64,000 bases of DNA from Minisyncoccota bacterium (GTDB lineage Bacteria; Patescibacteriota; Minisyncoccia; Phycocordibacterales; JBAYLF01): assembly GCA_041664205.1 (NCBI GenBank), contig JBAYLF010000004.1:12297-76296 (forward strand). The letters are read 5' to 3'. Shown one piece after another: positions 1-64,000 of the stretch. Below the pieces are notes generated by a model. That model worked only from the letters and a program-made list of their open reading frames with translations, was not told where the DNA came from and made no database searches. How positions within the stretch are numbered: position 1 is the first letter of the stretch; every line of letters starts with the position of its first letter. The position numbers and the translations under genes were made by a program.

Positions 1-14
1 TAGGGAAGGACGAT

Positions 15-470
15 GTGTTCATTGCACGTTTCCATCCTAAGTGGCTATCTGATCCGAGTAAAAGCGAGCATGTAAATCAATGGCATGCACTGCTTAAAGA
101 AGCGAAAGAGAAAGGAATAGAAGTTGCGGAACAGCCTAAGGGTGTAAATGCTCGTCAGCTTATGATGGCAGCGTATTCATCGGTATCAATGTGGTCTACA
201 ACACTTACAGAGGCGGCGCTTCTTTCATTATCTGTATGCTGGATGTCGCCAGTCTGCAAAGAACGCATGAAAGCTGGACTTGGATTCGAACGTTATCCTC
301 TTGTTGATATCGGATGCGTTGCCGAGGTTTCTTCTCCTGAAGAATATCTCCGAGTTCTTGAGGATCGGAATACGTTTATCGAGAACTGCCGTCGCGAACT
401 TAAACCTGACAGCAAAAATGCAGAGCGAGTTGCAGAGGCAATCAAGGATCTGATATTGGTTTGGTGGTAA
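15..470 (+). CDS. hypothetical protein in a compositionally atypical (GC-richer) segment; ORF is open to the window start, so it may be 5' truncated
   Basis: 151-aa ORF. There is no in-frame stop between position 3 and the ATG at 15. G+C is visibly higher than in the rest of the window. No family recognised from the sequence. Confidence 0.45.
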   Translation: MFIARFHPKWLSDPSKSEHVNQWHALLKEAKEKGIEVAEQPKGVNARQLMMAAYSSVSMWSTTLTEAALLSLSVCWMSPVCKERMKAGLGFERYPLVDIGCVAEVSSPEEYLRVLEDRNTFIENCRRELKPDSKNAERVAEAIKDLILVWW

Positions 471-488
471 AATCCTGTCAAAAAAAGG

Positions 489-522
489 TGCCGCGAGTTT
501 TTTTAAACTCGCGGCTTTTTTA
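489..522 (+). terminator. rho-independent terminator
   Basis: GC hairpin gccgcgagttt/aaactcgcggc followed by TTTTTT, directly after the stop of ORF 15-470. Confidence 0.7.
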
Positions 523-568
523 TAACCAGAAATTAAAATTATACCATCGACAATTAAGTTTTTCGCAT

Positions 569-668
569 AAGTCCTAAAAATTTTGAGCGAGACGAAGAGA
601 AAAATCTGAAGAATATCGAGATATTTTGAAAATTTTTCTCAAAGTCGCAACCAAAATTTTTAGGACTT
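569..668. repeat. nested inverted repeats upstream of gene 738
   Basis: Outer inverted repeat AAGTCCTAAAAATTTT (569-584) / AAAATTTTTAGGACTT (653-668). Inner inverted repeat GAGAAAAAT (597-605) / ATTTTTCTC (632-640). Confidence 0.6.
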
Positions 669-737
669 GGTGCGGATAGATTAATTGGAGATGGTATTAC
701 TATAGAAATATAAAAAATACTGTAGTATAATATTTTT

Positions 738-1967
738 ATGCAAACAGATATTTTTGTAAGCATATTTGGAGAATCTTTAGGATCAGCCTTGCAGATCATC
801 TTTTACGCAATGCCGTTATGGCTACCTTTCTTAGCTGGTTTTGTATTCTGGAAATTATGGGTTCAATATGTGCGAGGTGAATTTATTTCCAAACAAAAAT
901 ACACACTCCTCGAAATCAAATTACCTAAAGAACTTTTCAAATCACCACAAGCCATGGAGACTGTTTTAGCAGGTCTTTATTTAACGATGGGTGAGAGCAC
1001 TTGGTTTGATAAATATTGGCTAGGCAAAATAAGAACATGGTTTTCTCTAGAACTTGTGTCTATAGACGGCAATGTTCATTTTTTCATATGGACAAGAGAT
1101 TATTTTAAAAATACTGTTGAATCACAAATTTACGCTCAATATCCAACAGTTGAAATATACGAAGTTCCTGATTACACACAAAATATATATTTTGATCCAA
1201 ACGTTTATTCTGTGTTCGGAACTTTTTTCAAACTTACAAAACCTGATCCATATCCAATAAAAACTTATGTTGATTACGGTATGGATAAAGATCCTAAAGA
1301 AGAATTTAAAATTGATCCGATTGTTTCTGTTACTGAATTTTTAGGATCATTAAACAAAGGGGAACAAGCATGGATTCAAATTTTAATTCGCGCCCATAAA
1401 AAAGAAAAACGTGATGGGTTATTTTCAGAACCAACAGACTGGAAAACAGACGCTAAAGCAGAGATCAAAAAGATAATGACAGAAGGGTCTTATGTAAAAT
1501 CTGAAGGAGATGATCCTTTCGCTGCAATGAAGCTAACCAGAGGTCAGCAAGATGTAATAAACGCTATGGAAAGAAGTATAAATAAACAAGCCTTTGATAC
1601 AGGGATTAGAGCTATCTATATAGCAGAAAAAGATAAATATAATGCTACTCGCATCCCTGGTATTTTGGGTGTAATGAGACAATACAATTCAAGCACTCTA
1701 AATAGCTTTGGCTTATCTGGCACTACTGGTTTTGATTTCCCTTGGGAAGACTATAAAGATATTCGTTTAAACAAAGTAAAAAAAGATCTAGTAGACGGAT
1801 ATAAACTCCGATCATATTTTCATCCACCATTCAAGAAAAAACCCTTTGTATTAAATACGGAAGAATTAGCAACTATTTTCCATTTCCCTGGAGGCGTAGC
1901 TACAACTCCTACAGTTTCTAGAATAACCTCTAAGAAAGCAGAACCGCCAAGCAATTTGCCTATATAA
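738..1967 (+). CDS. hypothetical membrane protein (two N-terminal TM helices, large soluble C-terminal part)
   Basis: 409-aa ORF. Hydrophobic N-terminus (FYAMPLWLPFLAGFVFW). Conserved-looking C-terminal EELATIFHFPGG. No family assigned. Confidence 0.55.
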   Translation: MQTDIFVSIFGESLGSALQIIFYAMPLWLPFLAGFVFWKLWVQYVRGEFISKQKYTLLEIKLPKELFKSPQAMETVLAGLYLTMGESTWFDKYWLGKIRTWFSLELVSIDGNVHFFIWTRDYFKNTVESQIYAQYPTVEIYEVPDYTQNIYFDPNVYSVFGTFFKLTKPDPYPIKTYVDYGMDKDPKEEFKIDPIVSVTEFLGSLNKGEQAWIQILIRAHKKEKRDGLFSEPTDWKTDAKAEIKKIMTEGSYVKSEGDDPFAAMKLTRGQQDVINAMERSINKQAFDTGIRAIYIAEKDKYNATRIPGILGVMRQYNSSTLNSFGLSGTTGFDFPWEDYKDIRLNKVKKDLVDGYKLRSYFHPPFKKKPFVLNTEELATIFHFPGGVATTPTVSRITSKKAEPPSNLPI

Positions 1968-1972
1968 TAAAC

Positions 1973-2953
1973 ATGGAGAACGAACGAATTCAAAAAATAA
2001 AAATTCTTTTAAAAAAGAAGCAAATAAAAGTTTGCGGAATTTTTTTTATTTTTGTAATTATTTTATACTTTTTATTTTTGTCACCTCCATCAGATTTTCC
2101 TAAAAATTATATCGTAACCATTAAAGAGGGAACTATATCATCTGATATTTCTTCACTTTTAAAATCGGAACATATAATTAAGTATGAATTCATGAATAAT
2201 ATTTTTGTTAGACTTTTAGGAGGACACAGAAAAATCGTATCTGGTGACTATTTTTTCAACAAACCTGAAAATGCTTTCACTATCGCAACTAGAATTATCG
2301 GAGGAAAATTTGAACTAGAACCTATAAAAATTACAATCCCTGAAGGCACGAGCATAAGAGAGATGTCAGATATTTTATCTAAAAAACTTACAAATTTTAA
2401 CGAGCAAGAATTTATTTCTTACACTCAAGGTAAGGAGGGTTACCTTTTTCCGGACACATATTTCTTTTTTCCTAACACTAAAATAGAAAAAATTGTAAGT
2501 ATGATGGAAGATAATTTCCAAAAAAAAATAGACTCTATCAAATCTGAAATAACAGCTTCTGGAAAACCTCTAAAAGATATTGTGATTATGGCTTCAATAA
2601 TAGAGGCAGAGGCTAACACTTCTGAATCCAGAGCTATTGTTTCTGGGATTTTATGGAAACGTTTAAATATAGGAATGCCTCTTCAAGTTGATGCTGCATT
2701 TGAATATATAAACGGCAAAAACACTTCTGAATTAACAAAAAAAGATCTGACCGTTAACTCACCATATAACACTTATAAAAATAAAGGACTACCACCAACA
2801 CCTATAAACAATCCTGGCATTGATTCATTACTAGCTGCAGTAAAACCAACTCAAACTCCATACTTATATTATTTGTCTGATAAAAATACAAAAATACATT
2901 ATGCAAAAACACTTGAAGAACATAATCAAAATATAAAAGATTATTTGAACTAA
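1973..2953 (+). CDS. mltG: endolytic murein transglycosylase MltG (YceG family)
   Basis: N-terminal TM helix. YceG-like region with ILWKRL and GLPPTPINNPG motifs typical of MltG. Confidence 0.8.
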   Translation: MENERIQKIKILLKKKQIKVCGIFFIFVIILYFLFLSPPSDFPKNYIVTIKEGTISSDISSLLKSEHIIKYEFMNNIFVRLLGGHRKIVSGDYFFNKPENAFTIATRIIGGKFELEPIKITIPEGTSIREMSDILSKKLTNFNEQEFISYTQGKEGYLFPDTYFFFPNTKIEKIVSMMEDNFQKKIDSIKSEITASGKPLKDIVIMASIIEAEANTSESRAIVSGILWKRLNIGMPLQVDAAFEYINGKNTSELTKKDLTVNSPYNTYKNKGLPPTPINNPGIDSLLAAVKPTQTPYLYYLSDKNTKIHYAKTLEEHNQNIKDYLN

Positions 2954-3009
2954 TTTTTTATAATACTTAAATAAACAAAAAGAGCGGTGACTTTAATCAC
3001 TGCTCTTAT

Positions 3010-3552
3010 TTATTTATCTTTTTTATCGTCTATTAATTCATACTTTCTCTTCAATAAATAAGCGTAAATTTTTTGAGCTAATATATATTTGCAATCATAC
3101 CAAGGCAGATCGCGTTCGATTTCAAAGACATATAAATGATTGCGCACTTGATCTACGAAATCTTCATCAATTGTATTTAAAATCTTTTTAAGAGATGGTG
3201 GATATCTAAAATTAACCAAACAACCACGAAGTTCCAACTGATCGAAAAAAAATACATATCGCATCCTAGAGTAATCAATAAAAGAAGATACGATTTTACT
3301 AAATAAAAAAAGTAAATCATCACGTCTTCTTGCAAGAGTTGGATTGTTTATTAATTTTTGCTCTACTTCACAGAATATCTGTGTTATTTTACCTGCAAGC
3401 TCAATAAAGTTTTTTATTAATTTAATATTATTTCTCGGTTCGCTTTTTATTAAATCCTTAAAAACATAATCTAGCGCTTTTATCCGATCTAAAAGATCTT
3501 CTATTTCTTTCATATCTACACTAAATGATACAACTAATTGATTATGTATCAA
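3010..3552 (-). CDS. hypothetical protein
   Basis: 180-aa ORF. No recognisable motifs. Its extreme N-terminus overlaps the longest mnmA reading frame, so the true start may be an internal Met. Confidence 0.4.
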   Translation of the reverse strand: MIHNQLVVSFSVDMKEIEDLLDRIKALDYVFKDLIKSEPRNNIKLIKNFIELAGKITQIFCEVEQKLINNPTLARRRDDLLFLFSKIVSSFIDYSRMRYVFFFDQLELRGCLVNFRYPPSLKKILNTIDEDFVDQVRNHLYVFEIERDLPWYDCKYILAQKIYAYLLKRKYELIDDKKDK

Positions 3553-3608
3553 ATTTTATAAGCACACGATATCTGGCATATTGTATTTTTTATGATACCA
3601 TAACTAAA

Positions 3609-4724
3609 ATGATCAAAAGTCAAGTAAAAAAAATACCAACAAAACACAGAAAACAAGGACGGAATGTCTTTGTTGGACTTTCTGGTGGAGTTGATTCATC
3701 TGTTGCGGCATATTTACTAAAAAAAGAAGGCTTCAACGTTACAGGAGTTTTTATTAAAGTTTGGCACCCAGACTTTCTAAAATGTAATTGGAAAGAAGAA
3801 AAAAGAGACGCAATGAGAGTTTGCGCTCATTTGGATATTCCTTTTAAAATGCTCGATCTTGAAAAAGAATACAAAAAAGATGTCGTTGATTATATGATAG
3901 AAAAATACAAAGAGGGAATTACGCCAAATCCCGATGTTATGTGCAACAAATACGTAAAATTCGGTGGCTTTTATGATTGGGCTTTGAAAAATGGCGCTGA
4001 CTTCATAGCGACAGGGCACTACGCGATTAAAAACGAAGTAGAAGGAAAATATCAATTATTAGCATCAAAAGACAAGAACAAAGATCAGACGTATTTTTTA
4101 TGGACTCTTACACAAAAACAGCTAGAAAAAATCCTTTTCCCAATAGGGCATTTGCAAAAAGAAGAATTAAGAAAAATTGCAAAAATCGCAGGCCTTTCAA
4201 CTTTTGATAAAAAAGATAGCCAAGGTTTGTGCTTTATCGGAAAAGTAGATATGAGAGACTTTTTAAAAAAATTTATTAAATCAGAGAAAGGAAAAGTTCT
4301 AGACAAAAAAGGAAACGTGATAGGAACTCACGAGGGAGCTTATTTTTATACGATCGGACAAAGACATGGCTTCATCATCAGTAAAAAAAATCCAGAAGAG
4401 AAACCTTTGTTTGTCATTTCTAAAAAAATAGAAAAAAACACGATAACAGTATCTGAAGAACAATTGCCTGAAACTGATATTGGAAACAGGACTGATGTTG
4501 TTATTGAAAATATAAATTGGATTTCAAAAGAATTAATAAATGATAAATCAATTTATTCTGCAAGAATAAGATATAGACAACCGTTGCATGATTGCAAAAT
4601 AAAAAAAATAAATGATAAAAAATGGATAGTATCTTTCATAGAGCCCACTGAACCATTTTCACCAGGACAGTCATTAGTTGTTTATAATAATGACATTTGC
4701 TTAGGTGGTGGAATAATTTGCTAG
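3609..4724 (+). CDS. mnmA: tRNA-specific 2-thiouridylase MnmA
   Basis: PP-loop SGGVDSS in VGLSGGVDSSVAAYLL, and MnmA-like C-terminal region. Start placed at the internal Met (MIKSQV...) to avoid overlap with the upstream gene. Confidence 0.85.
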   Translation: MIKSQVKKIPTKHRKQGRNVFVGLSGGVDSSVAAYLLKKEGFNVTGVFIKVWHPDFLKCNWKEEKRDAMRVCAHLDIPFKMLDLEKEYKKDVVDYMIEKYKEGITPNPDVMCNKYVKFGGFYDWALKNGADFIATGHYAIKNEVEGKYQLLASKDKNKDQTYFLWTLTQKQLEKILFPIGHLQKEELRKIAKIAGLSTFDKKDSQGLCFIGKVDMRDFLKKFIKSEKGKVLDKKGNVIGTHEGAYFYTIGQRHGFIISKKNPEEKPLFVISKKIEKNTITVSEEQLPETDIGNRTDVVIENINWISKELINDKSIYSARIRYRQPLHDCKIKKINDKKWIVSFIEPTEPFSPGQSLVVYNNDICLGGGIIC

Positions 4725-4886
4725 GAACTTATTCTCTGTCTCGTGGTACCCAGGATAAAAAAGACTGTTTTTGAGCGAAAAACTAGACGGAGTACGAAAT
4801 GTAATAGAATTACATTGAGGACGAGTCGAAGTTTTGCAGCCAAAAACAGTCTTTTTTAGACAGGGGGAAGATAGAGAATAGGTTCC
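4724..4886. other. highly structured nested inverted-repeat element (MITE-like element or structured ncRNA)
   Basis: Outer 14-bp inverted repeat GGAACTTATTCTCT / AGAGAATAGGTTCC (one G-T mismatch). Then CTGTCTC/AGACAG, a 17-bp stem AAAAAAGACTGTTTTTG / CAAAAACAGTCTTTTTT, and an inner AATGTAAT/ATTACATT hairpin. Confidence 0.6.
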
Positions 4887-4948
4887 TGTTTCTACTCAAA
4901 ATAAAAAGCTGGTATAATAGATGTAATTAAAAATTTACATTTACTAAC

Positions 4949-5788
4949 GTGCCACAAAAAGATATCTACGTAATAAAACATAGCGGTGAAAAACAAGCTT
5001 TTGATTTTAATAAACTAAAAAGTTCACTGCAGAAATCAAGGATACCGGAGCAAACTGCTGAAAAAGTAGCCGAACATATAAAAAAAGAAGTAAAAAACGG
5101 CATGACTACGAATGAGATTTACGATAGTGCCTATGATTTTTTACACGCAATAGAACGCACATCTGCGGCAAAATATTCGCTAAGAAGATCTATTTTTAGC
5201 CTCGGACCAACAGGTTTTCCTTTTGAGGATCTTGTGGGAGAAATTTTTAAGAAAAAAGGTTATTCGATAAAAAACGATGTGATGATACAAGGTAAGTGCG
5301 TTTCTCATGAGATTGACCTTGTTGCTTGGAAAGAAAATAGTGTAATCGTTTCTGAAATAAAATTCCACAACAAAGTAGGTGAAAAAACCGATCTAAAAGT
5401 TGCTCTTTATGTAAAGGCGAGACTTGACGATCTCTACAAATCAACATTGCATCTTGATGGAAAAGAAAGACATATGGATGAAGGGTGGCTTGTAACAAAT
5501 ACAAAATTCACCACAACCGCAATACAATACGGAACATGCGAAAATATAAAATTGATAGGCTGGAGCTACCCAAAAGAAGGTAACTTGCAAAACCTCATTG
5601 AAGAGTGCGGACTTCATCCTCTCACATGTTTAACAACGCTCTCATTTAATGAAAAAAGAACACTATTAGAAAAGGGGATTGTTATATGTAAAACACTGGA
5701 AAATAATCATGAAATTTTAAGAGATTTGAGATTAGATGATGAAAGAATAAAAGAAGTTTTGGAAGAGATAAAAGTTTTAACAACATAA
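4949..5788 (+). CDS. ATP-cone domain fused to an Mrr-like (PD-(D/E)xK) restriction endonuclease domain
   Basis: N-terminus VIKHSGEKQAFDFNKL... matches ATP-cone (NrdR-like). Central HEIDLVAW...VSEIKF gives a D-(x)n-ExK nuclease motif like the Mrr catalytic domain. GTG start. Confidence 0.65.
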   Translation: MPQKDIYVIKHSGEKQAFDFNKLKSSLQKSRIPEQTAEKVAEHIKKEVKNGMTTNEIYDSAYDFLHAIERTSAAKYSLRRSIFSLGPTGFPFEDLVGEIFKKKGYSIKNDVMIQGKCVSHEIDLVAWKENSVIVSEIKFHNKVGEKTDLKVALYVKARLDDLYKSTLHLDGKERHMDEGWLVTNTKFTTTAIQYGTCENIKLIGWSYPKEGNLQNLIEECGLHPLTCLTTLSFNEKRTLLEKGIVICKTLENNHEILRDLRLDDERIKEVLEEIKVLTT

Positions 5789-5809
5789 ATCTATTATCAA
5801 ATAAAAATA

Positions 5810-6691
5810 ATGAGCCAATATTACAATCCAAAAAGAACAAGAAATGTTTTTGATCCGAGATCAAAAGAACCATTCAGATTGAGCCGATCAAAGATCGACT
5901 TATTCGTTCAATGTCAGCGATGTTTTTATTTGGATATCAGACTCGGAGTCGGACGCCCTTCTTCCTTTCCAATGACTTTAAATAATGCTGTTGACCTACT
6001 AATGAAAAAAGAATTCGACATTCACCGAGTAAAAAAACAGGCTCATCCTTTAATGAAAAAATATGGGATAGATGCAATACCTCTTACTCATGAAAAAATG
6101 GACGAGTGGCGAGATGCACTTCGAAGCGGTGTTTCGTGTTTAGATAAAGAAACAAACTTAATTCTTCGCGGTGGTGTAGATGATATTTGGGTAAATCCAA
6201 AGGGAGAATTTATTGTCGTAGATTATAAAGCAACAAGTAAAGATGAAGAAATCACACTGGACGATGAATGGAAAATTCAATACAAACGCCAGATGGAAAT
6301 TTATCAATGGCTTCTTAGACAAAATGGGTTCAAAGTATCTGAGACTGGATATTTTGTTTACGTAAACGGCAAAACCGACAAAGAAGCATTTGACGCAAAA
6401 CTTGAATTTGATGTCACCATCATTCCTTACAAAGGAGATGACAGTTGGATACACGAGGTAATTATAAATATGAAAAAATGCTTAATGTCTCCAAACTTAC
6501 CTGAAGCTACAAGCAATTGCGACTATTGCAGATACAGAGAATCAGCAGGAACATCTATAAGAGAATTATATAAAGACAAAACAACTGCACTTGCAAAAAA
6601 TTCAGAGAATTTATCAAAACCTCCAAAAGAAAAAAAGAGAACAAAAAATCCAAAAAAAGACGGGGGAATTCAAAACAAAACTATTTTTTAA
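5810..6691 (+). CDS. Cas4-like PD-(D/E)xK nuclease with a probable Fe-S cluster (RecB-like nuclease fold)
   Basis: GGVDDIW...VVDYKAT (D..D-x-K). QMEIYQW matches the QxxxY motif. N-terminal CQRC plus C-terminal CDYC give a 4-Cys pattern typical of Cas4/AddB-type nucleases. Confidence 0.65.
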   Translation: MSQYYNPKRTRNVFDPRSKEPFRLSRSKIDLFVQCQRCFYLDIRLGVGRPSSFPMTLNNAVDLLMKKEFDIHRVKKQAHPLMKKYGIDAIPLTHEKMDEWRDALRSGVSCLDKETNLILRGGVDDIWVNPKGEFIVVDYKATSKDEEITLDDEWKIQYKRQMEIYQWLLRQNGFKVSETGYFVYVNGKTDKEAFDAKLEFDVTIIPYKGDDSWIHEVIINMKKCLMSPNLPEATSNCDYCRYRESAGTSIRELYKDKTTALAKNSENLSKPPKEKKRTKNPKKDGGIQNKTIF

Positions 6692-6730
6692 AATTTTAGC
6701 AATAACACTAAAATACTAATGTGGCAAGAC

Positions 6731-6760
6731 TTGTAAAACAAGTTTTGTAAGGTGTATAGT
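6731..6760 (+). promoter_or_regulatory. sigma70-like promoter (TTGTAA-N18-TATAGT)
   Basis: Hexamers read directly from the sequence, about 40 nt upstream of ORF 6801. Confidence 0.4.
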
Positions 6761-6800
6761 AGGAAAAGAAAAACTATCAAAAAGGGAAGAAGGGACTGAT

Positions 6801-7415
6801 ATGCAACTTGTTGAAGAATTTAATCAAGAATTATTTTTTCGTCTAAAAAAACTTTTAAGTGTATTAAAGCTCCTAGCTACAGCACTTAGAGACGAAAATC
6901 GTGAAGCTTTTTATAAAGAAACAAAGATCAAAATCACAAACGGAAAAGACTTAAGTGGCTTATCAAAAAAAGCTCGCAAACATCATGAATTTGATCAAGC
7001 AGAAGAAGATAAATTTTTTGCTTATCATCTTTATGATTTTTACTTAGGAAAAAAGGGAATCATCGAAATTAAGCCATATCTTATCATCCCAAAAGATGAA
7101 AAAGGAGATGTTATACCTGAGCCAAGTTCTGACGATGTATTAAGACAGATTCTATATACAATCAAAAATTTTGGTCAGTATGTAGAAATTGTCGATAATT
7201 ACAACAGACGAGCAACAGCATCGATTTTGAAAAAAGATGCATGGCTGGTTACAGATGAAGAAGCATCCGAGCACTATAGCAGTGCTGCAGATCATCAAAA
7301 AAACCAGATCTATCTTAAACCCAAAGGTTTATTTGAATTATTCCAGTGGTATAGCGATTTTATCGACTGGGATGAAAGAAAACACGAGGAAGATGAAGAG
7401 GAAAATCCAAAATAG
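6801..7415 (+). CDS. hypothetical protein
   Basis: 204-aa ORF with a GA-rich RBS-like sequence upstream (aagaagggact), followed by a terminator. No family recognised. Acidic C-terminus. Confidence 0.5.
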   Translation: MQLVEEFNQELFFRLKKLLSVLKLLATALRDENREAFYKETKIKITNGKDLSGLSKKARKHHEFDQAEEDKFFAYHLYDFYLGKKGIIEIKPYLIIPKDEKGDVIPEPSSDDVLRQILYTIKNFGQYVEIVDNYNRRATASILKKDAWLVTDEEASEHYSSAADHQKNQIYLKPKGLFELFQWYSDFIDWDERKHEEDEEENPK

Positions 7416-7416
7416 A

Positions 7417-7456
7417 GGGCGGACTTGTTATCAAGTCCGCCCTATTGACTTTTTTA
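7417..7456 (+). terminator. rho-independent terminator
   Basis: Hairpin gggcggacttg-ttat-caagtccgccc followed by a T-run. Confidence 0.6.
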
Positions 7457-7496
7457 AAAAAAGGTTTATCATTTTAACTAAGAAAGGGGGTGTAAA

Positions 7497-7667
7497 ATGA
7501 GCACTCAAAGTTCATTCCAAGATGTTGAAAGGACACAATTGGTAATTGCGATTCGTATAAAAAGGCTTAATCGACAAATTGCTGAAGCAAGTGTAAAAGA
7601 TCCCAAAGGACATGCTGTCAAGCTTCTGATGATTGAAAAAAAACAACTGGAATCCCAACAACATTGA
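7497..7667 (+). CDS. small protein (56 aa), possibly DUF465/YdcH-like
   Basis: Strong SD (AAGGGGGTG) 6 nt upstream of the ATG and its own terminator. The coiled-coil-like segment AVKLLMIEKKQLESQ resembles YdcH-family small proteins. Below the 60-aa ORF-track cutoff. Confidence 0.5.
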   Translation: MSTQSSFQDVERTQLVIAIRIKRLNRQIAEASVKDPKGHAVKLLMIEKKQLESQQH

Positions 7668-7683
7668 AAGAAAAAACCTAAAA

Positions 7684-7712
7684 GGGTGGGCCTACAAAAA
7701 GACCCACCTTTT
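7684..7712 (+). terminator. rho-independent terminator
   Basis: gggtgggcc-tacaaaaa-gacccacc followed by TTTT. Confidence 0.65.
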
Positions 7713-7738
7713 AACTTGTCTAAATTTTTATTATTTTT

Positions 7739-8350
7739 ATGCAAACAAAAGAACAACTATTAGATCAATTAAAAAACGCTTCGAAAGTTTTTGAAAATCA
7801 GCTTATTGAAGAAGCTTTTACAAAAATCGACAGGGCAGACTTCGTTCCTGAAGATTATAATATAGAAGCATACGAAGATTATCCTTTACCAATAGGATAT
7901 GACCAGACAATTTCGCAACCAACGACTACTGCATTTATGTTAGAACTTTTGGACCCCAAACCAGGAGAAAAAATCCTAGACGTTGGCTCAGGATCAGGAT
8001 TTACAACCGCACTACTTGCACAAATAGTTGGAAAAAAAGGAGAAGTTTGGGGAGTAGAAATTATTCCAGAATTAGTAGAAATATCAAAACAAAGCATAGT
8101 AAAATACAACCTTCCACAAGCTCATATAGAACTTACAAAAAAGATGGGTAGAGCAGAAAAAGCTCCTTTTGATAAAATTTTAGTGAGTGCTTCTGCCAAA
8201 GAACTTCCAGGCGAACTTATCAATCAGCTTAAAGTTGGAGGCATAATGGTCATTCCTGTAGAAGAAACTATTTATAAAATTAAAAAAACCGAAAAAGGTT
8301 TTGAGGAAGAAAAAGATTTTCCAGGATTCTTATTTGTGCCGTTAAGATAA
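7739..8350 (+). CDS. pcm: protein-L-isoaspartate O-methyltransferase
   Basis: TISQP motif and SAM-binding LDVGSGSGF. Length and layout typical of PCMT. Confidence 0.85.
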   Translation: MQTKEQLLDQLKNASKVFENQLIEEAFTKIDRADFVPEDYNIEAYEDYPLPIGYDQTISQPTTTAFMLELLDPKPGEKILDVGSGSGFTTALLAQIVGKKGEVWGVEIIPELVEISKQSIVKYNLPQAHIELTKKMGRAEKAPFDKILVSASAKELPGELINQLKVGGIMVIPVEETIYKIKKTEKGFEEEKDFPGFLFVPLR

Positions 8351-8358
8351 TAAAAATA

Positions 8359-8395
8359 ATTGAGGTTAGCAGTTGCTAACCTCAATTTTTTTATT
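8359..8395. terminator. bidirectional rho-independent terminator
   Basis: aattgaggttagc/gctaacctcaatt hairpin flanked by T-runs on both strands, between convergent genes. Confidence 0.7.
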
Positions 8396-8406
8396 TTATT
8401 TAAAAA

Positions 8407-8913
8407 CTAAAATGAAATCTTTTTAGCTATATCACGCATATAACTTATTACCCAATTTTCCTCAAGATGAACTATTTGAATTCCAAGTTTACCACCTTGT
8501 TCGTGTTCCCATCTAGCACCAAATGAGGTTTCCCATGCTGGTAAAAAATAAAAGCTAGATATTTTTCTTGATTCAAAAATAGGTCCGTAAAAATCTTCGA
8601 GAATTGGTGTGCAATATCCAATGTTACCATTTCCTCGCCATATTTTAACCATTCTATGAAGCGCGTCTTCAAAAGGTATCTGATTAAATACGTTTATTCC
8701 CATTAATTCAAAAAACGCTATAGATAATGAAAAATATTCCGTATTCAAATCTACAGATCCAAAAATTCCACCTGTAGTAATAGGACCGCATACTTGTATT
8801 ATAGGCTTTGGCATATTATCCAAAATTTCCAAAGCAACGGGTGTGAGTTGGCTAAATTCAGTAGCATTTTCAACTCTTGTTAAACGATCAGCATTCCAGT
8901 ATTTAAGGTTCAT
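8407..8913 (-). CDS. hypothetical protein, possibly DUF4406-like (nucleoside 2-deoxyribosyltransferase-like fold)
   Basis: 168-aa ORF. The segment IQVCGPITTGG resembles the AGPhTG motif of that family. Weak assignment. Confidence 0.35.
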   Translation of the reverse strand: MNLKYWNADRLTRVENATEFSQLTPVALEILDNMPKPIIQVCGPITTGGIFGSVDLNTEYFSLSIAFFELMGINVFNQIPFEDALHRMVKIWRGNGNIGYCTPILEDFYGPIFESRKISSFYFLPAWETSFGARWEHEQGGKLGIQIVHLEENWVISYMRDIAKKISF

Positions 8914-8974
8914 ATTTCTTATTCCTATCTAAAAATAAGTGTAGTATACTAACGAATAATGTAAATAACGCACT

Positions 8975-9577
8975 ATGCAGAACACAGAAGAACGAAAAAA
9001 TCAATTAAAACAGATAAAAGACGAGGTTTTAAATCTAAAAAAATCTCCTTTGTATAACGAACGTGTAAAAAATAAAGTTTTCCCCGTAATAGGAGACGGA
9101 AGTCATTTTGCACACATAATGTTTGTAGGCGAAGCACCAGGAAAAAACGAGGCTGCAACTGGACGACCATTCTGTGGAGCTTCTGGAAAAATTTTAGATG
9201 AACTTCTAGAATCGGCAGGAATAAAAAGAGAAAGCGTTTACATAACAAACATCGTAAAAGACCGACCACCATTTAATCGCGACCCGCTACCAGATGAAAT
9301 AGAAATTTACGGACCATTTCTTGATAGACAAATTGAGATAATTAAACCGCCAGTTATCGCAACATTAGGGAGATACTCAATGACTTATATAATGAAAAAA
9401 TTCGGACTAGAGTTTGAATTAGAACCAATAAGTAAAGCACACGGCAAAGCGTATGAGACACAAACTAGTTATGGAAAAATCAAAATTATTCCGCTTTACC
9501 ATCCAGCAGTTGCAATATACAATTCGAATACTAAAGATACTTTAAAAAAAGATTTCGCAATACTAAAAAAATATTAA
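8975..9577 (+). CDS. udg: uracil-DNA glycosylase, family 4
   Basis: GEAPG motif (MFVGEAPGKNE) and GRPFCGASGKIL. Confidence 0.85.
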   Translation: MQNTEERKNQLKQIKDEVLNLKKSPLYNERVKNKVFPVIGDGSHFAHIMFVGEAPGKNEAATGRPFCGASGKILDELLESAGIKRESVYITNIVKDRPPFNRDPLPDEIEIYGPFLDRQIEIIKPPVIATLGRYSMTYIMKKFGLEFELEPISKAHGKAYETQTSYGKIKIIPLYHPAVAIYNSNTKDTLKKDFAILKKY

Positions 9578-9581
9578 AACG

Positions 9582-11351
9582 ATGACAAAAAATACTTCAA
9601 AAATAAAAACTGAATGGGATCTGGAACTTCTTTACAAAGACAAAGATCAAATACCAAAAGATATTGAGACGATAAAAAAAGCGTTCACAGACTTTGAATC
9701 AAATTGGAAAAACAGAAATGACTACTTAGAAAACGAGCAAATTCTCCAAGAAGCACTTCATGATATAGAAGCGCTTTCTTTGATAACAGATGGCTGCAAG
9801 CCTTTGATGTATTACAACTATCGCCAAGCATTGAACAGCCAAGACAAAGAAGCTGAAGCTGCCTTGAACAAGCTTTCAAATGAGCTAATGCCATACTTTA
9901 ACAAGTGCCTTTTCTTCAGTATAAAATTAGGAAAAATATCCAAAGACCAGCAAGAACATTTTCTAAAGGCGAACAATCTTTCAAAATATAAATATTTCTT
10001 AAAAGTTTTATTTAATAATGCACAATACGACTTATCTGAAGCTGAAGAAAAAATAATGAATTTAAAAAGCATCACGAGTAGGGAACTTTGGATAAACGGA
10101 TCAGACAAAATTTTAAACAAACAAACCATAAACTTCAAAGGCAAAAAATTGCCGATATCAGAAGCGTCAAATAAAGTTAGAGAGCTCCCAACCAAAGATC
10201 GATATGCTTTACATAATTTATACGTTCAAAAACTTGTAGAACTTAGCGACGTTGCCGAAAACGAAATAAACGCTATCGTAACAGACAAGAAAGTAAACGA
10301 CGAGCTCCGCGGTTTCAAAATGCCTTACAGTGCAACGATACTTGGATATCAGAACGAAGAAAGAGAAATTCTTAATCTTGTAGAGACAGTAACAAAAAAC
10401 TTCAGTATCAGCCACAGATTTTATAAATTAAAATCCAAACTTCTAAAACTAAAAAAACTAAAATACGCCGACCGCAGTGTTTCGGTAGGAAAAACCACAA
10501 AAAGTATCAGCTTCAACGATTCTTACAAGATTCTACAAAAGGCATTCGATAAAGCTGATCCGCAGTTTGCTGAAATCCTTAAGCACTTTGCAGAAAATGG
10601 ACAGATAGATGTAAAACCTAAAAAAGGAAAAACTGGCGGAGCGTTTTGTTCTTCTTCAACCGGCAATCCTACTTTTGTTCTACTTAATCACACGCCTTCC
10701 ATAAATTCCGCAATGACATTCGGTCACGAAATGGGACACGCTATACACGCTGAACTTTCAAAAAGCCAACCGATACTTTATCAAGGCCACACTATTTCTG
10801 TAGCAGAAGTAGCAAGCACTCTTTTTGAAAATTTTGTATTTGATGAAATATTTGAAACATTAAGCGAGAAAGAAAAAATAGTCGCAATGCACGACAGATT
10901 GAATGACGACATCGCAACGATCTTCAGACAGATCGCGTGTTTCAATTTTGAATTAGAACTGCACACAAAAATCCGTGAAAAAGGCGCATTACCGAAAGAA
11001 GAGATCGCTTCCTTGATGAATATTCATATGAAAAAATATTTAGGTCCATCGGTAGACCTAACCAAAGAAGACGGATACTTTTTTGTTTGGTGGTCACACA
11101 TCAGAAATTTCTTTTATGTTTACTCTTATGCTTACGGACAACTCATAAGCAAATCGCTTTATGCTGAATATAAAAAAGATCCTAAATTTATTGAAAAGAT
11201 AAAACAATTTTTGAGTGCCGGCGGAAGCAAGAGTCCTGAACAAATTTTTAAAGAAGTTGGAATAGATACAACAAATCCAAATTTCTTTGAATCAGGTTTA
11301 AAACAGATAGAAGAAGATATCAAAAAACTTGAGAAACTGACGGCTAAATAA
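9582..11351 (+). CDS. pepF: oligoendopeptidase F (M3 family metallopeptidase)
   Basis: HEMGH zinc motif (TFGHEMGHAIH). Length and layout typical of M3B PepF. Confidence 0.8.
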   Translation: MTKNTSKIKTEWDLELLYKDKDQIPKDIETIKKAFTDFESNWKNRNDYLENEQILQEALHDIEALSLITDGCKPLMYYNYRQALNSQDKEAEAALNKLSNELMPYFNKCLFFSIKLGKISKDQQEHFLKANNLSKYKYFLKVLFNNAQYDLSEAEEKIMNLKSITSRELWINGSDKILNKQTINFKGKKLPISEASNKVRELPTKDRYALHNLYVQKLVELSDVAENEINAIVTDKKVNDELRGFKMPYSATILGYQNEEREILNLVETVTKNFSISHRFYKLKSKLLKLKKLKYADRSVSVGKTTKSISFNDSYKILQKAFDKADPQFAEILKHFAENGQIDVKPKKGKTGGAFCSSSTGNPTFVLLNHTPSINSAMTFGHEMGHAIHAELSKSQPILYQGHTISVAEVASTLFENFVFDEIFETLSEKEKIVAMHDRLNDDIATIFRQIACFNFELELHTKIREKGALPKEEIASLMNIHMKKYLGPSVDLTKEDGYFFVWWSHIRNFFYVYSYAYGQLISKSLYAEYKKDPKFIEKIKQFLSAGGSKSPEQIFKEVGIDTTNPNFFESGLKQIEEDIKKLEKLTAK

Positions 11352-11386
11352 TTTTTCAGATTTTCAAGTTATGTTATAGTATTTTT

Positions 11387-13213
11387 ATGAAATCAGACGA
11401 AATCAGAAGTAGATTTTTAGAATTTTTTAAAAAAAGGGGACACGCCATTATCCCTTCGGCTTCTTTAGTGCCTGAAAATGATCCGTCTGTGCTTTTTACA
11501 ACTGCCGGAATGCAACCGCTCGTGCCATATCTATTAGGCGAAAAACATCCCGCGGGCAACAAACTAGCAGATGTTCAAAAATGCATCCGCACGCAAGATA
11601 TTGATGAAGTGGGAGACAACACCCACGACACTTTCTTTGAAATGCTCGGAAATTGGTCACTTGGAGATTATTTCAAAAAAGACGCGATTAAGTGGAGTTA
11701 CGAATTTTTAACCTCAAAAGAAGAAGGGCTAGGACTTGATCCTAAACGCCTTTACATAACAGTATTTGAAGGTGATGAAAACGCGCCACAAGACACGGAG
11801 TCAGAAGAAATCTGGATAAACGCAGGAATACCTAAAAACCGGATTTACACTCTTCCTGCCAGCAAAAACTGGTGGAGTGCGGGAGAAAATGGCCCATGCG
11901 GTCCGGATACCGAAATGTATTACGATATCACGCCAGAAGGTCTTGGAGACTTAAGTTTTGAAGAATTTGCAAAAGCAGACGAAGAACAGAAAGTCATTGA
12001 AATCTGGAATGATGTTTTCATGGAATATTTAAAGAAAGATGGAAAAGTTGTAGGAAAACTGAACCAGCAAAATGTAGATACTGGCGCAGGACTCGAACGT
12101 ATGGCAACAGTTTTACAGAAAAAAGATAATGTTTTTGATACAGATTTATTTGAGCCGATAATGAAAAAAATTGATGAACTTGCTTCTGTAGACAACCTGC
12201 GCGCGCGACGAATTGTAGCTGACCATATCCGAACAAGCACTTTTGTTATTGCCGACGGAGTAACTCCGTCAAACACCGATCGCGGTTACATATTAAGAAG
12301 ACTTTTGAGACGAGCTGTTCGATACGCCGATGTGTTGAATATAAAAAACGGAGGACTTTCCGAAATATCCGAAACAGTTATTGAAAAATACAAGCATGTT
12401 TATCCAAATCTCGAAGAAGAAAAAAACAAGATAAAATCCGAAATAAACAGAGAAGAAGAAAAATTCAGACAAACTCTTGAACGAGCTATAAAAGAATTCG
12501 ATAAATCGGAATGGCGAGGTATACCAGATGAAAAAATTCCCAACAGAGGAGCTTTTTCTGGTCATGCTGCAAAAGTTTTACCAGGTGAAATTGTTTTTAA
12601 TCTTTATCAATCATACGGTCTACCAATAGAACTCACAGAAGAATTAGCCAAGGAAAAAGGGCTGTTGGTCAGTAGAGAAGATTTTAATCGTAGAATGAGT
12701 GAACACCAAGAACTTTCGCGAACAGGAGCAGAAAAGAAATTCAAAGGCGGTCTTGCTGATACAAGCGAGATCTCAGTCAAATATCACACAGCCACTCACA
12801 TGCTAAATGCCGCTCTAAGACAAGTTTTAGGTGATCATATAATGCAAAAGGGAAGTAACATCACAGTTGAGAGACTTCGCTTTGACTTCTCACATCCACA
12901 AAAAGTCACACCTGAAGAACTCAAAAAAGTGGAGGATATTGTAAATCAAAAAATAAAAGAAGCTTTGCCAGTAACTTATCAAGAAATACCAAAAGAAGAA
13001 GCTGAAAAAACCGGCGCGATCCACGCATTCGGTGAGAAGTATGGAGATATGGTAAAAGTCTACACAATTGGAAATGAAGAATTGGGGATTTTCAGTCGCG
13101 AATTCTGCGGAGGACCTCACGTATCAAACACTTCCGAACTTGGCTCGTTTAAAATCACAAAAGAAGAAGCTGTGTCAGCTGGAGTGAGAAGAATTAAAGC
13201 CGTATTAGAATAA
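11387..13213 (+). CDS. alaS: alanine--tRNA ligase, short form (catalytic, tRNA-recognition and editing domains; no C-Ala domain)
   Basis: N-terminus FLEFFKKRGH...FTTAGMQP is diagnostic for AlaRS. The editing motifs HTATHML and CGGPHV are present. It is 608 aa where AlaRS is typically about 870 aa. Confidence 0.85.
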   Translation: MKSDEIRSRFLEFFKKRGHAIIPSASLVPENDPSVLFTTAGMQPLVPYLLGEKHPAGNKLADVQKCIRTQDIDEVGDNTHDTFFEMLGNWSLGDYFKKDAIKWSYEFLTSKEEGLGLDPKRLYITVFEGDENAPQDTESEEIWINAGIPKNRIYTLPASKNWWSAGENGPCGPDTEMYYDITPEGLGDLSFEEFAKADEEQKVIEIWNDVFMEYLKKDGKVVGKLNQQNVDTGAGLERMATVLQKKDNVFDTDLFEPIMKKIDELASVDNLRARRIVADHIRTSTFVIADGVTPSNTDRGYILRRLLRRAVRYADVLNIKNGGLSEISETVIEKYKHVYPNLEEEKNKIKSEINREEEKFRQTLERAIKEFDKSEWRGIPDEKIPNRGAFSGHAAKVLPGEIVFNLYQSYGLPIELTEELAKEKGLLVSREDFNRRMSEHQELSRTGAEKKFKGGLADTSEISVKYHTATHMLNAALRQVLGDHIMQKGSNITVERLRFDFSHPQKVTPEELKKVEDIVNQKIKEALPVTYQEIPKEEAEKTGAIHAFGEKYGDMVKVYTIGNEELGIFSREFCGGPHVSNTSELGSFKITKEEAVSAGVRRIKAVLE

Positions 13214-13231
13214 AAATCACAGTTTTGGCAA

Positions 13232-13268
13232 AGCCCCGAATTTTTTTCAAAAAATTCGGGGCTTTTGC
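13232..13268 (+). terminator. rho-independent terminator
   Basis: aagccccgaatttttt/aaaattcggggctttt hairpin followed by a T-run. Confidence 0.7.
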
Positions 13269-13296
13269 ACACTTTTTGTAGATTTATTTATTTTTA

Positions 13297-14526
13297 ATGT
13301 GTTACAATATAAGCATGATTCGGTCTCTTTTTAAAAAAATAGATTATGAAATTGTTCTTATTTTTGATATAGGAAGTGGAAGTGTAGAAGGTTCGATTGT
13401 AAAATTAGTAAAAAATGCGCTTCCAGAAATTTTGTATTCCTATAGAGCAGATCTTCCATTCAGAAAAACACGAAATGCAGAAAAGCTTACACTACTTATA
13501 TTCCAAGAATTAAAAAGCGTAGCAGCGCATCTATCAAAAGAAGGATTAAAACACCCTAATTTTACTAAATTAGAAAATAAAAAGATTGTAAAAAGCTTTT
13601 TAGTTTTTTCTTCTCCGTGGACACTCAATAAAACAAAAATCGTAACAATTTCAAACAAAAAAGAATTTCTAGTGGATAGCAATCTAGTTGATAAAACTAT
13701 TGAAAACGAAGAAAAAAATATTTTTGAATCTTTTCCAGAGTATGAATCGGAATCTTTGCAAATTATAGAAAAAAAAGCAGTTAGTATACTTCTAAATGGA
13801 TACGAAACCACTCTGCCTTATGGGCAAAAAACTAATGAAATCACAATGACCTTAGTTTTTAGCTTAATAACCCGCAGTTTAGCAGAGAAGTGCGAAGAAA
13901 TTACAAAAAAATATTTTCCTTTTACCCCCTCTGAAATTCTTTCTTTTTCAATGGTTTCATTTACCACACTTAGAGACATGTTTCCGGAAGAAAGAAACTT
14001 TATGCTTTTAGACATAGGATCTGAAGTGACGGAAATAACAATAGTTAGAAATAACGCAATAAACGAAGTAATCTCATTTCCTTCCGGAAAAAACCTACTA
14101 ATTCGCAACGTTATTTCAAAAATGAAGATAGAACACGAGATGGCGCTTTCACTATTAAATACATGGCTTGAAAAGCACACTGACCATATCTCTTCTAAAA
14201 AAGTATCTGATATAATCTCAGATACAGAAAAAGAATGGATATCAAGTTTTCAAAAAGCAGTGCTTTCTGATGAAAATAAGTTTTCCATCCCGCAAACCAT
14301 CTTTATAACAGCAGACAGTAATTCTGGAGAAGTTTTTGCACAATTTCTCAAAAACGAAAACATTGCACAATTCAATAAAACTCAAGGAAAATTCAAAACA
14401 TGGGTTATAGATAGAGAAAAACTACTTACAAAATGCATATGGAGAATTCCACATAGTAGCGAACCTTTCATTGCAATAGAAAGCATTTTTCTAAACAAAA
14501 TATTCAATTCGGATAAACAAAAATAA
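13297..14526 (+). CDS. actin-like ATPase fold protein (FtsA/PilM superfamily)
   Basis: Two phosphate-binding motifs: LIFDIGSGSVEGSIV and MLLDIGSEVTEITIV. The likely true start is the Met at 13315. Confidence 0.5.
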   Translation: MCYNISMIRSLFKKIDYEIVLIFDIGSGSVEGSIVKLVKNALPEILYSYRADLPFRKTRNAEKLTLLIFQELKSVAAHLSKEGLKHPNFTKLENKKIVKSFLVFSSPWTLNKTKIVTISNKKEFLVDSNLVDKTIENEEKNIFESFPEYESESLQIIEKKAVSILLNGYETTLPYGQKTNEITMTLVFSLITRSLAEKCEEITKKYFPFTPSEILSFSMVSFTTLRDMFPEERNFMLLDIGSEVTEITIVRNNAINEVISFPSGKNLLIRNVISKMKIEHEMALSLLNTWLEKHTDHISSKKVSDIISDTEKEWISSFQKAVLSDENKFSIPQTIFITADSNSGEVFAQFLKNENIAQFNKTQGKFKTWVIDREKLLTKCIWRIPHSSEPFIAIESIFLNKIFNSDKQK

Positions 14527-14544
14527 TTTTTTATTTTAAAGACA

Positions 14545-15942
14545 ATGCATAAAAAAATTCAAGATATTGTTATACCAAAAAAATCAATAAGAAATATTGC
14601 TATTCCTGAGCATAAAAAAACTTTTTTAGAAATTGAACCTGAACCAGTGCAAAGAAAAAAAGAAGAGGATAAAGATCAACCAAACATAATAAAGGTGCAC
14701 AAGGAAAAAATTGAAAAACACGATCTAGAAAAAGAATTAAAAAAGCATACATCCTATAAAAGACCTGACATACAAAAAAGCAAATTAAAATATTTGCTTT
14801 TAATTCCAGCAACTATCTTAATATTTTTTATTTTTTATTTTTTACTAGGAAAATTTAACGAAGTAATTGTTTATATAAATCCCAGACAAGAAACTGTTCA
14901 AATAAATAATTCTTTTTCTGCTCATAGCGCACCAGGTTCAGAAGTTCTTTCTTATAATGTAGTAACAATAAATGAAGAAATGATCGAAAATGTAGATCCT
15001 ACTGGAGAAAAAACTGGCGAATCACAATCAAGAGGACGTGTTGTTATCTACAACAATTATTCAAAAGCCAGCCAGAGATTAGTAAGAAACACAAGGCTAG
15101 AAACTCAAGATGGACTAATATATAAAATCATTGATTCAGTTACAATTCCAGGAAAAACTGTCGCAAATGGCAAAGATGTAGCTGGAAGCATAGAAGTTGA
15201 TGCTTTAGCTGAAAGTCCGGGGCCAGATTACAACATAGGCTTAGCAGATTTTACAATTCCAGGATTCAAAAGTGATCCTGAAAAATACAAAAATTTTTAC
15301 GCAAGATCAAAAACAAAAATGACTGGCGGTTATTCAGGTTTAATAAAGATCGTTTCAGACGAAAAAACTACAGAGGTTAGAAATAGACTTCAGACACAAT
15401 TAAAAGATGAACTCATAAAGAAAGTAAAGTCTCAAACTCCAGAAAATTTTATAACTTTTAATAACGCACAATTTTTCGAATTTGCTTCCGACGATCCTAT
15501 CTTGAACGGAAGCACTTTTACAATTAAACAAAGTGCTACTGTCTATGCTCTTATTTTCAAGAAAGATGATATTATGTCGATAATCGCTAAATCAAATATA
15601 AAAAATTATGACGGATTGCCAATAGAGATGCCCGATATTCAAAACGCTAATTTTGAATTAGTAACAAAGCAAGATAAAAAATCACAGGAAAACCTCACTC
15701 CGATCTGGAAAAGAGATGTTATCGATTTTACCTTAAAGGGAAAAACTGAAACTCTGTGGAAAACTGACGAAGACGCTTTCAAGAAAGATCTTGTTGGAAA
15801 AAATAGAAGCGAGTTAAATAGTGTAGTTTCAAAATATAAAGGAATAAAAAACATCCAAGTAGTAATAAAGCCATTCTGGTTACAGACATTTCCAGATGAT
15901 CCTCAGAAAATAAAGTTTCAAGGAGGCACTTACAATAATTAA
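14545..15942 (+). CDS. hypothetical single-pass membrane protein (Lys-rich cytoplasmic N-terminus, large extracytoplasmic domain)
   Basis: One TM helix (LLLIPATILIFFIFYFLLG). No family recognised. Adjacent to the actin-like ATPase gene. Confidence 0.5.
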   Translation: MHKKIQDIVIPKKSIRNIAIPEHKKTFLEIEPEPVQRKKEEDKDQPNIIKVHKEKIEKHDLEKELKKHTSYKRPDIQKSKLKYLLLIPATILIFFIFYFLLGKFNEVIVYINPRQETVQINNSFSAHSAPGSEVLSYNVVTINEEMIENVDPTGEKTGESQSRGRVVIYNNYSKASQRLVRNTRLETQDGLIYKIIDSVTIPGKTVANGKDVAGSIEVDALAESPGPDYNIGLADFTIPGFKSDPEKYKNFYARSKTKMTGGYSGLIKIVSDEKTTEVRNRLQTQLKDELIKKVKSQTPENFITFNNAQFFEFASDDPILNGSTFTIKQSATVYALIFKKDDIMSIIAKSNIKNYDGLPIEMPDIQNANFELVTKQDKKSQENLTPIWKRDVIDFTLKGKTETLWKTDEDAFKKDLVGKNRSELNSVVSKYKGIKNIQVVIKPFWLQTFPDDPQKIKFQGGTYNN

Positions 15943-16067
15943 AAACTAACTTAAAAATGGTCAATTTTAAGTTAAATTATAAAAATAAAAGCATTAAAAT
16001 CGATTGCTAGTCAAAAGGGGTTGACTAAATAACCCTATTTTTGCTAGTATAACAAGACTGTTTTACA

Positions 16068-16286
16068 ATGGAAAATAAAAAAGACAAAGTCCAGGGTACC
16101 ACAGGTGTGGTTATAGAGGCTCTTCCTAATACCTTTTTTAAGGTCAGATTAGAAGACGGCAGCGAAATAATGACCTATCTTTCAGGAAAGATGAGGTTAA
16201 ATCGCATTCGAGTTCTAATAGGGGATAGAGTTTACGTTGAACTTGACCCTTACGGAGGAAAAGGAAGGGTATCAAAAAGACTCTAA
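16068..16286 (+). CDS. infA: translation initiation factor IF-1
   Basis: 72 aa. S1-like OB fold sequence: [29 protein letters not shown]. Confidence 0.9.
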
Positions 16287-16305
16287 AAAACAAAACAATT
16301 TATAT

Positions 16306-16422
16306 ATGAAAGTAAAAGCATCGGTAAAAAAAATGTGTCCACAATGTAAAGTAGTCAGAAGAAAGGGCTACATTTATGTTATATGTAAAAGCAATCCAAA
16401 GCATAAACAACGCCAAGGATAA
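16306..16422 (+). CDS. rpmJ: 50S ribosomal protein L36
   Basis: 38-aa [21 protein letters not shown]... with the CxxC...C zinc ribbon. Start at the internal Met of the track ORF. Confidence 0.9.
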
Positions 16423-16443
16423 TAATAAATTAAATTTAAAAGC

Positions 16444-16824
16444 ATGCGTATATCAGGTATAACAATTCCAGAAGAAAAAAGACTAGAGATCGCTCTTACA
16501 TCAGTTTTTGGTATAGGCCGACCTAGAGCTCAATACTTACTAGAAAAGGCTGGCATTGATTTCGGAAAGAAATCAAAAGATCTAACAGTAAATGAAGAAA
16601 ACGATATAAGAAAGATAATAGAAGAAGAATTCAAAATTGAAGGAGACCTAAAAAGAGAGGTTGCCGGAAACATCAAGCGACTAAAGGATATAAAGTGCTA
16701 CAGAGGTTCAAGACACACAAAAAGACTTCCAGTGCGAGGACAAAGAACAAAGACCAACGCAAGAACATGGAAGGGAGAGAAAAAGACCATGGGAACAGGA
16801 AGAAGAAAAGTTGAAAAGAAATAA
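16444..16824 (+). CDS. rpsM: 30S ribosomal protein S13
   Basis: MRISGITIP...ALTSVFGIGRPRA is canonical S13. Confidence 0.9.
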   Translation: MRISGITIPEEKRLEIALTSVFGIGRPRAQYLLEKAGIDFGKKSKDLTVNEENDIRKIIEEEFKIEGDLKREVAGNIKRLKDIKCYRGSRHTKRLPVRGQRTKTNARTWKGEKKTMGTGRRKVEKK

Positions 16825-16835
16825 TTTTTAATATT

Positions 16836-17264
16836 ATGGGAAAAAAACGTATTGTAAAAAAATCAGATAGCGATAAGGAGGTTTCAAAAAGTAACTCATC
16901 TTCCATATCAAAAAGACATTTAGAAAATGGCATTTTTTATGTTAATTCAACTTACAACAATACTCTAGTATCACTTACAGATCCTAAGGGAAATATAATC
17001 TGTGCATCATCAAGTGGCGCATTAGGCTTCAGTGGCACAAAGAAAGGAACACCATTTGCAGCAGCAAAAGCAGGTGAATTGATTGGTTCAAAGGCTCAAT
17101 TGATGGGAATGAAAGAAGCTTTAGTTATTGTTAAGGGAATCGGAGCTGGAAGAGAATCTGCAATAAGAAGCTTCGCAGGAAAAGGCATAAATATTTCAGA
17201 GATCAGAGACATAACACCGGTTGCTTTTAATGGACCAAAACCTAAAAAACCAAGACGAGTATAA
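16836..17264 (+). CDS. rpsK: 30S ribosomal protein S11
   Basis: The TYNNTLVSLTD...GALGFSG...TPFAA motifs are canonical S11. Confidence 0.9.
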   Translation: MGKKRIVKKSDSDKEVSKSNSSSISKRHLENGIFYVNSTYNNTLVSLTDPKGNIICASSSGALGFSGTKKGTPFAAAKAGELIGSKAQLMGMKEALVIVKGIGAGRESAIRSFAGKGINISEIRDITPVAFNGPKPKKPRRV

Positions 17265-17292
17265 TTTATTACATTAGCTTTTTATAATCTTT

Positions 17293-17907
17293 ATGAAGAT
17301 CGGATCAAAATTTAAAATAGCAAGAAGATTGGGTGCCCCAATATTTGAAAAATGCCAAACAGAAAAGTTTGCGCTATCTTTATCAAGAAAATCAAAAACA
17401 AAGAAAACTGGAAGAAGGGGACCTTTAACTGACTTCGGAGCACAACTTATTGAAAAACAAAAAGCTCGTCTTACATATGGACTTTCAGAAAGACAATTTT
17501 CTAAATACGTTAAGGAGGTTATAGAAAAAAAATATCAAAAACAAGATGAGAAATTGTCTGAAGCTCTCGAATCAAGATTAGACAATGTTGTATACAGATT
17601 AGGCATAGCACCAACAAGAAGATCTGGTCGCCAATTTGTTTCTCATGGACATTTAATGGTAAATGGAAAAAAGGTAACAATACCTTCATATAGCGTTAAA
17701 AAAGGAGAAAAAATCGCAATTCGCGATGGAAGCAAAGAACACCATTTTGCAAAATCTATAAAAGAAAGATACGCAAACTGGAATCCACCTTCATGGTTGG
17801 CTTTCAATCCAGTAGCAATGACAGGAGAGATAAAAGGCGTGCCTCATTACGAACCACACGAACAATTATTCGATTTAAAAGCAATTTTGGAGTTCTACAG
17901 AAGATAG
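17293..17907 (+). CDS. rpsD: 30S ribosomal protein S4
   Basis: N-terminal S4 signature and the S4 RNA-binding domain (VVYRLG...RQFVSHGH). Confidence 0.9.
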   Translation: MKIGSKFKIARRLGAPIFEKCQTEKFALSLSRKSKTKKTGRRGPLTDFGAQLIEKQKARLTYGLSERQFSKYVKEVIEKKYQKQDEKLSEALESRLDNVVYRLGIAPTRRSGRQFVSHGHLMVNGKKVTIPSYSVKKGEKIAIRDGSKEHHFAKSIKERYANWNPPSWLAFNPVAMTGEIKGVPHYEPHEQLFDLKAILEFYRR

Positions 17908-17981
17908 TCACAGTTTTATTTGCTTTTTTAAAGAAAGTAATGTATAATTTAAAAACTTTATTATAACTAAAATAATTATTT

Positions 17982-18989
17982 ATGCTTGATTACAACGTAG
18001 TACTTCCATCAAAGCCTCGAGTCATAAAGGAAGAAAATTTCATTGGTATCTATGAAATTGACGGCCTTTACCCAGGCTATGGTCATACTTTGGGTAATTC
18101 GCTCCGAAGAATCATTCTTTCGTCACTTCCTGGAGCTGCTATTACATCTGTAAAAATTGATGGTGTAAGCCATGAATTTTCTACTATCGAAGGGATAAAA
18201 GAAGATGTGATAACAATAATCCTAAACTTAAAAAGAGTCCGATTGGAAATGCTCACAGACGAACCTCAAATTCTCAAGCTAAAAGTAAAAGGTGCAAAAG
18301 AAGTCACAGCAAATGACATCGAACTACCAGGCCAAATTAATATTTTGAACCCTGATCTTCATATTGCAGAGCTCACAGACAAGAGTGCTGAATTAAATAT
18401 GGAACTCACAGTTGAAAAGGGTCTTGGATATGTATCAAAGGAAGTCTTACAAAAAGAAAGAGTTGAGATTGGAACAATCACTTTGGATGCAAACTTCACT
18501 CCTATTAAAAGAGTAAATTACGAAGTTGAACATATGCGTGTTGGCACAAGAACTGACTTCAATAGATTAAAAATCTATATCGAAACAGACGGAACTGTTA
18601 ACCCACGCGAAGCTTTAGAAAAATCAATCGAAATAATGAGCTTGCAGTTAAAGGCAATAATCGGATTTAAGGAAGAAGAGGAAGAAATTTCTTCTTTACA
18701 AGAGAATACAGATTCAGAATCTGAGGAAGAAAAAGATGAATCCGAAGAAGACCAAAACAGCAAAAAAATATCAAAGGAAGCTTATGATGATGTTTTGAAA
18801 ACAAGAACAGACACTCTTGATTTATCACAAAGAACAGTTAATGCTTTAACAAATGCAAACATCAGAACAGTAGGAGGTATTGCTAGAAAGAAAGAAAAAG
18901 ATCTCCTAGAAATCGAAGGATTAGGTTCAAAAGGAGTAAAAGAGATCAAAAAATCATTAGGTAATTTTGGTATAACACTAAAAGAATAA
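17982..18989 (+). CDS. rpoA: DNA-directed RNA polymerase subunit alpha, with an acidic linker insertion
   Basis: NTD GNSLRRILLSSLPGAA and CTD helix-hairpin-helix region. A Glu/Ser/Asp-rich insertion lies between the domains. Confidence 0.9.
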   Translation: MLDYNVVLPSKPRVIKEENFIGIYEIDGLYPGYGHTLGNSLRRIILSSLPGAAITSVKIDGVSHEFSTIEGIKEDVITIILNLKRVRLEMLTDEPQILKLKVKGAKEVTANDIELPGQINILNPDLHIAELTDKSAELNMELTVEKGLGYVSKEVLQKERVEIGTITLDANFTPIKRVNYEVEHMRVGTRTDFNRLKIYIETDGTVNPREALEKSIEIMSLQLKAIIGFKEEEEEISSLQENTDSESEEEKDESEEDQNSKKISKEAYDDVLKTRTDTLDLSQRTVNALTNANIRTVGGIARKKEKDLLEIEGLGSKGVKEIKKSLGNFGITLKE

Positions 18990-19011
18990 AAGATTTATTT
19001 AAAAAACTACA

Positions 19012-19359
19012 ATGAGGCACCACAGCAAAAACAAAAAGCTAAGCAGAGTAAAAAAAGTCCGCACAGGTCTAATGAGATCTCTTGCTAATTCACTTATTCG
19101 ATACAATAAGATTAAAACAACAGAAGTAAAAGCTAGAGCATTAAGACCACTTGCAGAAAAGATTGTAACTAAAGGAAAAAAGGGTGGAATTGCCAATATT
19201 AGATTAATAAGAACAATAGTAGGAACTCCTGAATGCAAAAAGATAATAGAAGAAATAGCTCCAAAATATAAAGGAAGAAGCGGAGGATACACAAGAATTA
19301 TCAAACTAGGAGCAAGAAAAAGCGACGGAAGTAAAATGGCAGTAATTGAATTCGTTTAG
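19012..19359 (+). CDS. rplQ: 50S ribosomal protein L17
   Basis: MRHHSKNKKLSR...GLMRSLANSL is canonical L17. Confidence 0.9.
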   Translation: MRHHSKNKKLSRVKKVRTGLMRSLANSLIRYNKIKTTEVKARALRPLAEKIVTKGKKGGIANIRLIRTIVGTPECKKIIEEIAPKYKGRSGGYTRIIKLGARKSDGSKMAVIEFV

Positions 19360-19377
19360 AAAATTTTTAAAATTACC

Positions 19378-19722
19378 ATGGATTACAAAATTGATGCAAC
19401 AAATAAAAAGTTAGGACGAATAGCTAGCGAAGCTGCAACTTTATTAATGGGTAAAAAAGAAGTTGATTTTGCAAGAAATAAACTCCCAAACACTAAAGTT
19501 ACAATCGTAAACGCTTCAAAAGCAAGTCTTGATGAAAAGAAAATGGAAATGAATTTGAAAGAACAATATTCAGGATATCCAGGAGGTTTAAAGAAAATTT
19601 CAATAAAACAAACGCTTGAAAAAAAGGGTTATGGAAAAATTTTTGAGAATGCTATAAAAGGCATGATCCCTAGAAATAAATTAAGACCATTGATCATGAA
19701 ACATTTAGTAATAACAGACTAG
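19378..19722 (+). CDS. rplM: 50S ribosomal protein L13 (short form)
   Basis: ATNKKLGRIASEAA...L13-like. 114 aa. Lies next to rpsI, as is typical. Confidence 0.8.
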   Translation: MDYKIDATNKKLGRIASEAATLLMGKKEVDFARNKLPNTKVTIVNASKASLDEKKMEMNLKEQYSGYPGGLKKISIKQTLEKKGYGKIFENAIKGMIPRNKLRPLIMKHLVITD

Positions 19723-19732
19723 TAATTATTTT

Positions 19733-20155
19733 ATGAAAACAGTAACCAAAGAAAATTTAACAGGAGAAAGATATATTGAGGCTGTAGGACGCAGAAAAAC
19801 ATCTACTGCCCGAGTACGCCTTTTCGCTAACACAAAAACAAGCTACGAGATCAACGAAAGAGAGTTAGAAAATTATTTTCCAACTGAAGAATTAAGAGCG
19901 ATCGCAACAGATGCATTAAGTAAATCGAAAATTCCAGCAAAATTCAAAATTACTGCCAAAATAACAGGTGGGGGAATACACTCTCAAGCAGAAGCTCTAC
20001 GACATGGAACTGCTAGAGCATTAATTGAATTTGATGCAGAACTTCGAAAGAAATTAAAGAAATTAACTTTTCTTAAGAGAGATCCTAGAGCAAAAGAAAG
20101 AAGAAAATTCGGTCTCAAGAAAGCTCGCAAGGCTCCACAATGGTCTAAACGATAA
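19733..20155 (+). CDS. rpsI: 30S ribosomal protein S9
   Basis: GGGIHSQAEALRHGTARAL and the C-terminal KKARKAPQWSKR are canonical S9. Confidence 0.9.
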   Translation: MKTVTKENLTGERYIEAVGRRKTSTARVRLFANTKTSYEINERELENYFPTEELRAIATDALSKSKIPAKFKITAKITGGGIHSQAEALRHGTARALIEFDAELRKKLKKLTFLKRDPRAKERRKFGLKKARKAPQWSKR

Positions 20156-20164
20156 AACTAAAAA

Positions 20165-20194
20165 TAAAACCGCTTCAAAAGCGGTTTTATTTTT
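20165..20194 (+). terminator. rho-independent terminator
   Basis: aaaccgcttc-aaaa-gcggtttt followed by a T-run. Confidence 0.75.
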
Positions 20195-20323
20195 TAAATT
20201 TGAAGAAATTATCCCCAAATTCTACCTGATTAACCGTGCATAAGATGTTTATTCGAGATATCATAAATATGATGGTCTTTCTTTATGTATCTATATAGTT
20301 TTTAATTATAAATAATAAAAAAT

Positions 20324-21382
20324 ATGAAGCCAAAATATTTAATCTTTACTATCATAGGAATTATAATAATTGCTTGCGGAAGCTATTATTTTTACACCCA
20401 ACAAAGTCAAAATAATTTATTACAACAAAAAAAACAACTCGCTATTTCAGATTTCAATAGCAATAATCTAGATGACGCTATTTTAAATGCACAAGAATTA
20501 ACAAAATCAGAAAAAACAAAAGTAGAAGGACTGTTACTTTTGGCCGCTAGCTACGTTCAAAAGGGAAGTGTGGAATTTAAAGAAAAAGAATACGGAGATA
20601 AAGCTATCTCAACAGCTCAAGATGTTTTAGCAATTGAACCAAGCAACGCCGAAGCATACAGACTTATTGGATACGCAAATGAAATAGAACAAAATTATCC
20701 AGAATCTATAAAAAATTACGATAAATCAATTTCTCTCAACGCAGAAAATGCTATAGCCTTAGCAAGTAGAGGACATGCATATTATTTAATGGGTGAAAAC
20801 AAAAAAGCGGAAGAAGACTTTTTGACAGCGATATCTATTGATCCAAAAATGGAAACCGCTCTATTAAACCTAGCAAGACTTTCTTTTGAAGCAGGAGACT
20901 CTAAAAAAGCGGAAGAATATTTAGCAAAAATAGTTGATCCTAATACACCGTCTTTGGTAAAAGCCGATGCATTAACTCTTTCAGCCTTAATTAAAGGACA
21001 AAATAGCGATATTGAAGGCGCTTTAGATTCTTTCAATAAAGCTCTGGCTTTAAATCCAACATCTCCATATATCATGGTATGTATTGCACAGGTAAAAACA
21101 GCATTACTTTTCAAAAATGGCACAACAATAAAAAAGATTGATGTTGAGAAAATTATATCCGATGTAGAAGCAGCAATTTCTATTAATCCTTCTCAAACAA
21201 TAGCTTATATTACTCTCGGAAAGTTGAAAGCTTTGATTGGTGATTCCAAAGGAGCAGAGGAACAATTCAACAAAGCAAAAGCAGTTGTTGCAGAAGATAT
21301 CACATTAAATTCCATCGCGAAAAAAAATATACAAACAGAGATAGAGAATGCATTATCAATAAGTATTAAAGAGATAAAATAA
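20324..21382 (+). CDS. membrane-anchored tetratricopeptide (TPR) repeat protein
   Basis: N-terminal TM helix. Repeated 34-residue A/Y/L-pattern units (AEAYRLIGYA..., AIALASRGHAYYLMGENKKAEEDF...). Confidence 0.7.
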   Translation: MKPKYLIFTIIGIIIIACGSYYFYTQQSQNNLLQQKKQLAISDFNSNNLDDAILNAQELTKSEKTKVEGLLLLAASYVQKGSVEFKEKEYGDKAISTAQDVLAIEPSNAEAYRLIGYANEIEQNYPESIKNYDKSISLNAENAIALASRGHAYYLMGENKKAEEDFLTAISIDPKMETALLNLARLSFEAGDSKKAEEYLAKIVDPNTPSLVKADALTLSALIKGQNSDIEGALDSFNKALALNPTSPYIMVCIAQVKTALLFKNGTTIKKIDVEKIISDVEAAISINPSQTIAYITLGKLKALIGDSKGAEEQFNKAKAVVAEDITLNSIAKKNIQTEIENALSISIKEIK

Positions 21383-21387
21383 TTAAT

Positions 21388-22752
21388 ATGAAAAAATATA
21401 TTCTTTTTATTTTTTGTTCGCTGTTAGCTGTTAATTTATTATTTTGCGCGCCTCAAAAAGCTTCGGCAGCCTCTCGTGCAGCGGGAAGCGTTTCATATAG
21501 TGTAGATAATGGAAACGGATCAGTAACGCATTACACATTCTTTATAGTAGGAAAGGCAAAAGAAGTTTACCTCCTACTTTCAAATCCAGCAAGCACCTAT
21601 CAGTATTATTTTGCTCTTATGGGATATCCTTCTTGTGGAAACTTTACTATCTCACTAGTTGCTAAAACAACTTCATGTACTCCGCTTTATCAATGCAGTG
21701 GAAATGCTGTAGTCGAAAGATGCTCAGGAGCAACTCAGCAGTGCTCATACGGATGCTCTAACGGATCTTGTAATCCTATGCCTCCGACTCCACCACCTCC
21801 TCCACCAACTAATTTAAGTGGCTCATGCTCAACTGGTGGTAAAACTGCAAACTTCTCTTGGGTTAACGCTGCAGGCTACAACACAGTATACTTCCGGGCA
21901 GTAGATACAACATTATTCGGATGTGTAGCGCAAAACCTAAGTAACCTCTGGAATGAAGGAGTAGTAGGCACAACTTATTCTATTAATACAACACCTGGGC
22001 ACTCTTACTGCTGGTGGTTAAATACAAAAGCTTCCGATGGAAAATGGAGCACCGAAGCAAACACAAAAAACTTTACTTGTGAATGCGATAACGGCACTTC
22101 TAATCCTCCAACATGCACGAAATGCCCGAGTGGTTATAGCCTCATAAACAATGTCTGCACTCTTGTATGTTCTAACGGCGCTACAGATTATCCAACATGC
22201 ACCATATGTCCAATTGGCTATAATCTAATAAATAATATTTGCACTCCTGAATGTTCCAATGGGGCTTCTAATTATCCTACGTGCACTATATGTCCATCTG
22301 GATATACTTTAATAAATAATGCCTGCATTCCTCCTAGTTGCACTCCGAGCTACAGATGTAATGCCGACAACACAGGAGTAATAAATAGTTGCAACAACGG
22401 AACGACTCTATGCCCAACAGATCAAGTTTGCATCGAAGGTGCATGTTCTTCTTTGAAAATAAATAAATTTAATCCTAGTCCATCTCAAGTTCCAAAAAAT
22501 TCTGGATGTAATCTTGTATATGATATCTCAGGCGCACTATCGTGTAATATAACAGGAACAAACATTGGTGGGCAGGGAATTAACTCCATATCATTACCTC
22601 TGATCTCAGGCACAATAAGTAGCAGCACAAAGTCAGGACCCATTCAAACAAAAACAACATACACTCTGTCGTGCGCTGATACTGCTCATGTCATACATTC
22701 AAAGCAAGCAAACTGTTTGATGATGGTTGATATCATCTTCAATGAGTTCTAA
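21388..22752 (+). CDS. secreted Cys-rich repeat protein with poly-Pro linker
   Basis: Signal peptide (LLAVNLLFCAPQKASA). PPTPPPPPP linker. Tandem about 20-aa units CxxCPxGYxLINNxC(T). Confidence 0.7.
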   Translation: MKKYILFIFCSLLAVNLLFCAPQKASAASRAAGSVSYSVDNGNGSVTHYTFFIVGKAKEVYLLLSNPASTYQYYFALMGYPSCGNFTISLVAKTTSCTPLYQCSGNAVVERCSGATQQCSYGCSNGSCNPMPPTPPPPPPTNLSGSCSTGGKTANFSWVNAAGYNTVYFRAVDTTLFGCVAQNLSNLWNEGVVGTTYSINTTPGHSYCWWLNTKASDGKWSTEANTKNFTCECDNGTSNPPTCTKCPSGYSLINNVCTLVCSNGATDYPTCTICPIGYNLINNICTPECSNGASNYPTCTICPSGYTLINNACIPPSCTPSYRCNADNTGVINSCNNGTTLCPTDQVCIEGACSSLKINKFNPSPSQVPKNSGCNLVYDISGALSCNITGTNIGGQGINSISLPLISGTISSSTKSGPIQTKTTYTLSCADTAHVIHSKQANCLMMVDIIFNEF

Positions 22753-22776
22753 TTAGTTAGACAAAAATCTAACATC

Positions 22777-22811
22777 AAAAAACACCTTCTAATTTCAGAA
22801 GGTGTTTTTTG
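22777..22811 (+). terminator. rho-independent terminator
   Basis: aaaaacaccttct-aatttc-agaaggtgtttttt. Confidence 0.75.
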
Positions 22812-23544
22812 AAATAAATAAATAACATATTTTATAACATTGTCAATAGTAATAATTTTTCTATCTTGATCAAACTGAAAACAAATATCTGTTTAATTGA
22901 TTAATTGTAGATTAAAAATTAATTCAAACATCATAACTAATAAGCGTTGTAGGGAAGTTTTGTAAATTTTAATCTACTACGATGTAAGAGATTTAATTTA
23001 ATTATTTGAATTATTAAATTTATTAAATAATTAAATTATTGGCCCAATCTATATAATAGGGTATTCAAAGCGGTTTTATACTATGTCGCACAATATATCT
23101 TTTACGACATAGATATTGAAGAATAAGGACTCTAATACTATTAACTCCTTCAGATAAAACAATTGCTTAAACCGAGATGATCAATGTATCAACTTTAAAT
23201 GTATCGTTCGTCCTAGAGCGTTATAGGAGGTCAAAATTCACCTAATTCCCTCATTTAAAGACCTTATAGTATTTAATCAAAAAATAACAAAAGAAGAGTG
23301 TAACTTCATTAATACTTAAGCAAACAATCCTTATTTTTAATTAATTTAATCTATTTTTAATAGATCGAATTTTGATCTTAATAATATAAAACTTTTAATG
23401 ATAATTAAGATGCGTTTGCTTTTTTTATTGAAAGTTTAATTTAATAAACAAAAATATTTTTTATAAATATCTTACCATTGACACATACAAAATAAGATTG
23501 CATTATTTAGTAGGGCACTATTACTACCCTCTTTAAAAATAGAG

Positions 23545-23581
23545 AACAAAAAAGGGAAGCGATCATTGAGATCGTCTTCCC
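23545..23581 (-). terminator. rho-independent terminator (for the phosphoesterase gene)
   Basis: On the - strand, gggaagacgatctcaatgatcgcttccc followed by TTTTTT. Confidence 0.65.
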
Positions 23582-23589
23582 TATTTAAT

Positions 23590-24762
23590 TTAATGAACAT
23601 CATTTAAGTCTTCTAACCAAATCGGACTTAAGTCAGTTAACTGCTTTCTTTGATGATTAATAAGAAAAAATGCCTGCTGAGGTCTTTCGAAATCAGCTTT
23701 GATACTTAAAGCGTAGGCATTGTATCCAATTAGAGAACCATTACACACAAAGTTACCACCATACTTTAGCTGATGAAAATGTCCGAAAACATCAAGATTA
23801 ACAGCCCTAGATTTTTGCCATTGAGCAATAGCTTTATACGCTGGAATAAAAATACCACCAACACCGCCAGCATACCTAATATCATGACCGTGATGAAAAC
23901 GAATCACAAATCCTTCAACATCAATGAATGAGTGATAGCCTCGAGAGATCATAAATTTCACTCTAGGATTATCTGAAAAATGATCAGCTATGTTGTGATA
24001 CATTATATATTCCAAAGAATTACCGCTCTCGGTTGAATGTCTTTGTTTTTTTGTTATTCGGCCATGATTACCTGAATGGCACGGTATCACAAAATCCAAA
24101 TCTGTATTATCTAACAAAAAATTAATTCCAGAAATAATTCTTTTTTGGACTTCAAGAGTTGCATCTATAGGTAAAAGTAAATTACCTTCCATTAATTCAT
24201 CATGGATGGATCCAGAAATAAAGTCTCCTAATAAAGCCAATATCAAAGTTTTTATGTTGATACTTTTTTGTTTTGCTTCAATTAGTCTTAAGAGACTTTG
24301 AAAAAATAAAGTTGCTCTTTTTCCTGTAATCTCTAAATTAGAATTATTAAGATCATTTACAGTGCTAGGATCAACTCTTTCTTCTATATGCCAATCAGAG
24401 CCGACAGCAACCGCAGTGGCTGATGATTCCTCAGAATCGCTTCTCCTAGTAATTTTATAACAAGAAATTTCATCTTTTAAACGCCTTACAGCATCTCTTT
24501 CTTTTTCTGCTTTCTCTAAACGATCTTGAAGTAATTTTAAAGTTTTTTTGTTATATCCAACTTCTTTTGAAAGTCTAGATTTTTCAATTTCTAAATCAAG
24601 TTCATGTTCAGGATTTAAAGGTGTTAAAAGATCTTTCGCTTGGCCAATTGTAAGGCCGTGAAATTTTTTAACAAGTTCCTTTGGTAATGCTTTAGGATTC
24701 CTTTTAATAAATGTTCTAATTTTTCTTAATAGATCTTCAGATAATTGTTTCGGACTAGTCAT
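23590..24762 (-). CDS. calcineurin-like metallophosphoesterase with a distinct, about 110-aa N-terminal domain
   Basis: Phosphoesterase motifs in order: GSDWH (GDxH), LGDFISG (GDxxD), GNHG (GNH[DE]) and GHFH (GHxH). Confidence 0.65.
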   Translation of the reverse strand: MTSPKQLSEDLLRKIRTFIKRNPKALPKELVKKFHGLTIGQAKDLLTPLNPEHELDLEIEKSRLSKEVGYNKKTLKLLQDRLEKAEKERDAVRRLKDEISCYKITRRSDSEESSATAVAVGSDWHIEERVDPSTVNDLNNSNLEITGKRATLFFQSLLRLIEAKQKSINIKTLILALLGDFISGSIHDELMEGNLLLPIDATLEVQKRIISGINFLLDNTDLDFVIPCHSGNHGRITKKQRHSTESGNSLEYIMYHNIADHFSDNPRVKFMISRGYHSFIDVEGFVIRFHHGHDIRYAGGVGGIFIPAYKAIAQWQKSRAVNLDVFGHFHQLKYGGNFVCNGSLIGYNAYALSIKADFERPQQAFFLINHQRKQLTDLSPIWLEDLNDVH

Positions 24763-24916
24763 AATTTCCTCCTTATTTTGTTTTCAACGAACTCTAAAGG
24801 TTGTTTAAATCACTTCCCTATTTCCTTTCATCAACAATTATACCTGACAAAATAAAATAAAACCAAATATGGCTTGTCCTCAAAATCATTTATTTTAACT
24901 TGTCAAAACTTGATTA

Positions 24917-25018
24917 TTTCGTCGAGCGAGAAGCGCCGCGCAAACTTCTTAGTTTGCGCGGCGCTTGAGCGAAGACGAAATATAGGTTCAATTAACACCT
25001 CGCGGCTCTGCCGCGAGG
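24917..25018. other. GC-rich palindromic segment (64-nt imperfect palindrome plus a 21-nt hairpin with T-tail)
   Basis: tttcgtcgagcgagaagcgccgcgcaaac...gtttgcgcggcgcttgagcgaagacgaaa, and cctcgcgg-ctctg-ccgcgagg followed by aacctttatttt. Strongly GC-rich in an AT-rich region. Confidence 0.55.
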
Positions 25019-25023
25019 AACCT

Positions 25024-25284
25024 TTATTTTCCAGAAAATGATCCGGAAAAATGACTAACAAAAGTTAGAAACTTATTGAAATAAACCAAAATAAGTTTGA
25101 TAATATCTAATACCCATACCCAAATAATTTGCATTAATTTTAGAAAATTAACAAAAAAACTTTTTACTATAGGGTTGGCGAGAATTTTTTTTATTTCATC
25201 ATTAAAATATATAAATATAACTATTCCGATAATGACAGCAATTATTGTTGAAATAAAACCTCTATTTTTTCCTGATTTATTCAT
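25024..25284 (-). CDS. small hypothetical membrane protein
   Basis: 86 aa with two hydrophobic helices. Confidence 0.45.
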   Translation of the reverse strand: MNKSGKNRGFISTIIAVIIGIVIFIYFNDEIKKILANPIVKSFFVNFLKLMQIIWVWVLDIIKLILVYFNKFLTFVSHFSGSFSGK

Positions 25285-25347
25285 AAATATTTTTTATTAT
25301 TTATTTACATTTTAAAATGATACACAAATTAGCACAAGTATTTTTTC

Positions 25348-26649
25348 TTAATAAGTTGGCAAATATACCATTGGATCAAGATAAGCTTTTATATCCGCCA
25401 TCGGAATAACTGCTCCCTTGCAATGAATGCTGGTATCGTAAGTCGTAACTCTAACTCCTTGAGTTGCAAAGACTCCAAAATGCAAATGTGGGCCTGTCGC
25501 ATAACCAGTATTTCCACTGTATCCTATTCTTTCTCCAGTTTTTACATTTTGACCTTGAGCAACACTTATAACAGAGAAATGCGAATAGATCGTAGATAAA
25601 CCATTATCGTGCTTTATCAGAACCCATTTTCCATATGAATAACATCCTGGAACGGCGTCAGTATTGCCTACTGCGGTCACAACTCCATTTAAAGCAGCTT
25701 TTACTTCTGTTCCGATAGAAGCTCTAAAATCAATACCGTTATGAGAGCCTGAAACATAAAGTCTTTTTGAATCAGCAGTTTGTCCAAAAAGTTGAGTAAT
25801 GAAAACATTATCTAATGGCCACGAAAGTATTGAGTGGCCAGAGCTAGGAAAACTTTTTGGATCAATCGCAATTTTGAGTTGAGATTCGTAATCAAATAAT
25901 TCTTTTTCAAATAGATCTTTCTGCTTTTTCTTTTCGGCTAAAATCTTTTGAAATTCTGCTTCTTTGTTTTTTGTTTCTGCAAGAACTTTGTCTTTTTCGT
26001 TTTTGTTATAAACAACGACTAATTTTTGATCAGATAAATTTTTCTTTTGATTTAACAAACTATCTTTTAATACTAAACTTTTGTCCTTACTTTCTTTTAA
26101 GGATTCCGTAAGATTCTTTAGTTCGTCTGCATTATTTTTTATAGCGCTTTGCAATTGCGCCATATTTTCAAGATCAGACCACACATCAGATAATACTTTC
26201 TGAGAAAGTAGATTTTCTATAAAAGATTGCGACTCCTGCTCCGATATTAATCTAAAGTTTGCAGCAAGGGCAATATAGCTTTTTTCAATATTGCTTTCTT
26301 TGCTCTTTATTTCGATTTCCAACTCTTTTATTTCCAAATTTATTCCAGAGATCTTGTTTTCTGTGACTTTTATACTTGTTTCCAGTTTTTTTCTTGTTTG
26401 TTCAAGTGTGGTTATTGTTGTTTTTAAAGTCGCTTTTTGCTTTCCAGTTTCATCTAGTTGTTTTTGATAGCCTTCAATTTCTTTTTCCAGCGCTGCAATC
26501 GTATTATTTCTGTCAGTAATTTTTTGTTTTAATTCATCTATAGTAGCAGCAAAAATATTTCCGGAAAATAGTGGCGACAATACCAAAATTATGCTTATTA
26601 TTCCAAATATCAAAAAAATACTTCGCTTTAAAAGCTTCGATTTTGCCAT
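25348..26649 (-). CDS. M23 family peptidase with N-terminal coiled coil (EnvC-like murein hydrolase or activator)
   Basis: Signal/TM helix, then a long coiled coil. C-terminal M23 motifs GSHNGIDF and GPHLHF. Confidence 0.8.
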   Translation of the reverse strand: MAKSKLLKRSIFLIFGIISIILVLSPLFSGNIFAATIDELKQKITDRNNTIAALEKEIEGYQKQLDETGKQKATLKTTITTLEQTRKKLETSIKVTENKISGINLEIKELEIEIKSKESNIEKSYIALAANFRLISEQESQSFIENLLSQKVLSDVWSDLENMAQLQSAIKNNADELKNLTESLKESKDKSLVLKDSLLNQKKNLSDQKLVVVYNKNEKDKVLAETKNKEAEFQKILAEKKKQKDLFEKELFDYESQLKIAIDPKSFPSSGHSILSWPLDNVFITQLFGQTADSKRLYVSGSHNGIDFRASIGTEVKAALNGVVTAVGNTDAVPGCYSYGKWVLIKHDNGLSTIYSHFSVISVAQGQNVKTGERIGYSGNTGYATGPHLHFGVFATQGVRVTTYDTSIHCKGAVIPMADIKAYLDPMVYLPTY

Positions 26650-26665
26650 GAATATATTATACCAC

Positions 26666-28129
26666 TTATAGAATCGATATGGCTTCTTTTATTCTAGCTA
26701 TCGATTCTTTTTTTCCTAAAATTGAAATTAAACTGAATGGATCAGGAGATTTATCCTTTCCTGAAAGCGAATATCTTATAGGCCACAACACTACCCCCCT
26801 TCCCTTCTCTGTAGCATAATCCCAAATATATTCCTTTATATTTTCTGCATCAAAATTACTGTCAGAAATACTCTCGATAATTTTTATAGCATCTTCTAAA
26901 TATTCTTTAGTTTTTTGAGCATCGCTATCTTTCCATATTATTTTTTCTTTTATCAAAACAGGCTTGTTTATAAAATAATCAAGTTCGCCATTACTTATCA
27001 TTTTTCTTAAATCGCCAAAAGTTTCGATACGTTCAAGAATTAAGGGTGATATTTTTTTTAACAATAATTCATCAGCATTAGCAAAGATCGGAAACTCATT
27101 TAAAATTTTTCTTACACTAGAAATAAAATCATTTTGAGGCATTCTTTTAATATGCTCTTTATTCACCCAAAGCAATTTTTCTTCATTTAGATTTGCTCCG
27201 CCAGTTTGAATTTTTTCTATTTTAAATAATTCTATAATTTCTTTTCTGGAAAAAATCTCTCTATCATCTCCAGCGCCTGGGTTCCAACCAATAAAAGCCA
27301 AAAAATTAAAAATAGCATCTGGCAAATAACCTTCGTTTCTGTATTCAAGAATATCTTTAGCTCCATCTCTTTTACTTAATTTCTTTTTTCCATCAGGCCC
27401 CATAATCGGTGGTAATGTAACAAATTCTGGTCTTGTTATTTCTAATGCATTATACAAAGCTATAAAGTTAGGAGTCGAAGAAATAAATTCATCGGCTCTG
27501 AAAATGTGTGTTACCCCCATCTCAAAATCATCAATAATATGAGCAAAATTGTATGTTGGGTATCCGTCACTTTTTATTAAAATAAAGTCATCAAGAGCCT
27601 CTGGACCAGCTTCTAAGTCCCCTCTTACTAAATCATGCCATTTTGTTTTTTCTACGTTTGTTATCTTGAAACGAAGCGGGGTGCTTCCGTCCCAAACTGG
27701 TGGATTTTCTGGCCTATGTTCTCTATATGAAAATGGGCGTTTTTCTTTTTCGGCAGTTTCTCTGAAAGCTTGAATTTCTTCTTTTGAATAAGGGTCAGCA
27801 TAAGCCAAACCTTTGTCAGCAAGAGTTTGAGCATACTTTTTGTATATCTCGAGTCTCTCTGATTGGATGTAAGGTGCTTTTGGTCCGCCTATATTTGGTC
27901 CTTCGTCCCAATTTAGTCCAAGCCAATTTAATGACTCTATAATATGTTCGATTGATCCTGGAACCTCCCTTTCTTTGTCTGTATCTTCTATTCTGAGAAT
28001 AAACTTTCCATTATTCTTTCTAGCAAATATCCATGCAAAAAGAGCGGTGCGAACGCCACCAATATGCATAAACCCTGTAGGACTCGGAGCAAAACGAGTC
28101 ACAATTTGTTTTTGATTTTCTTTTGTCAT
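26666..28129 (-). CDS. gltX: glutamate--tRNA ligase
   Basis: VTRFAPSPTGFMHIGG (HIGH-type motif) and KLSKR. Class I layout. Confidence 0.9.
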   Translation of the reverse strand: MTKENQKQIVTRFAPSPTGFMHIGGVRTALFAWIFARKNNGKFILRIEDTDKEREVPGSIEHIIESLNWLGLNWDEGPNIGGPKAPYIQSERLEIYKKYAQTLADKGLAYADPYSKEEIQAFRETAEKEKRPFSYREHRPENPPVWDGSTPLRFKITNVEKTKWHDLVRGDLEAGPEALDDFILIKSDGYPTYNFAHIIDDFEMGVTHIFRADEFISSTPNFIALYNALEITRPEFVTLPPIMGPDGKKKLSKRDGAKDILEYRNEGYLPDAIFNFLAFIGWNPGAGDDREIFSRKEIIELFKIEKIQTGGANLNEEKLLWVNKEHIKRMPQNDFISSVRKILNEFPIFANADELLLKKISPLILERIETFGDLRKMISNGELDYFINKPVLIKEKIIWKDSDAQKTKEYLEDAIKIIESISDSNFDAENIKEYIWDYATEKGRGVVLWPIRYSLSGKDKSPDPFSLISILGKKESIARIKEAISIL

Positions 28130-29260
28130 TTATTTTCCTTCGTGAGTTAGTGCCATTCCTAATATTTCGGTGGCTATAATTTTTGCTGAATCAGCGCGAG
28201 CAAATTCCTTTGCGCTTTTCGCCATTTTATCTCTATCTACTGAACTCTCCATTAGTCTTTCGATCTCAGCAGTAAATATATTAACATTTAAATTACTTTC
28301 TTCAACAACAATGCATGCTCCACTTCTAGCGTAATTATATGCATTTTTTCTTTGATGATCTCCGTTTGATTCGGTTATTGGAATAATTATTGAAGGAAGT
28401 CCCCATAAAGCTATCTCGAATATTGTTGAGCCTCCACGTGATATCACAAGAGTAGCAACACCCGCGGCCATCTTCATCGCCAAGTCATTCAAATAGCCGA
28501 AAGTTTTATAACGTTCAGAATATTGATTGTTATCCAAAACAATTCTTGCACGTCCGTTTACTTCTTCAAGATTATTTTTACCAGTTTGATGAATGATTTG
28601 ATAATTTGGCAGAAGTCTAGGTAATGCATCTACTATAATATCATTTATAATTTTTGCCCCTTGTGATCCTCCAAGCACTAGAATAACCGGCACGTCTTGT
28701 TCTAATTTTAGAAATTCATATGCGCCATTTTTTGATGGCCTAATAATTTCAGCTCTAACAGGATTCCCGGTATAAGCAACTTTTTCCTTTGGAAAATAAG
28801 AAATAGCGCTCGGATAAGAAACTGCTATCTTATTGGCAAATTTACCAGCCCATATATTTACACGCCCTGGAATACTATCTGACTCATGAATTATTATGGG
28901 AATTCGAAAAAATCTGGCAGCAAGAAGAACTGGAAAACTAGCGTATCCGCCCTTACTAAACACAATATCTGGATATATTTGAAAAACTTTTACAAAAGCT
29001 TGAATAATACCCCAGATTGTTTTTATAGAATCAGTTAGATTTAAAAGGGAAAAATAAAGTCTAATTTTTCCTGCGGAAACTCTTTTATAAATTATGTTGT
29101 TATCAAACAAGATTGAAGGATTATATGACGTCGGACCCATATAATACATATCGGCATCTAAGAGTTTATGCTCCTTCATTATTTTTCTTATCTCTTGTGC
29201 AACGGCTACTATTGGATAAAAATGACCACCTGATCCGCCTCCTGTAAAAAGTATTTTCAT
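28130..29260 (-). CDS. murG: undecaprenyldiphospho-muramoylpentapeptide beta-N-acetylglucosaminyltransferase
   Basis: N-terminus GGGSGGHFYPIVAVA. C-terminal GT28 domain. Confidence 0.9.
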   Translation of the reverse strand: MKILFTGGGSGGHFYPIVAVAQEIRKIMKEHKLLDADMYYMGPTSYNPSILFDNNIIYKRVSAGKIRLYFSLLNLTDSIKTIWGIIQAFVKVFQIYPDIVFSKGGYASFPVLLAARFFRIPIIIHESDSIPGRVNIWAGKFANKIAVSYPSAISYFPKEKVAYTGNPVRAEIIRPSKNGAYEFLKLEQDVPVILVLGGSQGAKIINDIIVDALPRLLPNYQIIHQTGKNNLEEVNGRARIVLDNNQYSERYKTFGYLNDLAMKMAAGVATLVISRGGSTIFEIALWGLPSIIIPITESNGDHQRKNAYNYARSGACIVVEESNLNVNIFTAEIERLMESSVDRDKMAKSAKEFARADSAKIIATEILGMALTHEGK

Positions 29261-29285
29261 ATTATTTGATAATTTATGTTTAAAA

Positions 29286-30395
29286 TTAATTTCTTATTTG
29301 ATGTCTTGATACATTCAAAACTATACCGACTGAAAAAAGAACGAATAAAAGTGCTGTGCCTCCGTGACTTACAAAGAAAAGCGGAATGCCAGACAAAGGC
29401 AAAACCCCCAACATTGAACCGATATTTATAAAAGATTCAGATATTATCAGTATAACAATTCCAACGGTAACAAGTCTACCAAATTCATCAGAACTGTCGT
29501 TAGCAATCTTTAAACCACGCAAAGCAAAAAATATATAAAGAGAAATTAGTAACACGCTACCGACAAATCCAAATTCTTCAGCTGCAACAGCAAAAATTGA
29601 ATCTCCGATAGGTTCTGGAAGATAATTGAATTTTTGAACACTTTGTCCGAACCCTCTGCCAAAAGTTCCGCCCGAACCTATAGCAATAAGCGACTGCTGA
29701 ATTTGATATCCGGAATGAAGAGGGTCGCTCGAAGGATTAATATATGTAGTCAAACGATCCATAAGATATGGTCTCATGCTTGCCAGTATGAAAAGGCCAA
29801 TAGCAGATATCAAAAATAATATGAATATATCTCTCCATTTAGCACCGCTAATAAGATACATAGCAAGACCGCTCGCAAAAATTATAAAAAATGTGGCTGT
29901 GTCAGGCTGATTTAAAAGTATCAGTCCAACAATCCCTAAAATAACCACAAATGGAAGTAATCCAAACCTAAATAAATTTAAATTATTTTTAACACCAGAC
30001 AGCCAACTTGCAAAATAAATAATGAATCCAATTTTTAAAATCTCGGATGGTTGTAATGTAAAATTACCAATAATTATCCATCTTCTAGCTCCTCCCGAAA
30101 GAAGACCTATGTGGGGCACAAAGACTAAAAGATTTATTAAAATTGCAAAGAAGAAAATCCAGAATGCATTCTTTTTCCAAAATTTATAATCTATCCGCGA
30201 GTTGATAGTCATAGCAACAAGACCTAAAAAAACTCCGAAAAATATCTGCTTGAAAGCTACCATAAAAAAATCTGGACCTGATTCACCGCGTGCCCATAAA
30301 CCCATTGAAGCAGAAATAAATATAAGCAGACCTACAACAACAAGAACTATTGTTGAAATCAAAAATGGCTTATCAACTGGTTTTATAGTGGACAT
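29286..30395 (-). CDS. ftsW: SEDS-family peptidoglycan glycosyltransferase (FtsW/RodA)
   Basis: About 10 TM helices with SEDS layout. Position between mraY and murG. Confidence 0.8.
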   Translation of the reverse strand: MSTIKPVDKPFLISTIVLVVVGLLIFISASMGLWARGESGPDFFMVAFKQIFFGVFLGLVAMTINSRIDYKFWKKNAFWIFFFAILINLLVFVPHIGLLSGGARRWIIIGNFTLQPSEILKIGFIIYFASWLSGVKNNLNLFRFGLLPFVVILGIVGLILLNQPDTATFFIIFASGLAMYLISGAKWRDIFILFLISAIGLFILASMRPYLMDRLTTYINPSSDPLHSGYQIQQSLIAIGSGGTFGRGFGQSVQKFNYLPEPIGDSIFAVAAEEFGFVGSVLLISLYIFFALRGLKIANDSSDEFGRLVTVGIVILIISESFINIGSMLGVLPLSGIPLFFVSHGGTALLFVLFSVGIVLNVSRHQIRN

Positions 30396-30439
30396 GCTAT
30401 CTAAACAAAAATATTAAATAAATAAATTTAGAATAAAAT

Positions 30440-31516
30440 TTATTTGCCTAAAAATGCAATTATAATTCCTATAGTGGCAAATATTATAGATATGATCCAA
30501 TAACGCATTGTCACTTTGTATGCTGGCCAACCGATTGCTTCAAAATGATGATGAATAGGCGCCACCAAAAAAACTTTTTTACCGTTACGAAATTTCTTTG
30601 AAACAACCTGAATTATGTCTGATAGTGTGGTAACTATAAGAGGAAAAGCAATTATCGGTAAAACGCTTAATCCGTGTCCGTCACCTAGTGAATCAGTCAT
30701 AAATGCAACAACTGTAAGCGTAAGTAAAAGTGCCATACTTCCTGTTTCTGACATATAAAAACGCGCTGGCGGAATATTAAACCAAAGAAAAGCAAGAATG
30801 CTTCCAACTATCACAGCGCAAAATGCCGCCAAATCAATTTGATTTTGAAAGAACGCAATAATTGTATATGCACCAAAAATTATACCGAGCACTCCGCCGG
30901 CAAGACCATCTAATCCATCTATCACACCGCCGGAATAAATACCGAGCATAACAAAAATAAAAAATGGAATAAATAACCAACCTAAATAAATAGTTCCAAT
31001 AAAAGGAACATAGATCATTGAAATCTCAAGTTTAAAATAAAACCACATCGAAGCAAGAAGTCCGACGATAGAAACAAGAATTATTCTTTTTTTAAGAGAC
31101 AATCCGCCAGAGATGTGGTCGCGACTTCCCCTTATATCTAAAAAGTCATCTACTAAACCTATAACAGCACCAACAAGAAGAGCAAAAAAAGGTAACCATG
31201 TTTGACTTCGACTTAGAAAATCTAGCTTATGAATAAAATCGGTCTTTAATAAATTATCTAGTATCCAAAGTCCTAAAATTACAAACGATGCTGATAGCCA
31301 GATAATAACCCCACCCATTTTCGGAGTGCCAACTTCTTTATCTTTATGGAGACTATTGAAAATCGGCGTATCTTTGCCGTCCATAGCAACCTTGCCTGCT
31401 TTTTTCTTCCACATCTCATTCTTATAAAGGTAATGGGTCCAAAAAGGTGTTAAGAAAATGCCTAAGAAAAAGGCAATAGCGGCAGGTAAAAACACTTTAA
31501 CAACATCGATAATCAT
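30440..31516 (-). CDS. mraY: phospho-N-acetylmuramoyl-pentapeptide transferase
   Basis: VDDFLDIRG and GVIDGLDGLAGG motifs. Polytopic membrane protein. Confidence 0.9.
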   Translation of the reverse strand: MIIDVVKVFLPAAIAFFLGIFLTPFWTHYLYKNEMWKKKAGKVAMDGKDTPIFNSLHKDKEVGTPKMGGVIIWLSASFVILGLWILDNLLKTDFIHKLDFLSRSQTWLPFFALLVGAVIGLVDDFLDIRGSRDHISGGLSLKKRIILVSIVGLLASMWFYFKLEISMIYVPFIGTIYLGWLFIPFFIFVMLGIYSGGVIDGLDGLAGGVLGIIFGAYTIIAFFQNQIDLAAFCAVIVGSILAFLWFNIPPARFYMSETGSMALLLTLTVVAFMTDSLGDGHGLSVLPIIAFPLIVTTLSDIIQVVSKKFRNGKKVFLVAPIHHHFEAIGWPAYKVTMRYWIISIIFATIGIIIAFLGK

Positions 31517-31597
31517 TGCTAATATTATACTTTATTTTGCTAAATGAGCCAAGAAAAATTGGCGTTGCACAGTATTTGTGCAACGCCAATTTAAGCT

Positions 31598-32131
31598 CTA
31601 AATTATATTTAGAGAATTTTTATCAATAACTGCTGATGGGCTACTATATCCAAAATATTCAAAACTAAGAGGCTTTAATTGTATACCGAAGGTTTGAATA
31701 CCCCAGCAGATGCAGGGAACATAACGATCCCCTTCTGGATCCAAAAGTAAAACACCATCAAAACAAATTTGCCTAGGTAGGCCATTTACTTTATTTTTCC
31801 AAGACTCGGGAATAACAGACAATTTTCCCCAAAGGATTTGAAAAATATCTCCGCCAAGACATATAAGATTCTCACTTTTCTTTAAACGTCTCAACCTCTC
31901 TTCTCCACTAATATATTTTTCATGTCCCTTAAGACAAGTCACAAAACGAACGCTCTTGAGAACTTTCTCAATATCAGCAAATTCAGAAATGCGATTTTCG
32001 CTTTCCTTTTCAATAATACTCCAACCGTTACCAATAAATCTTGCAAAAGGACCTTTTACGTCAATTTGTTCAGATTTTTTTTCGGTCGGTTTTCCAATTT
32101 TTGGTAATCTCCTGAATAATTCAGCAATCAT
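31598..32131 (-). CDS. hypothetical protein
   Basis: 177-aa ORF. No family recognised. Confidence 0.4.
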   Translation of the reverse strand: MIAELFRRLPKIGKPTEKKSEQIDVKGPFARFIGNGWSIIEKESENRISEFADIEKVLKSVRFVTCLKGHEKYISGEERLRRLKKSENLICLGGDIFQILWGKLSVIPESWKNKVNGLPRQICFDGVLLLDPEGDRYVPCICWGIQTFGIQLKPLSFEYFGYSSPSAVIDKNSLNII

Positions 32132-32351
32132 AATTTTCCTCCTGTTTTGTATTTTGTATTGTTTTTATTCCTGCAACGCTTTGCTACAGGATATAAAAGT
32201 TAATATTTTAACTCCTATATTCTGCAGTAAAGCGACATCAAAGAACTTTATATAAAAACACCTTATCATTTAAAACTTTAAATGTCAATGGTGAAATAGC
32301 CAAAATAAGCATGGAGGAAGCCATATTTTTATTTTTCAATTTTAATATTTT

Positions 32352-33293
32352 TTATTGCTTCAAATAAGAAAGGGTGCTTGAGGCAAGTGTGAGCACATCT
32401 TTAAATCTTCCTTCTGCCGTAGAACCTAACACAACAATAGCTATCGGTTTATTCAAACCACTATCAAAGATAACGGCAAGATTTCCTCCGGCAGTATCTT
32501 CGAGCCCTGTTTTTGAAGCGAGCAATCCTGGAATAAGCGAGGCAATCTTATCTGTATTTTTTGCATCAAATCTAGCGCCAGAAATTGAATTTAGAGATAT
32601 AGAAGATTTATTCGTAATTTCAAATATTTCAGGATATTGCTTAAAAGCATAGACAAACATTTTTACAACTCCAAGCGCAGAACCCATTCCGCCATTAGTA
32701 GTTTTGTCTATATCTAATCCAGTTTCATTGTAAAAATAAACATCACTATCCCCTATTGCTCTAGCTTGCTTATTCATTTGATCTACAAACCATTTATTTC
32801 CATTCTCATAACTACCCCCTAAAGCTTTTGCTCCTATTACAGAAGCAACGGAACGCGCCCCATCATTTGAAGAAACTATAAGTGTGTAGGATAAAAGAGT
32901 GCCCAATTTCCATTTGTCATTTGCCTTCAGTCCATTATTATCAATAATAAATGAACTCATTATTGGAACTTCAAGATCTTTTGGTGCAAGTTTCAAAGCA
33001 GTAACAGCCGTCATAATTTTTGTAAGAGAAGCAAGAGGCATACGCTCATTTTCATTTTTCCCATATAAAATCTTGTTGCTGTTTATATCATAAACAATAA
33101 CTGATTTAGCTTCGATATTTAAATTATTAAATGCATTATTATTTTTTTCAACTTTTACATTGGCCATTATTGGAATTCCACCGTCTTTAGAATTTAGCGC
33201 AGAAGCAACAAAGAAAAGCAAAAAAACCATATATCCGATGCTACACATCGTTAATATATTTGTCATCAAACTTTTTTTATTATTTTGCTCCAT
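32352..33293 (-). CDS. D-alanyl-D-alanine carboxypeptidase (serine-type, PBP5-like)
   Basis: SLTKIMTA (SxxK), SSNDGA (SxN) and KTG (ASKTGLEDTAGG). N-terminal TM helix. Confidence 0.75.
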   Translation of the reverse strand: MEQNNKKSLMTNILTMCSIGYMVFLLFFVASALNSKDGGIPIMANVKVEKNNNAFNNLNIEAKSVIVYDINSNKILYGKNENERMPLASLTKIMTAVTALKLAPKDLEVPIMSSFIIDNNGLKANDKWKLGTLLSYTLIVSSNDGARSVASVIGAKALGGSYENGNKWFVDQMNKQARAIGDSDVYFYNETGLDIDKTTNGGMGSALGVVKMFVYAFKQYPEIFEITNKSSISLNSISGARFDAKNTDKIASLIPGLLASKTGLEDTAGGNLAVIFDSGLNKPIAIVVLGSTAEGRFKDVLTLASSTLSYLKQ

Positions 33294-33318
33294 TTATATA
33301 AATTATAACTTATTTAAT

Positions 33319-33900
33319 TTAATTTTCACTTAAAGTTTGTTCACTTTTATTTTCTTGGGTTTCATCGTCTTCTTTGTTAATTGCATTAAAATTTTCTATT
33401 TCTTTTCTTACTTCACTAAATTCCGGAAGTTCCTCAAGCTTCTTTATTCCTAGATAAGACATTAGCTCAAATGTTGGCTTATATAAGATCACTCTCTGAT
33501 CTTTAGCGTCTATCTCCTTTTCGATAAGTCCTCGAATAAGAAGATGTCTTAAAACAAACTGTGAATTAACCCCACGGATATAATCTATTTCTGAACGCCT
33601 TATTGGTCCTCTATAAAGAATAATGGAAAGCGTTTCAAGTCCTGCCTTTCCCAGATCTTTATTTAAATCTTCTTTGATAATTGATTCGATAAGTTCTGAC
33701 GAAGATGGTGTGGTGCCGAGCATAACCGAATCGTCTTTTTGCATAAGGCACACTCCCCTGTCTTGAAGCTTTTCTTCAAGAACTTTTAGAGCATCGCTTA
33801 TCTCTGGCTCGCTTACATTTAAAATTTGTGCGAGTTTTTTTATAGCGACGGGTTCGCCTTTGAAAAATAAAATTGATTCAATTTTTATATCTAAGTCCAT
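33319..33900 (-). CDS. scpB: segregation and condensation protein B
   Basis: ScpB winged-helix motifs (IESILFFKGEPV..., LYRGPIRRSEIDYIRGV). Start set at the Met (MDLDIK). The track ORF extends to 33990 only by reading through a palindromic repeat. Confidence 0.8.
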   Translation of the reverse strand: MDLDIKIESILFFKGEPVAIKKLAQILNVSEPEISDALKVLEEKLQDRGVCLMQKDDSVMLGTTPSSSELIESIIKEDLNKDLGKAGLETLSIILYRGPIRRSEIDYIRGVNSQFVLRHLLIRGLIEKEIDAKDQRVILYKPTFELMSYLGIKKLEELPEFSEVRKEIENFNAINKEDDETQENKSEQTLSEN

Positions 33901-33917
33901 TTTATAAATTTTTATTT

Positions 33918-33989
33918 TGTCATTCCCGCGAAGGCGGGAATCTAGTTTCTGCCTGCTTAATCTGGATTCCCGCCTTCGCGGGAATGACA
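33918..33989. repeat. GC-rich palindromic repeat element, copy 1 (two inverted hairpin units)
   Basis: TGTCATTCCCGCGAAGGCGGGAATC-tagtttctgcctgcttaatctg-GATTCCCGCCTTCGCGGGAATGACA. Each unit is ATTCCC-N8-GGGAAT. Near-identical to 40316-40364. Confidence 0.7.
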
Positions 33990-34001
33990 CAAATTTTTTA
34001 A

Positions 34002-34733
34002 TTAATGATATTTAGGCACCCCAATCTCCTGTGTTTCCATTTCAATATCTCCATGCTTACTTTGTTGCATTACATTTATTATTCCATTCTTTACTAATTC
34101 TAACATAGCTAGAAAACTTACAATAACATTAACTTTTTCTTCTTTTCCAAATCCAGAGAAATTCTTAAAGCTCATTCTGAGACTTGTCTTTATTCTACCT
34201 GTAAGTTTTTCAATCGTTTCTTCCAAACTTATAACTTTCCTTACTAAAACCTTTGGTAATATTTCTTTCTTCGGCAAATTTTTTAGCACCTCTCTTATAG
34301 TGCTCAATAGTTTGCTAACATTAGTTTCCTTATCTGGTGAAAATACTGTCTGAATATTTTTTGTTTCAGATTTAGCAAAAATTAAATTGCTCCCATACAT
34401 TTTCTTCACATTGGAACTTAACTCTTTCATCCTCTGATATATCTTTAGGCGATTTTGTAGATCTTCGATATTTTTTTCTTCGTCTTCTGTGAGCTTAAGC
34501 GCTGGAAGCAATGATCGAGATTTTATAAGAAGAAGAGTTGATGCTATCAAGATGAAATTAGCGCTTTGATCTACTGGAAAATTTTCATAACTTTTAACAT
34601 GCGAAATATAATCATCTGTTACTTTAGCCAAAGAAATGTCATTTATAAAGAGCTTTCTCTTTTCTATTAAGGAGAGTAAAAGGTCTAAAGGGCCTTCAAA
34701 ATGCTCGGTTTTGACTTTAAATTGTTCTTCCAT
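34002..34733 (-). CDS. scpA: segregation and condensation protein A
   Basis: N-terminus FEGPLDLLLSLIEK is typical ScpA. Confidence 0.85.
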   Translation of the reverse strand: MEEQFKVKTEHFEGPLDLLLSLIEKRKLFINDISLAKVTDDYISHVKSYENFPVDQSANFILIASTLLLIKSRSLLPALKLTEDEEKNIEDLQNRLKIYQRMKELSSNVKKMYGSNLIFAKSETKNIQTVFSPDKETNVSKLLSTIREVLKNLPKKEILPKVLVRKVISLEETIEKLTGRIKTSLRMSFKNFSGFGKEEKVNVIVSFLAMLELVKNGIINVMQQSKHGDIEMETQEIGVPKYH

Positions 34734-34875
34734 CTTAACCTTAGAATATCATTTTTTGAGCAAATTTAAAATTGATTGACTAAACTGATTTATTATTATA
34801 TTTTATATCAATAAAGTTCTTTGATTGACCTGCTGGCAAAACGCCAAGCGAATTACAGACTTCTAAACTACCGAT

Positions 34876-35379
34876 ATGACAAATACAGACATGATATATA
34901 ATGTTATTCCTATAGTATTCCCGTTATTCATTAATAACGACTATGCGATAAAAAGAATGCTTAAACTTGGCAATTATGATCTAGTTGACAATGATGTTAT
35001 TCCAAGCCATTTTGTGCCAAAACAGTGGACTGATTTGCTTTCTGATTCTGACTATGAAGTCACTCTCAAACTCATCTCTTTCAATACTGAAACGACACCT
35101 CAAAACAGTTTAGCTTGGATATCAGGGATTGGATTTAAATCGGCCAATATTCGAGAAACCTTAACCTTTGGTGCACAATATCCAAACGAGCAGAAAAATT
35201 CCTTGATTGTTTCTCCAGATGCAAACTTGAGAATTATGAGAAGTTTTTATTCGCTAGCGCTTGGAAATGAAAGAAGTTTCGGACTTCAAGACGAATCGAA
35301 ACCGCAACGAGTTTTGGGCTTCATTCATAATTTTCACAAACTTCCAGCGGGGACAAAATTTCTAGTTGTTCCTAAGTAA
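34876..35379 (+). CDS. hypothetical protein
   Basis: 167-aa ORF. No family recognised. Followed by a terminator. Confidence 0.45.
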   Translation: MTNTDMIYNVIPIVFPLFINNDYAIKRMLKLGNYDLVDNDVIPSHFVPKQWTDLLSDSDYEVTLKLISFNTETTPQNSLAWISGIGFKSANIRETLTFGAQYPNEQKNSLIVSPDANLRIMRSFYSLALGNERSFGLQDESKPQRVLGFIHNFHKLPAGTKFLVVPK

Positions 35380-35399
35380 GCATCTTATAAGATGAAATA

Positions 35400-35468
35400 A
35401 TCTGAGCCAGTGAACTCAGATTTCAAAGCCGCGCACTAACTTAATTGATAGGGCGCGGTTTTTATTTT
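35400..35468. terminator. pair of hairpins forming bidirectional terminators between convergent genes
   Basis: atctgag...ctcagat, and ccgcgc-N18-gcgcgg followed by tttttatttt. Confidence 0.6.
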
Positions 35469-35477
35469 GTCTAAAAA

Positions 35478-36872
35478 TTATTTTTGAATCTTTATTCCCA
35501 GTTCGCGGAGTTGTTTGTCTTCTATCTCTGCCGGCGCTTCCATCATCAAGTCTCTTCCCTCTCCAGTTTTTGGAAACGCGATAACTTCGCGGATCGAAGG
35601 CTCGTTTTTGAATATCATTATAAGGCGATCAACTCCCCAAGCAATTCCTCCGTGCGGTGGTGTGCCAGAGCCTAGTGCCTTTAGCATGTGACCAAAATTA
35701 TTTTCAATTCTGTCATTTTCATAATCCATAATCTCAAAAACTTTTTTCAATGCTTCCGGTCTGTGATTTCTGATACTTCCTCCGCCGATCTCGTAACCGT
35801 TCAAAACTATGTCGTATTGAGCTGCGATAATTTTTTCTATATTTTCTTTATTCATCAAGTCATTCATAAACTCCGGCATCGGTGCGGAAAATGGATTGTG
35901 AGTAAATGTCCATTTACCTCCGTCTGTCTTTTCAAAAAATGGAAAATCAATAACCCAACAAAACGCCAAAAGGTTTTTATCATTTTTGTCTTCTCTTATA
36001 TCTGGGTGGTCTGAACCATATTTCTCCATCGCTTCCTTATAAGTTATTTTAGGAAAAGGAATTTGCTGAATTTTTTTCTCCGGCATTAATTTTCCAACAA
36101 TCTCAATTAAAAGTTTTTCATTTAATTCCATCACTTCTTCTTGAGTAGTAAAACTTAATTCCATATCAAGTTGTGTGAATTCTGGCTGACGATCTCCGCG
36201 AGTGTCTTCGTCTCTCATACAACGAGCGACTTGGAAATATCTTTCGAATCCCGACGCCATCAAAAGCTGTTTGTATTGCTGTGGGGATTGTGGAAGCGCA
36301 TAAAACTTTCCCTTATCTATTCGGGATGGCACAACATAATCGCGAGCACCTTCCGGAGTAGATTTTGTAAGGATTGGAGTTTCTATTTCTATAAAATTTT
36401 CATTAGAAAGATAATCTCTAGTAAATTTAACGACTTTATCTCGCAATCGGATATTGTCTTGAAGTCTTGGTCGTCTTAAGTCTAGATAGCGATATTTTAA
36501 GCGATGTTCCTCGCCTATTTCGTTTCCGTCAGATGTTGGATCAATCGGCGGAGTTTCTGCTTCGTTCAAAACTTCAATAGATAAAACTTCAAGCTCAACG
36601 TCTCCGTTTGGCTCGTTTTTATTTATCATTCTTTCTGGACGCTTATTTACTTTACCAGTAACGCCAATAACCCACTCTGGTCGAACGGTATCACCAAGCT
36701 TATGAGCTTCTTCGTGGCTTGGCAAAACTACCATCTGAACTTTTCCGCTCATATCGCGAAGATCTATGAAGATAAGTTTCCCGTGATCGCGACGCACATC
36801 AACCCAACCAGCGACAGTAACTTCTTCTCCGGCATGTTCTTTTAGATTTTTTATATATACTCTGTTTTTCAT
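35478..36872 (-). CDS. aspS: aspartate--tRNA ligase, short archaeal/eukaryal-type (no GAD insertion)
   Basis: N-terminal OB fold. QSPQQYKQLLM motif. Class II motifs including GGGSIR. 464 aa. Confidence 0.85.
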   Translation of the reverse strand: MKNRVYIKNLKEHAGEEVTVAGWVDVRRDHGKLIFIDLRDMSGKVQMVVLPSHEEAHKLGDTVRPEWVIGVTGKVNKRPERMINKNEPNGDVELEVLSIEVLNEAETPPIDPTSDGNEIGEEHRLKYRYLDLRRPRLQDNIRLRDKVVKFTRDYLSNENFIEIETPILTKSTPEGARDYVVPSRIDKGKFYALPQSPQQYKQLLMASGFERYFQVARCMRDEDTRGDRQPEFTQLDMELSFTTQEEVMELNEKLLIEIVGKLMPEKKIQQIPFPKITYKEAMEKYGSDHPDIREDKNDKNLLAFCWVIDFPFFEKTDGGKWTFTHNPFSAPMPEFMNDLMNKENIEKIIAAQYDIVLNGYEIGGGSIRNHRPEALKKVFEIMDYENDRIENNFGHMLKALGSGTPPHGGIAWGVDRLIMIFKNEPSIREVIAFPKTGEGRDLMMEAPAEIEDKQLRELGIKIQK

Positions 36873-36889
36873 ATTTTAATTTAGTATTT

Positions 36890-37864
36890 TTAGTAAATAT
36901 CTGTTCCAATTTTGTTTCTCACATCTTTCATTTTTTCTTCCGCACGAGCTTGCGCTTTCTCGCCACCTTCTTTCAAAATTTTCAAAACTTCAGGAATATT
37001 TTGTGCGATAGCTTTTCTTTTTTCTCTAAGCGGAGCGATGAATTTTGTTATATCAGCTATCAATATATCTTTTGCTTCTTTATAACTTAATCCGCCATCT
37101 TGATAACGCTTTCGCAGATCTTCTGTTTCTTTTTCATTTAAGAAAAGTTTGTGAATTTGGAACAATGTATACTCTTCAGGATTTTTTGGATCTTCTGGTC
37201 GTTTTGAATCTGTTGGAATTCGCATTACCGCATTCTTTATATCTTCGTCCGTCGCAAAAAGTTCAATTATATTGTTATAGCTTTTACTCATCTTCTGTCC
37301 ATCAATTCCTGGAACTGTTTCTACATTTTCTAAAATAAGAGGTTTTGGAACTTTAAATGTTTCGCCAAAAATTCTATTGAACTTTTCTGCGGTATCTCTT
37401 GATATTTCAACATGCTGTTTTTGATCTTTACCCACTGGCACAATATCTGAATCATAAATTAAAATATCTGACGCCATCAATATCGGATAATCAAAAAGTC
37501 CTACGTTTACTTCTTTACTCTTTGCTTCAGCGTCTTTGAAAGCATGCGCACGCATTAGATATGGAACTGTAGTTATGCAATTAAAAGTCCATGCAAGCTC
37601 TGTAACTTGTGGAACATCAGATTGTTTAAACAGAACGACTTTCTTTGGATCAAGACCGATAGCCAAATAATCAATCGCGACATCAATGATGTTTTGTTTT
37701 AATTCTTCTTTATTCTGAACAGTTGTTAAAGCGTGAAGATCGGCAATAAAAATATATGCTTCATATTCGTTCTGAAGTTCAACAAACTGTTTCATTGCAC
37801 CAAAATAGTTTCCTATATGTGGCCTACCTGTAGGCTTTATTCCTGATAAAAGTATTTTTTTCAT
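36890..37864 (-). CDS. trpS: tryptophan--tRNA ligase
   Basis: TGRPHIGNYFGA (HIGH-type) and KMSKS. Confidence 0.9.
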   Translation of the reverse strand: MKKILLSGIKPTGRPHIGNYFGAMKQFVELQNEYEAYIFIADLHALTTVQNKEELKQNIIDVAIDYLAIGLDPKKVVLFKQSDVPQVTELAWTFNCITTVPYLMRAHAFKDAEAKSKEVNVGLFDYPILMASDILIYDSDIVPVGKDQKQHVEISRDTAEKFNRIFGETFKVPKPLILENVETVPGIDGQKMSKSYNNIIELFATDEDIKNAVMRIPTDSKRPEDPKNPEEYTLFQIHKLFLNEKETEDLRKRYQDGGLSYKEAKDILIADITKFIAPLREKRKAIAQNIPEVLKILKEGGEKAQARAEEKMKDVRNKIGTDIY

Positions 37865-37879
37865 AACTTCTATATAATA

Positions 37880-37907
37880 ACAAAAATAATGCTTTTTAAA
37901 AGCATTT
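37880..37907 (-). terminator. rho-independent terminator downstream of the pilin operon
   Basis: aatgcttttt-aaaagcatt palindrome with a T-run on the - strand. Confidence 0.55.
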
Positions 37908-37986
37908 TATATACTAACTGATCTTAACTTATTATTTCCGCAAAAAGAGTATATTTAAAAATTATAACCATAATCTATACATAAAA

Positions 37987-38484
37987 TTATTCATTACAAT
38001 CTAGTTTTTTATTAGTTACAGATTTTATATCTTTTCCATCTACTACGAATTCGCAATTTCCAGTACCAGTAGTAGAAGTATCCGCGATACAGTAATAATA
38101 AAGTGAACCATAGCCTGGACTAGGACGTCGTAAGGTAATTCTTACAACAATACCGCCAGTCACGATCCAATTTTCCCAATCATAAGTCCAGCCACTGCAT
38201 GGCGGAGTCGGCCAGCTTTTTAAATATTTCGAAACAAATCTTGGTGGTGAATTTGGACCAACATCGGTAGCATAATTATTGTTATCATTGTAATCAAGAT
38301 TTGCTGCTACTCCTATAGAATTCATTGTTTCTAAAACTTGGGCAAATCTTGCTTTGCTACGGGAACTTTTTACGTTTACCTCTATGATACTTGAAAGCAA
38401 CATAATAATAGAAATCACCACGAGTAATTCAATTAAGGTGAAACCTCTTTTTTTTATTTTTTTTAATGTTTCTCGGTTGTGCAT
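37987..38484 (-). CDS. type IV pilin / pseudopilin (prepilin-type N-terminal cleavage/methylation domain)
   Basis: Class III signal: KRGFTLIELLVVISIIMLL. Confidence 0.8.
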   Translation of the reverse strand: MHNRETLKKIKKRGFTLIELLVVISIIMLLSSIIEVNVKSSRSKARFAQVLETMNSIGVAANLDYNDNNNYATDVGPNSPPRFVSKYLKSWPTPPCSGWTYDWENWIVTGGIVVRITLRRPSPGYGSLYYYCIADTSTTGTGNCEFVVDGKDIKSVTNKKLDCNE

Positions 38485-38496
38485 ATTTTAAAATTT

Positions 38497-38778
38497 TCAC
38501 AACCCGTGACCAGTTTCCATATAAGATTTTTGCTCAGGAGTCATTGGTGATATTTTTTTTCCTACATTTCCACCAAATAATAAAAACAGTGAAATAATAA
38601 ATACTAATATTGAAAACCCGATTAAGATATAATTTGCCTGCTTTTCATTAATATTTCCACCAGAATATTTTATAATCCATTGAATCATTTTTGGAGATTG
38701 TGCTTGAAAAGACTGAACAGAGCGTTGCAACTCATCATCAGCAAAAGTTACTTTCGATGATTTATTATTTTGATCCAT
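38497..38778 (-). CDS. small hypothetical membrane protein
   Basis: 93 aa with one TM helix. Lies inside the pilin operon. Confidence 0.5.
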   Translation of the reverse strand: MDQNNKSSKVTFADDELQRSVQSFQAQSPKMIQWIIKYSGGNINEKQANYILIGFSILVFIISLFLLFGGNVGKKISPMTPEQKSYMETGHGL

Positions 38779-38820
38779 TTTTTTAGACTACGTTAATAAA
38801 ATAAAAATTTACCTACAAAA

Positions 38821-40176
38821 TTACTGACAAGCCCCAGCTTCCGTAGTTAATGTTCCAGCATTACTTACATATAATCTATAAGCTGTTCCATTAGGCGAAA
38901 ACATCTGAACACAGGAGCCGTTTGTAGTAGATTGTTTTGTTCCGATAAAAACAGTAGTTGTTGCAGTGGTTACAGATGGTGAAATGGAAACAATAGCTGA
39001 TGGTGAACTGGAACCAATTCCTAAATTACCAGAAGAATTAATAACGGAATTCAAAACACCTGTGGTGCTAAAAACATCTAAAATGTTTGCCGTTTGAGAA
39101 GCAACAGGTCTAATAGCTAATGTTGTAGATGCGATGTCGGTTCCTGTTATTGAAAGTTTGGCATATGGAGTAGTGGTACTAATACCTAAATTTCCAGTAG
39201 CTACTGCTGCGCTTGAAGAAGTGAGTCCTCCGTAAATTCCTGTGCCGTAGATAAGATTTCCGATGTTTAATTGTTGATTGACTGTAGTAGAAGGAGCGTT
39301 AACATTTGCACCTATGATGATGCTGGATGAAGCGGTGGTTATATTGTATCCCGCCGAATACCCTAAGGCAGTATTATTAGAACCAAAAGTGTTGGAATAA
39401 AGAGCTGCCCTACCTTGAGCAGTATTTTTGTAACCTATGGTGTTGTTAACAAGTGAATCAACACCATCGGCTGTATTGTACCAGCCAGTAGTATTGATCA
39501 TAAGAGCTTGATTACCATTAGCTGTATTCCACCAACCTGTAGTGTTACCATAAAGTGCAACCGCGCCATTAGCTGTATTACCAGAGCCTGTAGTATTAAG
39601 GTCAAGAGATGCCCAACCATTGGCAACATTGTAGTTGCCTGTAGTATTAGCGTACAAAGAGACTCTGCCAAAAGCTGTATTATTAGCACCTGTAGTATTA
39701 TTATAAAAAGACTGAAAACCAACAGCAGTATTTTGATCTGCTGCGTTATTACTAGCTGTTGAACTGGAAAATCCAGCTTGATAACCAACAAAAGTATTTA
39801 GTGTAGCACCTGCTACTACATTCTTTCCTGCCTGATAACCAAGTTTAGTATTTTGATCTGTATTATTAAAATCAATTAAATCGTAAACGCCTAAGAGGCT
39901 GTTTGGCGTTGTTGTTCCAATACCTACACTTCCTCCACCTGTTGCAAACGTTGCTCCGCCTGCGAATGTAGATGTGCTTGTTATTGTATTTACTGACAAA
40001 GCGCTTGTTAATACGCTATTACCTGTTACAGATAAATTTCCACCTACTGTAGTATCACCCGTTGATATTATGTTTGTTCCTATTGATGTTGCTGATACAA
40101 CTCCGGCTACAATAAAAAGAGATAAAGAAAGTATAGCAATTGTAAAAATATTTTCCTTAGTAATATATGACTTCAT
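38821..40176 (-). CDS. large secreted Gly/Asn/Thr-rich repeat protein (YadA-head-like or tail-fibre-like NTAxG repeats); putative adhesin
   Basis: Signal peptide, then about 17-residue tandem units (NTANGAVALYGNTTGWW / NTANGNQALMINTTGWY / NTADGVDSLVNNTIGYK ...). C-terminal Cys pair. Confidence 0.65.
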   Translation of the reverse strand: MKSYITKENIFTIAILSLSLFIVAGVVSATSIGTNIISTGDTTVGGNLSVTGNSVLTSALSVNTITSTSTFAGGATFATGGGSVGIGTTTPNSLLGVYDLIDFNNTDQNTKLGYQAGKNVVAGATLNTFVGYQAGFSSSTASNNAADQNTAVGFQSFYNNTTGANNTAFGRVSLYANTTGNYNVANGWASLDLNTTGSGNTANGAVALYGNTTGWWNTANGNQALMINTTGWYNTADGVDSLVNNTIGYKNTAQGRAALYSNTFGSNNTALGYSAGYNITTASSSIIIGANVNAPSTTVNQQLNIGNLIYGTGIYGGLTSSSAAVATGNLGISTTTPYAKLSITGTDIASTTLAIRPVASQTANILDVFSTTGVLNSVINSSGNLGIGSSSPSAIVSISPSVTTATTTVFIGTKQSTTNGSCVQMFSPNGTAYRLYVSNAGTLTTEAGACQ

Positions 40177-40315
40177 GATAATTGAAGTTAAATTTAAATA
40201 ATTAACTGATGTCGTTTATTATAACAAATTTGTTTGATTAGGAACAAAGTAGCTGTGGAACAAAAAACTCACGAATGAATCGCGAATTTTTTTGTAATTT
40301 CCACAAAAACGGAGA

Positions 40316-40364
40316 TCTAATTTCACTCTGCTTAATCTGGATTCCCGCTTTCGCGGGAATGACA
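40316..40364. repeat. GC-rich palindromic repeat element, copy 2 (single hairpin unit)
   Basis: tctaatttcactctgcttaatctgGATTCCCGCTTTCGCGGGAATGACA. Differs by a few mismatches from 33941-33989. Confidence 0.7.
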
Positions 40365-40372
40365 GAAGTATT

Positions 40373-41458
40373 TTAAATCCCCTCTTTTTTCAGATCTTCA
40401 ATCAATCGTCTTGCCTCCTTAGAAAGCTTAGATGGAATCTTGATACTTACGCGGATCAAAAGATCTCCTCTTTTAGTTTTGTCTATTGGCACGCCTTTAT
40501 TTTTTTCTCGAAGAATTTCACCATGTGTTACTCCTTCAGGAATTTTTACTTTTATATCTCCATCAAGAGTATTTATTGTATATTCCGAACCTAGAAGAGC
40601 ATCGGAAAGTTTTACACTTAGATCCATAACTAAATTTTTTCCTTCCTTTTTAAAAGTAGGATGTTTTCTAACATGAATTTTTATATAAAGGTCGCCTGTC
40701 CCCCCACCTGCGATAGCTTCTCCTTTTCCGTTCATACGAAGCATCTCTCCGTCTTCAATTCCTGCTGGAATTTGAATTTTTATTTCTTCTTGCTTTTTAA
40801 GAACTCCCAAACCTGCACATTTTGTGCATTTTACTTTTGGAATTTTGCCTTTGCCGTTGCATTCTGGACAAACTCTTACAGTTGAAAAAGTTCCCATGAA
40901 AGATCTCTTGGTTTCTTTTATCTGACCTTTGCCGTTGCATTTTTCACAGGTCTTCATTTCTGTTCCAGGTTCTGCTCCGTTTCCCGAACAACGTTCACAA
41001 GTTGAAGTTTTATTTAAAGAAAATATTTTTTCTACGCCAAATATTGATTCTGAAAAATTCAATTCAATATCAACTGAAATATCACGTCCTCTTTTTGCAC
41101 GCTGACCTCCACCTCCAAAAAAGTCTCCGAATATATCTCCGAGATCAAATTCAAATTGGCCACCGTTTGCATTTCCAAAGTTTGAAAAATCAAAACCTCC
41201 AAAGTCTTGTCCGCCAAAACCTTGTCCTTGAGGACCGCTTGCACCTTCAAAAGCACTACCATAAGTATCATACTGCGAACGTTTTTTATCATCAGACAAA
41301 ACACTATAAGCCTGACTTATTTCTTTGAACTTGGCTTCGTTGCCAGTTTTCTTATCAGGGTGATATTTATGCGCGAGCTTTCTGAAAGCCTTTTTGATCT
41401 CATCACTTGAGGCTCCTTTTGCAACACCTAAAATTTCATAATAATCTTTATTTGCCAT
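40373..41458 (-). CDS. dnaJ: molecular chaperone DnaJ
   Basis: J-domain with HPD (KYHPDKK). G/F-rich region. Four CxxCxGxG zinc-finger repeats. Confidence 0.9.
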
Positions 41459-41526
41459 AATTGTTTACATTTTATCACAAAAATCTAAATTGACAATGAC
41501 TTTATAACGTTGTGATATTTAGAGAC

Positions 41527-41562
41527 GCAAAAAGCGCTGCGGGTTTTCGTGCAGCGCTTTTT
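41527..41562 (-). terminator. rho-independent terminator after dnaK
   Basis: On the - strand, aaaaagcgctgcacgaaaacccgcagcgcttttt. Confidence 0.7.
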
Positions 41563-41571
41563 AAACTTTAA

Positions 41572-43497
41572 TTATTTCGTTTCTCCGCCAGCTGGATTTG
41601 GATTTGCTCCCGCTTCGCCTGTGCTTTCTGGATTAGCGCCGCCTTCTTGCCCTGTCGCGCCTGCATCAGCTGGTGGTGGAGTATTTTGTCCTTCTGGATG
41701 CTGTGACATATATTCGCCTATTTTTGAAATTTCGTGGGATAGATCATCAGTTGCGGTTTTTATTGAAGCTTCATCAGTTCCATCTTTAACTTTTTTCACT
41801 GCCTCAATTTTTGCATTGACACCATTTTTAATTTCATCAGTAATTTTTGCACCATTATCTCTAAGTGCTTTCTCTGCTATATAAATAGTTTGCTCAGCAG
41901 TATTTTTTGTATCAACCAACTCTTTCTTTTTCTTATCTTCGTCTTCGTGAAGTTCTGCTTCCTTCTTCATCTTTTCTATATCGTCTTTACTAAGTGAAGA
42001 ACTTGCCTCTATTCTTATAGATTGTGTTTTTCCTGTTGCTTTGTCTTTTGCAGTAACACTCAAAATACCGTTCGCATCAACATCAAAAGCAACCTCTATT
42101 TGAGGCATTCCTCGTGGCGCTGGTGGAATTCCGTCTAGAATAAATCTACCGAGACTCTTGTTATCAGAAACCATTGGTCGCTCACCTTGAACAATGTGAA
42201 TATCGACTGAAGTTTGATTGTCTGATGCAGTTGAAAATACCTGTGACTTTGAGGTCGGAATAGTTGTGTTTCTTTCAATTATCTTTGTTGCAACAGATCC
42301 CATTGTTTCAATTCCTAAAGAAAGAGGAATAACATCTAGAAGTAAAATATCTCTAACTTCTCCTGTAATAACACCTGCTTGAATTGCAGCACCCATAGCA
42401 ACTACTTCGTCAGGGTTGATAGAAAGGTTTGGTTCTTTTCCAAAAAATTCTTTTACTACCTGTTGCAATTTTGGCATTCTGGTTTGTCCTCCAACAAGAA
42501 TTACTTCGTTAATTTCATTTGCTTTAAATGGCGATGCTTCGATAACTCGCTTTGTAATTGAAAGTGCGCGGTCAACAAACTCTTGTGTGAGCTCTTCGAG
42601 TTTTGCACGATTTAATTTTACAAGAAGGTGCTTTGGACCGTTAGCATCGGAAGTTAAAAATGGAATATTTATTTCTGTTTCCATTGCGGTTGAAAGTTCT
42701 ATCTTTGCTTTTTCTGCTGACTCATCTAATCGCTGAAGAGCAAGAGGATCATTTCTAACATCAATGCCGTTTTCTTTTTTGAATTCGTCAGCAAGCCAAT
42801 TCATTATCTTTTGATCGATATCCTTTCCTCCCAAGTGACTGTCGCCATCTGTTGCCTTAACTTCTACAACATCATCACCGACTTCCAAAATTGAAATATC
42901 GAAAGTTCCGCCTCCGAAGTCGAACACAGCAATTTTTTCTTCTTTCTTTTTGTTAAAGCCGTATGCGAGCGCTGCTGCAGTTGGTTCGTTTATGATTCTC
43001 TTTACATCAAGTCCGGCAATTGCTCCAGCGTCTTTAGTAGCCTTTCTTTGCGCATCATTAAAGTATGCAGGAACTGTAATGACAGCTTCTGTTATCTTCT
43101 CGCCAAGCCTAGCTTCTGCATCATTCTTTAATTTTTGAAGAACCATCGCAGAGATCTCTTCTGGTCGATACATCTTGTCGTTCATTTTTACTTGAACTCC
43201 CCCATCAGTAGATTTTGTAACTTCAAATGGCACAGATTTTACATCACGCTGAACAGCAGGATCATCAAAAGAGTGACCCATAAATCGCTTGATACCAAAG
43301 ATCGTATTTTTCGGATTTGTGATAGCTTGTCGTTTTGCGAGCAAACCGACAATTCTCTCATTGGTCTTTGAGATAGCAACAATAGAAGGAGTTGTTCGAG
43401 CCCCCTCAGCATTCTCCATAATTTTAGGCGTGCCACCTTCCATTACAGCGACTGCAGAAAATGTTGTTCCAAGATCTATACCAATTACTTTTGCCAT
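41572..43497 (-). CDS. dnaK: molecular chaperone DnaK (Hsp70)
   Basis: [22 protein letters not shown] and the other Hsp70 signatures. Confidence 0.95.
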
Positions 43498-43592
43498 ATA
43501 TTTTATTTGTTAATTACTTTTTAATTTTAATTTAATTTGTTCTTAAATTTTATAAAATTTCCTCAATTTTTCAAGTCTCTTCAGATTCTGGA

Positions 43593-44213
43593 TTATTTTT
43601 TAAATTCTGCGACTTTCACTCTCGCCGCCCTGATAACTCTATCGTGAATCTTATATCCTTTCTGTAAAACATCCGTTATTGTGCCATCAAGATTTGGGTC
43701 ATCCACAGCAACAAGCTCCGAAGCTGAGTGAACATAATGATCGAACTTTTCGCCTTTTTGAGGACTGATCTGTTTTACATTATTATTTTCCAAAACAGTT
43801 TGAAGCTGATTATAAATATACTCAACTCCAACTCTCCATTCTTTAGAAACTTTTTCCCATGCTTCTTTGTTGGAAAATGCCATTTCAAAACTATCCAAAA
43901 CCGGTATGATCTGATTTAAAAGATCTTCATTAGAATATTTAACAAGCTCGGCTCTCAACTCTTCGTCTTTCTTGCGGGCATTCACGAAATCTGCGCGAGA
44001 CCTCTGCCATCCGTCCAAATATTCTTGCTTCAATTTTTCTGCTTCTTTTAGTTTATCGCGAAGCTTTTTTATTTTTTCTTGAACACTCTCTCCTTCATCG
44101 TCTACAACCATATCTATATCAGAATCATTTTTTCCGTTGTCTTTTTCGAACTCTAAATTCTCTCGCTCATTATCTGATAAATTTTTATTTTTTTGCTCAT
44201 CATCCATAGGCAT
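43593..44213 (-). CDS. grpE: nucleotide exchange factor GrpE
   Basis: GrpE C-terminal domain. Acidic N-terminus. Position upstream of dnaK. Confidence 0.85.
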   Translation of the reverse strand: MPMDDEQKNKNLSDNERENLEFEKDNGKNDSDIDMVVDDEGESVQEKIKKLRDKLKEAEKLKQEYLDGWQRSRADFVNARKKDEELRAELVKYSNEDLLNQIIPVLDSFEMAFSNKEAWEKVSKEWRVGVEYIYNQLQTVLENNNVKQISPQKGEKFDHYVHSASELVAVDDPNLDGTITDVLQKGYKIHDRVIRAARVKVAEFKK

Positions 44214-44422
44214 AATTATTGCATTTATACGTTATTTATAAATAGTTAATTAATGTTGTGTAGCAAATATAACAATTTTAAATCACTGTGTCAACGCTAA
44301 AAAAGGTAAAAAACGGCATATTTTTTGATAAAAAATTTAAAAAAAATGTTAACCACAGATTAAACACAGCTTCCACACCTTTTTGCTTGTTGGTTCTCTA
44401 TAAACTTATTAAAATTGTTTCT

Positions 44423-45784
44423 ATGGCAACAGCAATTACAAAAAACAGTTTAAAAATTCCACCTCAAAGCACTGATGCGGAAATGGCTTTCTTGGGCTCG
44501 ATCATGATCCGACCGGAAGCTATTCATGAGATCCTAGATATTGTTAATACTAACTCTTTCTACTCCGAAAAAAACCGCTTGATCTATCAGACTATGATAG
44601 AGCTCCTTGGAAAAAATGAACCTATCGACCTTTTGTCAGTTTCATCGAGACTTCGAGAAACAGCAGACATTGATCGTATTGGCGGAGCAAGCTATGTTGC
44701 TGATCTTGTTAACGCAGTGCCGTCTTCAACAAACATTGGCAATTATGCAAAGATCATACAAAAGAAATTCATGATGCGAAAGCTCATAGAGGCTTCAGAA
44801 TATATTTCAAGTCTCGGCTATAACGAAGCCGAAGATATCGATGAACTTTTAGATCAAGCACAAAAAAGAATTTTCGATCTTACAAATAATTCTAGCGTGC
44901 ATAGATTTATTGAATTGAAAGACACACTCGGCGAAGCGTGGGAAAGATTAGATAGACTACACAAATCAAAAGATGGATTAAGAGGAGTGCCTAGCGGATT
45001 CAAAGATTTAGACGATAAACTTTCAGGCTTCCAAAATTCAGATCTTATTATTCTCGCAGCTAGACCTTCAATGGGAAAAACATCTCTTGCACTTGATATC
45101 GCAAGACAAGCTGCAACGATGCACGGAGTAGCAGTTGGAATATTTTCTCTTGAAATGAGCTCACAGCAACTTATCGATAGAATGCTTGCAGCAGAATCCA
45201 GAGTTGATGCGTGGAAACTTCGAACTGGACGCCTTTCTCTTGATAGCGATTTCGATAAGATACGCGACTCGCTTGCAAGACTTTCGACAGCTCCTATTTA
45301 TATAGACGACATGCCGGGAAATAATATTCTGAAAATGCGCTCGATCGCCCGCCGACTTAAGAACGAAAAGAAACTCGGACTTATAATCGTCGACTACTTG
45401 CAACTTATGGTCCCGACACAATCCAGAAATTCAGACAATATGGTTCAGCAAGTAACAGAAATTTCTCGATCACTTAAGAACCTCGCGAGAGAGCTAGATG
45501 TGCCTGTAATAGCGCTATCACAGCTAAGCCGAGCCGTTGAACAACGTGGCGGACGCCCTCGCCTATCCGACCTTCGAGATTCTGGATCTATCGAACAGGA
45601 CGCTGATGTTGTTATGTTCATTCATCGCGAAGACAAATATAATGAAAATTCCGACAAACCAAACATCGCGGAAATTATGATAGAAAAGCACAGAAATGGC
45701 GCAACTGGAAAAGTTGATCTATACTTTGACGACAAGAGGGCAACTTTCTTGAGCATCGATAAAAGCGGATTTCAGGAGTTTTAA
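44423..45784 (+). CDS. dnaB: replicative DNA helicase DnaB
   Basis: N-terminal DnaB domain. Walker A ARPSMGKTS. RecA-like C-terminal domain. Start placed at the Met (MATAIT). Confidence 0.9.
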   Translation: MATAITKNSLKIPPQSTDAEMAFLGSIMIRPEAIHEILDIVNTNSFYSEKNRLIYQTMIELLGKNEPIDLLSVSSRLRETADIDRIGGASYVADLVNAVPSSTNIGNYAKIIQKKFMMRKLIEASEYISSLGYNEAEDIDELLDQAQKRIFDLTNNSSVHRFIELKDTLGEAWERLDRLHKSKDGLRGVPSGFKDLDDKLSGFQNSDLIILAARPSMGKTSLALDIARQAATMHGVAVGIFSLEMSSQQLIDRMLAAESRVDAWKLRTGRLSLDSDFDKIRDSLARLSTAPIYIDDMPGNNILKMRSIARRLKNEKKLGLIIVDYLQLMVPTQSRNSDNMVQQVTEISRSLKNLARELDVPVIALSQLSRAVEQRGGRPRLSDLRDSGSIEQDADVVMFIHREDKYNENSDKPNIAEIMIEKHRNGATGKVDLYFDDKRATFLSIDKSGFQEF

Positions 45785-45789
45785 CAATC

Positions 45790-46410
45790 ATGACATCAAT
45801 TGAAAGATTAACAGAATTATTTAAAGACTTTCCAGGAATAGGACCAAGACAAGCGAAAAGGTTTGTCTATTTTTTACTTACGAGACCAGAAAGTTACAGA
45901 CGCGAATTAATATCACATATAGAAAATATAAAAAATAATATCCAGGCCTGCGCATCATGTTTTAGATTTTTTGAAGCAACTTCGGTTAGTCAAAAAGTCT
46001 GTTCTGTTTGTTCCAATCCGAATCGAGACAATTCAAGCCTTCTTATAGTCAGTCGAGATATAGATTTTGAAAATATAGAAAGAAGCCGATCGTTCAACGG
46101 CACATATTTTATTTTAGGCGGATCAATACCAATACTCGAAAAAAATCCTGAACTAAAAATACGTGCAAAAGAACTCGCTTCGGTCGTTAAGAAAAAAGCA
46201 TCTGAGTCGGGACTCAAAGAAATAATCATCGCACTTAACGCGAACCCTGAAGGAGAAAACACTGCGCAGTTTGTAACAAAATTTCTTGAGCCACTTACAA
46301 ATGAATTTGGATTAAAAGTCTCAACGCTCGGCCGAGGACTCTCCACCGGCACCGAAATAGAATATTCAGATTCAGAAACCATAAAGAACGCAATAAAAAA
46401 TAGATTTTAA
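45790..46410 (+). CDS. recR: recombination protein RecR
   Basis: HhH N-terminus (FPGIGPRQAKR). C4 zinc finger. Toprim domain. Confidence 0.9.
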   Translation: MTSIERLTELFKDFPGIGPRQAKRFVYFLLTRPESYRRELISHIENIKNNIQACASCFRFFEATSVSQKVCSVCSNPNRDNSSLLIVSRDIDFENIERSRSFNGTYFILGGSIPILEKNPELKIRAKELASVVKKKASESGLKEIIIALNANPEGENTAQFVTKFLEPLTNEFGLKVSTLGRGLSTGTEIEYSDSETIKNAIKNRF

Positions 46411-46471
46411 AAAAAGTTTGAAATAATATAATTTATTTGTTATCCTTGCACAAGAAGAAAGGAGTTAGATT

Positions 46472-46687
46472 ATGTGGATGACAGACTATATTAGCGAAAT
46501 CAGACGACAAATGATTAAAAAGTATGGATTTGAGGAAGATCCATTAAAACCCGGAATACCTATCAATGTTCCAAATGGAACGTATCCGATGAAAATCGAT
46601 GGAAAAATGGATTTTGTAAAAATTACAGATGATAAAATATCATGTTGTAATTTAAAAAAAAAGAAAAAAAGTAAAAAAAGAAAATAG
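46472..46687 (+). CDS. small hypothetical protein with Lys-rich tail
   Basis: 71 aa. SD aaggag 8 nt upstream. Followed by a terminator. Confidence 0.5.
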   Translation: MWMTDYISEIRRQMIKKYGFEEDPLKPGIPINVPNGTYPMKIDGKMDFVKITDDKISCCNLKKKKKSKKRK

Positions 46688-46745
46688 CTCTTTGTCGAAG
46701 AAACGAAACCTCACCATAAACTTTAATGATGAGGTTTTCTGTTAT

Positions 46746-46771
46746 AAAAAATCCCCTTTCGGGGATTTTTT
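46746..46771. terminator. bidirectional rho-independent terminator
   Basis: aaaaaatcccc-tttc-ggggatttttt. Confidence 0.8.
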
Positions 46772-46774
46772 AAT

Positions 46775-47125
46775 TTAGTTTATTGAGTTAACTTTGAATT
46801 TCATGAATGGCTGTCTGTGTCCGTTCTTTTTTAGGTATCGGCTTTTTGCCTTGTATTTTAGAACAACTAAAGTTGGATTTTTTCCAATTTCTATAAGTTC
46901 TCCTTCTACTTTAGCGCCTTCTATGAAAGGCATTCCTACAGTAATTTTTTCATCGTTTCCTTTTAGTAAAACTTTATCAAAAATAACCTTGTCTCCAAGT
47001 TTTAATTCTCCTTTTATTTTTTCAGTTTTTACAACATCGCCAACAGAAACTTTATACTGTTTTCCACCAGTAGCAATCACAGCGAGGTCGTTATTTGAAG
47101 CGTTTTTTAGTTTTTTTGTTGCCAT
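46775..47125 (-). CDS. rplU: 50S ribosomal protein L21 (with a short N-terminal extension)
   Basis: AVIATGGKQYKVSVGDVV is canonical L21. Start placed at MATKKLKN. The track ORF is longer. Confidence 0.8.
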   Translation of the reverse strand: MATKKLKNASNNDLAVIATGGKQYKVSVGDVVKTEKIKGELKLGDKVIFDKVLLKGNDEKITVGMPFIEGAKVEGELIEIGKNPTLVVLKYKAKSRYLKKNGHRQPFMKFKVNSIN

Positions 47126-47251
47126 ATCTTTCGTATAAATGTGTATGGATATATTATCAAAACCCCCTAAAAATGCAACCTTTTGCAACAAAAAGCTCTT
47201 AACAAGGTATTAATCCTGTTAAGAGCTTTGGCTAAAGAACTATCGTTGTCA

Positions 47252-47518
47252 CTAGCCCCAATAAAATGGGGATATTTCATATTGACTCGGAAAGTATCTC
47301 TTACAACAAGCAATTCTCTCTTGGTGACAATTAAATTCGGCATAATAATCACCCACGACCTCATTTAATCTACTATTAGGACTGACTATAATTTCAATCC
47401 CGTTTAATGTTGCTTTTACAAAATCCTCGAGATAAAATACCGAACTTTTTGACAGATCGATCATTTTTTTTGCAACTTCAATAATAGTTTCGTTTTCTTC
47501 CGGTTCGTATGTTGTCAT
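47252..47518 (-). CDS. hypothetical protein
   Basis: 88 aa. RBS ggagaaata upstream on the - strand. Confidence 0.45.
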   Translation of the reverse strand: MTTYEPEENETIIEVAKKMIDLSKSSVFYLEDFVKATLNGIEIIVSPNSRLNEVVGDYYAEFNCHQERIACCKRYFPSQYEISPFYWG

Positions 47519-47598
47519 TCTATTTCTCCTTTGAGTTTTTTATCTTCTAGAAATGTAACAAATAAACCACTTTTGTAAAGTGGTTTATTTTATATTTT

Positions 47599-48699
47599 TT
47601 ATTCTTCTCTTTCTGGCTTTTCTATAACCAAGGCTTCTATTCCGCCAGATTCTCCTGTTATCCTCAAAACATCCTTATCCATCTTCTGGAGCTCCTTGTG
47701 GGCCTTATTGAAGTGATTTACCGTAGTTCCGAGAGCATTGCCTAAAGAAACCATATATTGATCATGAGCTGAAATATGCTTCCCCAGATCCTCAACTCTC
47801 GCGCGAATTTCCTTGGCTGATTCTTCAATCTGCAGTGCCTTTAGACCTTGAAGCACAGTCTGCAAATATGCGAGAAAAGAAGTTGGAGAAACTATTATAA
47901 CTTTGTATTTTCCTGCCGCGCGCTGTATCAAATTTTCTGTATCCTCACCTTTCATCGCTCCAATTTTATTTACCAACAGATCATAATAAATCGCCTCGTG
48001 CGGAATGAACATAAAAGCAAAATCCATCGTGCCTTCGTTCGGACGAATATATTTCGAAGTCTCTTGGATGCGCATTTTCAAATCGTTTACAAAAACTTTC
48101 TCGAGTCGCGCTTTTTCCACTTCGTTTCGCTCCTCTATAATACGGTTATAATTTTCGAGAGAAAATTTAGAATCAACTGGGATTATTTTGTCACGCACAA
48201 AAACAGCGGCGTCTACGATTTCGCCGTCAGCAAACGCATACTGCATTTGAAAGCTTCCTGGAGGTAAAACATTTTTTAGAAGCGTCTCCAAATAATATTC
48301 GCCTAAAATTCCTCGTTGCTTTGGGTTCTTCAAAATATCTTGAAGCGACTGCAATTGATCCGTAAAAGAAACTACTTGCTTGTTTGTCTCATCAAGTCTT
48401 GTTAAGCGCTCGGTAATATCACGAATCACACCTAATGACTGATCCGCCTGATGCCGCATTGATTCCTGCATAACCTTCGTCGACTCGCCCATCTTTGAAT
48501 CTACAACTCGCGAGAGCTCGTTCATCTGCTGAAGCAAAAGTGTCATTCCTCTATCATCTTCTGGCTCCATATCTTCGTCTTCTTTATTTTTTACCCTATT
48601 CAAAACCATCCAAAAGAAAATCCCGTTGGCAAAAACGACTAAAACCAAAATTAAAACTAATACAAAATTATTCATAGGAAAATTATAACTCATTAGCAC
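47599..48699 (-). CDS. rmuC: DNA recombination protein RmuC
   Basis: N-terminal TM helix and coiled coil. RmuC C-terminal region (PVDSKFSLENY..., IIVSPTSFLAYL). Confidence 0.7.
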   Translation of the reverse strand: MLMSYNFPMNNFVLVLILVLVVFANGIFFWMVLNRVKNKEDEDMEPEDDRGMTLLLQQMNELSRVVDSKMGESTKVMQESMRHQADQSLGVIRDITERLTRLDETNKQVVSFTDQLQSLQDILKNPKQRGILGEYYLETLLKNVLPPGSFQMQYAFADGEIVDAAVFVRDKIIPVDSKFSLENYNRIIEERNEVEKARLEKVFVNDLKMRIQETSKYIRPNEGTMDFAFMFIPHEAIYYDLLVNKIGAMKGEDTENLIQRAAGKYKVIIVSPTSFLAYLQTVLQGLKALQIEESAKEIRARVEDLGKHISAHDQYMVSLGNALGTTVNHFNKAHKELQKMDKDVLRITGESGGIEALVIEKPEREE

Positions 48700-48750
48700 T
48701 CACACTCAAAATTTTACAAATTCATTGATCTATATTAACTTATAAAAAGA

Positions 48751-49005
48751 ATGAAAACTAAAGAAGTTATAGGATTAGTTCTTATCATACAATTCATGTT
48801 ATTTTTAATAACATTGTTTTTTAATGGTTTTTATATGATGTATTTCAATATCAACCATATTCCTCTAAACTCTTTGCAACAAAGTATAAAGATCTTAATT
48901 GATAGTTATTTTGATCTATCAATGATCTTTGGACTTATTGGATATTTCTGCTTTAAGAGTTACAGAAGAACTGTTAAATGCAGGTGGTATAGGATGCATA
49001 AATAA
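48751..49005 (+). CDS. small hypothetical membrane protein
   Basis: 84 aa with two TM helices. Confidence 0.4.
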   Translation: MKTKEVIGLVLIIQFMLFLITLFFNGFYMMYFNINHIPLNSLQQSIKILIDSYFDLSMIFGLIGYFCFKSYRRTVKCRWYRMHK

Positions 49006-49024
49006 ACAAGATTAAAAGAGACCC

Positions 49025-49057
49025 TATATTTTAAGGGTCTCTTTTTTATTTGTAATA
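49025..49057 (+). terminator. rho-independent terminator
   Basis: agagaccc-tatattttaa-gggtctcttttttat. Confidence 0.75.
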
Positions 49058-49106
49058 AAAATGTTAAAATTTTAATCTAAGTTATTCACTTTAATTTTTA
49101 AACAAT

Positions 49107-49559
49107 ATGTCATTACATCAACAGATCAAAGATCAAATGAAAGAAGCCATGCTTAACAAAGATGCCGTTCGCCTTTCGGTTATTCGTGCCTTAGTTTCAG
49201 GATTTATGAACGAGCTCGTAGCAAAAGGCAAAAAACCCCAAGAAGAATTAAGCGATGAAGACGCATTGATGATCATTAAAAGACAGACAAAACAGCATAA
49301 AGACTCGATAGATCAATTTAAAAAGGGCGGACGCGAAGATTTAGTCGAATCAGAAGAAGCAGAGCTTAAAGTTCTTGAATCATATCTTCCAGAAATGCTT
49401 GGCGAAGAAGAAATTAAAAAAGTTGTAGAAGCCAAAAAAACCGAGCTTGGCGTTACAGACAAATCAAAACTCGGAATTTTTATGGGAGCAGTCATGAAAG
49501 AGTTCAAAGGCAAAGCCGACGGAGCTTTGGTCAAAAAAATAGTTGAGGAATCTTTTTAA
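49107..49559 (+). CDS. yqeY: GatB/YqeY domain protein
   Basis: Typical YqeY sequence: LKEAMLNKD...RLSVIRAL...LKVLESYLP. Confidence 0.8.
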   Translation: MSLHQQIKDQMKEAMLNKDAVRLSVIRALVSGFMNELVAKGKKPQEELSDEDALMIIKRQTKQHKDSIDQFKKGGREDLVESEEAELKVLESYLPEMLGEEEIKKVVEAKKTELGVTDKSKLGIFMGAVMKEFKGKADGALVKKIVEESF

Positions 49560-49642
49560 ATTTCTAATTGTCATTAGTGAAATAATTTGATAGAATTCTT
49601 TTGGGAATCAGGTCCTTGTAAAAGGATCCTGAGGCTCACACT

Positions 49643-49676
49643 CCGCGCAGCAAAACTGCGCGGGGTACTTTTTTAT
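49643..49676 (+). terminator. rho-independent terminator
   Basis: ccgcgcag-caaaa-ctgcgcgg, then ggtac and TTTTTT. Confidence 0.7.
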
Positions 49677-50188
49677 TTTAATAAAAATCTCAAAGGCTTC
49701 TTTGCCCATTCACCCGCGTAGTCCACACCTACGCGCGGTGTTTTTTTAATTTTATTTTTGAGGACTAAAACTCCCCTATCTTCAAACCAAAGTCCTGCGC
49801 TTTTTTCCACACGCTTTTTATTTAAAGTTTTATCTATCTTTAAAAATTTTGTTATTTTACCAGGCCCATTGTATTTGCCTGCGCCTCTTATCAAAATTGC
49901 CGCAGGATAATCTTTTTTACCTACGACAATATTCAGCATCCAATACATCCCATAGCAAAGATAAACATAAAAATATCCGGCCTCGCCGAACATTATTTCG
50001 TTCCTTTCTGTTCTTCCTTTTGAAGCATGCGAAGCTTTATCATCAAAGCCGTCATAAGCTTCGACCTCGTTTATTTCTAAAGCTATTTCTTCATCGTCAA
50101 TCTTTCGCACCAGATATTTACCCAAAAGTTCCTCGGCGACAATCGTCGCTTTTCTATTAAAAAAATCCTGATTCAAAACTTTTCTCAT
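49673..50188 (-). CDS. mpg: DNA-3-methyladenine glycosylase (Mpg/AAG family)
   Basis: ATIVAEELLGK...EVEAYDG...ASHASKGRT...FYVYLCYGM is characteristic of the AAG family. Confidence 0.8.
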   Translation of the reverse strand: MRKVLNQDFFNRKATIVAEELLGKYLVRKIDDEEIALEINEVEAYDGFDDKASHASKGRTERNEIMFGEAGYFYVYLCYGMYWMLNIVVGKKDYPAAILIRGAGKYNGPGKITKFLKIDKTLNKKRVEKSAGLWFEDRGVLVLKNKIKKTPRVGVDYAGEWAKKPLRFLLK

Positions 50189-50190
50189 CT

Positions 50191-50760
50191 CTAACTTTTA
50201 ACATTTTCTCTTCCCCATCGCAAAGTCTTGCTCATCCACAAAAGTTCCGATATAAAATTATTGTATCTTTTTTCAACAGAAGCCGGATCTTTCAAATTTC
50301 CACTTTCGTCAAAAAGTTCTCCTACTCTGGAAAAATTCAAATCTGCTTCTATTGTCGTAAGTTTTAATTCTCTCAACACAGGAATTAAATTTTCAATAAC
50401 TCGCGTGCCAGACGAAAATCCTCCGCAAGCTACCATTCCAACTGCCTTGTGCTTGTATTCATCAAACATAGAATCCAAAAGCCATTTTAATGGCGCAGGA
50501 TATCCATGATTATATTCTGGCATCACAATTACAATTCCATCAGCTTTGATGATCGCATCTCTGTAATCGGCAAAATTATCTTTAACAGCTGGTCCATAAT
50601 CGTCCGTTGAGAAATTAAAATTCTTAGGATCAATGAGTTTCGTTTCTATCTCTGGATAAGCCGACATTTTTTCATGTAGCCACTTTGCTACATGAGAGCT
50701 TGCGCTGTCCTTGCGCACTGTTCCTAAAATAATCGGGATAAAAAGTTTTTGTTCTGGCAT
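50191..50760 (-). CDS. NAD(P)H-dependent FMN reductase (flavodoxin-like fold)
   Basis: FIPIILGTVRKDSAS and VMPEYNHGYPAPLKWLLD motifs. Confidence 0.75.
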   Translation of the reverse strand: MPEQKLFIPIILGTVRKDSASSHVAKWLHEKMSAYPEIETKLIDPKNFNFSTDDYGPAVKDNFADYRDAIIKADGIVIVMPEYNHGYPAPLKWLLDSMFDEYKHKAVGMVACGGFSSGTRVIENLIPVLRELKLTTIEADLNFSRVGELFDESGNLKDPASVEKRYNNFISELLWMSKTLRWGRENVKS

Positions 50761-50894
50761 AAATTTTTTAAAATAAAAATAATAGTAAATATATTATATC
50801 TTATTCAATTTTAAATAGTCGAGTAAATAATAAGAAATTCTTGTTTGACAAAATATTATTATATGCTACAATCTTATTCAGGAATTGCGAATTT

Positions 50895-51041
50895 ATGAAT
50901 GCACAAAAGAAACGCAAAGAAAAAAGGGAAAGAAAGCGCGAGGACGAAAAAATCGCCTCAATTGAAAACAGATTCGGAGCAAACAGTTTCGTTGCCAAAA
51001 CCTACCGAGACCGGCTCCAAAACAAAAGAAATCGGTGGTAA
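50895..51041 (+). CDS. small basic hypothetical protein (48 aa)
   Basis: Lys/Arg-rich peptide followed by a strong terminator. Start is an internal Met of the track ORF. Confidence 0.35.
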   Translation: MNAQKKRKEKRERKREDEKIASIENRFGANSFVAKTYRDRLQNKRNRW

Positions 51042-51051
51042 GAAAAACGAA

Positions 51052-51096
51052 AACAAAAGCGCCCCGCGAATCGTAAAACGATCGCGGGGCTTTATT
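51052..51096 (+). terminator. rho-independent terminator, copy A of a duplicated 45-nt sequence
   Basis: aacaaaagcgccccgcgaatcgtaaaacgatcgcggggctttatt. Confidence 0.75.
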
Positions 51097-51139
51097 ATAT
51101 TTTACAAAGTTTTTAAATATTATATGATTTGCGAAGAAT

Positions 51140-51409
51140 ATGAATGCGATCGAGTTCCTTAAAGAACGACTTGAGGTCGTTGAAAAATATGAATGCAAGA
51201 TTACTGATTCTCTTTATCTTAGAAAGCGTAGCTTTATAAATACTGTAAATATATTGATTAAATTAATAAATCCTAACGCAACACTAACAAAGGGACAGCA
51301 AGAAATTATTTTTTCTATGGTAGACCCATGGCGTCTTTCCTTAAATGATGATCATTGTGTTGAATTGCTTCTACCGATAGCAACTTATATCAACAGTTGT
51401 CATGAGTAA
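51140..51409 (+). CDS. hypothetical protein (89 aa) bracketed by duplicated terminators
   Basis: ORF with no recognised family. Confidence 0.45.
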   Translation: MNAIEFLKERLEVVEKYECKITDSLYLRKRSFINTVNILIKLINPNATLTKGQQEIIFSMVDPWRLSLNDDHCVELLLPIATYINSCHE

Positions 51410-51420
51410 ATAAAAAGATC

Positions 51421-51465
51421 AACAAAAACGCCCCGCGAATCGTAAAACGATCGCGGGGCTTTATT
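51421..51465. terminator. rho-independent terminator, copy B of the duplicated sequence (bidirectional with the Nudix gene)
   Basis: aacaaaaacgccccgcgaatcgtaaaacgatcgcggggctttatt. 44 of 45 positions identical to copy A. Confidence 0.75.
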
Positions 51466-51467
51466 TT

Positions 51468-51905
51468 TTATTTAATATGATAGAACAAATGAATACATAT
51501 ATCTTCGTCCATAATTAAAGTCATCGAAAGTGCTTCTTGTGGAGTTACCCAAACATATTCCGTATGCTCTCTTGGATCGATAATAATTTTTGGCTTTTGC
51601 TCGAGTTCCAAATGAAACATGTGATAAACGAATTCGTATTCAGGATAACGAACATAAACCACTTTAAAAAAGTTAATTTGAACAGGATCCGCCTCAAAGC
51701 CAGTTTCCTCTTGGAGCTCTCTTATAATAGCGACCCATTCATTTTCTCCTTTTTTAGCTTTTCCACCGGGAGCACACCAAGTGTCATTTCCTGGTCTGAT
51801 GGTCTTCTTGCGATGTAAAAGTAAAATTTCTCCATCAGCTTCCAAAAAACAGCCGACGGATTGAAATACTGGCGAAAACCTTACAGGTTTGGTTAGTGAT
51901 AACAT
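51468..51905 (-). CDS. Nudix hydrolase
   Basis: Nudix box GGKAKKGENEWVAIIRELQEETGF. Confidence 0.85.
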   Translation of the reverse strand: MLSLTKPVRFSPVFQSVGCFLEADGEILLLHRKKTIRPGNDTWCAPGGKAKKGENEWVAIIRELQEETGFEADPVQINFFKVVYVRYPEYEFVYHMFHLELEQKPKIIIDPREHTEYVWVTPQEALSMTLIMDEDICIHLFYHIK

Positions 51906-52005
51906 AATTTATTTTTCTTTCTGAGGCTATTTAAGCACAAAATATGAAAATACGGAAACATCAAAAAGGCTCGGCTTACGCCGAGCCTTAATTTAAAAAT
52001 ACATT

Positions 52006-52272
52006 TTATTTCCCAAGATCTGACATTTGAATAGGACTTTGTATATTAGGAGGAGTCATATCAATTTTTCCGAACTGTTTTTCATAATTCTCTACCTGAC
52101 TATTCATCCACATAGCAATGCTTTTCATAACTTGTGGCGTAGTAGCAAAAGAATCTAAATTATTTCCGGAAGTTAGGACGAAGGTAAAAATTTCTTTGCC
52201 GTATGCACCGATCGCGCCATCGCAAAACTTTTTTGGCAATTGGTTCAGATCTATCTTTGTTGGGTCAATCAT
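52006..52272 (-). CDS. hypothetical protein
   Basis: 88-aa ORF. No family recognised. Confidence 0.4.
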   Translation of the reverse strand: MIDPTKIDLNQLPKKFCDGAIGAYGKEIFTFVLTSGNNLDSFATTPQVMKSIAMWMNSQVENYEKQFGKIDMTPPNIQSPIQMSDLGK

Positions 52273-52367
52273 AAGTTTGTTTAATTAAAATTAATACATT
52301 CGTATTCTATCATGAAATTAAATAAAGCCTTTATTTTTTATAAAAAATGTGGCAAAATGGCACCATT

Positions 52368-52439
52368 GGCCCTATCGTCTAATGGTTAGGACGCCGGCTT
52401 CTCAAGCCGTTAATCCGGGTTCGACTCCCGGTAGGGTCA
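52368..52439 (+). tRNA. tRNA-Glu (anticodon CTC), no encoded CCA
   Basis: Cloverleaf folded by hand. Acceptor GGCCCTA/TAGGGTC. D-arm GTCT-AATGGTTA-GGAC. Anticodon loop TTCTCAA. T-arm CCGGG-TTCGACT-CCCGG. D-arm closely resembles bacterial tRNA-Glu. Confidence 0.8.
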
Positions 52440-52617
52440 CAAAGATTGAGCAAAGCGAAAGCTTTGTGACCCTGAGCGAGCAAACTGCTTTGCTCACGTC
52501 CGGGAGTCGAAAGGCTTTTCGTTATCGAGCCGAGCTTTGCGAGGTGAGATCGAAAAGCATCCGCGACGGTAGTCGAGACTCCCCCCCCCTGTAGTGTCAA
52601 ATTAAAAAAACAAAGTT
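52440..52617 (+). other. GC-rich structured segment directly fused to the tRNA 3' end, ending in a C9 homopolymer (candidate ncRNA or integration scar)
   Basis: Hairpin GGGTCACAAAG...CTTTGTGACCC uses the tRNA 3' end. Further stems GAGCAAA/TTTGCTC and GGGAGTC/GACTCCC. Then a CCCCCCCCC tract. Followed by a terminator at 52636-52663. Confidence 0.45.
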
Positions 52618-52635
52618 TAATACTTAATAAATCAT

Positions 52636-52663
52636 AAAAACCAGGCATTTACCTGGTTTTTTG
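52636..52663 (+). terminator. rho-independent terminator
   Basis: aaccagg-catttac-cctggtttttt. Confidence 0.7.
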
Positions 52664-52876
52664 CTTTCGCATGTTAATAATATTTTTACATACATATTAG
52701 TAAAAATATAATATTCATACAATTTTAAAAATACAAGCCAAGTAAAAATGGTAAATGGTGTAAAAACACCCAGCAAACAAAGCGACACTCAGCAAACAAC
52801 CAACATGAAAACTAGACATTAAAATAGACATCATGAAAAATAAATGTTGTAAGTGGTAAACATCAGTAAATATCAA

Positions 52877-52904
52877 TGGACAGACAACAATCAACTGGTA
52901 TAAT
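52877..52904 (+). promoter_or_regulatory. sigma70-like promoter with extended -10 (TGGACA-N16-TGGTATAAT)
   Basis: Hexamers read from the sequence. The -10 lies 6 nt upstream of the ATG at 52911. Confidence 0.5.
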
Positions 52905-52910
52905 AGAAAT

Positions 52911-53330
52911 ATGACATACGAAAATAAACAATTTGAAGAATTTATCGCACCTACAGGACGTATAACACCTCTTGTTACTTTTGATCCATCAGGTCGCCTT
53001 TACTTATCATCTGCACTTACACAAATACACAAGCTAAACGAAAAAGATTTCCCTGATGTTAAAATTTATTTTAACAAAAGTGACGAAATCATAGCGATAA
53101 AACCTCTTAAAAACAAAGAGAATGGTTCTATTAAGTTAAAATATGGAAAACAAGGTGGTGGATTTATTAACAGTAGAGCATTTGCAATTAAGTATGAAAT
53201 GGTTGATAAAACTGAAAATGGAGATTTTAAATTGAAAGATAAATACAAAGGAAAATACTATATTACAGATGAAGAAATAACTGGTATTGGTAGAGTGTTT
53301 ATTTTAAAGTTAAGAGATAGAAGAAAATAG
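52911..53330 (+). CDS. hypothetical protein (139 aa), orphan gene
   Basis: ORF with its own promoter. No family recognised. Followed 4 nt later by a 26-bp perfect inverted repeat. Confidence 0.5.
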   Translation: MTYENKQFEEFIAPTGRITPLVTFDPSGRLYLSSALTQIHKLNEKDFPDVKIYFNKSDEIIAIKPLKNKENGSIKLKYGKQGGGFINSRAFAIKYEMVDKTENGDFKLKDKYKGKYYITDEEITGIGRVFILKLRDRRK

Positions 53331-53333
53331 AAA

Positions 53334-53435
53334 AAACACCCCGTTATCTGAGCTGTGAGGCAAAAATACATTACTAGGCACCGTTTCCAACGATGATAAG
53401 TGATGAATACTCACAGCTCAGATAACGGGGTGTTT
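53334..53435. repeat. perfect 26-bp inverted repeat with 50-nt loop
   Basis: AAACACCCCGTTATCTGAGCTGTGAG ... CTCACAGCTCAGATAACGGGGTGTTT. On the - strand it is followed by TTTTTTC, so it could terminate the murF operon. Confidence 0.7.
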
Positions 53436-53558
53436 CAACTTATACGCAACATAATAGTATAAACTATCTTAGATGTCAATATTAACTATGAATAAACTCT
53501 AATAATCATTCATAAAAAAATTTAATACATATCAAGCATTTAGCAAAATTTAACCTTC

Positions 53559-54863
53559 CTATTTCTTCCTTTGCCATTCTTTTTCTTGGCGGACTAGGAG
53601 TTTTTCTTTGTCTTCTGGATGTTCCATAACTTCTTCAACTACTCTTTCCATTCTCATTCCTTGCGAGCCTTTTACTAAAACAACATCGCCTGCGCCGAGC
53701 ATCTGTTCCAAAAATTTTCCAGCCTCGCGAGAATTATCAAATTGGTAAATATTTTTTTCATCCATTCCATTATCAAGCGCGCCTTCGGCAATTGATCTTG
53801 CCCTTAAGCCTACTGTAAAAAGAATATTGGCAGAATCAGATGCAAGCATTCCTATCTCTTTATGCGCTTCGGTTGAATACTTCCCTATTTCAAGCATATC
53901 ACCGAACACCGCGATCTTCTTACCAGAAACATTTAGACTTTTCAAAGTTAGCACGGCTTCTTCCATCGCGATCGGCGACGCGTTGTATCCATCGTCTATT
54001 ATCATTGTTTTTTTAATTCCGGAAACAAGCTTCATTCTTCCGTTAGGAGTAATGTGATTATTTAAAACATCATTCATACTTACCGGATTTATTTCTTCAG
54101 AATAGCCGACAGCAAAAGCGGCAGCCAAAGGATAAACTTGTTGAATTCCTAAAACGCCTTTTATATGAGTCGGCAAGCTATTGTTGCCGTAATTCATTTT
54201 GAATGAAATTCCGCTAGGCAAAGTTACGCCTTCATAATTTTCATAATCAACGCCGTAATGCGAAGCGACTATATCGGCACGTCCATCAAAACCATATGTA
54301 AATGTTTTTCTTTTTGTAGCTTCTTTTAGAGCTAAAACATCTTCATCGTCGCAATTTAAAATTAAACTTCCTTTTTGTTTTAGAGCGTGCGCCAAATAAC
54401 TTTTTTCTCTAATAACTTCTTCGCGCGAATTAAAAAATTCAACGTGGACCGGCACTTTTCCAAAACGAGTAATAACAACAATATCCGGATGAAGCCAATT
54501 CGTGACTTTCTTTATATCTCCCGGTCTGTCTGCTCCAACTTCTAGGATCAGCCACTTTGGATATTTTTGCGTAAAAACTATGAGAAATAATCCATGAAAA
54601 ATATTCTCCAGCCAGATAAAAGGATTTCCCCACCCTGTGTCGCATCCCAAAATAGTAAGCGGAATTCCGAGCTCACTGTTAAAACTTTTTTCGCTTTTGC
54701 GGACATGATAGGCGCTCGCAAGAACAGTATAGATCGCATCTTTAGTAGATGTTTTTCCTACACTACCTGTGACCGCAACAATTTTTGGATTGTATTTTCG
54801 AAGCACTAGCTTTGCTTCTTTTTGCAGTATGTATGTGATTGTTTCTTTAAAAAATTTTTTCAT
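53559..54863 (-). CDS. murF: UDP-N-acetylmuramoyl-tripeptide--D-alanyl-D-alanine ligase
   Basis: Mur ligase P-loop VTGSVGKTSTK. DDGYNASP motif. Position in the dcw cluster. Confidence 0.85.
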   Translation of the reverse strand: MKKFFKETITYILQKEAKLVLRKYNPKIVAVTGSVGKTSTKDAIYTVLASAYHVRKSEKSFNSELGIPLTILGCDTGWGNPFIWLENIFHGLFLIVFTQKYPKWLILEVGADRPGDIKKVTNWLHPDIVVITRFGKVPVHVEFFNSREEVIREKSYLAHALKQKGSLILNCDDEDVLALKEATKRKTFTYGFDGRADIVASHYGVDYENYEGVTLPSGISFKMNYGNNSLPTHIKGVLGIQQVYPLAAAFAVGYSEEINPVSMNDVLNNHITPNGRMKLVSGIKKTMIIDDGYNASPIAMEEAVLTLKSLNVSGKKIAVFGDMLEIGKYSTEAHKEIGMLASDSANILFTVGLRARSIAEGALDNGMDEKNIYQFDNSREAGKFLEQMLGAGDVVLVKGSQGMRMERVVEEVMEHPEDKEKLLVRQEKEWQRKK

Positions 54864-54891
54864 TTTGATTTGCTTTTTTAATTACGAATTT

Positions 54892-56589
54892 TTATCTATC
54901 TGGCGGAACTTCATAATAATTTATCAAAAACTTCGTAATATCTATGAACGGTTCTGTAAGAGTGTGTGAAGCAAAACTCACACCTTTTGGTTCTACAGTG
55001 TATAAAAATATAAGATACTTAGCGTTATAAGCAGGAAAATATCCGAAGAACGAGTGAAGATATTTATCTGCATAATACCCCCCTGATTCATTGTTGGCAA
55101 TTTGAGCTGTTCCGGTTTTTGCGGCAATGCTGTAGTTTTGCATTTTGACTGTTCCTCCAAGAAGCGCTTTATCAACAACCTCTACAAGCATTCGAGTTAT
55201 CTCTTCGGAGCTTTCTTTCTTCAAAACTCTTTTACCGTCCTGAATAGCAATATTTTTCGATGTTCCAATTTTGTAATCAATTTTTTTGACCACATGAGGA
55301 TTGATGAGCAAGCCTCCATTAGCAAGCGAGGAGAGCGCCCTGACAGTCTCTATTGGCGTAACCGCAATACCTTGTCCGAAAGCAGCGGTGGCATGTTCTA
55401 CATCTCTAGATGAGTCTAAATTTTTTACCATACCTCGAACTTCGTTCGGAAGATCAATTCCTGTTTCTTCTCCGAGCCCATATGAAAGCAAATATTCACT
55501 AAGAGCTTTATTACCCATTTTCCCCGCAACAAAAGCCATACCAACATTGAGCGACTGGTTTAAAACCTCCTGCATGTCAACCACACCTCTAGCCTTTTTA
55601 TCAAAGTTGTAAATCGTCTTATTATTCAAAGTTATGGAACCTTTATCGTTGTAAGTTGTGTGAGCTGTAACAGCCTTCATATCTAAGGCAGCAGCCATTG
55701 TGAGAGGCTTCATAATAGATCCCATTTCGTAAACGCTTTCGACTAACGGATTAGAAAAAATGCCCGGATCTTTTTCTGCATTGTAGGTGTTCGGATCAAA
55801 TGTCGGATAAACAGACATTGCATAGATCTCACCATTTTGAGGATTTATAACAATCCCCGCAGTGAATTTCGAGTTCCATTTTTCGTTCACCTTTTTTAAT
55901 TCAGAATCAAGAGCTGCTGAGATTGACGGATCGATAGTGGTTATAAGATCGCCTTCTGACCTGTCGTTCGTAAGATTATTTATATTCAAAAATAGATCAG
56001 CAAAAAAATTAGTGTAAACATTTTGATTGTCTCTGGCTAAAAGATCATCGTAATATCTTTCCAATCCATACTGACCGCTTAACACATCTCCCTTCCAGCC
56101 GACGAAACCTAAAACATTGGAGGCTAATTTATTTCCTGGATAAGTTCGCCATCTATCTTCATAAATACTCACTCCTTTTATTTTTAATGCAAAAATTTTC
56201 TGAGCGACATCATCAGGAACTCTGCGAGCTATTTCTTCATACGAATCATCTTTCTTTCCAGCTTGACTAATAAAAGTATTTTTATCAATAGGAGTTATGC
56301 TTGAAATTTTTGTGTATGCATCTTCAACATTTTCAATGAGTTTTGGATTTATTGTTAGAGTAAATCCAGAATTTAAGGTTGCAGCTCTAAAAAGCTCGCC
56401 ATCTTTATTTTGAAAATAGATAGTTCCTCTATCATAAACATTTTGAGTAGAATTTGTATATTGATGATTCGCTTTCAGTCTGAAAGAATCGCCATTTACA
56501 ATTTGAACTAGATAAAGTTTGAATACCAAACAAGATGCAAAAAGAAAAATAAGTCCTATTATAATATATATTCTTATGGTCTTTTGCAT
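54892..56589 (-). CDS. ftsI: penicillin-binding protein (class B transpeptidase, FtsI-like)
   Basis: N-terminal TM helix. SIMKP (SxxK), SLN (SxN) and KTGTAQ (KTG). Position downstream of ftsL. Confidence 0.8.
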   Translation of the reverse strand: MQKTIRIYIIIGLIFLFASCLVFKLYLVQIVNGDSFRLKANHQYTNSTQNVYDRGTIYFQNKDGELFRAATLNSGFTLTINPKLIENVEDAYTKISSITPIDKNTFISQAGKKDDSYEEIARRVPDDVAQKIFALKIKGVSIYEDRWRTYPGNKLASNVLGFVGWKGDVLSGQYGLERYYDDLLARDNQNVYTNFFADLFLNINNLTNDRSEGDLITTIDPSISAALDSELKKVNEKWNSKFTAGIVINPQNGEIYAMSVYPTFDPNTYNAEKDPGIFSNPLVESVYEMGSIMKPLTMAAALDMKAVTAHTTYNDKGSITLNNKTIYNFDKKARGVVDMQEVLNQSLNVGMAFVAGKMGNKALSEYLLSYGLGEETGIDLPNEVRGMVKNLDSSRDVEHATAAFGQGIAVTPIETVRALSSLANGGLLINPHVVKKIDYKIGTSKNIAIQDGKRVLKKESSEEITRMLVEVVDKALLGGTVKMQNYSIAAKTGTAQIANNESGGYYADKYLHSFFGYFPAYNAKYLIFLYTVEPKGVSFASHTLTEPFIDITKFLINYYEVPPDR

Positions 56590-56685
56590 AAAATAATTCG
56601 GTTAGACAAAACAAATTCTGAATGAATATTCAACTTTCTAACAAAAGCCCAGCTTACTTTTAGCGCCAATATATCGATTGTTATT

Positions 56686-57051
56686 TTATTGATAGGTTTT
56701 GGAACTTGGAGCCTCTCCGAGAGTGCGCTTCGTTATAAATTTTGGTTTTGAAATTGCTTTAAAACCCATCTCGCTTGCTAGAGCAAGATTTACACCATCT
56801 TTTACTTTAAAATATTCTGATTCTAAAACATTAACTTTTGAGGTTGAAATGGATAGATCGTTTGATAAGCGCTTTATTTGAACAGTGTTCAAAACTGCAT
56901 TCTGAACAAGGTATACATAAACGCATAAAAGTAGAGACAAGCACAAAATAACAACCCAAACGAATGGTTTGACCAACTCTTCATTTGTTATTGCTTTTGT
57001 AATATATCTCATATGTTTTTTATTATTTTTGAATAATCCTAAGCTTTGCAC
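56686..57051 (-). CDS. ftsL: cell division protein FtsL-like (small bitopic coiled-coil protein)
   Basis: Single TM helix and short periplasmic coiled coil. Sits between rsmH and ftsI. The true start is probably the Met at 57012. Confidence 0.6.
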   Translation of the reverse strand: MQSLGLFKNNKKHMRYITKAITNEELVKPFVWVVILCLSLLLCVYVYLVQNAVLNTVQIKRLSNDLSISTSKVNVLESEYFKVKDGVNLALASEMGFKAISKPKFITKRTLGEAPSSKTYQ

Positions 57052-57913
57052 TTCTCGATCTTGGATTATTTCTTAATTCTTCTTCGCTTGGAACTATTGG
57101 CTTTTTCGTGATTATTGTTGCTTCGCCGTTATCCTTAAGCTCCCTAAAATAATTTTTCACTATTCTGTCTTCTAGGCTATGAAAGGCAATAACTGCGATC
57201 CTTCCGCCTTTTGATAATCTTTCAAATACTTTCCTCAATCCTTCTTTTAGCGATTCCGTCTCGCCATTAACTGCTATTCTTAATGCTTGGAAAGTTTTTG
57301 TCGCGCAATTGATCCTTCCATTTCGGTAAAATCCCGGCACTGCGCTTTCTATGATCCGAACTAAATGAAATGTTGTTTCTATCGGTTCAATTTTTCTTTG
57401 CTCCACTATCGCTCTCGCGATCCTTAAAGCAAATCTTTCATCTCCGTAACCGTAGATTATATCTGCGATATTTTGTTCCTCCCATTCATTAACTATTTCT
57501 CTGGCGGTAATATCTGATTCGCCTGGGTCTGTTTTAAATGTCATTAGCAACGGTTCATCTTTTTGAAAACTGAATCCCCTTTTGCTTTCTTCGAGCTGAT
57601 TTGAGCTTAAGCCGAGATCGAATACAACTTTGTCTACCGTGTCTATTTTTAATTCATCTAAAACTTTATCTACATTTCTAAAATTTTCTTCCTTAAGAAC
57701 AAAATCTGCATCAAGAGATTCTAAAAGTTCTTTTGCCTTCAGAAGAGCGTTATGATCTTGGTCAATACCAATTATCTTTATTCCGCTTCCAAATTCTCTT
57801 GCCACTTTAGACGAATGCCCTCCTCCATTGATCGTGCAATCAAGAAAGATGTCGCCTTCATTTAGCTCTAACCCCTCTATGACTTCATTTAAAAGAACTG
57901 TGATGTGCTGCAT
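57023..57913 (-). CDS. rsmH: 16S rRNA (cytosine1402-N4)-methyltransferase RsmH (MraW)
   Basis: LLNEV...DCTINGGGHS motif. SAM-methyltransferase fold. Confidence 0.9.
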   Translation of the reverse strand: MQHITVLLNEVIEGLELNEGDIFLDCTINGGGHSSKVAREFGSGIKIIGIDQDHNALLKAKELLESLDADFVLKEENFRNVDKVLDELKIDTVDKVVFDLGLSSNQLEESKRGFSFQKDEPLLMTFKTDPGESDITAREIVNEWEEQNIADIIYGYGDERFALRIARAIVEQRKIEPIETTFHLVRIIESAVPGFYRNGRINCATKTFQALRIAVNGETESLKEGLRKVFERLSKGGRIAVIAFHSLEDRIVKNYFRELKDNGEATIITKKPIVPSEEELRNNPRSRSAKLRIIQK

Positions 57914-57916
57914 AAA

Positions 57917-58351
57917 TTAAATCGCTCCGATTTCTCCTAATTTTTCCGCAAGCTGATTTGCTTCGTTCTGCATTTTCTTTTTGTATTCTTCCCATTTATC
58001 TTCATTCCATATTTCTACTCGATTGAAAACGCCCGCAAAAACAACTTTCGATCCGAGGGTTGCGAAATTTTTTAGAAAATCTGGTATTAGTATTCGGCCC
58101 ATTGTATCAACATCGATCTCTACTGCGCCTGCGAGAATAAATCGGTTGAATCCTCTGCGATCAGCCTGACCCATTCCCAACTCTCCTAATTTTTCCGAGA
58201 TCTTTTTCCATTCCGGAAGAGAGTAGAGGAAAAGACAATTATCCAAACCGTGTGTGATAACGATCTTTTTTCCTACCTCCTTACGAAACTTGACCGGCAA
58301 TGATATCCGATTTTTTTCATCAACTGTGTGTTTGTATTCACCGATAAGCAT
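57917..58351 (-). CDS. mraZ: transcriptional regulator MraZ
   Basis: Duplicated MraZ domains with DxxxR motifs (VDEKNRISLP...). Confidence 0.9.
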   Translation of the reverse strand: MLIGEYKHTVDEKNRISLPVKFRKEVGKKIVITHGLDNCLFLYSLPEWKKISEKLGELGMGQADRRGFNRFILAGAVEIDVDTMGRILIPDFLKNFATLGSKVVFAGVFNRVEIWNEDKWEEYKKKMQNEANQLAEKLGEIGAI

Positions 58352-58427
58352 AATATTTAAGAAAAATTGGTAATTAAGTCTAAAAAACTAAACTGAATCG
58401 GCCAAATCACTAGTTTTATTTAATTTT

Positions 58428-58473
58428 CCACTTCATCCCACTTAGTTCCATTTTACACCACCTGTTACCATTT
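58428..58473 (-). promoter_or_regulatory. candidate MraZ operator: about 10-nt spaced (A/G)TGG repeats upstream of mraZ
   Basis: The - strand reads aaATGGtaacaGGTGGtgtaaaATGGaactaAGTGGgatgaAGTGGaaa. Confidence 0.4.
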
Positions 58474-58477
58474 CGCC

Positions 58478-58828
58478 ATGCAAAATGTGTGGATAACTAG
58501 AGGTTTTTTAGTTGAAATACTTGATAAAATGGTTGACAAATATACGTATTTCGTGTTATCTTACTTCGAGACGAATCTGATAAGGTGTTGGGTTCAAAAA
58601 CTGTTAAAATCTGAAATAAAAAGGCCATATATGACAGCAAAGAGAGTTTCGATAAAAAAAGAAGGCAATAGGCTCGTATTTAAAATTAATACGAAGAGAA
58701 CGCATCTGGTATTACTGGGTGGTCTGCCGGGCCAAATATTTGGAAGTGAAGGCTGTATTCCTGATATCGTAGAAAAAGGCAGTGTTTACAGCTTTGGAAT
58801 AAGGCTCAAACATAAAGCACGCAAATAG
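58478..58828 (+). CDS. hypothetical protein (true start may be the Met at 58631)
   Basis: ORF followed by a clear terminator. The N-terminal part overlaps the mraZ promoter region, so the longer form is doubtful. Confidence 0.35.
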   Translation: MQNVWITRGFLVEILDKMVDKYTYFVLSYFETNLIRCWVQKLLKSEIKRPYMTAKRVSIKKEGNRLVFKINTKRTHLVLLGGLPGQIFGSEGCIPDIVEKGSVYSFGIRLKHKARK

Positions 58829-58847
58829 CAGACGACAGCGACAAATC

Positions 58848-58883
58848 AAGCCCTCGGTGTTTTAAACATCGAGGGCTTTTCTT
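58848..58883 (+). terminator. rho-independent terminator
   Basis: aagccctcg-gtgttttaaacat-cgagggctttt. Confidence 0.75.
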
Positions 58884-58920
58884 ATATATAGTTAATTGAC
58901 AATCATTATTATTTTAAGTA

Positions 58921-59175
58921 TTGTATGCCAAGATAAATATGGACACACAAACAGTATTGTCACTTATTTTTTATGGGGTTTTGTTTACACTTTGTTTTAC
59001 AAACTCCCTTACGGTTCAGTTACTAAATTCTGAAAATATTGAAAACAAATTATTCAAAGCTATTGCAGTTATGGTTATTTTAATTTTAATAGGAATATTC
59101 TTTTGCTTACTAGGAGATATATTTAACCTGATTGGAAAATTCCTATTAGCACCGATCTTTTACTGTTTTAAATAA
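58921..59175 (+). CDS. small hypothetical membrane protein
   Basis: 84 aa with two or three TM helices. Confidence 0.45.
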   Translation: MYAKINMDTQTVLSLIFYGVLFTLCFTNSLTVQLLNSENIENKLFKAIAVMVILILIGIFFCLLGDIFNLIGKFLLAPIFYCFK

Positions 59176-59181
59176 CAATTT

Positions 59182-59222
59182 AAATTCCCCGCACTTATTA
59201 CAAGCGCGGGGAATTTTTTTTA
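59182..59222. terminator. bidirectional rho-independent terminator
   Basis: aaattccccgc-acttattacaa-gcgcggggaattttttttt. Confidence 0.8.
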
Positions 59223-59229
59223 AATTATA

Positions 59230-60216
59230 TTAGTATGCAGTTGTGCGAAAAACCGGCTGAAAAAGTTCGGTTCTATGTTTGCAAACTTTTAAAAAAATGC
59301 ATTTCGAACAATCCGGATAATCCATCTCAGGACAATATCTGCGAGAATTCCACATTTTCTCATCCACAAAAGACATTGGACGTCCTGATAATTTAATAAT
59401 GCGTCTCATAGCACGATCAACAGCCTTACGAATATTTTGTTCAACTCTAGAACTTACCCATCGTCTATTTCTGTTTTTTCCGTATTCATCATCATTTAGA
59501 TCCACAAGACCTAAACGTAATGCTGTGCGCATTAGATGATAATCGATAATCGGCTCCCAATTATAATCATCTTTTACTACAAGAAATTTCTCCGGACGAT
59601 TTGCTAGAACCATCGCTAAAAGCAACATCTTCTTACAAAATTTATCTTCATTGAATCCGTTTTCTCCTTGAAGTCCCCACATCTGTGCAAGAAAATATCC
59701 TAGTGGTTCTTTTTTCTTATTAGATTCTTTAATGACCTTTAAGGGACTTGTTCTATTTCTAATAAAATACTTCCCATACATTCTGGTTATCCTTAATCTT
59801 TCCCATAGATCTGGAAAAGGTATCAAACCCTCATCATCTGTAAAAATTTTAAATAATTCTTCGGGTTTAATTTTAGCAAGATGACGATGTCCAAAAACCA
59901 AAGGATCTTTATCGAATGCTTTTTTGCACACTTTCCATAAAAGATCCGAGCCCTTACAACTATTACCATCAATTGTGCCAACAAGAGGTTTTACATAACC
60001 AGATTCATCTCCGTGCCAAAAACCAAATTGATGAAGACAGACAAAAAAGAAGAAATTTATTGCTTCAGGATGATTAAGTGGCGGATACATATCAGAAGCA
60101 ATGATCAAAAGATCTTTGTTTTTAAAACTGTAAAAATTTAATCCAGATCCACTATCTGGCAGCTGTTTTATAAAAGCTGCGACTTTTTCGATTTGTTCTT
60201 TGTTTATTTTTGCCAT
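59230..60216 (-). CDS. hypothetical protein with C-terminal Cys cluster
   Basis: 328 aa. C-terminal CPEMDYPDCSKCIFLKVC. No confident family. Speculatively a queuosine-salvage or DNA-glycosylase-like protein. Confidence 0.45.
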   Translation of the reverse strand: MAKINKEQIEKVAAFIKQLPDSGSGLNFYSFKNKDLLIIASDMYPPLNHPEAINFFFFVCLHQFGFWHGDESGYVKPLVGTIDGNSCKGSDLLWKVCKKAFDKDPLVFGHRHLAKIKPEELFKIFTDDEGLIPFPDLWERLRITRMYGKYFIRNRTSPLKVIKESNKKKEPLGYFLAQMWGLQGENGFNEDKFCKKMLLLAMVLANRPEKFLVVKDDYNWEPIIDYHLMRTALRLGLVDLNDDEYGKNRNRRWVSSRVEQNIRKAVDRAMRRIIKLSGRPMSFVDEKMWNSRRYCPEMDYPDCSKCIFLKVCKHRTELFQPVFRTTAY

Positions 60217-60276
60217 ACTATATTTTCCTTTCGATGTTCTGAACTGAATGCAGTTTATATTAAAATCTTAATCAAT

Positions 60277-60310
60277 GCAAAAACCCGCGCTTTTAAGCGC
60301 AGGTTTTTGT
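60277..60310 (-). terminator. rho-independent terminator after lysS
   Basis: On the - strand, cctgcgcttaaaagcgcggg followed by tttttg. Confidence 0.5.
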
Positions 60311-60311
60311 T

Positions 60312-61799
60312 TTATATTTCTTCTTTTTTGTCAGTTTCTTTTTTAGGCTTAAGTGTTGGGAAAAGAATGACTTCGCGAATATTTTTTGTGTTAGTTAAAA
60401 ACATAACTAGACGGTCAATGCCTATTCCTACCCCACCTGCTGGTGGCATACCGTATTCAAGTGCCTCAATAAATTCTTCATCACTAGATTGCGCTTCCTT
60501 ATCTCCCGCTTCTTTGTTTTTATCCTGAATTTTAAATCTTTCTTGCTGGTCTATTGGATCGTTCAATTCAGAAAATGCTTTTAGAAGTTCGATACCATTA
60601 ATAATGAGCTGAAAAGCATCTACTATCTTTGGATCTTTTTCATCTCTTTTGGCAAGTGGTAAATATTCGGCAGGATACTTAACAATAAATGTTGGCTGAA
60701 TAAGTTTTGGTCGGCAGATCTTTTTGAAAATATTATCTAGTATCTTTGCGACAGTGTCACCTTCATCTACTTTTACGCCAAATTGTTGCGCTTTAAGTTT
60801 TAGATCATCTAAACCAATATTTTCTGGATTAGAAATAAGTGCGTAACGACGCAAAACATCAAAATATGAAACAACATTAAATTTCTTTGAAAATTCTATT
60901 TTTTCTCCGCCTGTTGAAACAATTTCTTCTGGTATTTTTTTAACAAGAGCTTTTATAAGTTTTTCGGTAAAAGCCATTTGCTTTGAAGCAGATGAAAAAC
61001 TCTCGTAAAATTCAAGCATTGTAAATTCAGGGTTATGAGTTACATCAATTCCTTCGTTTCTAAAATTCCTACCTATCTCAAAAACTTTAGGAAAACCTGC
61101 GATTAAAAGTTTCTTTAAACAAAGTTCTGGGGCAATACGTAAATAAATATCGGCATCGAGTGCATTGTGATGTGTCTTGAAAGGTAAAGCACTTGCTCCA
61201 CCTGCAAGATACTGAAGCATTGGAGTCTCAACTTCAACATAACCGCTTTTTTCTAAAAAGCTTCTAATTTCTGAAATAATTTTTGAACGCAAAATAAATC
61301 TTTTTTTAATCTCTTCATTCATTAAGATATCGAGATATCTATGTCGAAATCTTTCTTCGACATCTTGAAGACCGTGCCATTTTTCTGGGAGAGGACGGAG
61401 GCTTTTTGAAAGCATTTTCCAACCTATAACCTCTAATGTTTTTTCATTGCGTTTAGTTAAAAATACACTTCCGCTTATCTCAACAAAATCACCAATATCA
61501 ACAGTGTTCAAAAAAAGATCGAATGATTCATCTTTTATAATGTCTTTTTTAATAAGACCTTGAAATTTTGCCGTTCCGTCGTAAACATTGAAAAATATCA
61601 ATCCTCCTTGCGGTCGAAGGGACATAACTCGTCCACCAATAGTAATAGGCTTCTTTTTCGAGAGAAGATCATCAAATTTTTCTACAGTTTCTTCAATAGT
61701 GTGATCAATTTCGGATAAGATAGGATAAGGATTAATACCACTTTCCTTTAGAAGCTCTGATTTTTTAATTCTAACATTTCGTATATCTTCTAAAGACAT
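60312..61799 (-). CDS. lysS: lysine--tRNA ligase (class II)
   Basis: N-terminal OB fold. Class II motifs. FRNEG and GMPPAGGVGIGIDRLVM. Confidence 0.9.
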   Translation of the reverse strand: MSLEDIRNVRIKKSELLKESGINPYPILSEIDHTIEETVEKFDDLLSKKKPITIGGRVMSLRPQGGLIFFNVYDGTAKFQGLIKKDIIKDESFDLFLNTVDIGDFVEISGSVFLTKRNEKTLEVIGWKMLSKSLRPLPEKWHGLQDVEERFRHRYLDILMNEEIKKRFILRSKIISEIRSFLEKSGYVEVETPMLQYLAGGASALPFKTHHNALDADIYLRIAPELCLKKLLIAGFPKVFEIGRNFRNEGIDVTHNPEFTMLEFYESFSSASKQMAFTEKLIKALVKKIPEEIVSTGGEKIEFSKKFNVVSYFDVLRRYALISNPENIGLDDLKLKAQQFGVKVDEGDTVAKILDNIFKKICRPKLIQPTFIVKYPAEYLPLAKRDEKDPKIVDAFQLIINGIELLKAFSELNDPIDQQERFKIQDKNKEAGDKEAQSSDEEFIEALEYGMPPAGGVGIGIDRLVMFLTNTKNIREVILFPTLKPKKETDKKEEI

Positions 61800-61876
61800 T
61801 TGATATTTTTAAGACCTTATATTAATAATAATTGCCCACCTATATAGATAGGATAAAACACCTGGAATTTATTAAA

Positions 61877-62350
61877 TTACTCGATATCGATAATTTTATA
61901 TTTAGCTTCGCCTTTTGGAGTTTTGAATGCAACAACATCACCTTTTTTCTTCCCCATAATTGCCAATCCCAAAGGAGAGTGATTTGAAACTTTTCCATTA
62001 GCCATATCTGCTTCTTCAGAACCAACTATGCTGTATTTTCTCGTATCTCTTTCACCATCTTTTTGAACAACTACTACTGATCCAATACTTGCCACATCAC
62101 TGTGATGTGGAGACACAATAACAGCGTTTTTTAATATGCTTTCAACTTTAGCTATTCTCTCTTCTATGTTAGCCTGCATTTCTCGAGCTTCCTGATATTC
62201 TGCATTTTCTGATAGATCGCCTAATGCCTTTGCAGACTCAAGACTCTCAGCTATTTCCTTTCGGCGAGTCTTTTTCAAATAATCTAACTCCTTAGAAAAT
62301 TCATTAAATTTTTCTTTTGTTAAATACTCCTTGTCTTGTTCTTGATCCAT
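61877..62350 (-). CDS. greA: transcription elongation factor GreA
   Basis: N-terminal coiled coil with DLSENAEY. C-terminal FKBP-like domain. Confidence 0.9.
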   Translation of the reverse strand: MDQEQDKEYLTKEKFNEFSKELDYLKKTRRKEIAESLESAKALGDLSENAEYQEAREMQANIEERIAKVESILKNAVIVSPHHSDVASIGSVVVVQKDGERDTRKYSIVGSEEADMANGKVSNHSPLGLAIMGKKKGDVVAFKTPKGEAKYKIIDIE

Positions 62351-62474
62351 ATTATTAATTTAAGCAGACTTGTTGTTTAATAAAATTTTGGCAACAAATC
62401 TTTTGGTAAAATTGTTTACGAACTAATACTACTAAAACATCATGAAAAGTAAAGGATGCAACAGTGGATATATT

Positions 62475-64000
62475 TTAATCAGACTTTGTGTATTCCTTTG
62501 CATTTTTTACCATCCATGTCAGCATCTGATTCATTACATAAGGAGCACCTATTAGATTTGTTTTCGGTCCGCGTTCCATTACTATTGCAAAAGCCCATTC
62601 CGGCTTTTCGTAAGGGAAAAAACCAGTTACCCAAGAATTAACGAAATCCTTTTTCGCACCTAATTCAGCAGTTCCAGTTTTTGCTGCCACATTCACACCA
62701 GGCACATTTAAAGCTTGTGCAGTTCCTCCGGGCATCACTCCTTTTCTCATTCCCTCTCTCACTACTTCAAAATCACTGAGTGGAATATCTACAGTTTTCT
62801 CATTCAGAATAAAATATTCCTGTTTGGTAAGAATCGGATCTAGTAATTTTCCACCATTCGCAATAGCTGCAACAGCTCTAACCATCTGAGCAGGTGTTAC
62901 TTGAAAACCATACTGTCCTATCGCTGTAAGATAAGTATCTCCAACACGCCACGGTTCATTTTGAAAATTTTCCAATTTCCATTCAGGTGTAGGAATAGTT
63001 CCTTTAGGCCCATTAAAAAAACCTTTGACTTCCTCCCCCATTCCAAACATTCTTATATACTTATCAATATTATAAATTCCTAATCCTTTTTGATCTTGAA
63101 AACCACCTCCAATCTCATAAAAATATACGTCTGAAGAAACAGCTATCGCTTGGCGCATATCAACCCAACCATGAGCTTTCCAATCTCTAAAAACTGATGG
63201 CTTACTTTTATCATAAAGGTTCGGAATACTTATTGAGCCTGTGCTTAATATTTTCTTTTCTGGAGTTATAATGCCTTCTTTAAGAGCGCCGAGAGCCACA
63301 TATGGTTTTACTATTGATCCTGGAGTGTATAAACCAGAAGATACTCGATTCAGGAAAGGGTTATTTTTATTTTTTAGATAAGCATTTATTTCTTTACTAT
63401 CGCTTCCATCAGATAAAACGTTTGAATTATATTCAGGGAAAGTAGTAATGGCAAGAACTTCTCCCGTCTTAATATTCATTATTATTCCTGCACCACCTTG
63501 AAATGAAACCTTGCGAGCTGTTTCAGAAATAATTTCATACAATTTATTTTGAACATTCGAATCAATTGTTAATGTGAGAGTTTGACCTTCTTGAGGCGGT
63601 TCTATCTTATATGAAGATTGAATATTGCCTAAAGCGTCAGTTTCTATAACCTGGACACCATTTTTCCCAGTAAGAGAGGAGTTATAGAACTTCTCTACTC
63701 CGTCTTTTCCATCATAAGATTCATTCCAATAAATGCCGGCATTATCTTTAGTTGGATACTTAACATAACCCAAAAGGTTTGCGAATCCGTTCAAATCTAT
63801 ATATTTTCTCAAAGAATAATTTTCATCTTCAGGATTTACAGTATTCCACACCAAAGGAACATTATTACGATCATTAATAACTCCCCTTTCTGAAAATATA
63901 AGACTATTTTTTAATCTGTTATTTTCACTCTTTTTTACATACATCTCACCATCTCTAACTTGCAATATCCAAACTTTGGAAAAAACTACAAAAAGGATGA
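62475..64000 (-). CDS. mrdA: penicillin-binding protein 2-like transpeptidase, 5' end beyond the window
   Basis: SIVKP (SxxK), SSD and KTGTAE motifs. The first Met in the window is mid-domain, so the gene probably starts beyond position 64000. Confidence 0.7.
   Translation of the reverse strand, partial: ILFVVFSKVWILQVRDGEMYVKKSENNRLKNSLIFSERGVINDRNNVPLVWNTVNPEDENYSLRKYIDLNGFANLLGYVKYPTKDNAGIYWNESYDGKDGVEKFYNSSLTGKNGVQVIETDALGNIQSSYKIEPPQEGQTLTLTIDSNVQNKLYEIISETARKVSFQGGAGIIMNIKTGEVLAITTFPEYNSNVLSDGSDSKEINAYLKNKNNPFLNRVSSGLYTPGSIVKPYVALGALKEGIITPEKKILSTGSISIPNLYDKSKPSVFRDWKAHGWVDMRQAIAVSSDVYFYEIGGGFQDQKGLGIYNIDKYIRMFGMGEEVKGFFNGPKGTIPTPEWKLENFQNEPWRVGDTYLTAIGQYGFQVTPAQMVRAVAAIANGGKLLDPILTKQEYFILNEKTVDIPLSDFEVVREGMRKGVMPGGTAQALNVPGVNVAAKTGTAELGAKKDFVNSWVTGFFPYEKPEWAFAIVMERGPKTNLIGAPYVMNQMLTWMVKNAKEYTKSD

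Follow-up and report, generated by a model that had tools for sequence, protein, structure and literature searches.

The two adjacent nuclease genes described here, designated A and B, probably encode independent, vertically inherited nucleases of chromosomal DNA metabolism, and no dedicated two-gene system. Their adjacency would then be explained by the clade having kept an old collinear housekeeping block (YceG-mnmA-A-B-PCMT...UDG-PepF-AlaRS). The genes lie in a window of 64,000 nt, i.e., the whole stretch of DNA that was analyzed, which is core chromosome of housekeeping character from the MAG of a member of the Paceibacterota (CPR), a very small symbiotic bacterium. A first-pass annotation, made from the sequence alone, had described the pair as an orphan two-nuclease module and a plausible defense or DNA-processing system.

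The locus and the window

ORF calls bear out the two co-oriented genes of the first-pass annotation, 21 nt apart, and there is no terminator between them. Coordinates of the genes, their domains and the flanking features are in Table 1. The protein of gene A has an identical entry in NCBI, where it is named an "ATP cone domain-containing protein".

Table 1. Features of the A-B region, numbered from the first nucleotide of the window
Feature	Position	Strand	Details
mnmA (tRNA 2-thiouridylase)	3525..4724	+	conserved 5′ neighbor of A; Pfam
Near-perfect hairpin, 166 nt	4722..4887	.	mnmA-A spacer; MFE -76.7 kcal/mol, z -10
Extended -10-like box, TGGTATAAT	4910..4918	+	30 nt 5′ of the GTG start of A; read from sequence
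Gene A, AF1548-family nuclease	4949..5788	+	279 aa, GTG start; ORF + Pfam; MFA6338865.1
A, ATP-cone	4964..5188	+	residues 6-80; PF03477, E 9e-8, 33 bits vs cutoff 25.8
A, invariant linker motif LGPxGFxFE	5204..5227	+	residues 86-93, between cone and nuclease
A, PD-(D/E)xK core, Mrr_cat	5213..5557	+	residues 89-203; catalytic E121/D123 ... E136-x-K138
A, C-terminal AF1548-like (HhH)2-type domain	5558..5785	+	residues 204-279
Gene B, stand-alone RecB/Cas4-superfamily (PF12705) nuclease	5810..6691	+	293 aa; MFA6338866.1
B, N-terminal C35-x2-C38	5912..5923	+	invariant in 24 homologs
B, C-terminal C237-x2-C240	6518..6529	+	invariant; aligns with CKYC of SSO0001 Cas4
B, Lys-rich disordered tail ending ...KTIF	6542..6688	+	pLDDT below 50, residues 277-293
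Orphan ORF C, 204 aa, with intrinsic terminator (7416-7443)	6801..7443	+	
PCMT (protein-L-isoaspartate O-methyltransferase)	7739..8350	+	conserved-block member; Pfam, E 4e-56
UDG-superfamily uracil-DNA glycosylase	8975..9577	+	frequent 3′ neighbor of A; Pfam, E 6e-32

The reported lack of CRISPR and restriction components holds for the whole window. Pfam searches of its approximately 58 ORFs revealed no cas gene, DNA methyltransferase or RecB/AddA helicase, and no CRISPR-like array was detected in the 64 kb with TRF. The methyltransferases that are present, PCMT and RsmH (57023-57913), are not DNA methyltransferases. A PADLOC-DB 2.0 scan assigned no defense system to the locus; gene A gave two marginal domain matches (E about 1e-3), and gene B matched generic Cas4 models only. 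In a PHROG scan, A matched one unknown PHROG over 54 residues, and B showed weak matches to phage exonuclease and Cas4-like PHROGs. A search of 2.9 M viral contigs gave no match to gene A and 14 to gene B. GC content is flat, at 0.27-0.40 over the first 16 kb and about 0.34 across A and B, and the profile of these 16 kb displays no compositional anomaly or island around the pair.

The palindromic element previously noted upstream of A is real and corresponds to the hairpin of Table 1. It has no Rfam family, miRNA-like matches being far below gathering scores, and the sole Rfam find in the whole window is a tRNA at 52368-52439. The window contains a single copy of the hairpin, and no related sequence was found in 160 related loci, these being the best-ranked A and B loci; the hairpin was rejected as a demonstrable MITE or mobile repeat. 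The -10-like box that follows was not flagged by a two-hexamer scan; judged by its sequence, it may function as a promoter.

Downstream of B, two small orphan ORFs with promoters and terminators of their own had been described. Both are real ORFs, but a clear terminator is present for the first only (ORF C, 6801-7415). ORF C has no Pfam, NCBIfam, PADLOC or PHROG match and no tblastn match in the 160 related loci, and it forms a singleton cluster. It is a lineage-specific insertion between B and PCMT, and in a relative B abuts PCMT directly.

Two nucleases of different families

Profile searches and structure models support the ATP-cone and PD-(D/E)xK domains that the first-pass annotation had assigned to the pair. 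All three features of the AF1548-like family are found in gene A, namely a PF03477 ATP-cone, a PF04471 core with D...ExK, and a PF22357 C-terminal domain, and A is a member of this family with its fixed three-domain architecture. The cone and the Mrr-like core both score above their Pfam cutoffs (for Mrr_cat on residues 89-203, E 2.5e-7 and 31.2 bits vs a cutoff of 21), and A contains both motifs quoted in the first-pass annotation, HEIDLVAW and SEIKF. Residues 94-276 match PDB 1Y88 with an E of 1.7e-27, and the AF2 model has a pLDDT of 89.4. Residues E121, D123, E136 and K138 are invariant over bacterial and archaeal homologs, and the catalytic residues of A are intact. No Mrr_N reader domain is present in A according to Pfam; the N-terminus is the ATP-cone. 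Fold neighbors of the core include ligand-gated defense effectors (Can2, Card1-like, NucC and Cap4), restriction enzymes, and NucS, a repair nuclease. A differs from Can2, Card1 and Cdn1, which join CARF to a nuclease, in that its sensor is an ATP-cone, in that no cyclase or CRISPR context accompanies it, and in its location in the core genome; its (HhH)2 domain is not found in those effectors.

The N-terminal domain of A has a fold that matches the cones of NrdR and of ribonucleotide reductases (RNRs) in structure searches. However the earlier designation of the cone as NrdR-type is too specific, as the NrdR model TIGR00244 scores 17.6 vs a cutoff of 124.65, covers cone residues 7-51 only, and RNR cones match equally well. 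A also lacks the Zn-ribbon of NrdR and the catalytic domain of RNRs, and its output domain is a nuclease. Within the cone, K10, G13 and K22 are invariant and E16, F18 and T54 near-invariant across bacteria and archaea, and L23 is near-invariant among bacterial homologs; the protein of the window has Q where the near-invariant E16 is expected. In a profile alignment V8/K10/E16/F18/K22/L23 of A align with Val51/Lys53/Glu59/Phe61/Lys65/Leu66 of E. coli NrdR, which form the lid over the adenine and the bed beneath it (bioRxiv 10.1101/2025.03.28.645925). Conserved residues of A thus occupy positions of the inner-site adenine lid and pocket of NrdR, conservation having been tabulated for K10, E16, F18, K22 and L23. 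The outer-site Tyr131 of NrdR, which discriminates ATP from dATP, is not conserved and has no equivalent in the alignment, and the sensing of dATP by A is therefore no more than possible. In the linker, 28 sequences from bacteria and archaea all have G86, G89, F92 and E93, and the LGPxGFxFE motif may act as an allosteric hinge.

The A family comprises 432 representatives at 50% identity (E≤1e-30), nearly all of 270-295 aa and aligning end to end. It ranges over CPR bacteria/Patescibacteria, DPANN-type archaea and Archaeoglobi. Archaeal relatives share about 33-39% identity with A and, as full-length homologs of AF1548, have the three domains (PF03477 + PF04471 + PF22357) and the length, about 265-280 aa, in common with it. 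A in turn is bacterial (CPR), and its mnmA-linked block is absent from archaea. The sole solved structure of the family, the 199-aa AF1548 chain from Archaeoglobus fulgidus (PDB 1Y88), has no ATP-cone. However the 265-aa protein P0241, 99% identical to AF1548, does have one, which suggests that the 199-aa chain is a truncated gene model. AF1548 was predicted in the 2007 GOS work to be a restriction-like nuclease with D38, E51 and K53 (PMC1821046), the same catalytic D...ExK as in A. Apart from this prediction, the searched literature contained nothing on the function of the A family, and no biochemical data were found for either the A or the B family.

Gene B displays the expected nuclease motifs. 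VVDYKAT, QMEIY (the QxxxY of the first-pass annotation) and the CxxC...CxxC pairs are present and invariant in 24 homologs, and the RecB nuclease motifs D124/D125, D138-Y-K140 and Q161...Y165 are invariant. The description of B as Cas4-like holds at the level of the superfamily, but not more narrowly. PDDEXK_1 (PF12705) is the best family (E 6e-13, 49.7 vs a cutoff of 22), Cas_Cas4 (PF01930) is barely above its cutoff (E 3.6e-5, 24.4 vs 22.7), and the Cas4 equivalog TIGR00372 is below it (34.8 bits vs 65). The cysteine spacing also differs. The cysteines of B form a 2+2 ligand pattern, C35/C38 with C237/C240, whereas canonical Cas4 (SSO0001) has one N-terminal and three C-terminal cysteines, and of the two pairs of B only the C-terminal CxxC aligns with SSO0001.

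The AF2 model of B has a pLDDT of 82. Its Foldseek neighbors are the DinG nuclease domain, RecE, AdnAB, Cas4 SSO0001, MGME1 and Exo5, and its similarity to Cas4 structures is marginal (E 0.06 with a profile, TM 0.23-0.37). The assignment of B to Cas4 was rejected because a profile search against PDB sequences gave only the marginal match to SSO0001. B fits instead the solo-Cas4/PF12705 class, whose enrichment in CPR is known from earlier work (Hudaiberdiev et al. 2017, PMC5704561); it has in common with this class the RecB motifs, PF12705 as best match and the presence of four conserved cysteines. That study found solo-Cas4 to be over-represented among the genomes of CPR and DPANN and inherited mostly vertically, and its pfam12705 branch has no CRISPR association (PMC5704561). 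B is likewise found in CPR, vertically inherited under purifying selection and outside CRISPR loci, with no cas1/cas2 or CRISPR array in the 64 kb. Unlike solo-Cas4, it carries an additional Lys-rich tail that ends in a TLF motif; among long-tailed homologs of B, 41/45 have [LIM]F within the last 5 residues.

Gene neighborhoods and alternative explanations

Loci were sampled as the best 80 of at least 594 for A and the best 80 of at least 551 for B, so that the fractions given here are estimates, and neighbor counts take in only loci with enough flanking sequence. Among the best 80 of at least 594 A loci, mnmA is found upstream of A on the same strand in 69/72 and within 400 nt in 51/72, with spacers often below 50 nt; UDG follows A on the same strand at up to 4 kb in 37/67; and B follows it at up to 1.5 kb in 23/67, 11 of these within 100 nt. 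In the same sample, direct adjacency with spacers of 3-90 nt occurs in about 16% of species, always in the order A-B, and the 13/13 loci that hold both B and UDG have the order A-B-UDG. With this spacing and constant order, the two genes could be co-transcribed and to some degree functionally coupled in that clade. When loci are centered on B (best 80 of at least 551), A precedes B in only 2/55, about 4%, and no conserved neighbor of B was found in the 80 loci. The constant companion of A is mnmA rather than B, which lies near A in about one third of the sampled A loci, and the reading as an "orphan module" is not supported.

The window carries the block YceG-mnmA-A-B-PCMT-UDG-PepF-AlaRS followed by ribosomal proteins. 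In the relative GCA_040384245.1 the gene order matches, DUF8128-YceG-mnmA-A-B-PCMT and then PepF-AlaRS, with PCMT in the same position. The first-pass annotation had named, as evidence against its own proposal, genes that are never co-localized in relatives and lie instead in conserved housekeeping contexts; this largely applies, both genes being part of such a block. Mean pairwise identity is 0.50 for A, 0.58 for B, 0.53 for mnmA and 0.58 for UDG, and distances of A follow those of mnmA (r 0.58); A and B diverge as fast as mnmA and UDG do. The adjacency of A to B is clade-specific: nearest-neighbor concordance is 0.88 vs 0.535 in permuted data, and 0/2000 permutations reach 0.88.

In six archaeal loci the A homolog stands alone among ordinary cellular genes. 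A conserved partner (Cas4-like, methyltransferase, mnmA or Hjc) was sought across the six, and none was found. In Geoglobus, as a single case, an Hjc gene is located three genes downstream of the A homolog. Upstream of the A homolog in one archaeal locus, at a distance of a few kb, are genes for an IS-type transposase and a HicA toxin.

A dedicated two-nuclease module for defense or DNA processing, in which A would sense the pool collapse of an infection and nick or cut DNA and B would then resect the ends, is very unlikely. The co-orientation, the short terminator-free spacer and the recurrence of the A-B order in the 23/67 loci noted above (best 80 of at least 594) are in its favor, as are the resemblance of the A core to ligand-gated defense nucleases and the enrichment of both families in CPR and DPANN-type small genomes, mostly without CRISPR (PMC5704561). 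However B is not nearby in two thirds of the A loci (best 80 of at least 594), A is beside B in only the 2/55 B-centered loci (best 80 of at least 551), B has no conserved neighbor, and a Cas4-like neighbor is absent from the six archaeal loci. Moreover the adjacency tracks clade membership inside a long collinear housekeeping block, and neither a PADLOC match nor a compositional island accompanies the housekeeping-rate divergence. The same results, with the solitary archaeal genes and the absence of A from viral contigs, speak against the defense reading of the first-pass annotation as a whole.

Solitary Mrr-type enzymes can act as type IV restriction enzymes without a partner, and genomic context alone therefore does not decide against a defense role of A. 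A by itself could be a type IV-like or abortive-infection nuclease whose ATP-cone replaces the Mrr reader, so that a phage-perturbed ATP/dATP pool releases cleavage of foreign or own DNA. The Mrr_cat core points in this direction, as do the annotation of homologs as "restriction endonuclease" in source databases, the absence of a cognate methyltransferase, as in type IV enzymes, and the rarity of CRISPR in CPR genomes (PMC6509639). Yet A follows mnmA in 69/72 loci (best 80 of at least 594), no recognized defense-system partner adjoins it in the six archaeal loci, its architecture is uniform and its divergence equals that of mnmA. It is absent from the 2.9 M viral contigs, its two PADLOC domain matches are marginal, and its C-terminal domain is (HhH)2-like, a type typical of repair proteins. 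Compared with Mrr-family type IV enzymes, A shares the catalytic domain and the lack of a methyltransferase, but has no Mrr_N reader, is not in a mobile or island-like setting, and is conserved at a housekeeping rate. This solitary restriction role is unlikely.

It is also quite unlikely that A is a feedback-controlled salvage DNase, which would degrade imported or surplus DNA when dNTPs are short and be off when they are plentiful, mirroring the control of RNRs. The ATP-cone is the classic sensor of dNTP pools (PMC4390871), members of the family occur mainly in Patescibacteria and DPANN-type archaea, and nucleotide-handling genes are found in the block: a weak DUF4406 match at 8407-8913 (Pfam), at the equivalent position in a relative an HD/YfbR-like gene, and NUDIX nearby. 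However the free-living Archaeoglobus, Geoglobus and Ferroglobus carry the family too, neither a secretion signal nor a link to uptake machinery is seen, and the chromosome would be at risk from a cytoplasmic endonuclease that binds DNA non-specifically and is not regulated. An action of A on RNA (tRNA), functionally tied to MnmA, is suggested by the close mnmA linkage in the sampled A loci (51/72 within 400 nt and 69/72 upstream, best 80 of at least 594), but is hardly credible. A comparable link is found in 0/6 archaeal loci, the matches of the core and of the (HhH)2 domain are to DNA enzymes, and in the window genome the hairpin and a promoter-like box proper to A separate it from mnmA.

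Proposed function and significance

With A and B taken as independent chromosomal nucleases, the most likely role of A would be housekeeping DNA maintenance, i.e., the processing of repair or recombination intermediates or controlled DNA turnover; a restriction role ranks below this as less likely. We infer the nucleotide gating of A, the substrates and the partner binding as follows. The (HhH)2-like C-terminal domain of A would hold DNA without sequence specificity, and the Mrr_cat PD-(D/E)xK core would cut the DNA that is held. The N-terminal cone would bind ATP, possibly dATP, and in its nucleotide-bound form may shift the oligomeric or conformational state of A via the LGPxGFxFE linker. 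Cleavage would then be licensed in one adenine-nucleotide state only, the kind of control that ATP-cones exert on ribonucleotide reductase and NrdR. Control of A by an adenine-nucleotide sensor is a viable idea, and A would likely be gated allosterically by adenine nucleotides. B, a solo-Cas4/PF12705-type RecB-family nuclease with a putative four-cysteine metal cluster, probably processes DNA ends, and its Lys-rich tail with the conserved ...TLF motif probably recruits it to a partner, e.g., the sliding clamp.

A broader proposal is doubtful, and is put forward tentatively. Besides ribonucleotide reductases and NrdR, the AF1548-family proteins, A included, may form a third functional class of proteins with an ATP-cone, namely DNA endonucleases switched by the ATP/dATP state, either conserved since before the split of the CPR and archaeal lineages or exchanged between them. 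Ultra-small symbionts would thereby couple repair or salvage degradation to nucleotide supply, and in those Paceibacteria that have A and B together, B would resect the ends made by A.

As a lead to a defense system the A-B pair should be dropped, the pairing being a consequence of gene order that is conserved in a core chromosomal block. B is a further example of the unexplained solo-Cas4 class, with two details of its own: cysteines in a 2+2 pattern, and a tail with a C-terminal TLF. The A family is worth keeping. It is compact and uniform, with about 430 clusters at 50% identity, and its members permanently combine an intact ATP-cone with a PD-(D/E)xK nuclease, likewise intact, and an (HhH)2 DNA-binding domain. 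If the nuclease is indeed switched by adenine nucleotides, the uses of the ATP-cone extend beyond the control of dNTP synthesis, and a conserved gene could be given a function in organisms about whose DNA repair and nucleotide economy little is understood.

Architecture and sequence conservation of the two nucleases

Genes A and B are co-oriented, and the 21 nt between them contain no terminator-like site. Their products match exactly NCBI MFA6338865.1 ("ATP cone domain-containing protein") and MFA6338866.1 ("PD-(D/E)XK nuclease family protein"), respectively, which originate from a 90.5-kb contig of a Candidatus Paceibacterota MAG. Coordinates of the features are listed in the table.

Features of the A-B region and inverted repeats elsewhere in the window
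Feature	Position	Strand	Description
Inverted repeat	569-668		49-nt arms, 78% complementarity
Near-perfect hairpin, 166 nt	4722-4887		between mnmA and A; MFE -76.7 kcal/mol, z -10
TGGTATAAT box	4910-4918		3′ of the 166-nt hairpin
Gene A	4949-5788	+	279 aa, GTG start
Gene B	5810-6691	+	293 aa
Lys-rich disordered tail of B	6542-6688		residues 245-293; variable across homologs (proteins P0122-P0174), conserved T/S-L-F end
ORF C	6801-7415		204 aa, acidic; strong terminator at 7416-7443
Second orphan ORF	7497-7667		56 aa
Inverted repeat	33915-33992		34-nt arms, 91% complementarity
Inverted repeat	53334-53435		26-nt perfect arms, 50-nt loop

Pfam assigns residues 6-80 of A to the ATP-cone (E 9e-8) and residues 89-203 to Mrr_cat (E 2.5e-7). 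Residues 94-276 align with PDB 1Y88, which is AF1548 of Archaeoglobus fulgidus (E 1.7e-27, or 5e-39 with the family profile), and the AlphaFold model built from 28 homologs is confident (pLDDT 89.4, pTM 0.83). Thus A is composed of an ATP-cone, a PD-(D/E)xK core and an (HhH)2-like DNA-binding domain. Invariant across bacteria and archaea are K10, G13 and K22 of the ATP-cone, G86, G89, F92 and E93 of the linker LGPxGFxFE, and the active site E121, D123, E136 and K138 together with several core residues. The active site is intact in A, and the fusion of an ATP-cone to an Mrr-like nuclease proposed in the first-pass annotation is upheld.

In a profile alignment, V8, K10, E16, F18, K22 and L23 of A correspond to Val51, Lys53, Glu59, Phe61, Lys65 and Leu66 of E. 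coli NrdR, where they cover and bed the adenine of the nucleotide in the inner site (bioRxiv 10.1101/2025.03.28.645925). Conservation of these adenine-site residues makes nucleotide binding by A likely. NrdR tells ATP from dATP by a tyrosine, for which the alignment shows no counterpart in A. At residue 16 (4994-4996), the counterpart of the adenine-lid Glu59 in E. coli NrdR, the window protein has Gln; at least 90% of the family has Glu there.

The deposited 1Y88 chain has 199 residues and no ATP-cone. A search with its sequence found full-length relatives of 260-280 aa that carry ATP-cone, Mrr_cat and AF1548-like_C (PF22357). The homolog P0241 (265 aa), 99% identical to the 1Y88 chain, has the ATP-cone, as do all close archaeal relatives; the chain therefore appears N-terminally truncated. 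Probably the structural-genomics gene model of AF1548 was itself truncated and the sensor domain was thus missed. HMMER, run exhaustively over 1.84 billion representatives, gave 432 A-family clusters at E<=1e-30, almost all of 270-295 aa and aligned end to end, which indicates that the three-domain architecture is fixed. Members occur in Archaeoglobus, Geoglobus, Ferroglobus, Aenigmarchaeota, Nanoarchaeota, Hadesarchaea and Patescibacteria.

Protein B matches PDDEXK_1 (E 6e-13) and, at the borderline, Cas_Cas4. Its model (pLDDT 82) has remote structural neighbours (E 1e-5 to 1e-3, TM 0.23-0.45), namely the DinG nuclease domain, RecE, AdnAB, SSO0001, MGME1, Exo5 and Pcal_0546, all of the RecB/Cas4/Exo5 group. 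Across 24 homologs there is no variation at D124/D125, D138-Y-K140, Q161...Y165 or at four cysteines. The cysteines form a 2+2 pattern (C35-x2-C38 and C237-x2-C240), unlike the one-plus-three arrangement of canonical Cas4, and only the C-terminal CxxC aligns with the Cas4 SSO0001. The Cas4-like description of B is right for the superfamily but not for Cas4 proper: with the equivalog model TIGR00372, B reaches 34.8 bits, where the cutoff is 65. The best reading places B in the solo-Cas4/PF12705 class. Hudaiberdiev et al. (PMC5704561) found this class enriched in CPR and DPANN genomes, inherited for the most part vertically and without a link to CRISPR. Where the Lys-rich tail is long (45 homologs), the protein nearly always terminates in ...[LIM]F, mostly TLF (41 of the 45); in the window protein the last residues are KTIF. 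Such an end resembles a short linear motif for docking and may bind the clamp.

Gene neighbourhood of A and B

The first-pass annotation proposed that A and B form an orphan two-nuclease module. Neighbours were placed by tblastn in 80 A-centred loci from species-representative genomes (the best 80 among at least 594, all Patescibacteria-type), with fractions taken over loci with enough flank. A same-strand mnmA lies 5′ of A in 69/72 loci, within 400 nt in 51, whereas B is found within 1.5 kb 3′ of A in only 23/67 (11 of them within 100 nt). Genes for a UDG-family glycosylase lie 3′ of A in 37/67, and the 13 loci with both B and UDG all have the order A-B-UDG. From the side of B, in 80 metagenome loci with 53-72% identity to B, A adjoins in only 2 of the 55 with room; the other neighbours are mutually unrelated, the largest cluster comprising 5 of 250 proteins. 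The A gene is solitary in six archaeal loci: the housekeeping genes around it are unrelated, and none of its neighbours is Cas4-like, a methyltransferase or mnmA. When each locus is paired with the one closest to it in A sequence, the two have the same B-adjacency state in 88% of cases, versus 53.5% in permutations, and none of 2000 permutations attained the observed concordance. B-adjacency is thus clade-structured, and the A-B pair is ordinary synteny. The related genome GCA_040384245.1 matches the window order around the pair within a housekeeping block (DUF8128-YceG-mnmA-A-B-PCMT, then PepF-AlaRS), with an HD-domain gene in place of the window ORF 8407-8913 and UDG.

That ORF, on the minus strand between PCMT and UDG, matches DUF4406 weakly and below the cutoff (E 8e-4), and an HD/YfbR-like gene holds the equivalent position in the related locus L169 (10399-10998). 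Both families are of nucleotide-salvage type, and nucleotide-handling genes may recur in the A-B block.

The two orphan ORFs noted downstream of B are present, the first with a terminator. Neither has a family match or a relative in 160 loci, and among about 15 billion proteins ORF C clusters with no other. Together they form an insertion specific to this lineage, which separates B from PCMT; in a relative B directly abuts PCMT. The palindromic element noted upstream is the 166-nt hairpin, which lengthens a usually short mnmA-A spacer; no Rfam family and no second copy were found for it. The same spacer in four related loci (L006, L018, L042, L050) holds equally long hairpins of unrelated sequence (z -5.6 to -9.0). 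They might serve as terminators or insulators, or be palindromic insertions. Long inverted repeats also lie in other intergenic DNA of the window, and large hairpins appear common in this genome. They look like a general feature of these genomes and not like a component of a nuclease system.

Evidence on a housekeeping or a defence role

When virtually all ORFs of at least 110 aa in the 64 kb were scanned against Pfam, they gave either no family or only core functions: YceG, MnmA, PCMT, UDG, PepF, AlaRS, RpoA, GltX, MurG, FtsW, MraY, ScpAB, ribosomal proteins S13/S11/S4/L17/L13/S9, several aminoacyl-tRNA synthetases, DnaJK-GrpE, DnaB, RecR, RmuC, MPG, NUDIX, PBPs, RsmH and MraZ. As the first reading had it, the window holds no cas gene, DNA methyltransferase, RecB/AddA helicase or CRISPR-like array. 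PADLOC found no system. GC is flat (0.27-0.40 over the first 16 kb, about 0.34 across A and B). Mean pairwise identity in related loci is 0.50 for A, 0.58 for B, 0.53 for mnmA and 0.58 for UDG, and A and mnmA distances are correlated (r 0.58). Among 2.9 million viral contigs there are no relatives of A and 14 of B. Together, the core-gene context, lack of a PADLOC system, flat GC, mnmA-like divergence and viral absence of A indicate vertically inherited core genes and not a mobile defence island. The earlier interpretation is right on the domains and wrong on the module and the defence role.

Nine of the 14 viral-classed contigs with B (L171-L184, IMG/VR) show 56-60% identity, typical for cellular Patescibacteria copies; these contigs could be CPR fragments wrongly classed as viral, or else host-flanking prophage regions. 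Elsewhere in the window, an 84-nt tandem repeat (22107-22332, 2.7 copies, 77% matches) lies inside a 454-aa ORF (21388-22752) that has no Pfam family and probably encodes a repeat-containing surface protein.

Possible roles of A and B

Beyond the observed architecture, catalytic and adenine-site residue conservation, context and distribution of A, a mechanism may be proposed. A would be a DNA endonuclease whose (HhH)2 domain keeps it on DNA. The ATP-cone, acting via the invariant linker, would control how active A is or in which oligomeric state it exists. The analogy is to RNR and NrdR (PMC4390871; bioRxiv 10.1101/2025.03.28.645925) and to the logic of a sensor plus PD-(D/E)xK nuclease in Can2 and Card1. 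A might instead act as a feedback-controlled salvage DNase, or as a solitary type IV-like enzyme. A role in DNA maintenance is more likely than restriction, given the core-genome setting, the frequent UDG and B neighbours, and the kinship with NucS-like and HhH-bearing repair enzymes. B likely processes DNA ends, and a partner, e.g., the sliding clamp, may recruit it through the terminal TLF that follows the disordered basic tail.

A and B are each a new member of a family known to databases and experimentally untouched. The A family is a sensible subject for biochemical work: it joins an intact ATP-cone permanently to an intact nuclease, and CPR bacteria and several archaeal lineages have kept this fusion.

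Follow-up and report, generated by a model that had tools for sequence, protein, structure and literature searches.

The three-gene locus described here can, with moderate confidence, be read as two functionally separate units that lie side by side by chance and are probably co-transcribed: a surface fibre, and a pair formed by a small membrane protein and a type IV prepilin. It is located in a 64-kb stretch of DNA (the whole stretch analysed, hereafter the window) from a bacterium of the Paceibacterota (CPR) with a very small genome, on which the original prediction had placed a type IV pilin operon led by a candidate pilus-associated adhesin. The coordinates, strand and lengths of the open reading frames agree with that prediction in giving three co-oriented genes on the minus strand:

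38821..40176, minus strand: fibre gene, 451 aa, predicted tail-fibre-like (MAT-like, non-S74) surface fibre
38497..38778, minus strand: small-protein gene, 93 aa, predicted membrane protein with a single pass, from a large uncharacterised family
37987..38484, minus strand: pilin gene, 165 aa, type IV prepilin

A spacer of 42 nt separates the fibre gene from the small-protein gene, and one of 12 nt separates the latter from the pilin gene. The fibre gene is surrounded by housekeeping and cell-envelope genes, with dnaK, dnaJ, trpS and aspS as housekeeping neighbours of the locus. The three genes also occur on two other contigs, which match the window at 100% identity, and no paralog of the fibre was found in the approximately 76 kb of this genome that were covered.

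The fibre protein has a high content of Thr, Gly, Ser and Asn, while charged residues account for only about 5% of its composition. Its features, from the N-terminus onwards, are the following:

40090..40176, minus strand: predicted Sec signal peptide or N-terminal membrane anchor, residues 1-29 (inspection and AF2 helix 7-28)
39880..39933, minus strand: first GxxGIGTTTPxxLL motif GSVGIGTTTPNSLLGVYD, residues 82-99 (motif search)
39274..39798, minus strand: array of 17-residue NTAxGxxALxxNTTGxx repeats, residues 127-301 (lag-17 identity)
39142..39195, minus strand: second capping-type motif GNLGISTTTPYAKLSITG, residues 328-345 (motif search and family profile)
38977..39030, minus strand: third capping-type motif GNLGIGSSSPSAIVSISP, residues 383-400 (motif search and family profile)
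38824..38964, minus strand: C-terminal tip, residues 405-451, four predicted beta-strands (AF2) and a Cys pair

The N-terminus, MKSYITKEN-IFTIAILSLSLFIVAGVV-SA|TS, combines by inspection a basic start, an 18-residue hydrophobic stretch and the sequence VSA|TS, and together with the AF2 helix this supports the signal peptide that had been proposed for the protein. Homologs P0012, P0016, P0007, P0019 and P0056 carry A-[AST]-TTI[GS]T.I.TGG after the hydrophobic stretch. Residues 30-100 are of low complexity and are modelled with a pLDDT of 30-44 (AF2). The first motif is followed by a conserved DLIDFNNTD...LGYQAGKN segment that leads into the repeats, a module that also occurs in the S74-bearing homolog P0052. 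The repeats of about 17 residues rich in Gly, Asn and Thr, on which the original prediction was built, are evident as eight in-phase units at residues 149-284 (nt 39325-39732) with degenerate units on either side, and the lag-17 identity over residues 120-300 reaches 44%, compared to a maximum of 19% in 2000 shuffles. The array ends with a conserved terminator, NITT..SIIIGANVNAPS. No tandem repeat is present at the DNA level in the fibre gene, and the repeats are therefore old. Altogether, the protein carries three GxxGI[GS][TS][TS][TS]P motifs. Its C-terminal Cys pair, likewise noted at the outset, consists of C422 and C450, which are the sole cysteines of the protein and both lie in the tip; the tip strands span residues 409-417, 420-426, 432-437 and 443-447 at a pLDDT of about 70-76 (AF2). 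A Cys-pair tip is common to P0012, P0056, P0019, P0007 and P0016, and it occupies the position of the S74 chaperone in most homologs. Structure prediction of the whole protein, proposed as a check, gave a mixed outcome: two short strands per repeat were recovered (pLDDT 63-80), but the AF2 monomer as a whole was poor (mean pLDDT 56.5), and a PDB fold search with this model yielded nothing significant (best E=0.056, TM 0.11). Fold and trimeric state are therefore judged from sequence relatives only.

These relatives are numerous. The fibre has no match in Pfam at E<=1 or in NCBIfam. It matches virion structural and tail spike families of PHROG (E=2.7e-23, 1.7e-18 and 8.6e-11), and its repeat module has more than 4100 homologs, among them "tail fiber domain-containing" proteins and phage virion proteins, which are 40-60% identical over the module and cover 30-65% of the query; the best full-length relative is about 42-49% identical. 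Most homologs of the repeat module end in a C-terminal Peptidase_S74 domain (PF13884), which is absent from the fibre, P0012, P0007 and P0019 and present in most others, while some homologs carry other modules (Mtd_N, Por_Secre_tail, FGE-sulfatase or YadA_head). In BFVD, 11 viral fibre-type matches at E<=1e-3 and 24-37% identity were obtained, including 'intramolecular chaperone auto-processing domain' proteins, and one relative lies on an IMG/VR contig. Searched against the PDB, the profile of the fibre family matched only the mosaic adhesive trimer (MAT) fibres of Bdellovibrio (8OND, E=3e-7; 8OJN, 3.8e-4; more weakly 8OML, 5e-3, and 8OL4, 0.011), matches that derive mainly from a short motif rich in Gly and Thr, at a per-domain E of about 0.02. 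A search of PDB sequences with the single fibre sequence returned nanobody matches only, which were judged spurious. The resemblance to tail fibres, part of the original prediction, is supported by the PHROG, BFVD and S74-fibre matches, and the fibre belongs to no housekeeping family. The large protein is repeat-built, tail-fibre-like and probably secreted, and it adds a new member to an already known tail-fibre-like class. For such a protein an adhesin or receptor-binding role is plausible, which leaves the earlier proposal of a surface adhesin reasonable; its coupling to the pilin is not conserved.

Among known systems, the MAT fibres offer a close parallel. These are trimers located on the cell surface, some with and some without S74, whose tips have been swapped (PMC10769870), the non-S74 MATs of Bdellovibrio bacteriovorus including Bd2133 (8OND), Bd2439 (8OL4) and Bd1334 (Caulton et al., 2024, PMC10769870). 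Like MATs, the fibre is cellular, tail-fibre-like and predicted to bear a signal peptide, and it likewise comes from a bacterium that lives on other cells; both families comprise S74 and non-S74 forms with exchangeable tips, and the tip of Bd1334 also has a single disulfide (PMC10769870). The two share the GNxG[IL]GTxxPxxxL motif and adjacent beta segments (8OND, E=3e-7), and the profile matches to 8OND, 8OJN, 8OML and 8OL4 point to beta-helical segments with capping-loop motifs in the fibre. The published consensus of the MAT capping loop is V-G-G/N-pi-x-x-P-x-x-x-L (PMC10769870), and the GxxGI[GS][TS][TS][TS]P motif of the fibre would correspond to this loop despite a one-residue difference in spacing. 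In contrast to MATs of about 1000 aa, the fibre has 451 aa, its shaft consists of a 17-residue NTAxG repeat without a solved counterpart, its tip comprises only about 45 residues, the organism that encodes it is a monoderm CPR bacterium, and the conserved, beta-rich N-terminal domain of about 130 aa that defines the Bdellovibrio MATs was not detected in a comparison with MAT sequences short of full length. S74 phage tail fibres and tailspikes (K1F endosialidase, T5 pb1) and 'tail fiber domain-containing proteins' of Bacteroidota and other bacteria contain a homologous repeat module, so that a homologous shaft is shared; the fibre differs from them in the absence of a C-terminal Peptidase_S74 domain (no PF13884 at E<=1), in its predicted signal peptide and in its chromosomal housekeeping context. 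The likeness to YadA heads that had also been suggested is superficial: both have short repeats rich in Gly, Asn, Thr and Ala with two strands each, and some fibre homologs are labelled 'trimeric autotransporter adhesin' by JGI, P0001 having true YadA_head repeats elsewhere. However, the Pfam scan gave no PF05658 match at E<=1, no YadA anchor is present, the period is 17 rather than 14 residues, and the C-terminus is a 45-residue Cys-pair module. This CPR organism lacks an outer membrane (PMC6744442, PMC11665869).

Two other origins or roles of the large protein can be weighed against this record. It could be a structural component of the envelope, S-layer-like or part of a cell-wall lattice, rather than a ligand-binding fibre, a view that would suit its very low charge, its abundance of Thr, Ser, Gly and Asn, the probable signal peptide and the position of the gene among housekeeping and cell-envelope genes. 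This is nevertheless unlikely, since the overwhelming majority of relatives are tail-fibre, S74 or MAT proteins whose C-terminal tips have been swapped, C-type-lectin-like (FGE-sulfatase) and Mtd-type modules being among these tips, and such a pattern typifies proteins that bind receptors; Pfam revealed no SLH or S-layer domain, conservation among orthologs is poor, and neither the gene nor its position is maintained. The matches to virion proteins in PHROG and BFVD and the relative on an IMG/VR contig would also fit a gene derived from a phage, be it the remnant of a tail-fibre gene or one serving a phage or tailocin-like particle. To this very little probability is given: no phage genes surround the fibre gene, the N-terminal signal-peptide-like segment is absent from virion fibres, the Cys pair of the tip suggests an oxidising environment outside the cytoplasm, and the reading frame is intact with its own promoter-like element. 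A prophage at the locus was ruled out, since the flanks are housekeeping genes (dnaK, dnaJ, trpS, aspS).

The preferred reading of the first unit is accordingly worded by analogy to its relatives: a surface fibre exported through Sec and akin to phage tail fibres would begin with the signal or anchor and a low-complexity stalk, continue through a capping motif and some ten beta repeats of 17 residues each into two further GNxGIGTTTPxxKL-capped beta segments, and end in a 45-residue tip that probably contains one disulfide and takes the place of the Peptidase_S74 chaperone of most homologs. Homology to S74 and Bdellovibrio MAT fibres suggests that it is most likely elongated and probably trimeric on the cell surface, and that its variable tip would be the part that engages a ligand of a host or partner cell. 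Its chromosomal gene, predicted signal peptide, tail-fibre-like build and exchangeable tip make the fibre a concrete candidate for host recognition in Paceibacteria and other uncultured CPR bacteria; it parallels the MAT fibres that Bdellovibrio uses for prey recognition, and could serve as bait or antigen for finding CPR hosts.

Whether the fibre is tied to the pilin can be approached through the signals around the genes and through the relatives of the locus. Three elements frame the transcription unit:

40341..40360, minus strand: GC-rich palindrome ATTCCCGCGAAAGCGGGAAT, just 3' of the dnaJ stop
40218..40226, minus strand: extended -10 promoter-like element TGTTATAAT, found by inspection of the sequence
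37881..37907, minus strand: A/U-rich hairpin followed by the U-run UUAUUUUUG, -6 kcal/mol, z=-1.4 (weak)

The palindrome folds with -17.2 kcal/mol (z=-5.3) and is a repeated element, with two more copies at 33922-33941 and 33966-33985 against a chance expectation of 0; it probably terminates or insulates the upstream dnaK-dnaJ transcript. The extended -10 element lies 41 nt 5' of the fibre-gene ATG and would mark the start of the transcription unit, although it was not listed in the promoter consensus scan because it has no good -35. The 42-nt spacer between the fibre and small-protein genes contains neither a promoter or terminator nor a hairpin, and the hairpin and U-run after the pilin gene, weak as they are, mark the probable end of the unit. 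Fibre, small-protein and pilin genes thus probably form a single transcript in this genome, in an arrangement that is idiosyncratic, and co-expression and some functional cooperation of the fibre with the pair may exist in this organism.

From these observations a functional three-gene operon could be proposed, in which the fibre is a pilus-associated adhesin that the pilin and the small protein present or cooperate with. Such an arrangement would agree with the co-orientation, the short gaps, the uninterrupted spacer, the single extended -10 upstream and the hairpin with U-run downstream; type IV pili are widespread in the CPR and implicated in host interaction (PMC6744442; PMC11665869), and an interplay between MAT fibres and type IV pili has been raised by Caulton et al. 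(PMC10769870). However, reciprocal synteny fails completely. Among 75 related loci, 49 with the small-protein/pilin pair, drawn from species-representative genomes, and 26 with fibre relatives, no fibre relative was found within 4 kb of the pair (0/49), and the fibre-relative loci all lacked prepilin motifs as well as relatives of the small protein and of the pilin (0/26). Neither the fibre gene nor its position is conserved among relatives, and the pair relocates between genomic sites without the fibre. The adjacency of fibre and pilin is not conserved and therefore lends no support to a pilus-adhesin system; moreover, the 451-aa protein has no prepilin motif and therefore cannot be incorporated as a pilin. 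PilY1/PilC tip adhesins are comparable in that the gene of a large secreted protein lies beside a pilin gene, but the fibre has no Neisseria_PilC/PilY1 domain, it stands next to a lone pilin without a set of minor pilins, and the linkage is unconserved, so that it shows neither of the signals (a prepilin signal or a PilY1/PilC domain) nor the conserved pilin linkage of a tip adhesin. The sole prepilin motif of the window is that at 38448, and no PilB, PilC, PilT, PilD or other pilin was found in the window or in approximately 10 kb of its left flank; an open reading frame at 13297-14526 was considered as PilM and not assigned, its FtsA/actin-like match being weak (E about 0.01-0.02). The three-gene pilus operon is therefore improbable, and there is no sign that the fibre depends on the pilus. 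Of the operon originally predicted, a plausible single transcription unit remains, while a pilus-associated adhesin leading it finds no support in the loci compared. Showing that the fibre is not tied to the pilus stops a "pilus adhesin operon" misannotation from spreading.

The second of the two separate units comprises the 165-aa and 93-aa proteins. The 165-aa protein is, as had been proposed, a type IV prepilin by its sequence: it scores 32.2 bits against PF07963 N_methyl (E=6.8e-8; cutoff 21.2) and 25.9 bits against TIGR02532 (cutoff 16.3), and has the features of a class III signal, with a basic 14-residue leader that ends in Gly, MHNRETLKKIKKRG|FTLIE, Phe at +1, Glu at +5, a hydrophobic helix of about 20 residues, and a cleavage site G|FTLIE in which G14, F15 and E19 are invariant across 30 homologs. 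A WPTPPC..WTYDWENW motif and four invariant cysteines (96, 132, 144 and 163) further characterise it. The 93-aa protein, which had been described as a membrane protein, is indeed predicted to have one transmembrane helix (residues 45-68, pLDDT about 90), and its AF2 model consists of this helix and a short helix only. Its family, with the motif PKIxQWxIKYSGGxxxxEKQANYxLIGF, comprises about 1400 sequence clusters, always as a stand-alone protein, and the members named so far come almost only from CPR/Patescibacteria MAGs. No family similarity was found in Pfam or NCBIfam, the profile returned nothing in the PDB, and no relatives occur in IMG/VR.

The conserved unit is the 93-aa protein together with a pilin. 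In 49 of 52 evaluable copies, a prepilin with the G-F-T-L-I-E motif starts just downstream of the small gene, at a distance of 11-95 nt and, in one case, 273 nt. The pair occurs in varied genomic contexts, often in multiple copies per genome, and the gene upstream of it varies by genome (lysS, rplS, other pilins or tRNAs). At L009, the closest relative with context, it lies between lysS and mraZ, and at L006 it adjoins further pilin genes, grouped in a cluster that closes with a T2SSF gene at a distance of about 5 kb. The family, a small membrane protein family specifically linked to pilins, is paired with pilins whose C-domains, more than 10 in number, are unrelated. The pair would act as a translationally close-coupled unit of a bitopic membrane protein and a prepilin. 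Since the partner pilins have unrelated globular domains, the small protein most likely targets, speculatively, the shared N-terminal helix or leader in the membrane, and it might, for example, hold the prepilin or pass it to the assembly machinery.

Small proteins linked to a pilin gene are known from another pilus system. In Pseudomonas aeruginosa, the accessory proteins TfpO, TfpW, TfpX, TfpY and TfpZ are encoded beside pilA; their genes are tied to a particular pilin gene, travel with it, and are presumed to assemble or modify the cognate pilin. They resemble the 93-aa protein as small membrane proteins whose genes are tightly linked to a pilin gene. However, the Tfp genes lie downstream of the pilin and the 93-aa gene upstream, and here, unlike in the Tfp systems, a single conserved family of small proteins goes with many pilins whose globular domains are unrelated. 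That the family pairs so strictly with very different pilins suggests that the handling of CPR type IV pilins includes an accessory step not recognised so far; the Saccharibacteria, which are genetically tractable, would lend themselves to a test of it only if the 93-aa family occurs in them. It is a rather doubtful extension that the 93-aa protein represents a new class of pilin-dedicated membrane partners whose relocating cassette was captured here behind the fibre promoter to give a co-expressed attachment module; if this were true, fibre and pilus could jointly act on the host. A conserved leader, without an Rfam match, precedes related cassettes, and about a fifth of these have a conserved promoter with a variable poly-G spacer together with a putative leader hairpin. 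Such an arrangement may permit on/off switching of alternative pilins.

Three genes follow one another on the minus strand, separated by spacers of 42 nt and then 12 nt, in the order and orientation of the original prediction. The features of the locus are:

38821-40176, minus strand: ORF of the fibre protein, 451 aa
38497-38778, minus strand: ORF of the small membrane protein, 93 aa
37987-38484, minus strand: ORF of the pilin, 165 aa
40218-40226, 5' of the fibre gene: extended -10 element TGTTATAAT
40341-40360, 33922-33941 and 33966-33985: copies of a GC-rich palindrome, the first in the dnaJ-fibre intergenic region

The G+C content of the window is ~34-36%, and the other ORFs scanned are mostly housekeeping genes (tRNA synthetases, murG, ftsW, mraY, PBPs, dnaB, recR). 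On the same strand, grpE, dnaK and dnaJ precede the fibre gene, while trpS and aspS follow the pilin gene. A single transcript probably covers fibre, small protein and pilin in this genome, since dnaJ is closed by a strong GC hairpin (-17.2 kcal/mol, z=-5.3), the extended -10 element lies 5' of the fibre gene, the 42-nt spacer contains neither a promoter-like site nor structure, and a weak A/U hairpin with a U-run is located 3' of the pilin gene. The palindrome (ATTCCCGCGAA[AG]GCGGGAAT) is REP-like, folds at -17.2 kcal/mol and occurs three times in the window versus 0 expected by chance; the copies at 33922-33941 and 33966-33985 form an inverted pair just upstream of a called scpB gene.

The predicted repeats of about 17 residues in the fibre protein are real: between residues 120 and 300, identity reaches 44% at a lag of 17 and 39% at a lag of 34 (maximum of 19% in 2000 shuffles). 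Eight units are exactly in phase at residues 149-284 (NTAVGFQSFYNNTTGAN ... NTALGYSAGYNITTASS), flanked on both sides by degenerate units, and no tandem repeat underlies them at the DNA level. The repeats are preceded by an entry module (GSVGIGTTTPNSLLGVYDLIDFNNTD..LGYQAGKN) and followed by an exit module (NITT..SIIIGANVNAPS...QLNIGNLIYG), both of which are common to this protein, proteins bearing the Peptidase_S74 (S74) domain and homologs named Omnitrophica. Beyond the exit module, two segments headed by GNLGISTTTPYAKLSITG and GNLGIGSSSPSAIVSISP lead into a 45-residue C-terminus with the expected cysteine pair, C422 and C450, the only cysteines of the protein. This ending recurs in a handful of homologs (P0012, P0007, P0019, P0056, P0016). 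The proposed signal peptide is predicted by inspection.

No Pfam or NCBIfam family matches the fibre protein; its PHROG matches are to three families, all of virion structural or tail spike proteins (E down to 2.7e-23). Its repeat module occurs in >4100 proteins and, among 120 listed homologs, most terminate in Peptidase_S74, which in trimeric fibres of the endosialidase type is the intramolecular chaperone; other domains in the listed homologs are Mtd_N, a T9SS sorting domain, FGE-sulfatase (C-type-lectin-like) and YadA_head repeats elsewhere in the protein. When a profile of 20 family members was compared with 177,635 distinct PDB sequences, only C-terminal fibre domains of Bdellovibrio bacteriovorus mosaic adhesive trimer (MAT) proteins matched at E<=1 (8OND/Bd2133, E=3e-7; 8OJN, 3.8e-4; 8OML, 5e-3; 8OL4/Bd2439, 0.011), in alignments passing through a GNxG[IL]GTxAPTxxL motif and adjoining strands. 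MAT proteins are trimeric, phage-tail-fibre-like fibres on the predator surface and exist in S74 and non-S74 versions (Caulton et al., PMC10769870). As a monomer, the protein is modelled poorly by AF2 (mean pLDDT 56.5); the best parts are the repeats, where every 17 residues contribute two short strands (pLDDT 63-80), and a four-stranded tip (~70-76). A Foldseek search with this model returned nothing significant in the PDB and 11 matches at E<=1e-3 in BFVD (24-37% identity), which comprise S74 or tail-fibre proteins of phages and fibre proteins of giant viruses. Based on the PHROG, module, profile and BFVD matches, the 451-aa protein is classified here as a cellular fibre of the non-S74, tail-fibre-like (MAT-like) kind: it shares shaft and motif with MAT and tail-fibre adhesins, lacks the S74 domain of S74 fibres, and is neither a YadA-type nor a PilY1-type tip adhesin. 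Trimerisation, surface display and ligand binding would follow by analogy with its relatives, and candidate adhesin is a reasonable description. As far as the literature was searched, such fibres have not been discussed before in this lineage. Many metagenomic relatives (L064-L087) are giant ORFs of ~1200-2800 aa with the same repeat module (e.g. L066:1325-8809, L072:215-8668, L082:2-7432), which makes the 451-aa fibre a minimal member of a family that varies greatly in size.

The last gene encodes a prepilin, as predicted, with matches to PF07963 and TIGR02532 above their curated cut-offs and with the cleavage signature G14|F15...E19. The middle gene likewise encodes a membrane protein, for which AF2 predicts one confident transmembrane helix at residues 45-68. 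Its family comprises 1391 cluster representatives at E<=1e-3 (50% identity clustering), the best 150 of which all stand alone, at lengths of 62-163 aa, and has no relative in Pfam, NCBIfam or PDB, nor was one found in IMG/VR. A nearly invariant core (PKIxQWxIKYSGGxxKxEKQANYxLIGF) continues into the helix; conservation extends to the acidic N-terminus (MDQNNE...), and the short extracytoplasmic tail varies. Scanning one genome per species for 185,579 bacterial and archaeal species yielded 49 loci with 54 gene copies, nearly all in Parcubacteria/Paceibacteria-type lineages by name (Nomura-, Giovannoni-, Kaiser-, Yonath-, Campbell-, Zambryski-, Portnoy- and Komeilibacteria). A G-F-T-L-I-E prepilin motif follows the stop codon in 49 of the 52 copies with enough downstream sequence, at 11-95 nt (once at 273 nt). 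Spacings of -4 to +15 nt are common between the two genes and suggest translational coupling; several genomes carry two or three cassettes, some in tandem. The globular parts of the partner pilins vary (one GspG-like cluster, 34/45; ten further groups, unrelated), and the window pilin is distinct again (WPTPPC..WTYDWENW type). What the partners have in common is the N-terminal helix and leader, so the small protein is proposed, at low confidence, to act on the membrane-embedded prepilin as chaperone, assembly-platform adaptor or sensor. Pilin accessory genes of Pseudomonas resemble this cassette in logic only. The four invariant cysteines of window-type pilins are consistent with extracellular oxidative folding. 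In one relative, a VKOR gene (PF07884; L010:5811-6233) lies directly downstream of the cassette pilin.

Synteny was examined in both directions. No fibre relative occurs within 4 kb of any of the 49 small-protein loci, most of which also lack a second prepilin within that distance. Conversely, 26 fibre loci (L003, L004 and 24 metagenomic loci that carry fibre relatives) contain no prepilin motif, no small-protein relative and no relative of the window pilin. As both directions are negative, the adjacency of fibre and pair is specific to this genome. The pair itself has moved as a unit, since it lies between lysS and mraZ in L009, whereas that interval is occupied here by a queuosine-salvage gene; elsewhere it follows rplS (L010) or two other pilin genes (L005-L008). 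No pilus machinery was found in the accessible 76 kb; type IV pili are reported to be widespread in CPR (PMC6744442) and essential in a Saccharibacterium (PMC11665869). The terms "pilus-associated" and "pilin operon led by an adhesin" are not supported beyond the probable co-transcription in this one genome. Downstream of fibre homolog P0007 come three consecutive nucleotidyltransferase/HEPN-type (HepT-like) toxin-antitoxin pairs (L004:7914-10436) and then a related fourth pair whose domain matches are weaker, and upstream lie a HicAB pair and one further such pair, forming a dense toxin-antitoxin island in a CPR contig.

Eleven related cassettes (L017, L019, L023, L024, L025, L027, L031, L035, L037, L047, L051) share a conserved non-coding leader ~100 nt upstream of the small gene (e.g. 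L019:3900-4003), which is absent from the window's own cassette. It consists of CTTGCG, poly-G (5-11 G, variable), [CT]GATAGTGG-TAAAAT, a 7-bp hairpin (GTTGTGG-N10-CTGCAAC) and the ATG, and has no Rfam match. This candidate hairpin shows pairing in 98.7% of cells and a single compensatory change (shuffle control, 32-44/500). Because the variable poly-G tract lies within the promoter spacer, strand slippage could conceivably cause phase variation. The cassette is often found directly downstream of a tRNA gene (L024, L025, L029, L043, L048, L051), and the tRNA varies by locus (Leu-GAG, Val-TAC, Arg-TCG, Ala-CGC, Val-CAC, Ala-GGC); these differing neighbours, combined with the multi-copy occurrence, hint at a cassette that relocates between sites.

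Other candidate genes occur on the plus strand of the window. The 454-aa product of 21388-22752 is a Cys-rich candidate surface protein with a signal peptide, about four CxNGxxxYPTCTxCPxGYxLINNxC repeats and a weak DUF4215 match (E=0.0055). A 409-aa, weakly actin-fold/FtsA-like protein (13297-14526; E about 0.01-0.02) precedes a single-pass membrane protein of 465 aa without a family (14545-15942); together they might represent a divergent pair of FtsA or PilM-like type.

Follow-up and report, generated by a model that had tools for sequence, protein, structure and literature searches.

A covarying non-coding element with copies of tRNA 3′ ends in Patescibacteria, possibly a small non-autonomous insertion

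The GC-rich extension that directly follows the tRNA-Glu gene in the window (the whole 64-kb stretch of DNA analysed here) belongs, as a slightly decayed copy, to a widespread and so far uncatalogued family of non-coding elements of Patescibacteria (CPR). Copies of the family lie at the 3′ ends of several tRNA genes, contain the end of the adjoining tRNA once inverted and once direct, and share a core of hairpins whose paired positions change together. Somewhat short of an even chance, in our estimate, is the reading that we favour for it, in which a small insertion, non-autonomous and placed at the tRNA 3′ end, would fold as a single strand into a mimic of the acceptor/T arm.

Locus and anatomy of the window copy

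The intact tRNA-Glu(CTC) gene was placed on the + strand at 52368–52440 by ARAGORN, which called this tRNA only over the 64 kb, and at 52368–52439 by Rfam (RF00005, 62.6 bits), in agreement with the earlier note, which had read it from the letters. Its A73 is position 52439 and its C74 position 52440, and no CCA is encoded. The block behind it (52441–52601) has a GC content of ~55% overall and of 52–58% in 100-nt windows, compared to 20–25% in the flanking intergenic DNA and 34% in the window as a whole. The earlier note had described a markedly GC-rich segment of ~175 nt; the GC richness stands (52–58% vs 20–21% in the flanks), whereas the structured element directly 3′ of the tRNA is shorter, at ~160 nt (52441–52601).

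Upstream of the tRNA lies a DUF3467-like gene on the minus strand (52006–52272), and on the other side of the element an ORFan (52911–53330), beyond which the dcw genes murF, ftsI, an ftsL-like ORF, rsmH and mraZ are found on the minus strand; the ORF between ftsI and rsmH is probably ftsL-like, judging solely by its position and size. The break in the dcw cluster at this point, mentioned in the earlier note, is nothing special: tRNA-Glu adjoins murF/ftsI in five other Patescibacteria contigs too, so that the dcw position is recurrent and was not caused by the element. Between element and ORFan, motif scan and inspection identified a terminator-like hairpin with T-run at 52636–52662, usable in both directions, where a rho-independent terminator had already been noted. 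On the + strand, the ACCAGG/CCTGGT hairpin (CCAGG/CCTGG stem) is followed by TTTTTTGC (TTTTTGC), which gives the GC-containing hairpin and subsequent T-run of an intrinsic terminator; the consensus scan scored it on the minus strand only, because the A-run and the T-run pair together. The tRNA gene probably had this hairpin as its original terminator.

The element repeats the 3′ end of the very tRNA that it follows, as comparison with a copy in a Campbellbacteria MAG (locus L045) made clear. The last 21 nt of the tRNA, here called segment a (TTCGACTCCCGGTAGGGTCAC, 52420–52440, + strand as are all features below), consist of the T-loop, the 3′ strands of the T-stem and of the acceptor stem, A73 and C74, and are copied twice within the element, once inverted (a′) and once direct (a″). 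The tRNA 3′ end and the left arm of the element together form a 12-bp hairpin, HP1 (52433–52473), in which AGGGTCACAAAG (52433–52444) pairs exactly with CTTTGTGACCCT (52462–52473); a stem using the tRNA 3′ terminus had thus been seen correctly in the earlier note, but with 11 bp instead of 12. Loop L of HP1 (52445–52461) contains a GAGC-AAA-GCGA mini-hairpin and lacks a T-run in the window copy. Because no T-run lies between the tRNA and the element, it is plausible from reading the sequence that the tRNA, the element and the hairpin at 52636–52662 form one transcription unit in this copy.

The inverted repeat a′ is split in two. Its first part, a′acc (GTGACCCTG, 52466–52474), is the reverse complement of the acceptor 3′ strand with A73 and C74, and its start (52466) is also where the family-model match to the window begins; its second part, a′T (CCGGGAGTCGAA, 52500–52511), has 0 mismatches to the complement of the T-loop and T-stem 3′ strand. 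Exactly at the acceptor/T-stem boundary of a′ sits HP2 (52474–52495), a hairpin with a CTGC loop of which 9/9 pairs covary across the family. The core continues with P3 (52514–52558), a long variable hairpin with an 8-bp covarying lower stem and two tandem G·A/A·G steps (GA-GCC-GA-GC-TTT-GC-GA-GGT-GA), and with the small hairpin P4 (52564–52575; CGAC-GGTA-GTCG), for which the family consensus is a 5-bp stem and a YGTAR loop. Sequence comparison identified the right end, a″ (52577–52600), as a direct repeat of the tRNA 3′ end that has decayed: it reads GACTCCC, six C and TGTAGTGTCAA, with GACTCCCGGTAGGGTCAC as the tRNA counterpart, and 3/15 nt differ from the tRNA in addition to the C-run, with one mismatch in the acceptor part. 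Two further observations of the earlier note find their place here. Its T-arm-like pairing is that of GGGAGTC inside a′T with GACTCCC at 52577–52583, i.e., of a′T with a″, and its nine consecutive C (52581–52589) lie inside a″, where they are a homopolymer expansion within the decayed repeat. The window copy accordingly has a complete and well-scoring core and a decaying right repeat. TRF found no tandem repeat in the extension, and the 64-kb window contains one credible match to the family model.

Folded as RNA, the + strand reaches −67.6 kcal/mol (z = −5.1, 0/200 shuffles as good), the minus strand has a z-score of −3.5, and the DNA fold one of −7.9. Both RNA and DNA folding bring a′ and a″ together, and in the minimum free energy structure of the tRNA-plus-element transcript the T arm and acceptor 3′ strand of the tRNA are paired with a′. 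C-GNA-G loops (GCGAAGC, GCGTAGC, C-GTA-G) are frequent in the family, along with tandem G·A steps; both motifs have particular stability in DNA, and they are stable in RNA and in DNA alike. With respect to a known RNA family, to which the earlier note had referred as well, scanning the region with Rfam shows tRNA only: it was the sole family in Rfam 15 to pass gathering thresholds in the window, nothing credible besides it, and no second tRNA, emerged at E up to 10 over 52250–52800, no other match was obtained at E up to 1 on 13 relatives, and the mascRNA model matches the real tRNA only. K-turn, hammerhead, retron ncRNA and tmRNA, as well as IS200/605 ends and IS110 bridge RNA, were considered and dropped, their defining features being absent, and a primer-binding site for tRNA-primed reverse transcription was dropped since there is no complement to CCA.

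A covarying family with flanks matched to the adjoining tRNA

We searched metagenomes for the T-stem and acceptor end of tRNA-Glu followed by GTGACCCT within 20–50 nt. At least 119 contigs match this tRNA-Glu-plus-hairpin pattern, and nearly all of those listed continue with the same architecture; as the pattern forced tRNA-Glu and HP1, frequencies taken from this metagenome set are biased. The order of parts in the family is HP1, “AAG”, HP2, “CGT”, a′T, P3, “GTACTG”, P4, “GAT” (with or without a mini-hairpin, P5) and a″, where HP2 usually has 9–10 bp and often a CTGC loop. The units are 162–207 nt long (~160–210 nt for the family) and contain no ORF. Full-text searches of the literature gave no description of such an element.

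A covariance model built on a MAFFT seed of 24 metagenomic copies, from which the window was left out, matches 52466–52601 over its full length (68.9 bits, E = 4e-17) and the Campbellbacteria copy at 49.7 bits. Patescibacteria DNA holds at least 138 copies, i.e., those two and at least 136 more in 129 metagenome loci. While 25/43 pairs change on both sides in the seed alignment, all of the 40 modelled pairs do so among 103 distinct model-aligned copies, for which double changes fill 754 cells (211 in shuffles) and pairing holds in 89% of cells (at most 47% with the partners slid); the model itself guided the alignment of the 103 copies, which is therefore biased in its favour, and the MAFFT seed shows the same covariation picture. 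Wobble pairs make up ~2%, with G·U ahead of A·C by 64 to 50, or by 34 to 16 without P3, which is poorly aligned, a strand asymmetry that is weak and not decisive for RNA vs DNA.

The flanks of the core follow the neighbouring tRNA. Compared to the T-loop/T-stem of the adjacent tRNA, a′T has at most 2 mismatches in 55 of the 65 distinct listed loci and none in 36, and it tracks the T-stem variants CCCGG, CCCCG, CTCTG, CCCTG and CCCAG. The other part of the inverted repeat, a′acc, is invariant (GTGACCCTA) and matches the complement of the acceptor 3′ strand perfectly, A73 and C74 included. Position 2 of the tRNA is G, in a G·U pair, in 51/51 loci, and a′acc has A there in every copy, which identifies a′ as a reverse complement rather than as a tRNA 5′ half; HP1 is all Watson–Crick where the acceptor stem of the tRNA itself has G·U. 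The direct repeat a″ is within one edit of the tRNA over 15 nt in 23/65 listed loci, with an identity that can begin exactly at T54, and is decayed in others as it is in the window, often in its acceptor half. The right-hand copy retains the ancestral flank, which shows CA (an encoded CCA) in 5/22 cases, and is followed by a second terminator. The same core also occurs 3′ of tRNA-Ser(CGA), tRNA-Val(TAC and GAC) and tRNA-Phe, with a′ and a″ corresponding to the tRNA in question; in the Glu, Ser, Val and Phe versions alike, a′ is interrupted by HP2 at the acceptor/T-stem boundary.

All copies lie on the same strand as the tRNA. Of 114 model matches in 1.1 Mb of relatives, 88 are directly 3′ of a tRNA gene, 8 directly behind another copy, 7 at contig edges and 11 without a tRNA within 120 nt; the inspected copies without a nearby tRNA sit in arrays or behind cargo DNA. 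Tandem arrays reach at least four cores (locus L172), and in a few cases (L123 and L138) successive copies are separated by DNA the size of a gene. The T-stem pair of copies in L138 and L167 is not the one found at the upstream tRNA end, so that the tRNA now adjoining them was not their source. In 44/55 copies, loop L has a T-run and is terminator-like, which means that most copies would not be efficiently co-transcribed with the tRNA; the window copy, with an L of the short class, belongs to the 10/55 without an A-run or T-run. In a small but unbiased set, chosen through the DUF3467 gene in 75 Paceibacteria species representatives, the element is present at one of eight tRNA-Glu genes, and a plain terminator follows the other seven. 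The DUF3467 neighbour gene is highly conserved while its neighbourhood is not, and few loci have tRNA-Glu adjoining it.

Insertion, RNA or remnant

The favoured reading is built on the two copies of the tRNA end. A direct repeat of the tRNA 3′ segment bounds the insert and the tRNA is left intact, as in integrative elements, and since the insert carries a″, the block is flanked by two tRNA 3′ ends in the manner of attL/attR. Elements that target tRNA genes and cross over in the T-loop typically share this stretch, from T-loop to 3′ end, with the tRNA as their identity block. The inserted block would comprise the capping hairpin L, a′ split by HP2, the core with P3 and P4 (and P5 in some copies), and a″, and the order tRNA(a)–L–a′–core–a″–old terminator would be the expected leftover of integration into a tRNA 3′ end, in which the incoming copy completes an intact tRNA and the original 3′ end is displaced to the far side together with its old flank and terminator. 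In a single strand, whether DNA or RNA, a′ may pair with a″ or with the tRNA's own end, and because an inverted copy of the site is present, that strand would fold so as to imitate the acceptor/T arm of the tRNA in double-stranded form, and thereby also the recombination site. As a circularly permuted block it could be pictured as a closed rod, capped by L at one end and by the core at the other, with a:a′ as the shaft.

The element would then be non-autonomous and selfish, spreading by recombination at a conserved tRNA end, and its fold would be maintained by selection since it is needed for propagation. The agent might be a recombinase supplied in trans that acts on the folded site, or plain homologous recombination with the tRNA and a″ as homology arms, a route that would explain the copies with a foreign T-stem. 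Among the earlier suggestions, that of an attachment site or integration scar fits best, given the direct repeat that is clean in relatives, but a conserved covarying family is more than a scar. The search for a duplicated tRNA 3′ fragment elsewhere, as had also been proposed, found no copy of the 22-nt or 17-nt tRNA end with up to 3 mismatches at a distance in the window; it fails because the duplicate lies inside the element.

Several observations weigh against an insertion. No recombinase, transposase or any conserved gene was found in cis with the element among the flanking ORFs, for which all-against-all BLAST gave clusters no larger than 4, and among close relatives no precise empty site came to light; the contigs with the most similar DUF3467 proteins have other contexts and hence offer no empty-site comparison. 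The deep divergence and covariation of copies, of which there is usually one per tRNA, look more like those of a functional RNA or a self-splicing intron than of a MITE. Moreover, the location of HP2 at the acceptor/T-stem boundary in four tRNA types is not predicted by a purely DNA-level mechanism, the window copy is without a terminator between tRNA and element, and an insertion does not by itself account for the re-matching of a′ to a new tRNA species.

The downstream genes are mostly ORFans, with LexA-like and HNH proteins among them. Other elements use the same tRNA end in relatives, one of them with a 515-aa large serine recombinase (loci L003 and L025). Searched with phmmer, the L003 protein gave matches in only 2 element-carrying loci, several kb away. 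In L004, an ORF at the same tRNA end appears GIY-YIG-like from its translation. Phage origin was dropped after a GenBank phage search that matched tRNAs only, and patterns of the element motifs did not find the element in IMG/VR viral contigs; one pattern alone gave matches there, in 16 contigs without relation to the element, of which 14 contain short repeats of the GGGTCA type and 2 match by chance in another way.

Given a conserved family with strong covariation, a functional tRNA-like ncRNA cut from the tRNA-Glu transcript, in line with the tRNA-linked ncRNA of the earlier note, is the main rival, and we regard it as possible, if rather improbable. Transcription would read through past HP1, a′ and a″ would pair into two stacked helices, one like an acceptor stem and one like a T-stem, HP2 would stand in for the D and anticodon arms, and RNase Z and RNase P, which excise the mascRNA, would release an RNA that binds a tRNA-handling protein or another partner. 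The covariation does follow a single-strand fold, the orientation relative to the tRNA is constant, and the position of HP2 is kept in the Glu, Ser, Val and Phe versions; the + strand also folds better than the minus strand, carries the tandem G·A steps and the YGTAR loop of P4, and has more G·U than A·C (34 vs 16) in the well-aligned helices, and the window copy itself, with its HP1 free of a T-run and its terminator after the element, suits read-through. Yet 44/55 copies stand behind a terminator-like hairpin with no space for a promoter of their own, and sporadic presence, tandem stacking and the frequent decay of the acceptor half of a″ are not what such an RNA would suggest. Wobble pairs are scarce for an RNA of an AT-rich genome, the T-loop is base-paired rather than free, Rfam gives no match, and a tRNA look-alike would not need to match the neighbouring tRNA. 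Another reading is a switch in cis for maturation of the adjacent tRNA. Pairing of a′ with the tRNA 3′ half would unfold the tRNA, pairing of a′ with a″ as a decoy would release it, and the core hairpins would set the balance. The minimum free energy fold of the whole transcript has the tRNA T arm and acceptor 3′ strand paired with a′, a′T is perfectly complementary to the neighbouring tRNA in 36/65 loci and tracks its T-stem variants, and HP1 avoids the G·U of the acceptor stem. Such a switch is nevertheless unlikely, since the T-stems in L138 and L167 mismatch the upstream tRNA, most tRNA-Glu genes do without the element, multi-core arrays and copies far from a tRNA would have no obvious role, and the terminator inside HP1 counts here as well.

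Slightly less probable still, and close to refuted by the covariation, is a functionless remnant, i.e., the two att-site arms of a larger, later-deleted island at tRNA-Glu. The tRNA end is directly repeated with a decayed right copy, serine-recombinase islands in relatives use the same tRNA end, and ORFan and other variable DNA lies downstream, but neither 40 covarying pairs across more than 100 diverged copies, nor a constant size of 160–210 nt, nor matched flanks at four tRNA species are expected of inert DNA. The degenerate second tRNA and the random GC-rich spacer that the earlier note had considered are both refuted. It is true that a″ is a tRNA 3′ fragment and that the ends can form an acceptor-like helix of 7–9 bp, but neither ARAGORN nor Rfam calls a tRNA in the extension, and the A of a′ at the position where the tRNA 5′ strand has G2 in 51/51 loci marks this 5′ arm as the reverse complement of the tRNA 3′ strand; chance is ruled out by the family-model match (E = 4e-17) and the fold z-score of −5.1.

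A bolder form of the insertion reading, which we consider doubtful, is that of a tiny gene-free mobile element homing to tRNA genes, whose folded copy of the acceptor/T arm would be a tRNA mimic and its own recombination site at once, and whose arms would be re-templated from the adjoining tRNA. Re-templating from the tRNA at the landing site would explain how one core comes with Glu, Ser, Val and Phe flanks; to our knowledge, such target-copying, tRNA-shaped homing has no described precedent.

Patescibacteria have tiny genomes with little non-coding DNA, and the retention of a covarying element of ~200 nt at their tRNA 3′ ends implies that something selects for it. If mobile, the element would represent a minimal way to colonise essential genes harmlessly, by duplicating the tRNA end and bringing a terminator, and could mark an undescribed recombination system; if an RNA, it would be a new class of tRNA mimics connected with tRNA processing, from organisms of which hardly any RNA biology is known. 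In either case, a family absent from Rfam will confuse the annotation of tRNAs and att sites in thousands of MAGs, and the covariance model together with the anatomy makes it directly searchable and testable.

Comparison with known systems

Like group I introns in tRNA genes, the element is a structured, sporadic and gene-free insert in which one segment, much like a guide, is complementary to the upstream tRNA. Here, however, the tRNA is uninterrupted and has its end duplicated instead of split, a P3–P9 core, a splice-site G·U and an Rfam intron match are all absent, and the element is shorter than the smallest group I introns (~200 nt). With MITEs, REP and cis-mobilisable elements it shares a small size, the lack of coding sequence, an abundance of hairpins, inverted ends and a presumable dependence on functions in trans. 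Unlike MITEs and REP, it is not dispersed but is found only at tRNA 3′ ends or in arrays behind them, and its copies are deeply diverged with compensatory changes instead of numerous and near-identical.

The mascRNA, the tRNA-like domain of tmRNA and viral tRNA-like structures likewise have an acceptor-like helix on a T-stem-like helix followed by a discriminator base, and the two corresponding helices of the element are present and covary. The element also runs in the same direction as the real tRNA, and release by RNase P and RNase Z would be possible in principle. In contrast to these RNAs, its T-loop is paired and holds an insert of ~90 nt, one long hairpin stands where a D or anticodon arm would be, no tRNA, mascRNA or tmRNA model matches it, and it always copies the neighbouring tRNA.

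Genomic islands and prophages at tRNA genes resemble the element in that they insert at the tRNA 3′ end and leave the tRNA intact, have at their borders a direct repeat that spans the T-loop to the 3′ end, displace a copy that keeps its old flank, and occur in tandem. They differ in that the element measures only 160–210 bp, has no integrase or other gene, and contains an inverted copy of the tRNA segment and a covarying multi-hairpin fold, with one core whose flanks are tailored to four different tRNAs.

Integron attC sites and the attP(+) of the CTX phage are recombination sites that work as folded single strands. There too, a pair of inverted site copies separated by ~100 nt can fold to imitate a double-stranded target; the order of site, cargo, inverted copy, loop region and direct copy in the element would fit a product of single-strand integration, and the arrays with small or, in a few cases, gene-sized cargo between copies may be a further likeness. 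The element, known from sequence alone, differs from both in having a tRNA gene end as its target and internal sequence motifs that are conserved beyond shape, and in lacking an integron integrase, attC core sequences and a dif-like site; its ends are tRNA-derived (GTGACCCTA / TAGGGTCAC) and not RYYYAAC / GTTRRRY, and no integrase gene lies nearby. With these defining sequences and enzymes absent, it is a member of neither group, and it is for the logic of a site that acts as a folded single strand that we name attC and the CTX attP as its closest working analogy.

Insertions and hairpins at tRNA-Glu genes of relatives

Among these bacteria, the 3′ end of tRNA-Glu is a general insertion hotspot. 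Two loci of relatives, L003 (1845–3392) and L025 (about 491–2173), carry a gene for a large serine recombinase of 515 aa that is convergent with tRNA-Glu(TTC), the two genes overlapping at the 3′ end of the tRNA. In L004, a near-identical genome, this site is occupied instead by an ORF that we read as GIY-YIG-like, and this ORF is preceded by a hairpin that is again built with the last bases of the tRNA. At four further loci (L100, L111, L121 and L130), the tRNA-Glu terminator hairpin takes in part of the acceptor 3′ strand, over about 10 bp (GTAGGGTCAC...GTGACCCTAC), and the structured element that can follow tRNA genes is absent; HP1-type terminators, in which the tRNA 3′ end forms one arm of the hairpin, therefore occur independently of the element.

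A second recurrent module, with the order GTGAARGCGCAGGC, hairpin, AGCCGAGCYGGGGTC and terminal TTTAGTAACTTGTGACCACA, lies 3′ of tRNA-Glu or of the element and was seen both with and without the latter (L020, downstream of tRNA-Glu; L140/L160, L142, L157, L163, L164 and L170). Upstream of some tRNA-Glu genes there are truncated 5′ tRNA copies comprising nt 1–20 or 1–31 and sometimes including the promoter, all on the minus strand in L153 (1420–1760), L192 (about 5300–5560) and L045, a Campbellbacteria MAG (2142–2329). Because such 5′ tRNA-Glu fragments are fused to modules with the same P3-GGTGTACTG-P4 hairpin core as the element, related insertions or rearrangements are suggested to occur on the 5′ side of tRNA-Glu too.

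Other repeats in the window

Two intergenic hairpins of the window (560–680 and 4740–4875), each about 100–120 nt long, share an internal motif with TTTTGAGCGA in the 5′ arm and GCA(A/G)CCAAAA in the 3′ arm, and may represent another structured repeat family in the same genome. The GAGCGA motif is also present in the hairpin at 24911–24985. A 90-nt repeat occurs in two copies with 81% identity, of which one (33912–34001) is a near-perfect 34-bp palindrome based on ATTCCCGCGAAGGCGGGAAT and the other (40287–40376) is half decayed. Terminator-like hairpins at 51040–51103 and 51409–51472, which are 86% identical (GCCCCGCGAATCGTAAAACGATCGCGGGGC), flank a small ORF (51140–51409) on both sides, and three in-frame 84-nt tandem repeats (22075–22326; 69–71% identity) encode a Cys-rich module.

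The ORFan region next to murF

Between the tRNA-Glu element and the dcw-cluster gene murF, the region 52911–53435 holds a 139-aa ORFan, without a Pfam match and with only a faint PHROG match, which has its own near-consensus promoter (52877–52904) and is followed on its 3′ side by a perfect inverted repeat (53334–53435) whose 26-bp arms enclose a 50-nt loop. Together, the ORFan and the inverted repeat look like accessory DNA.
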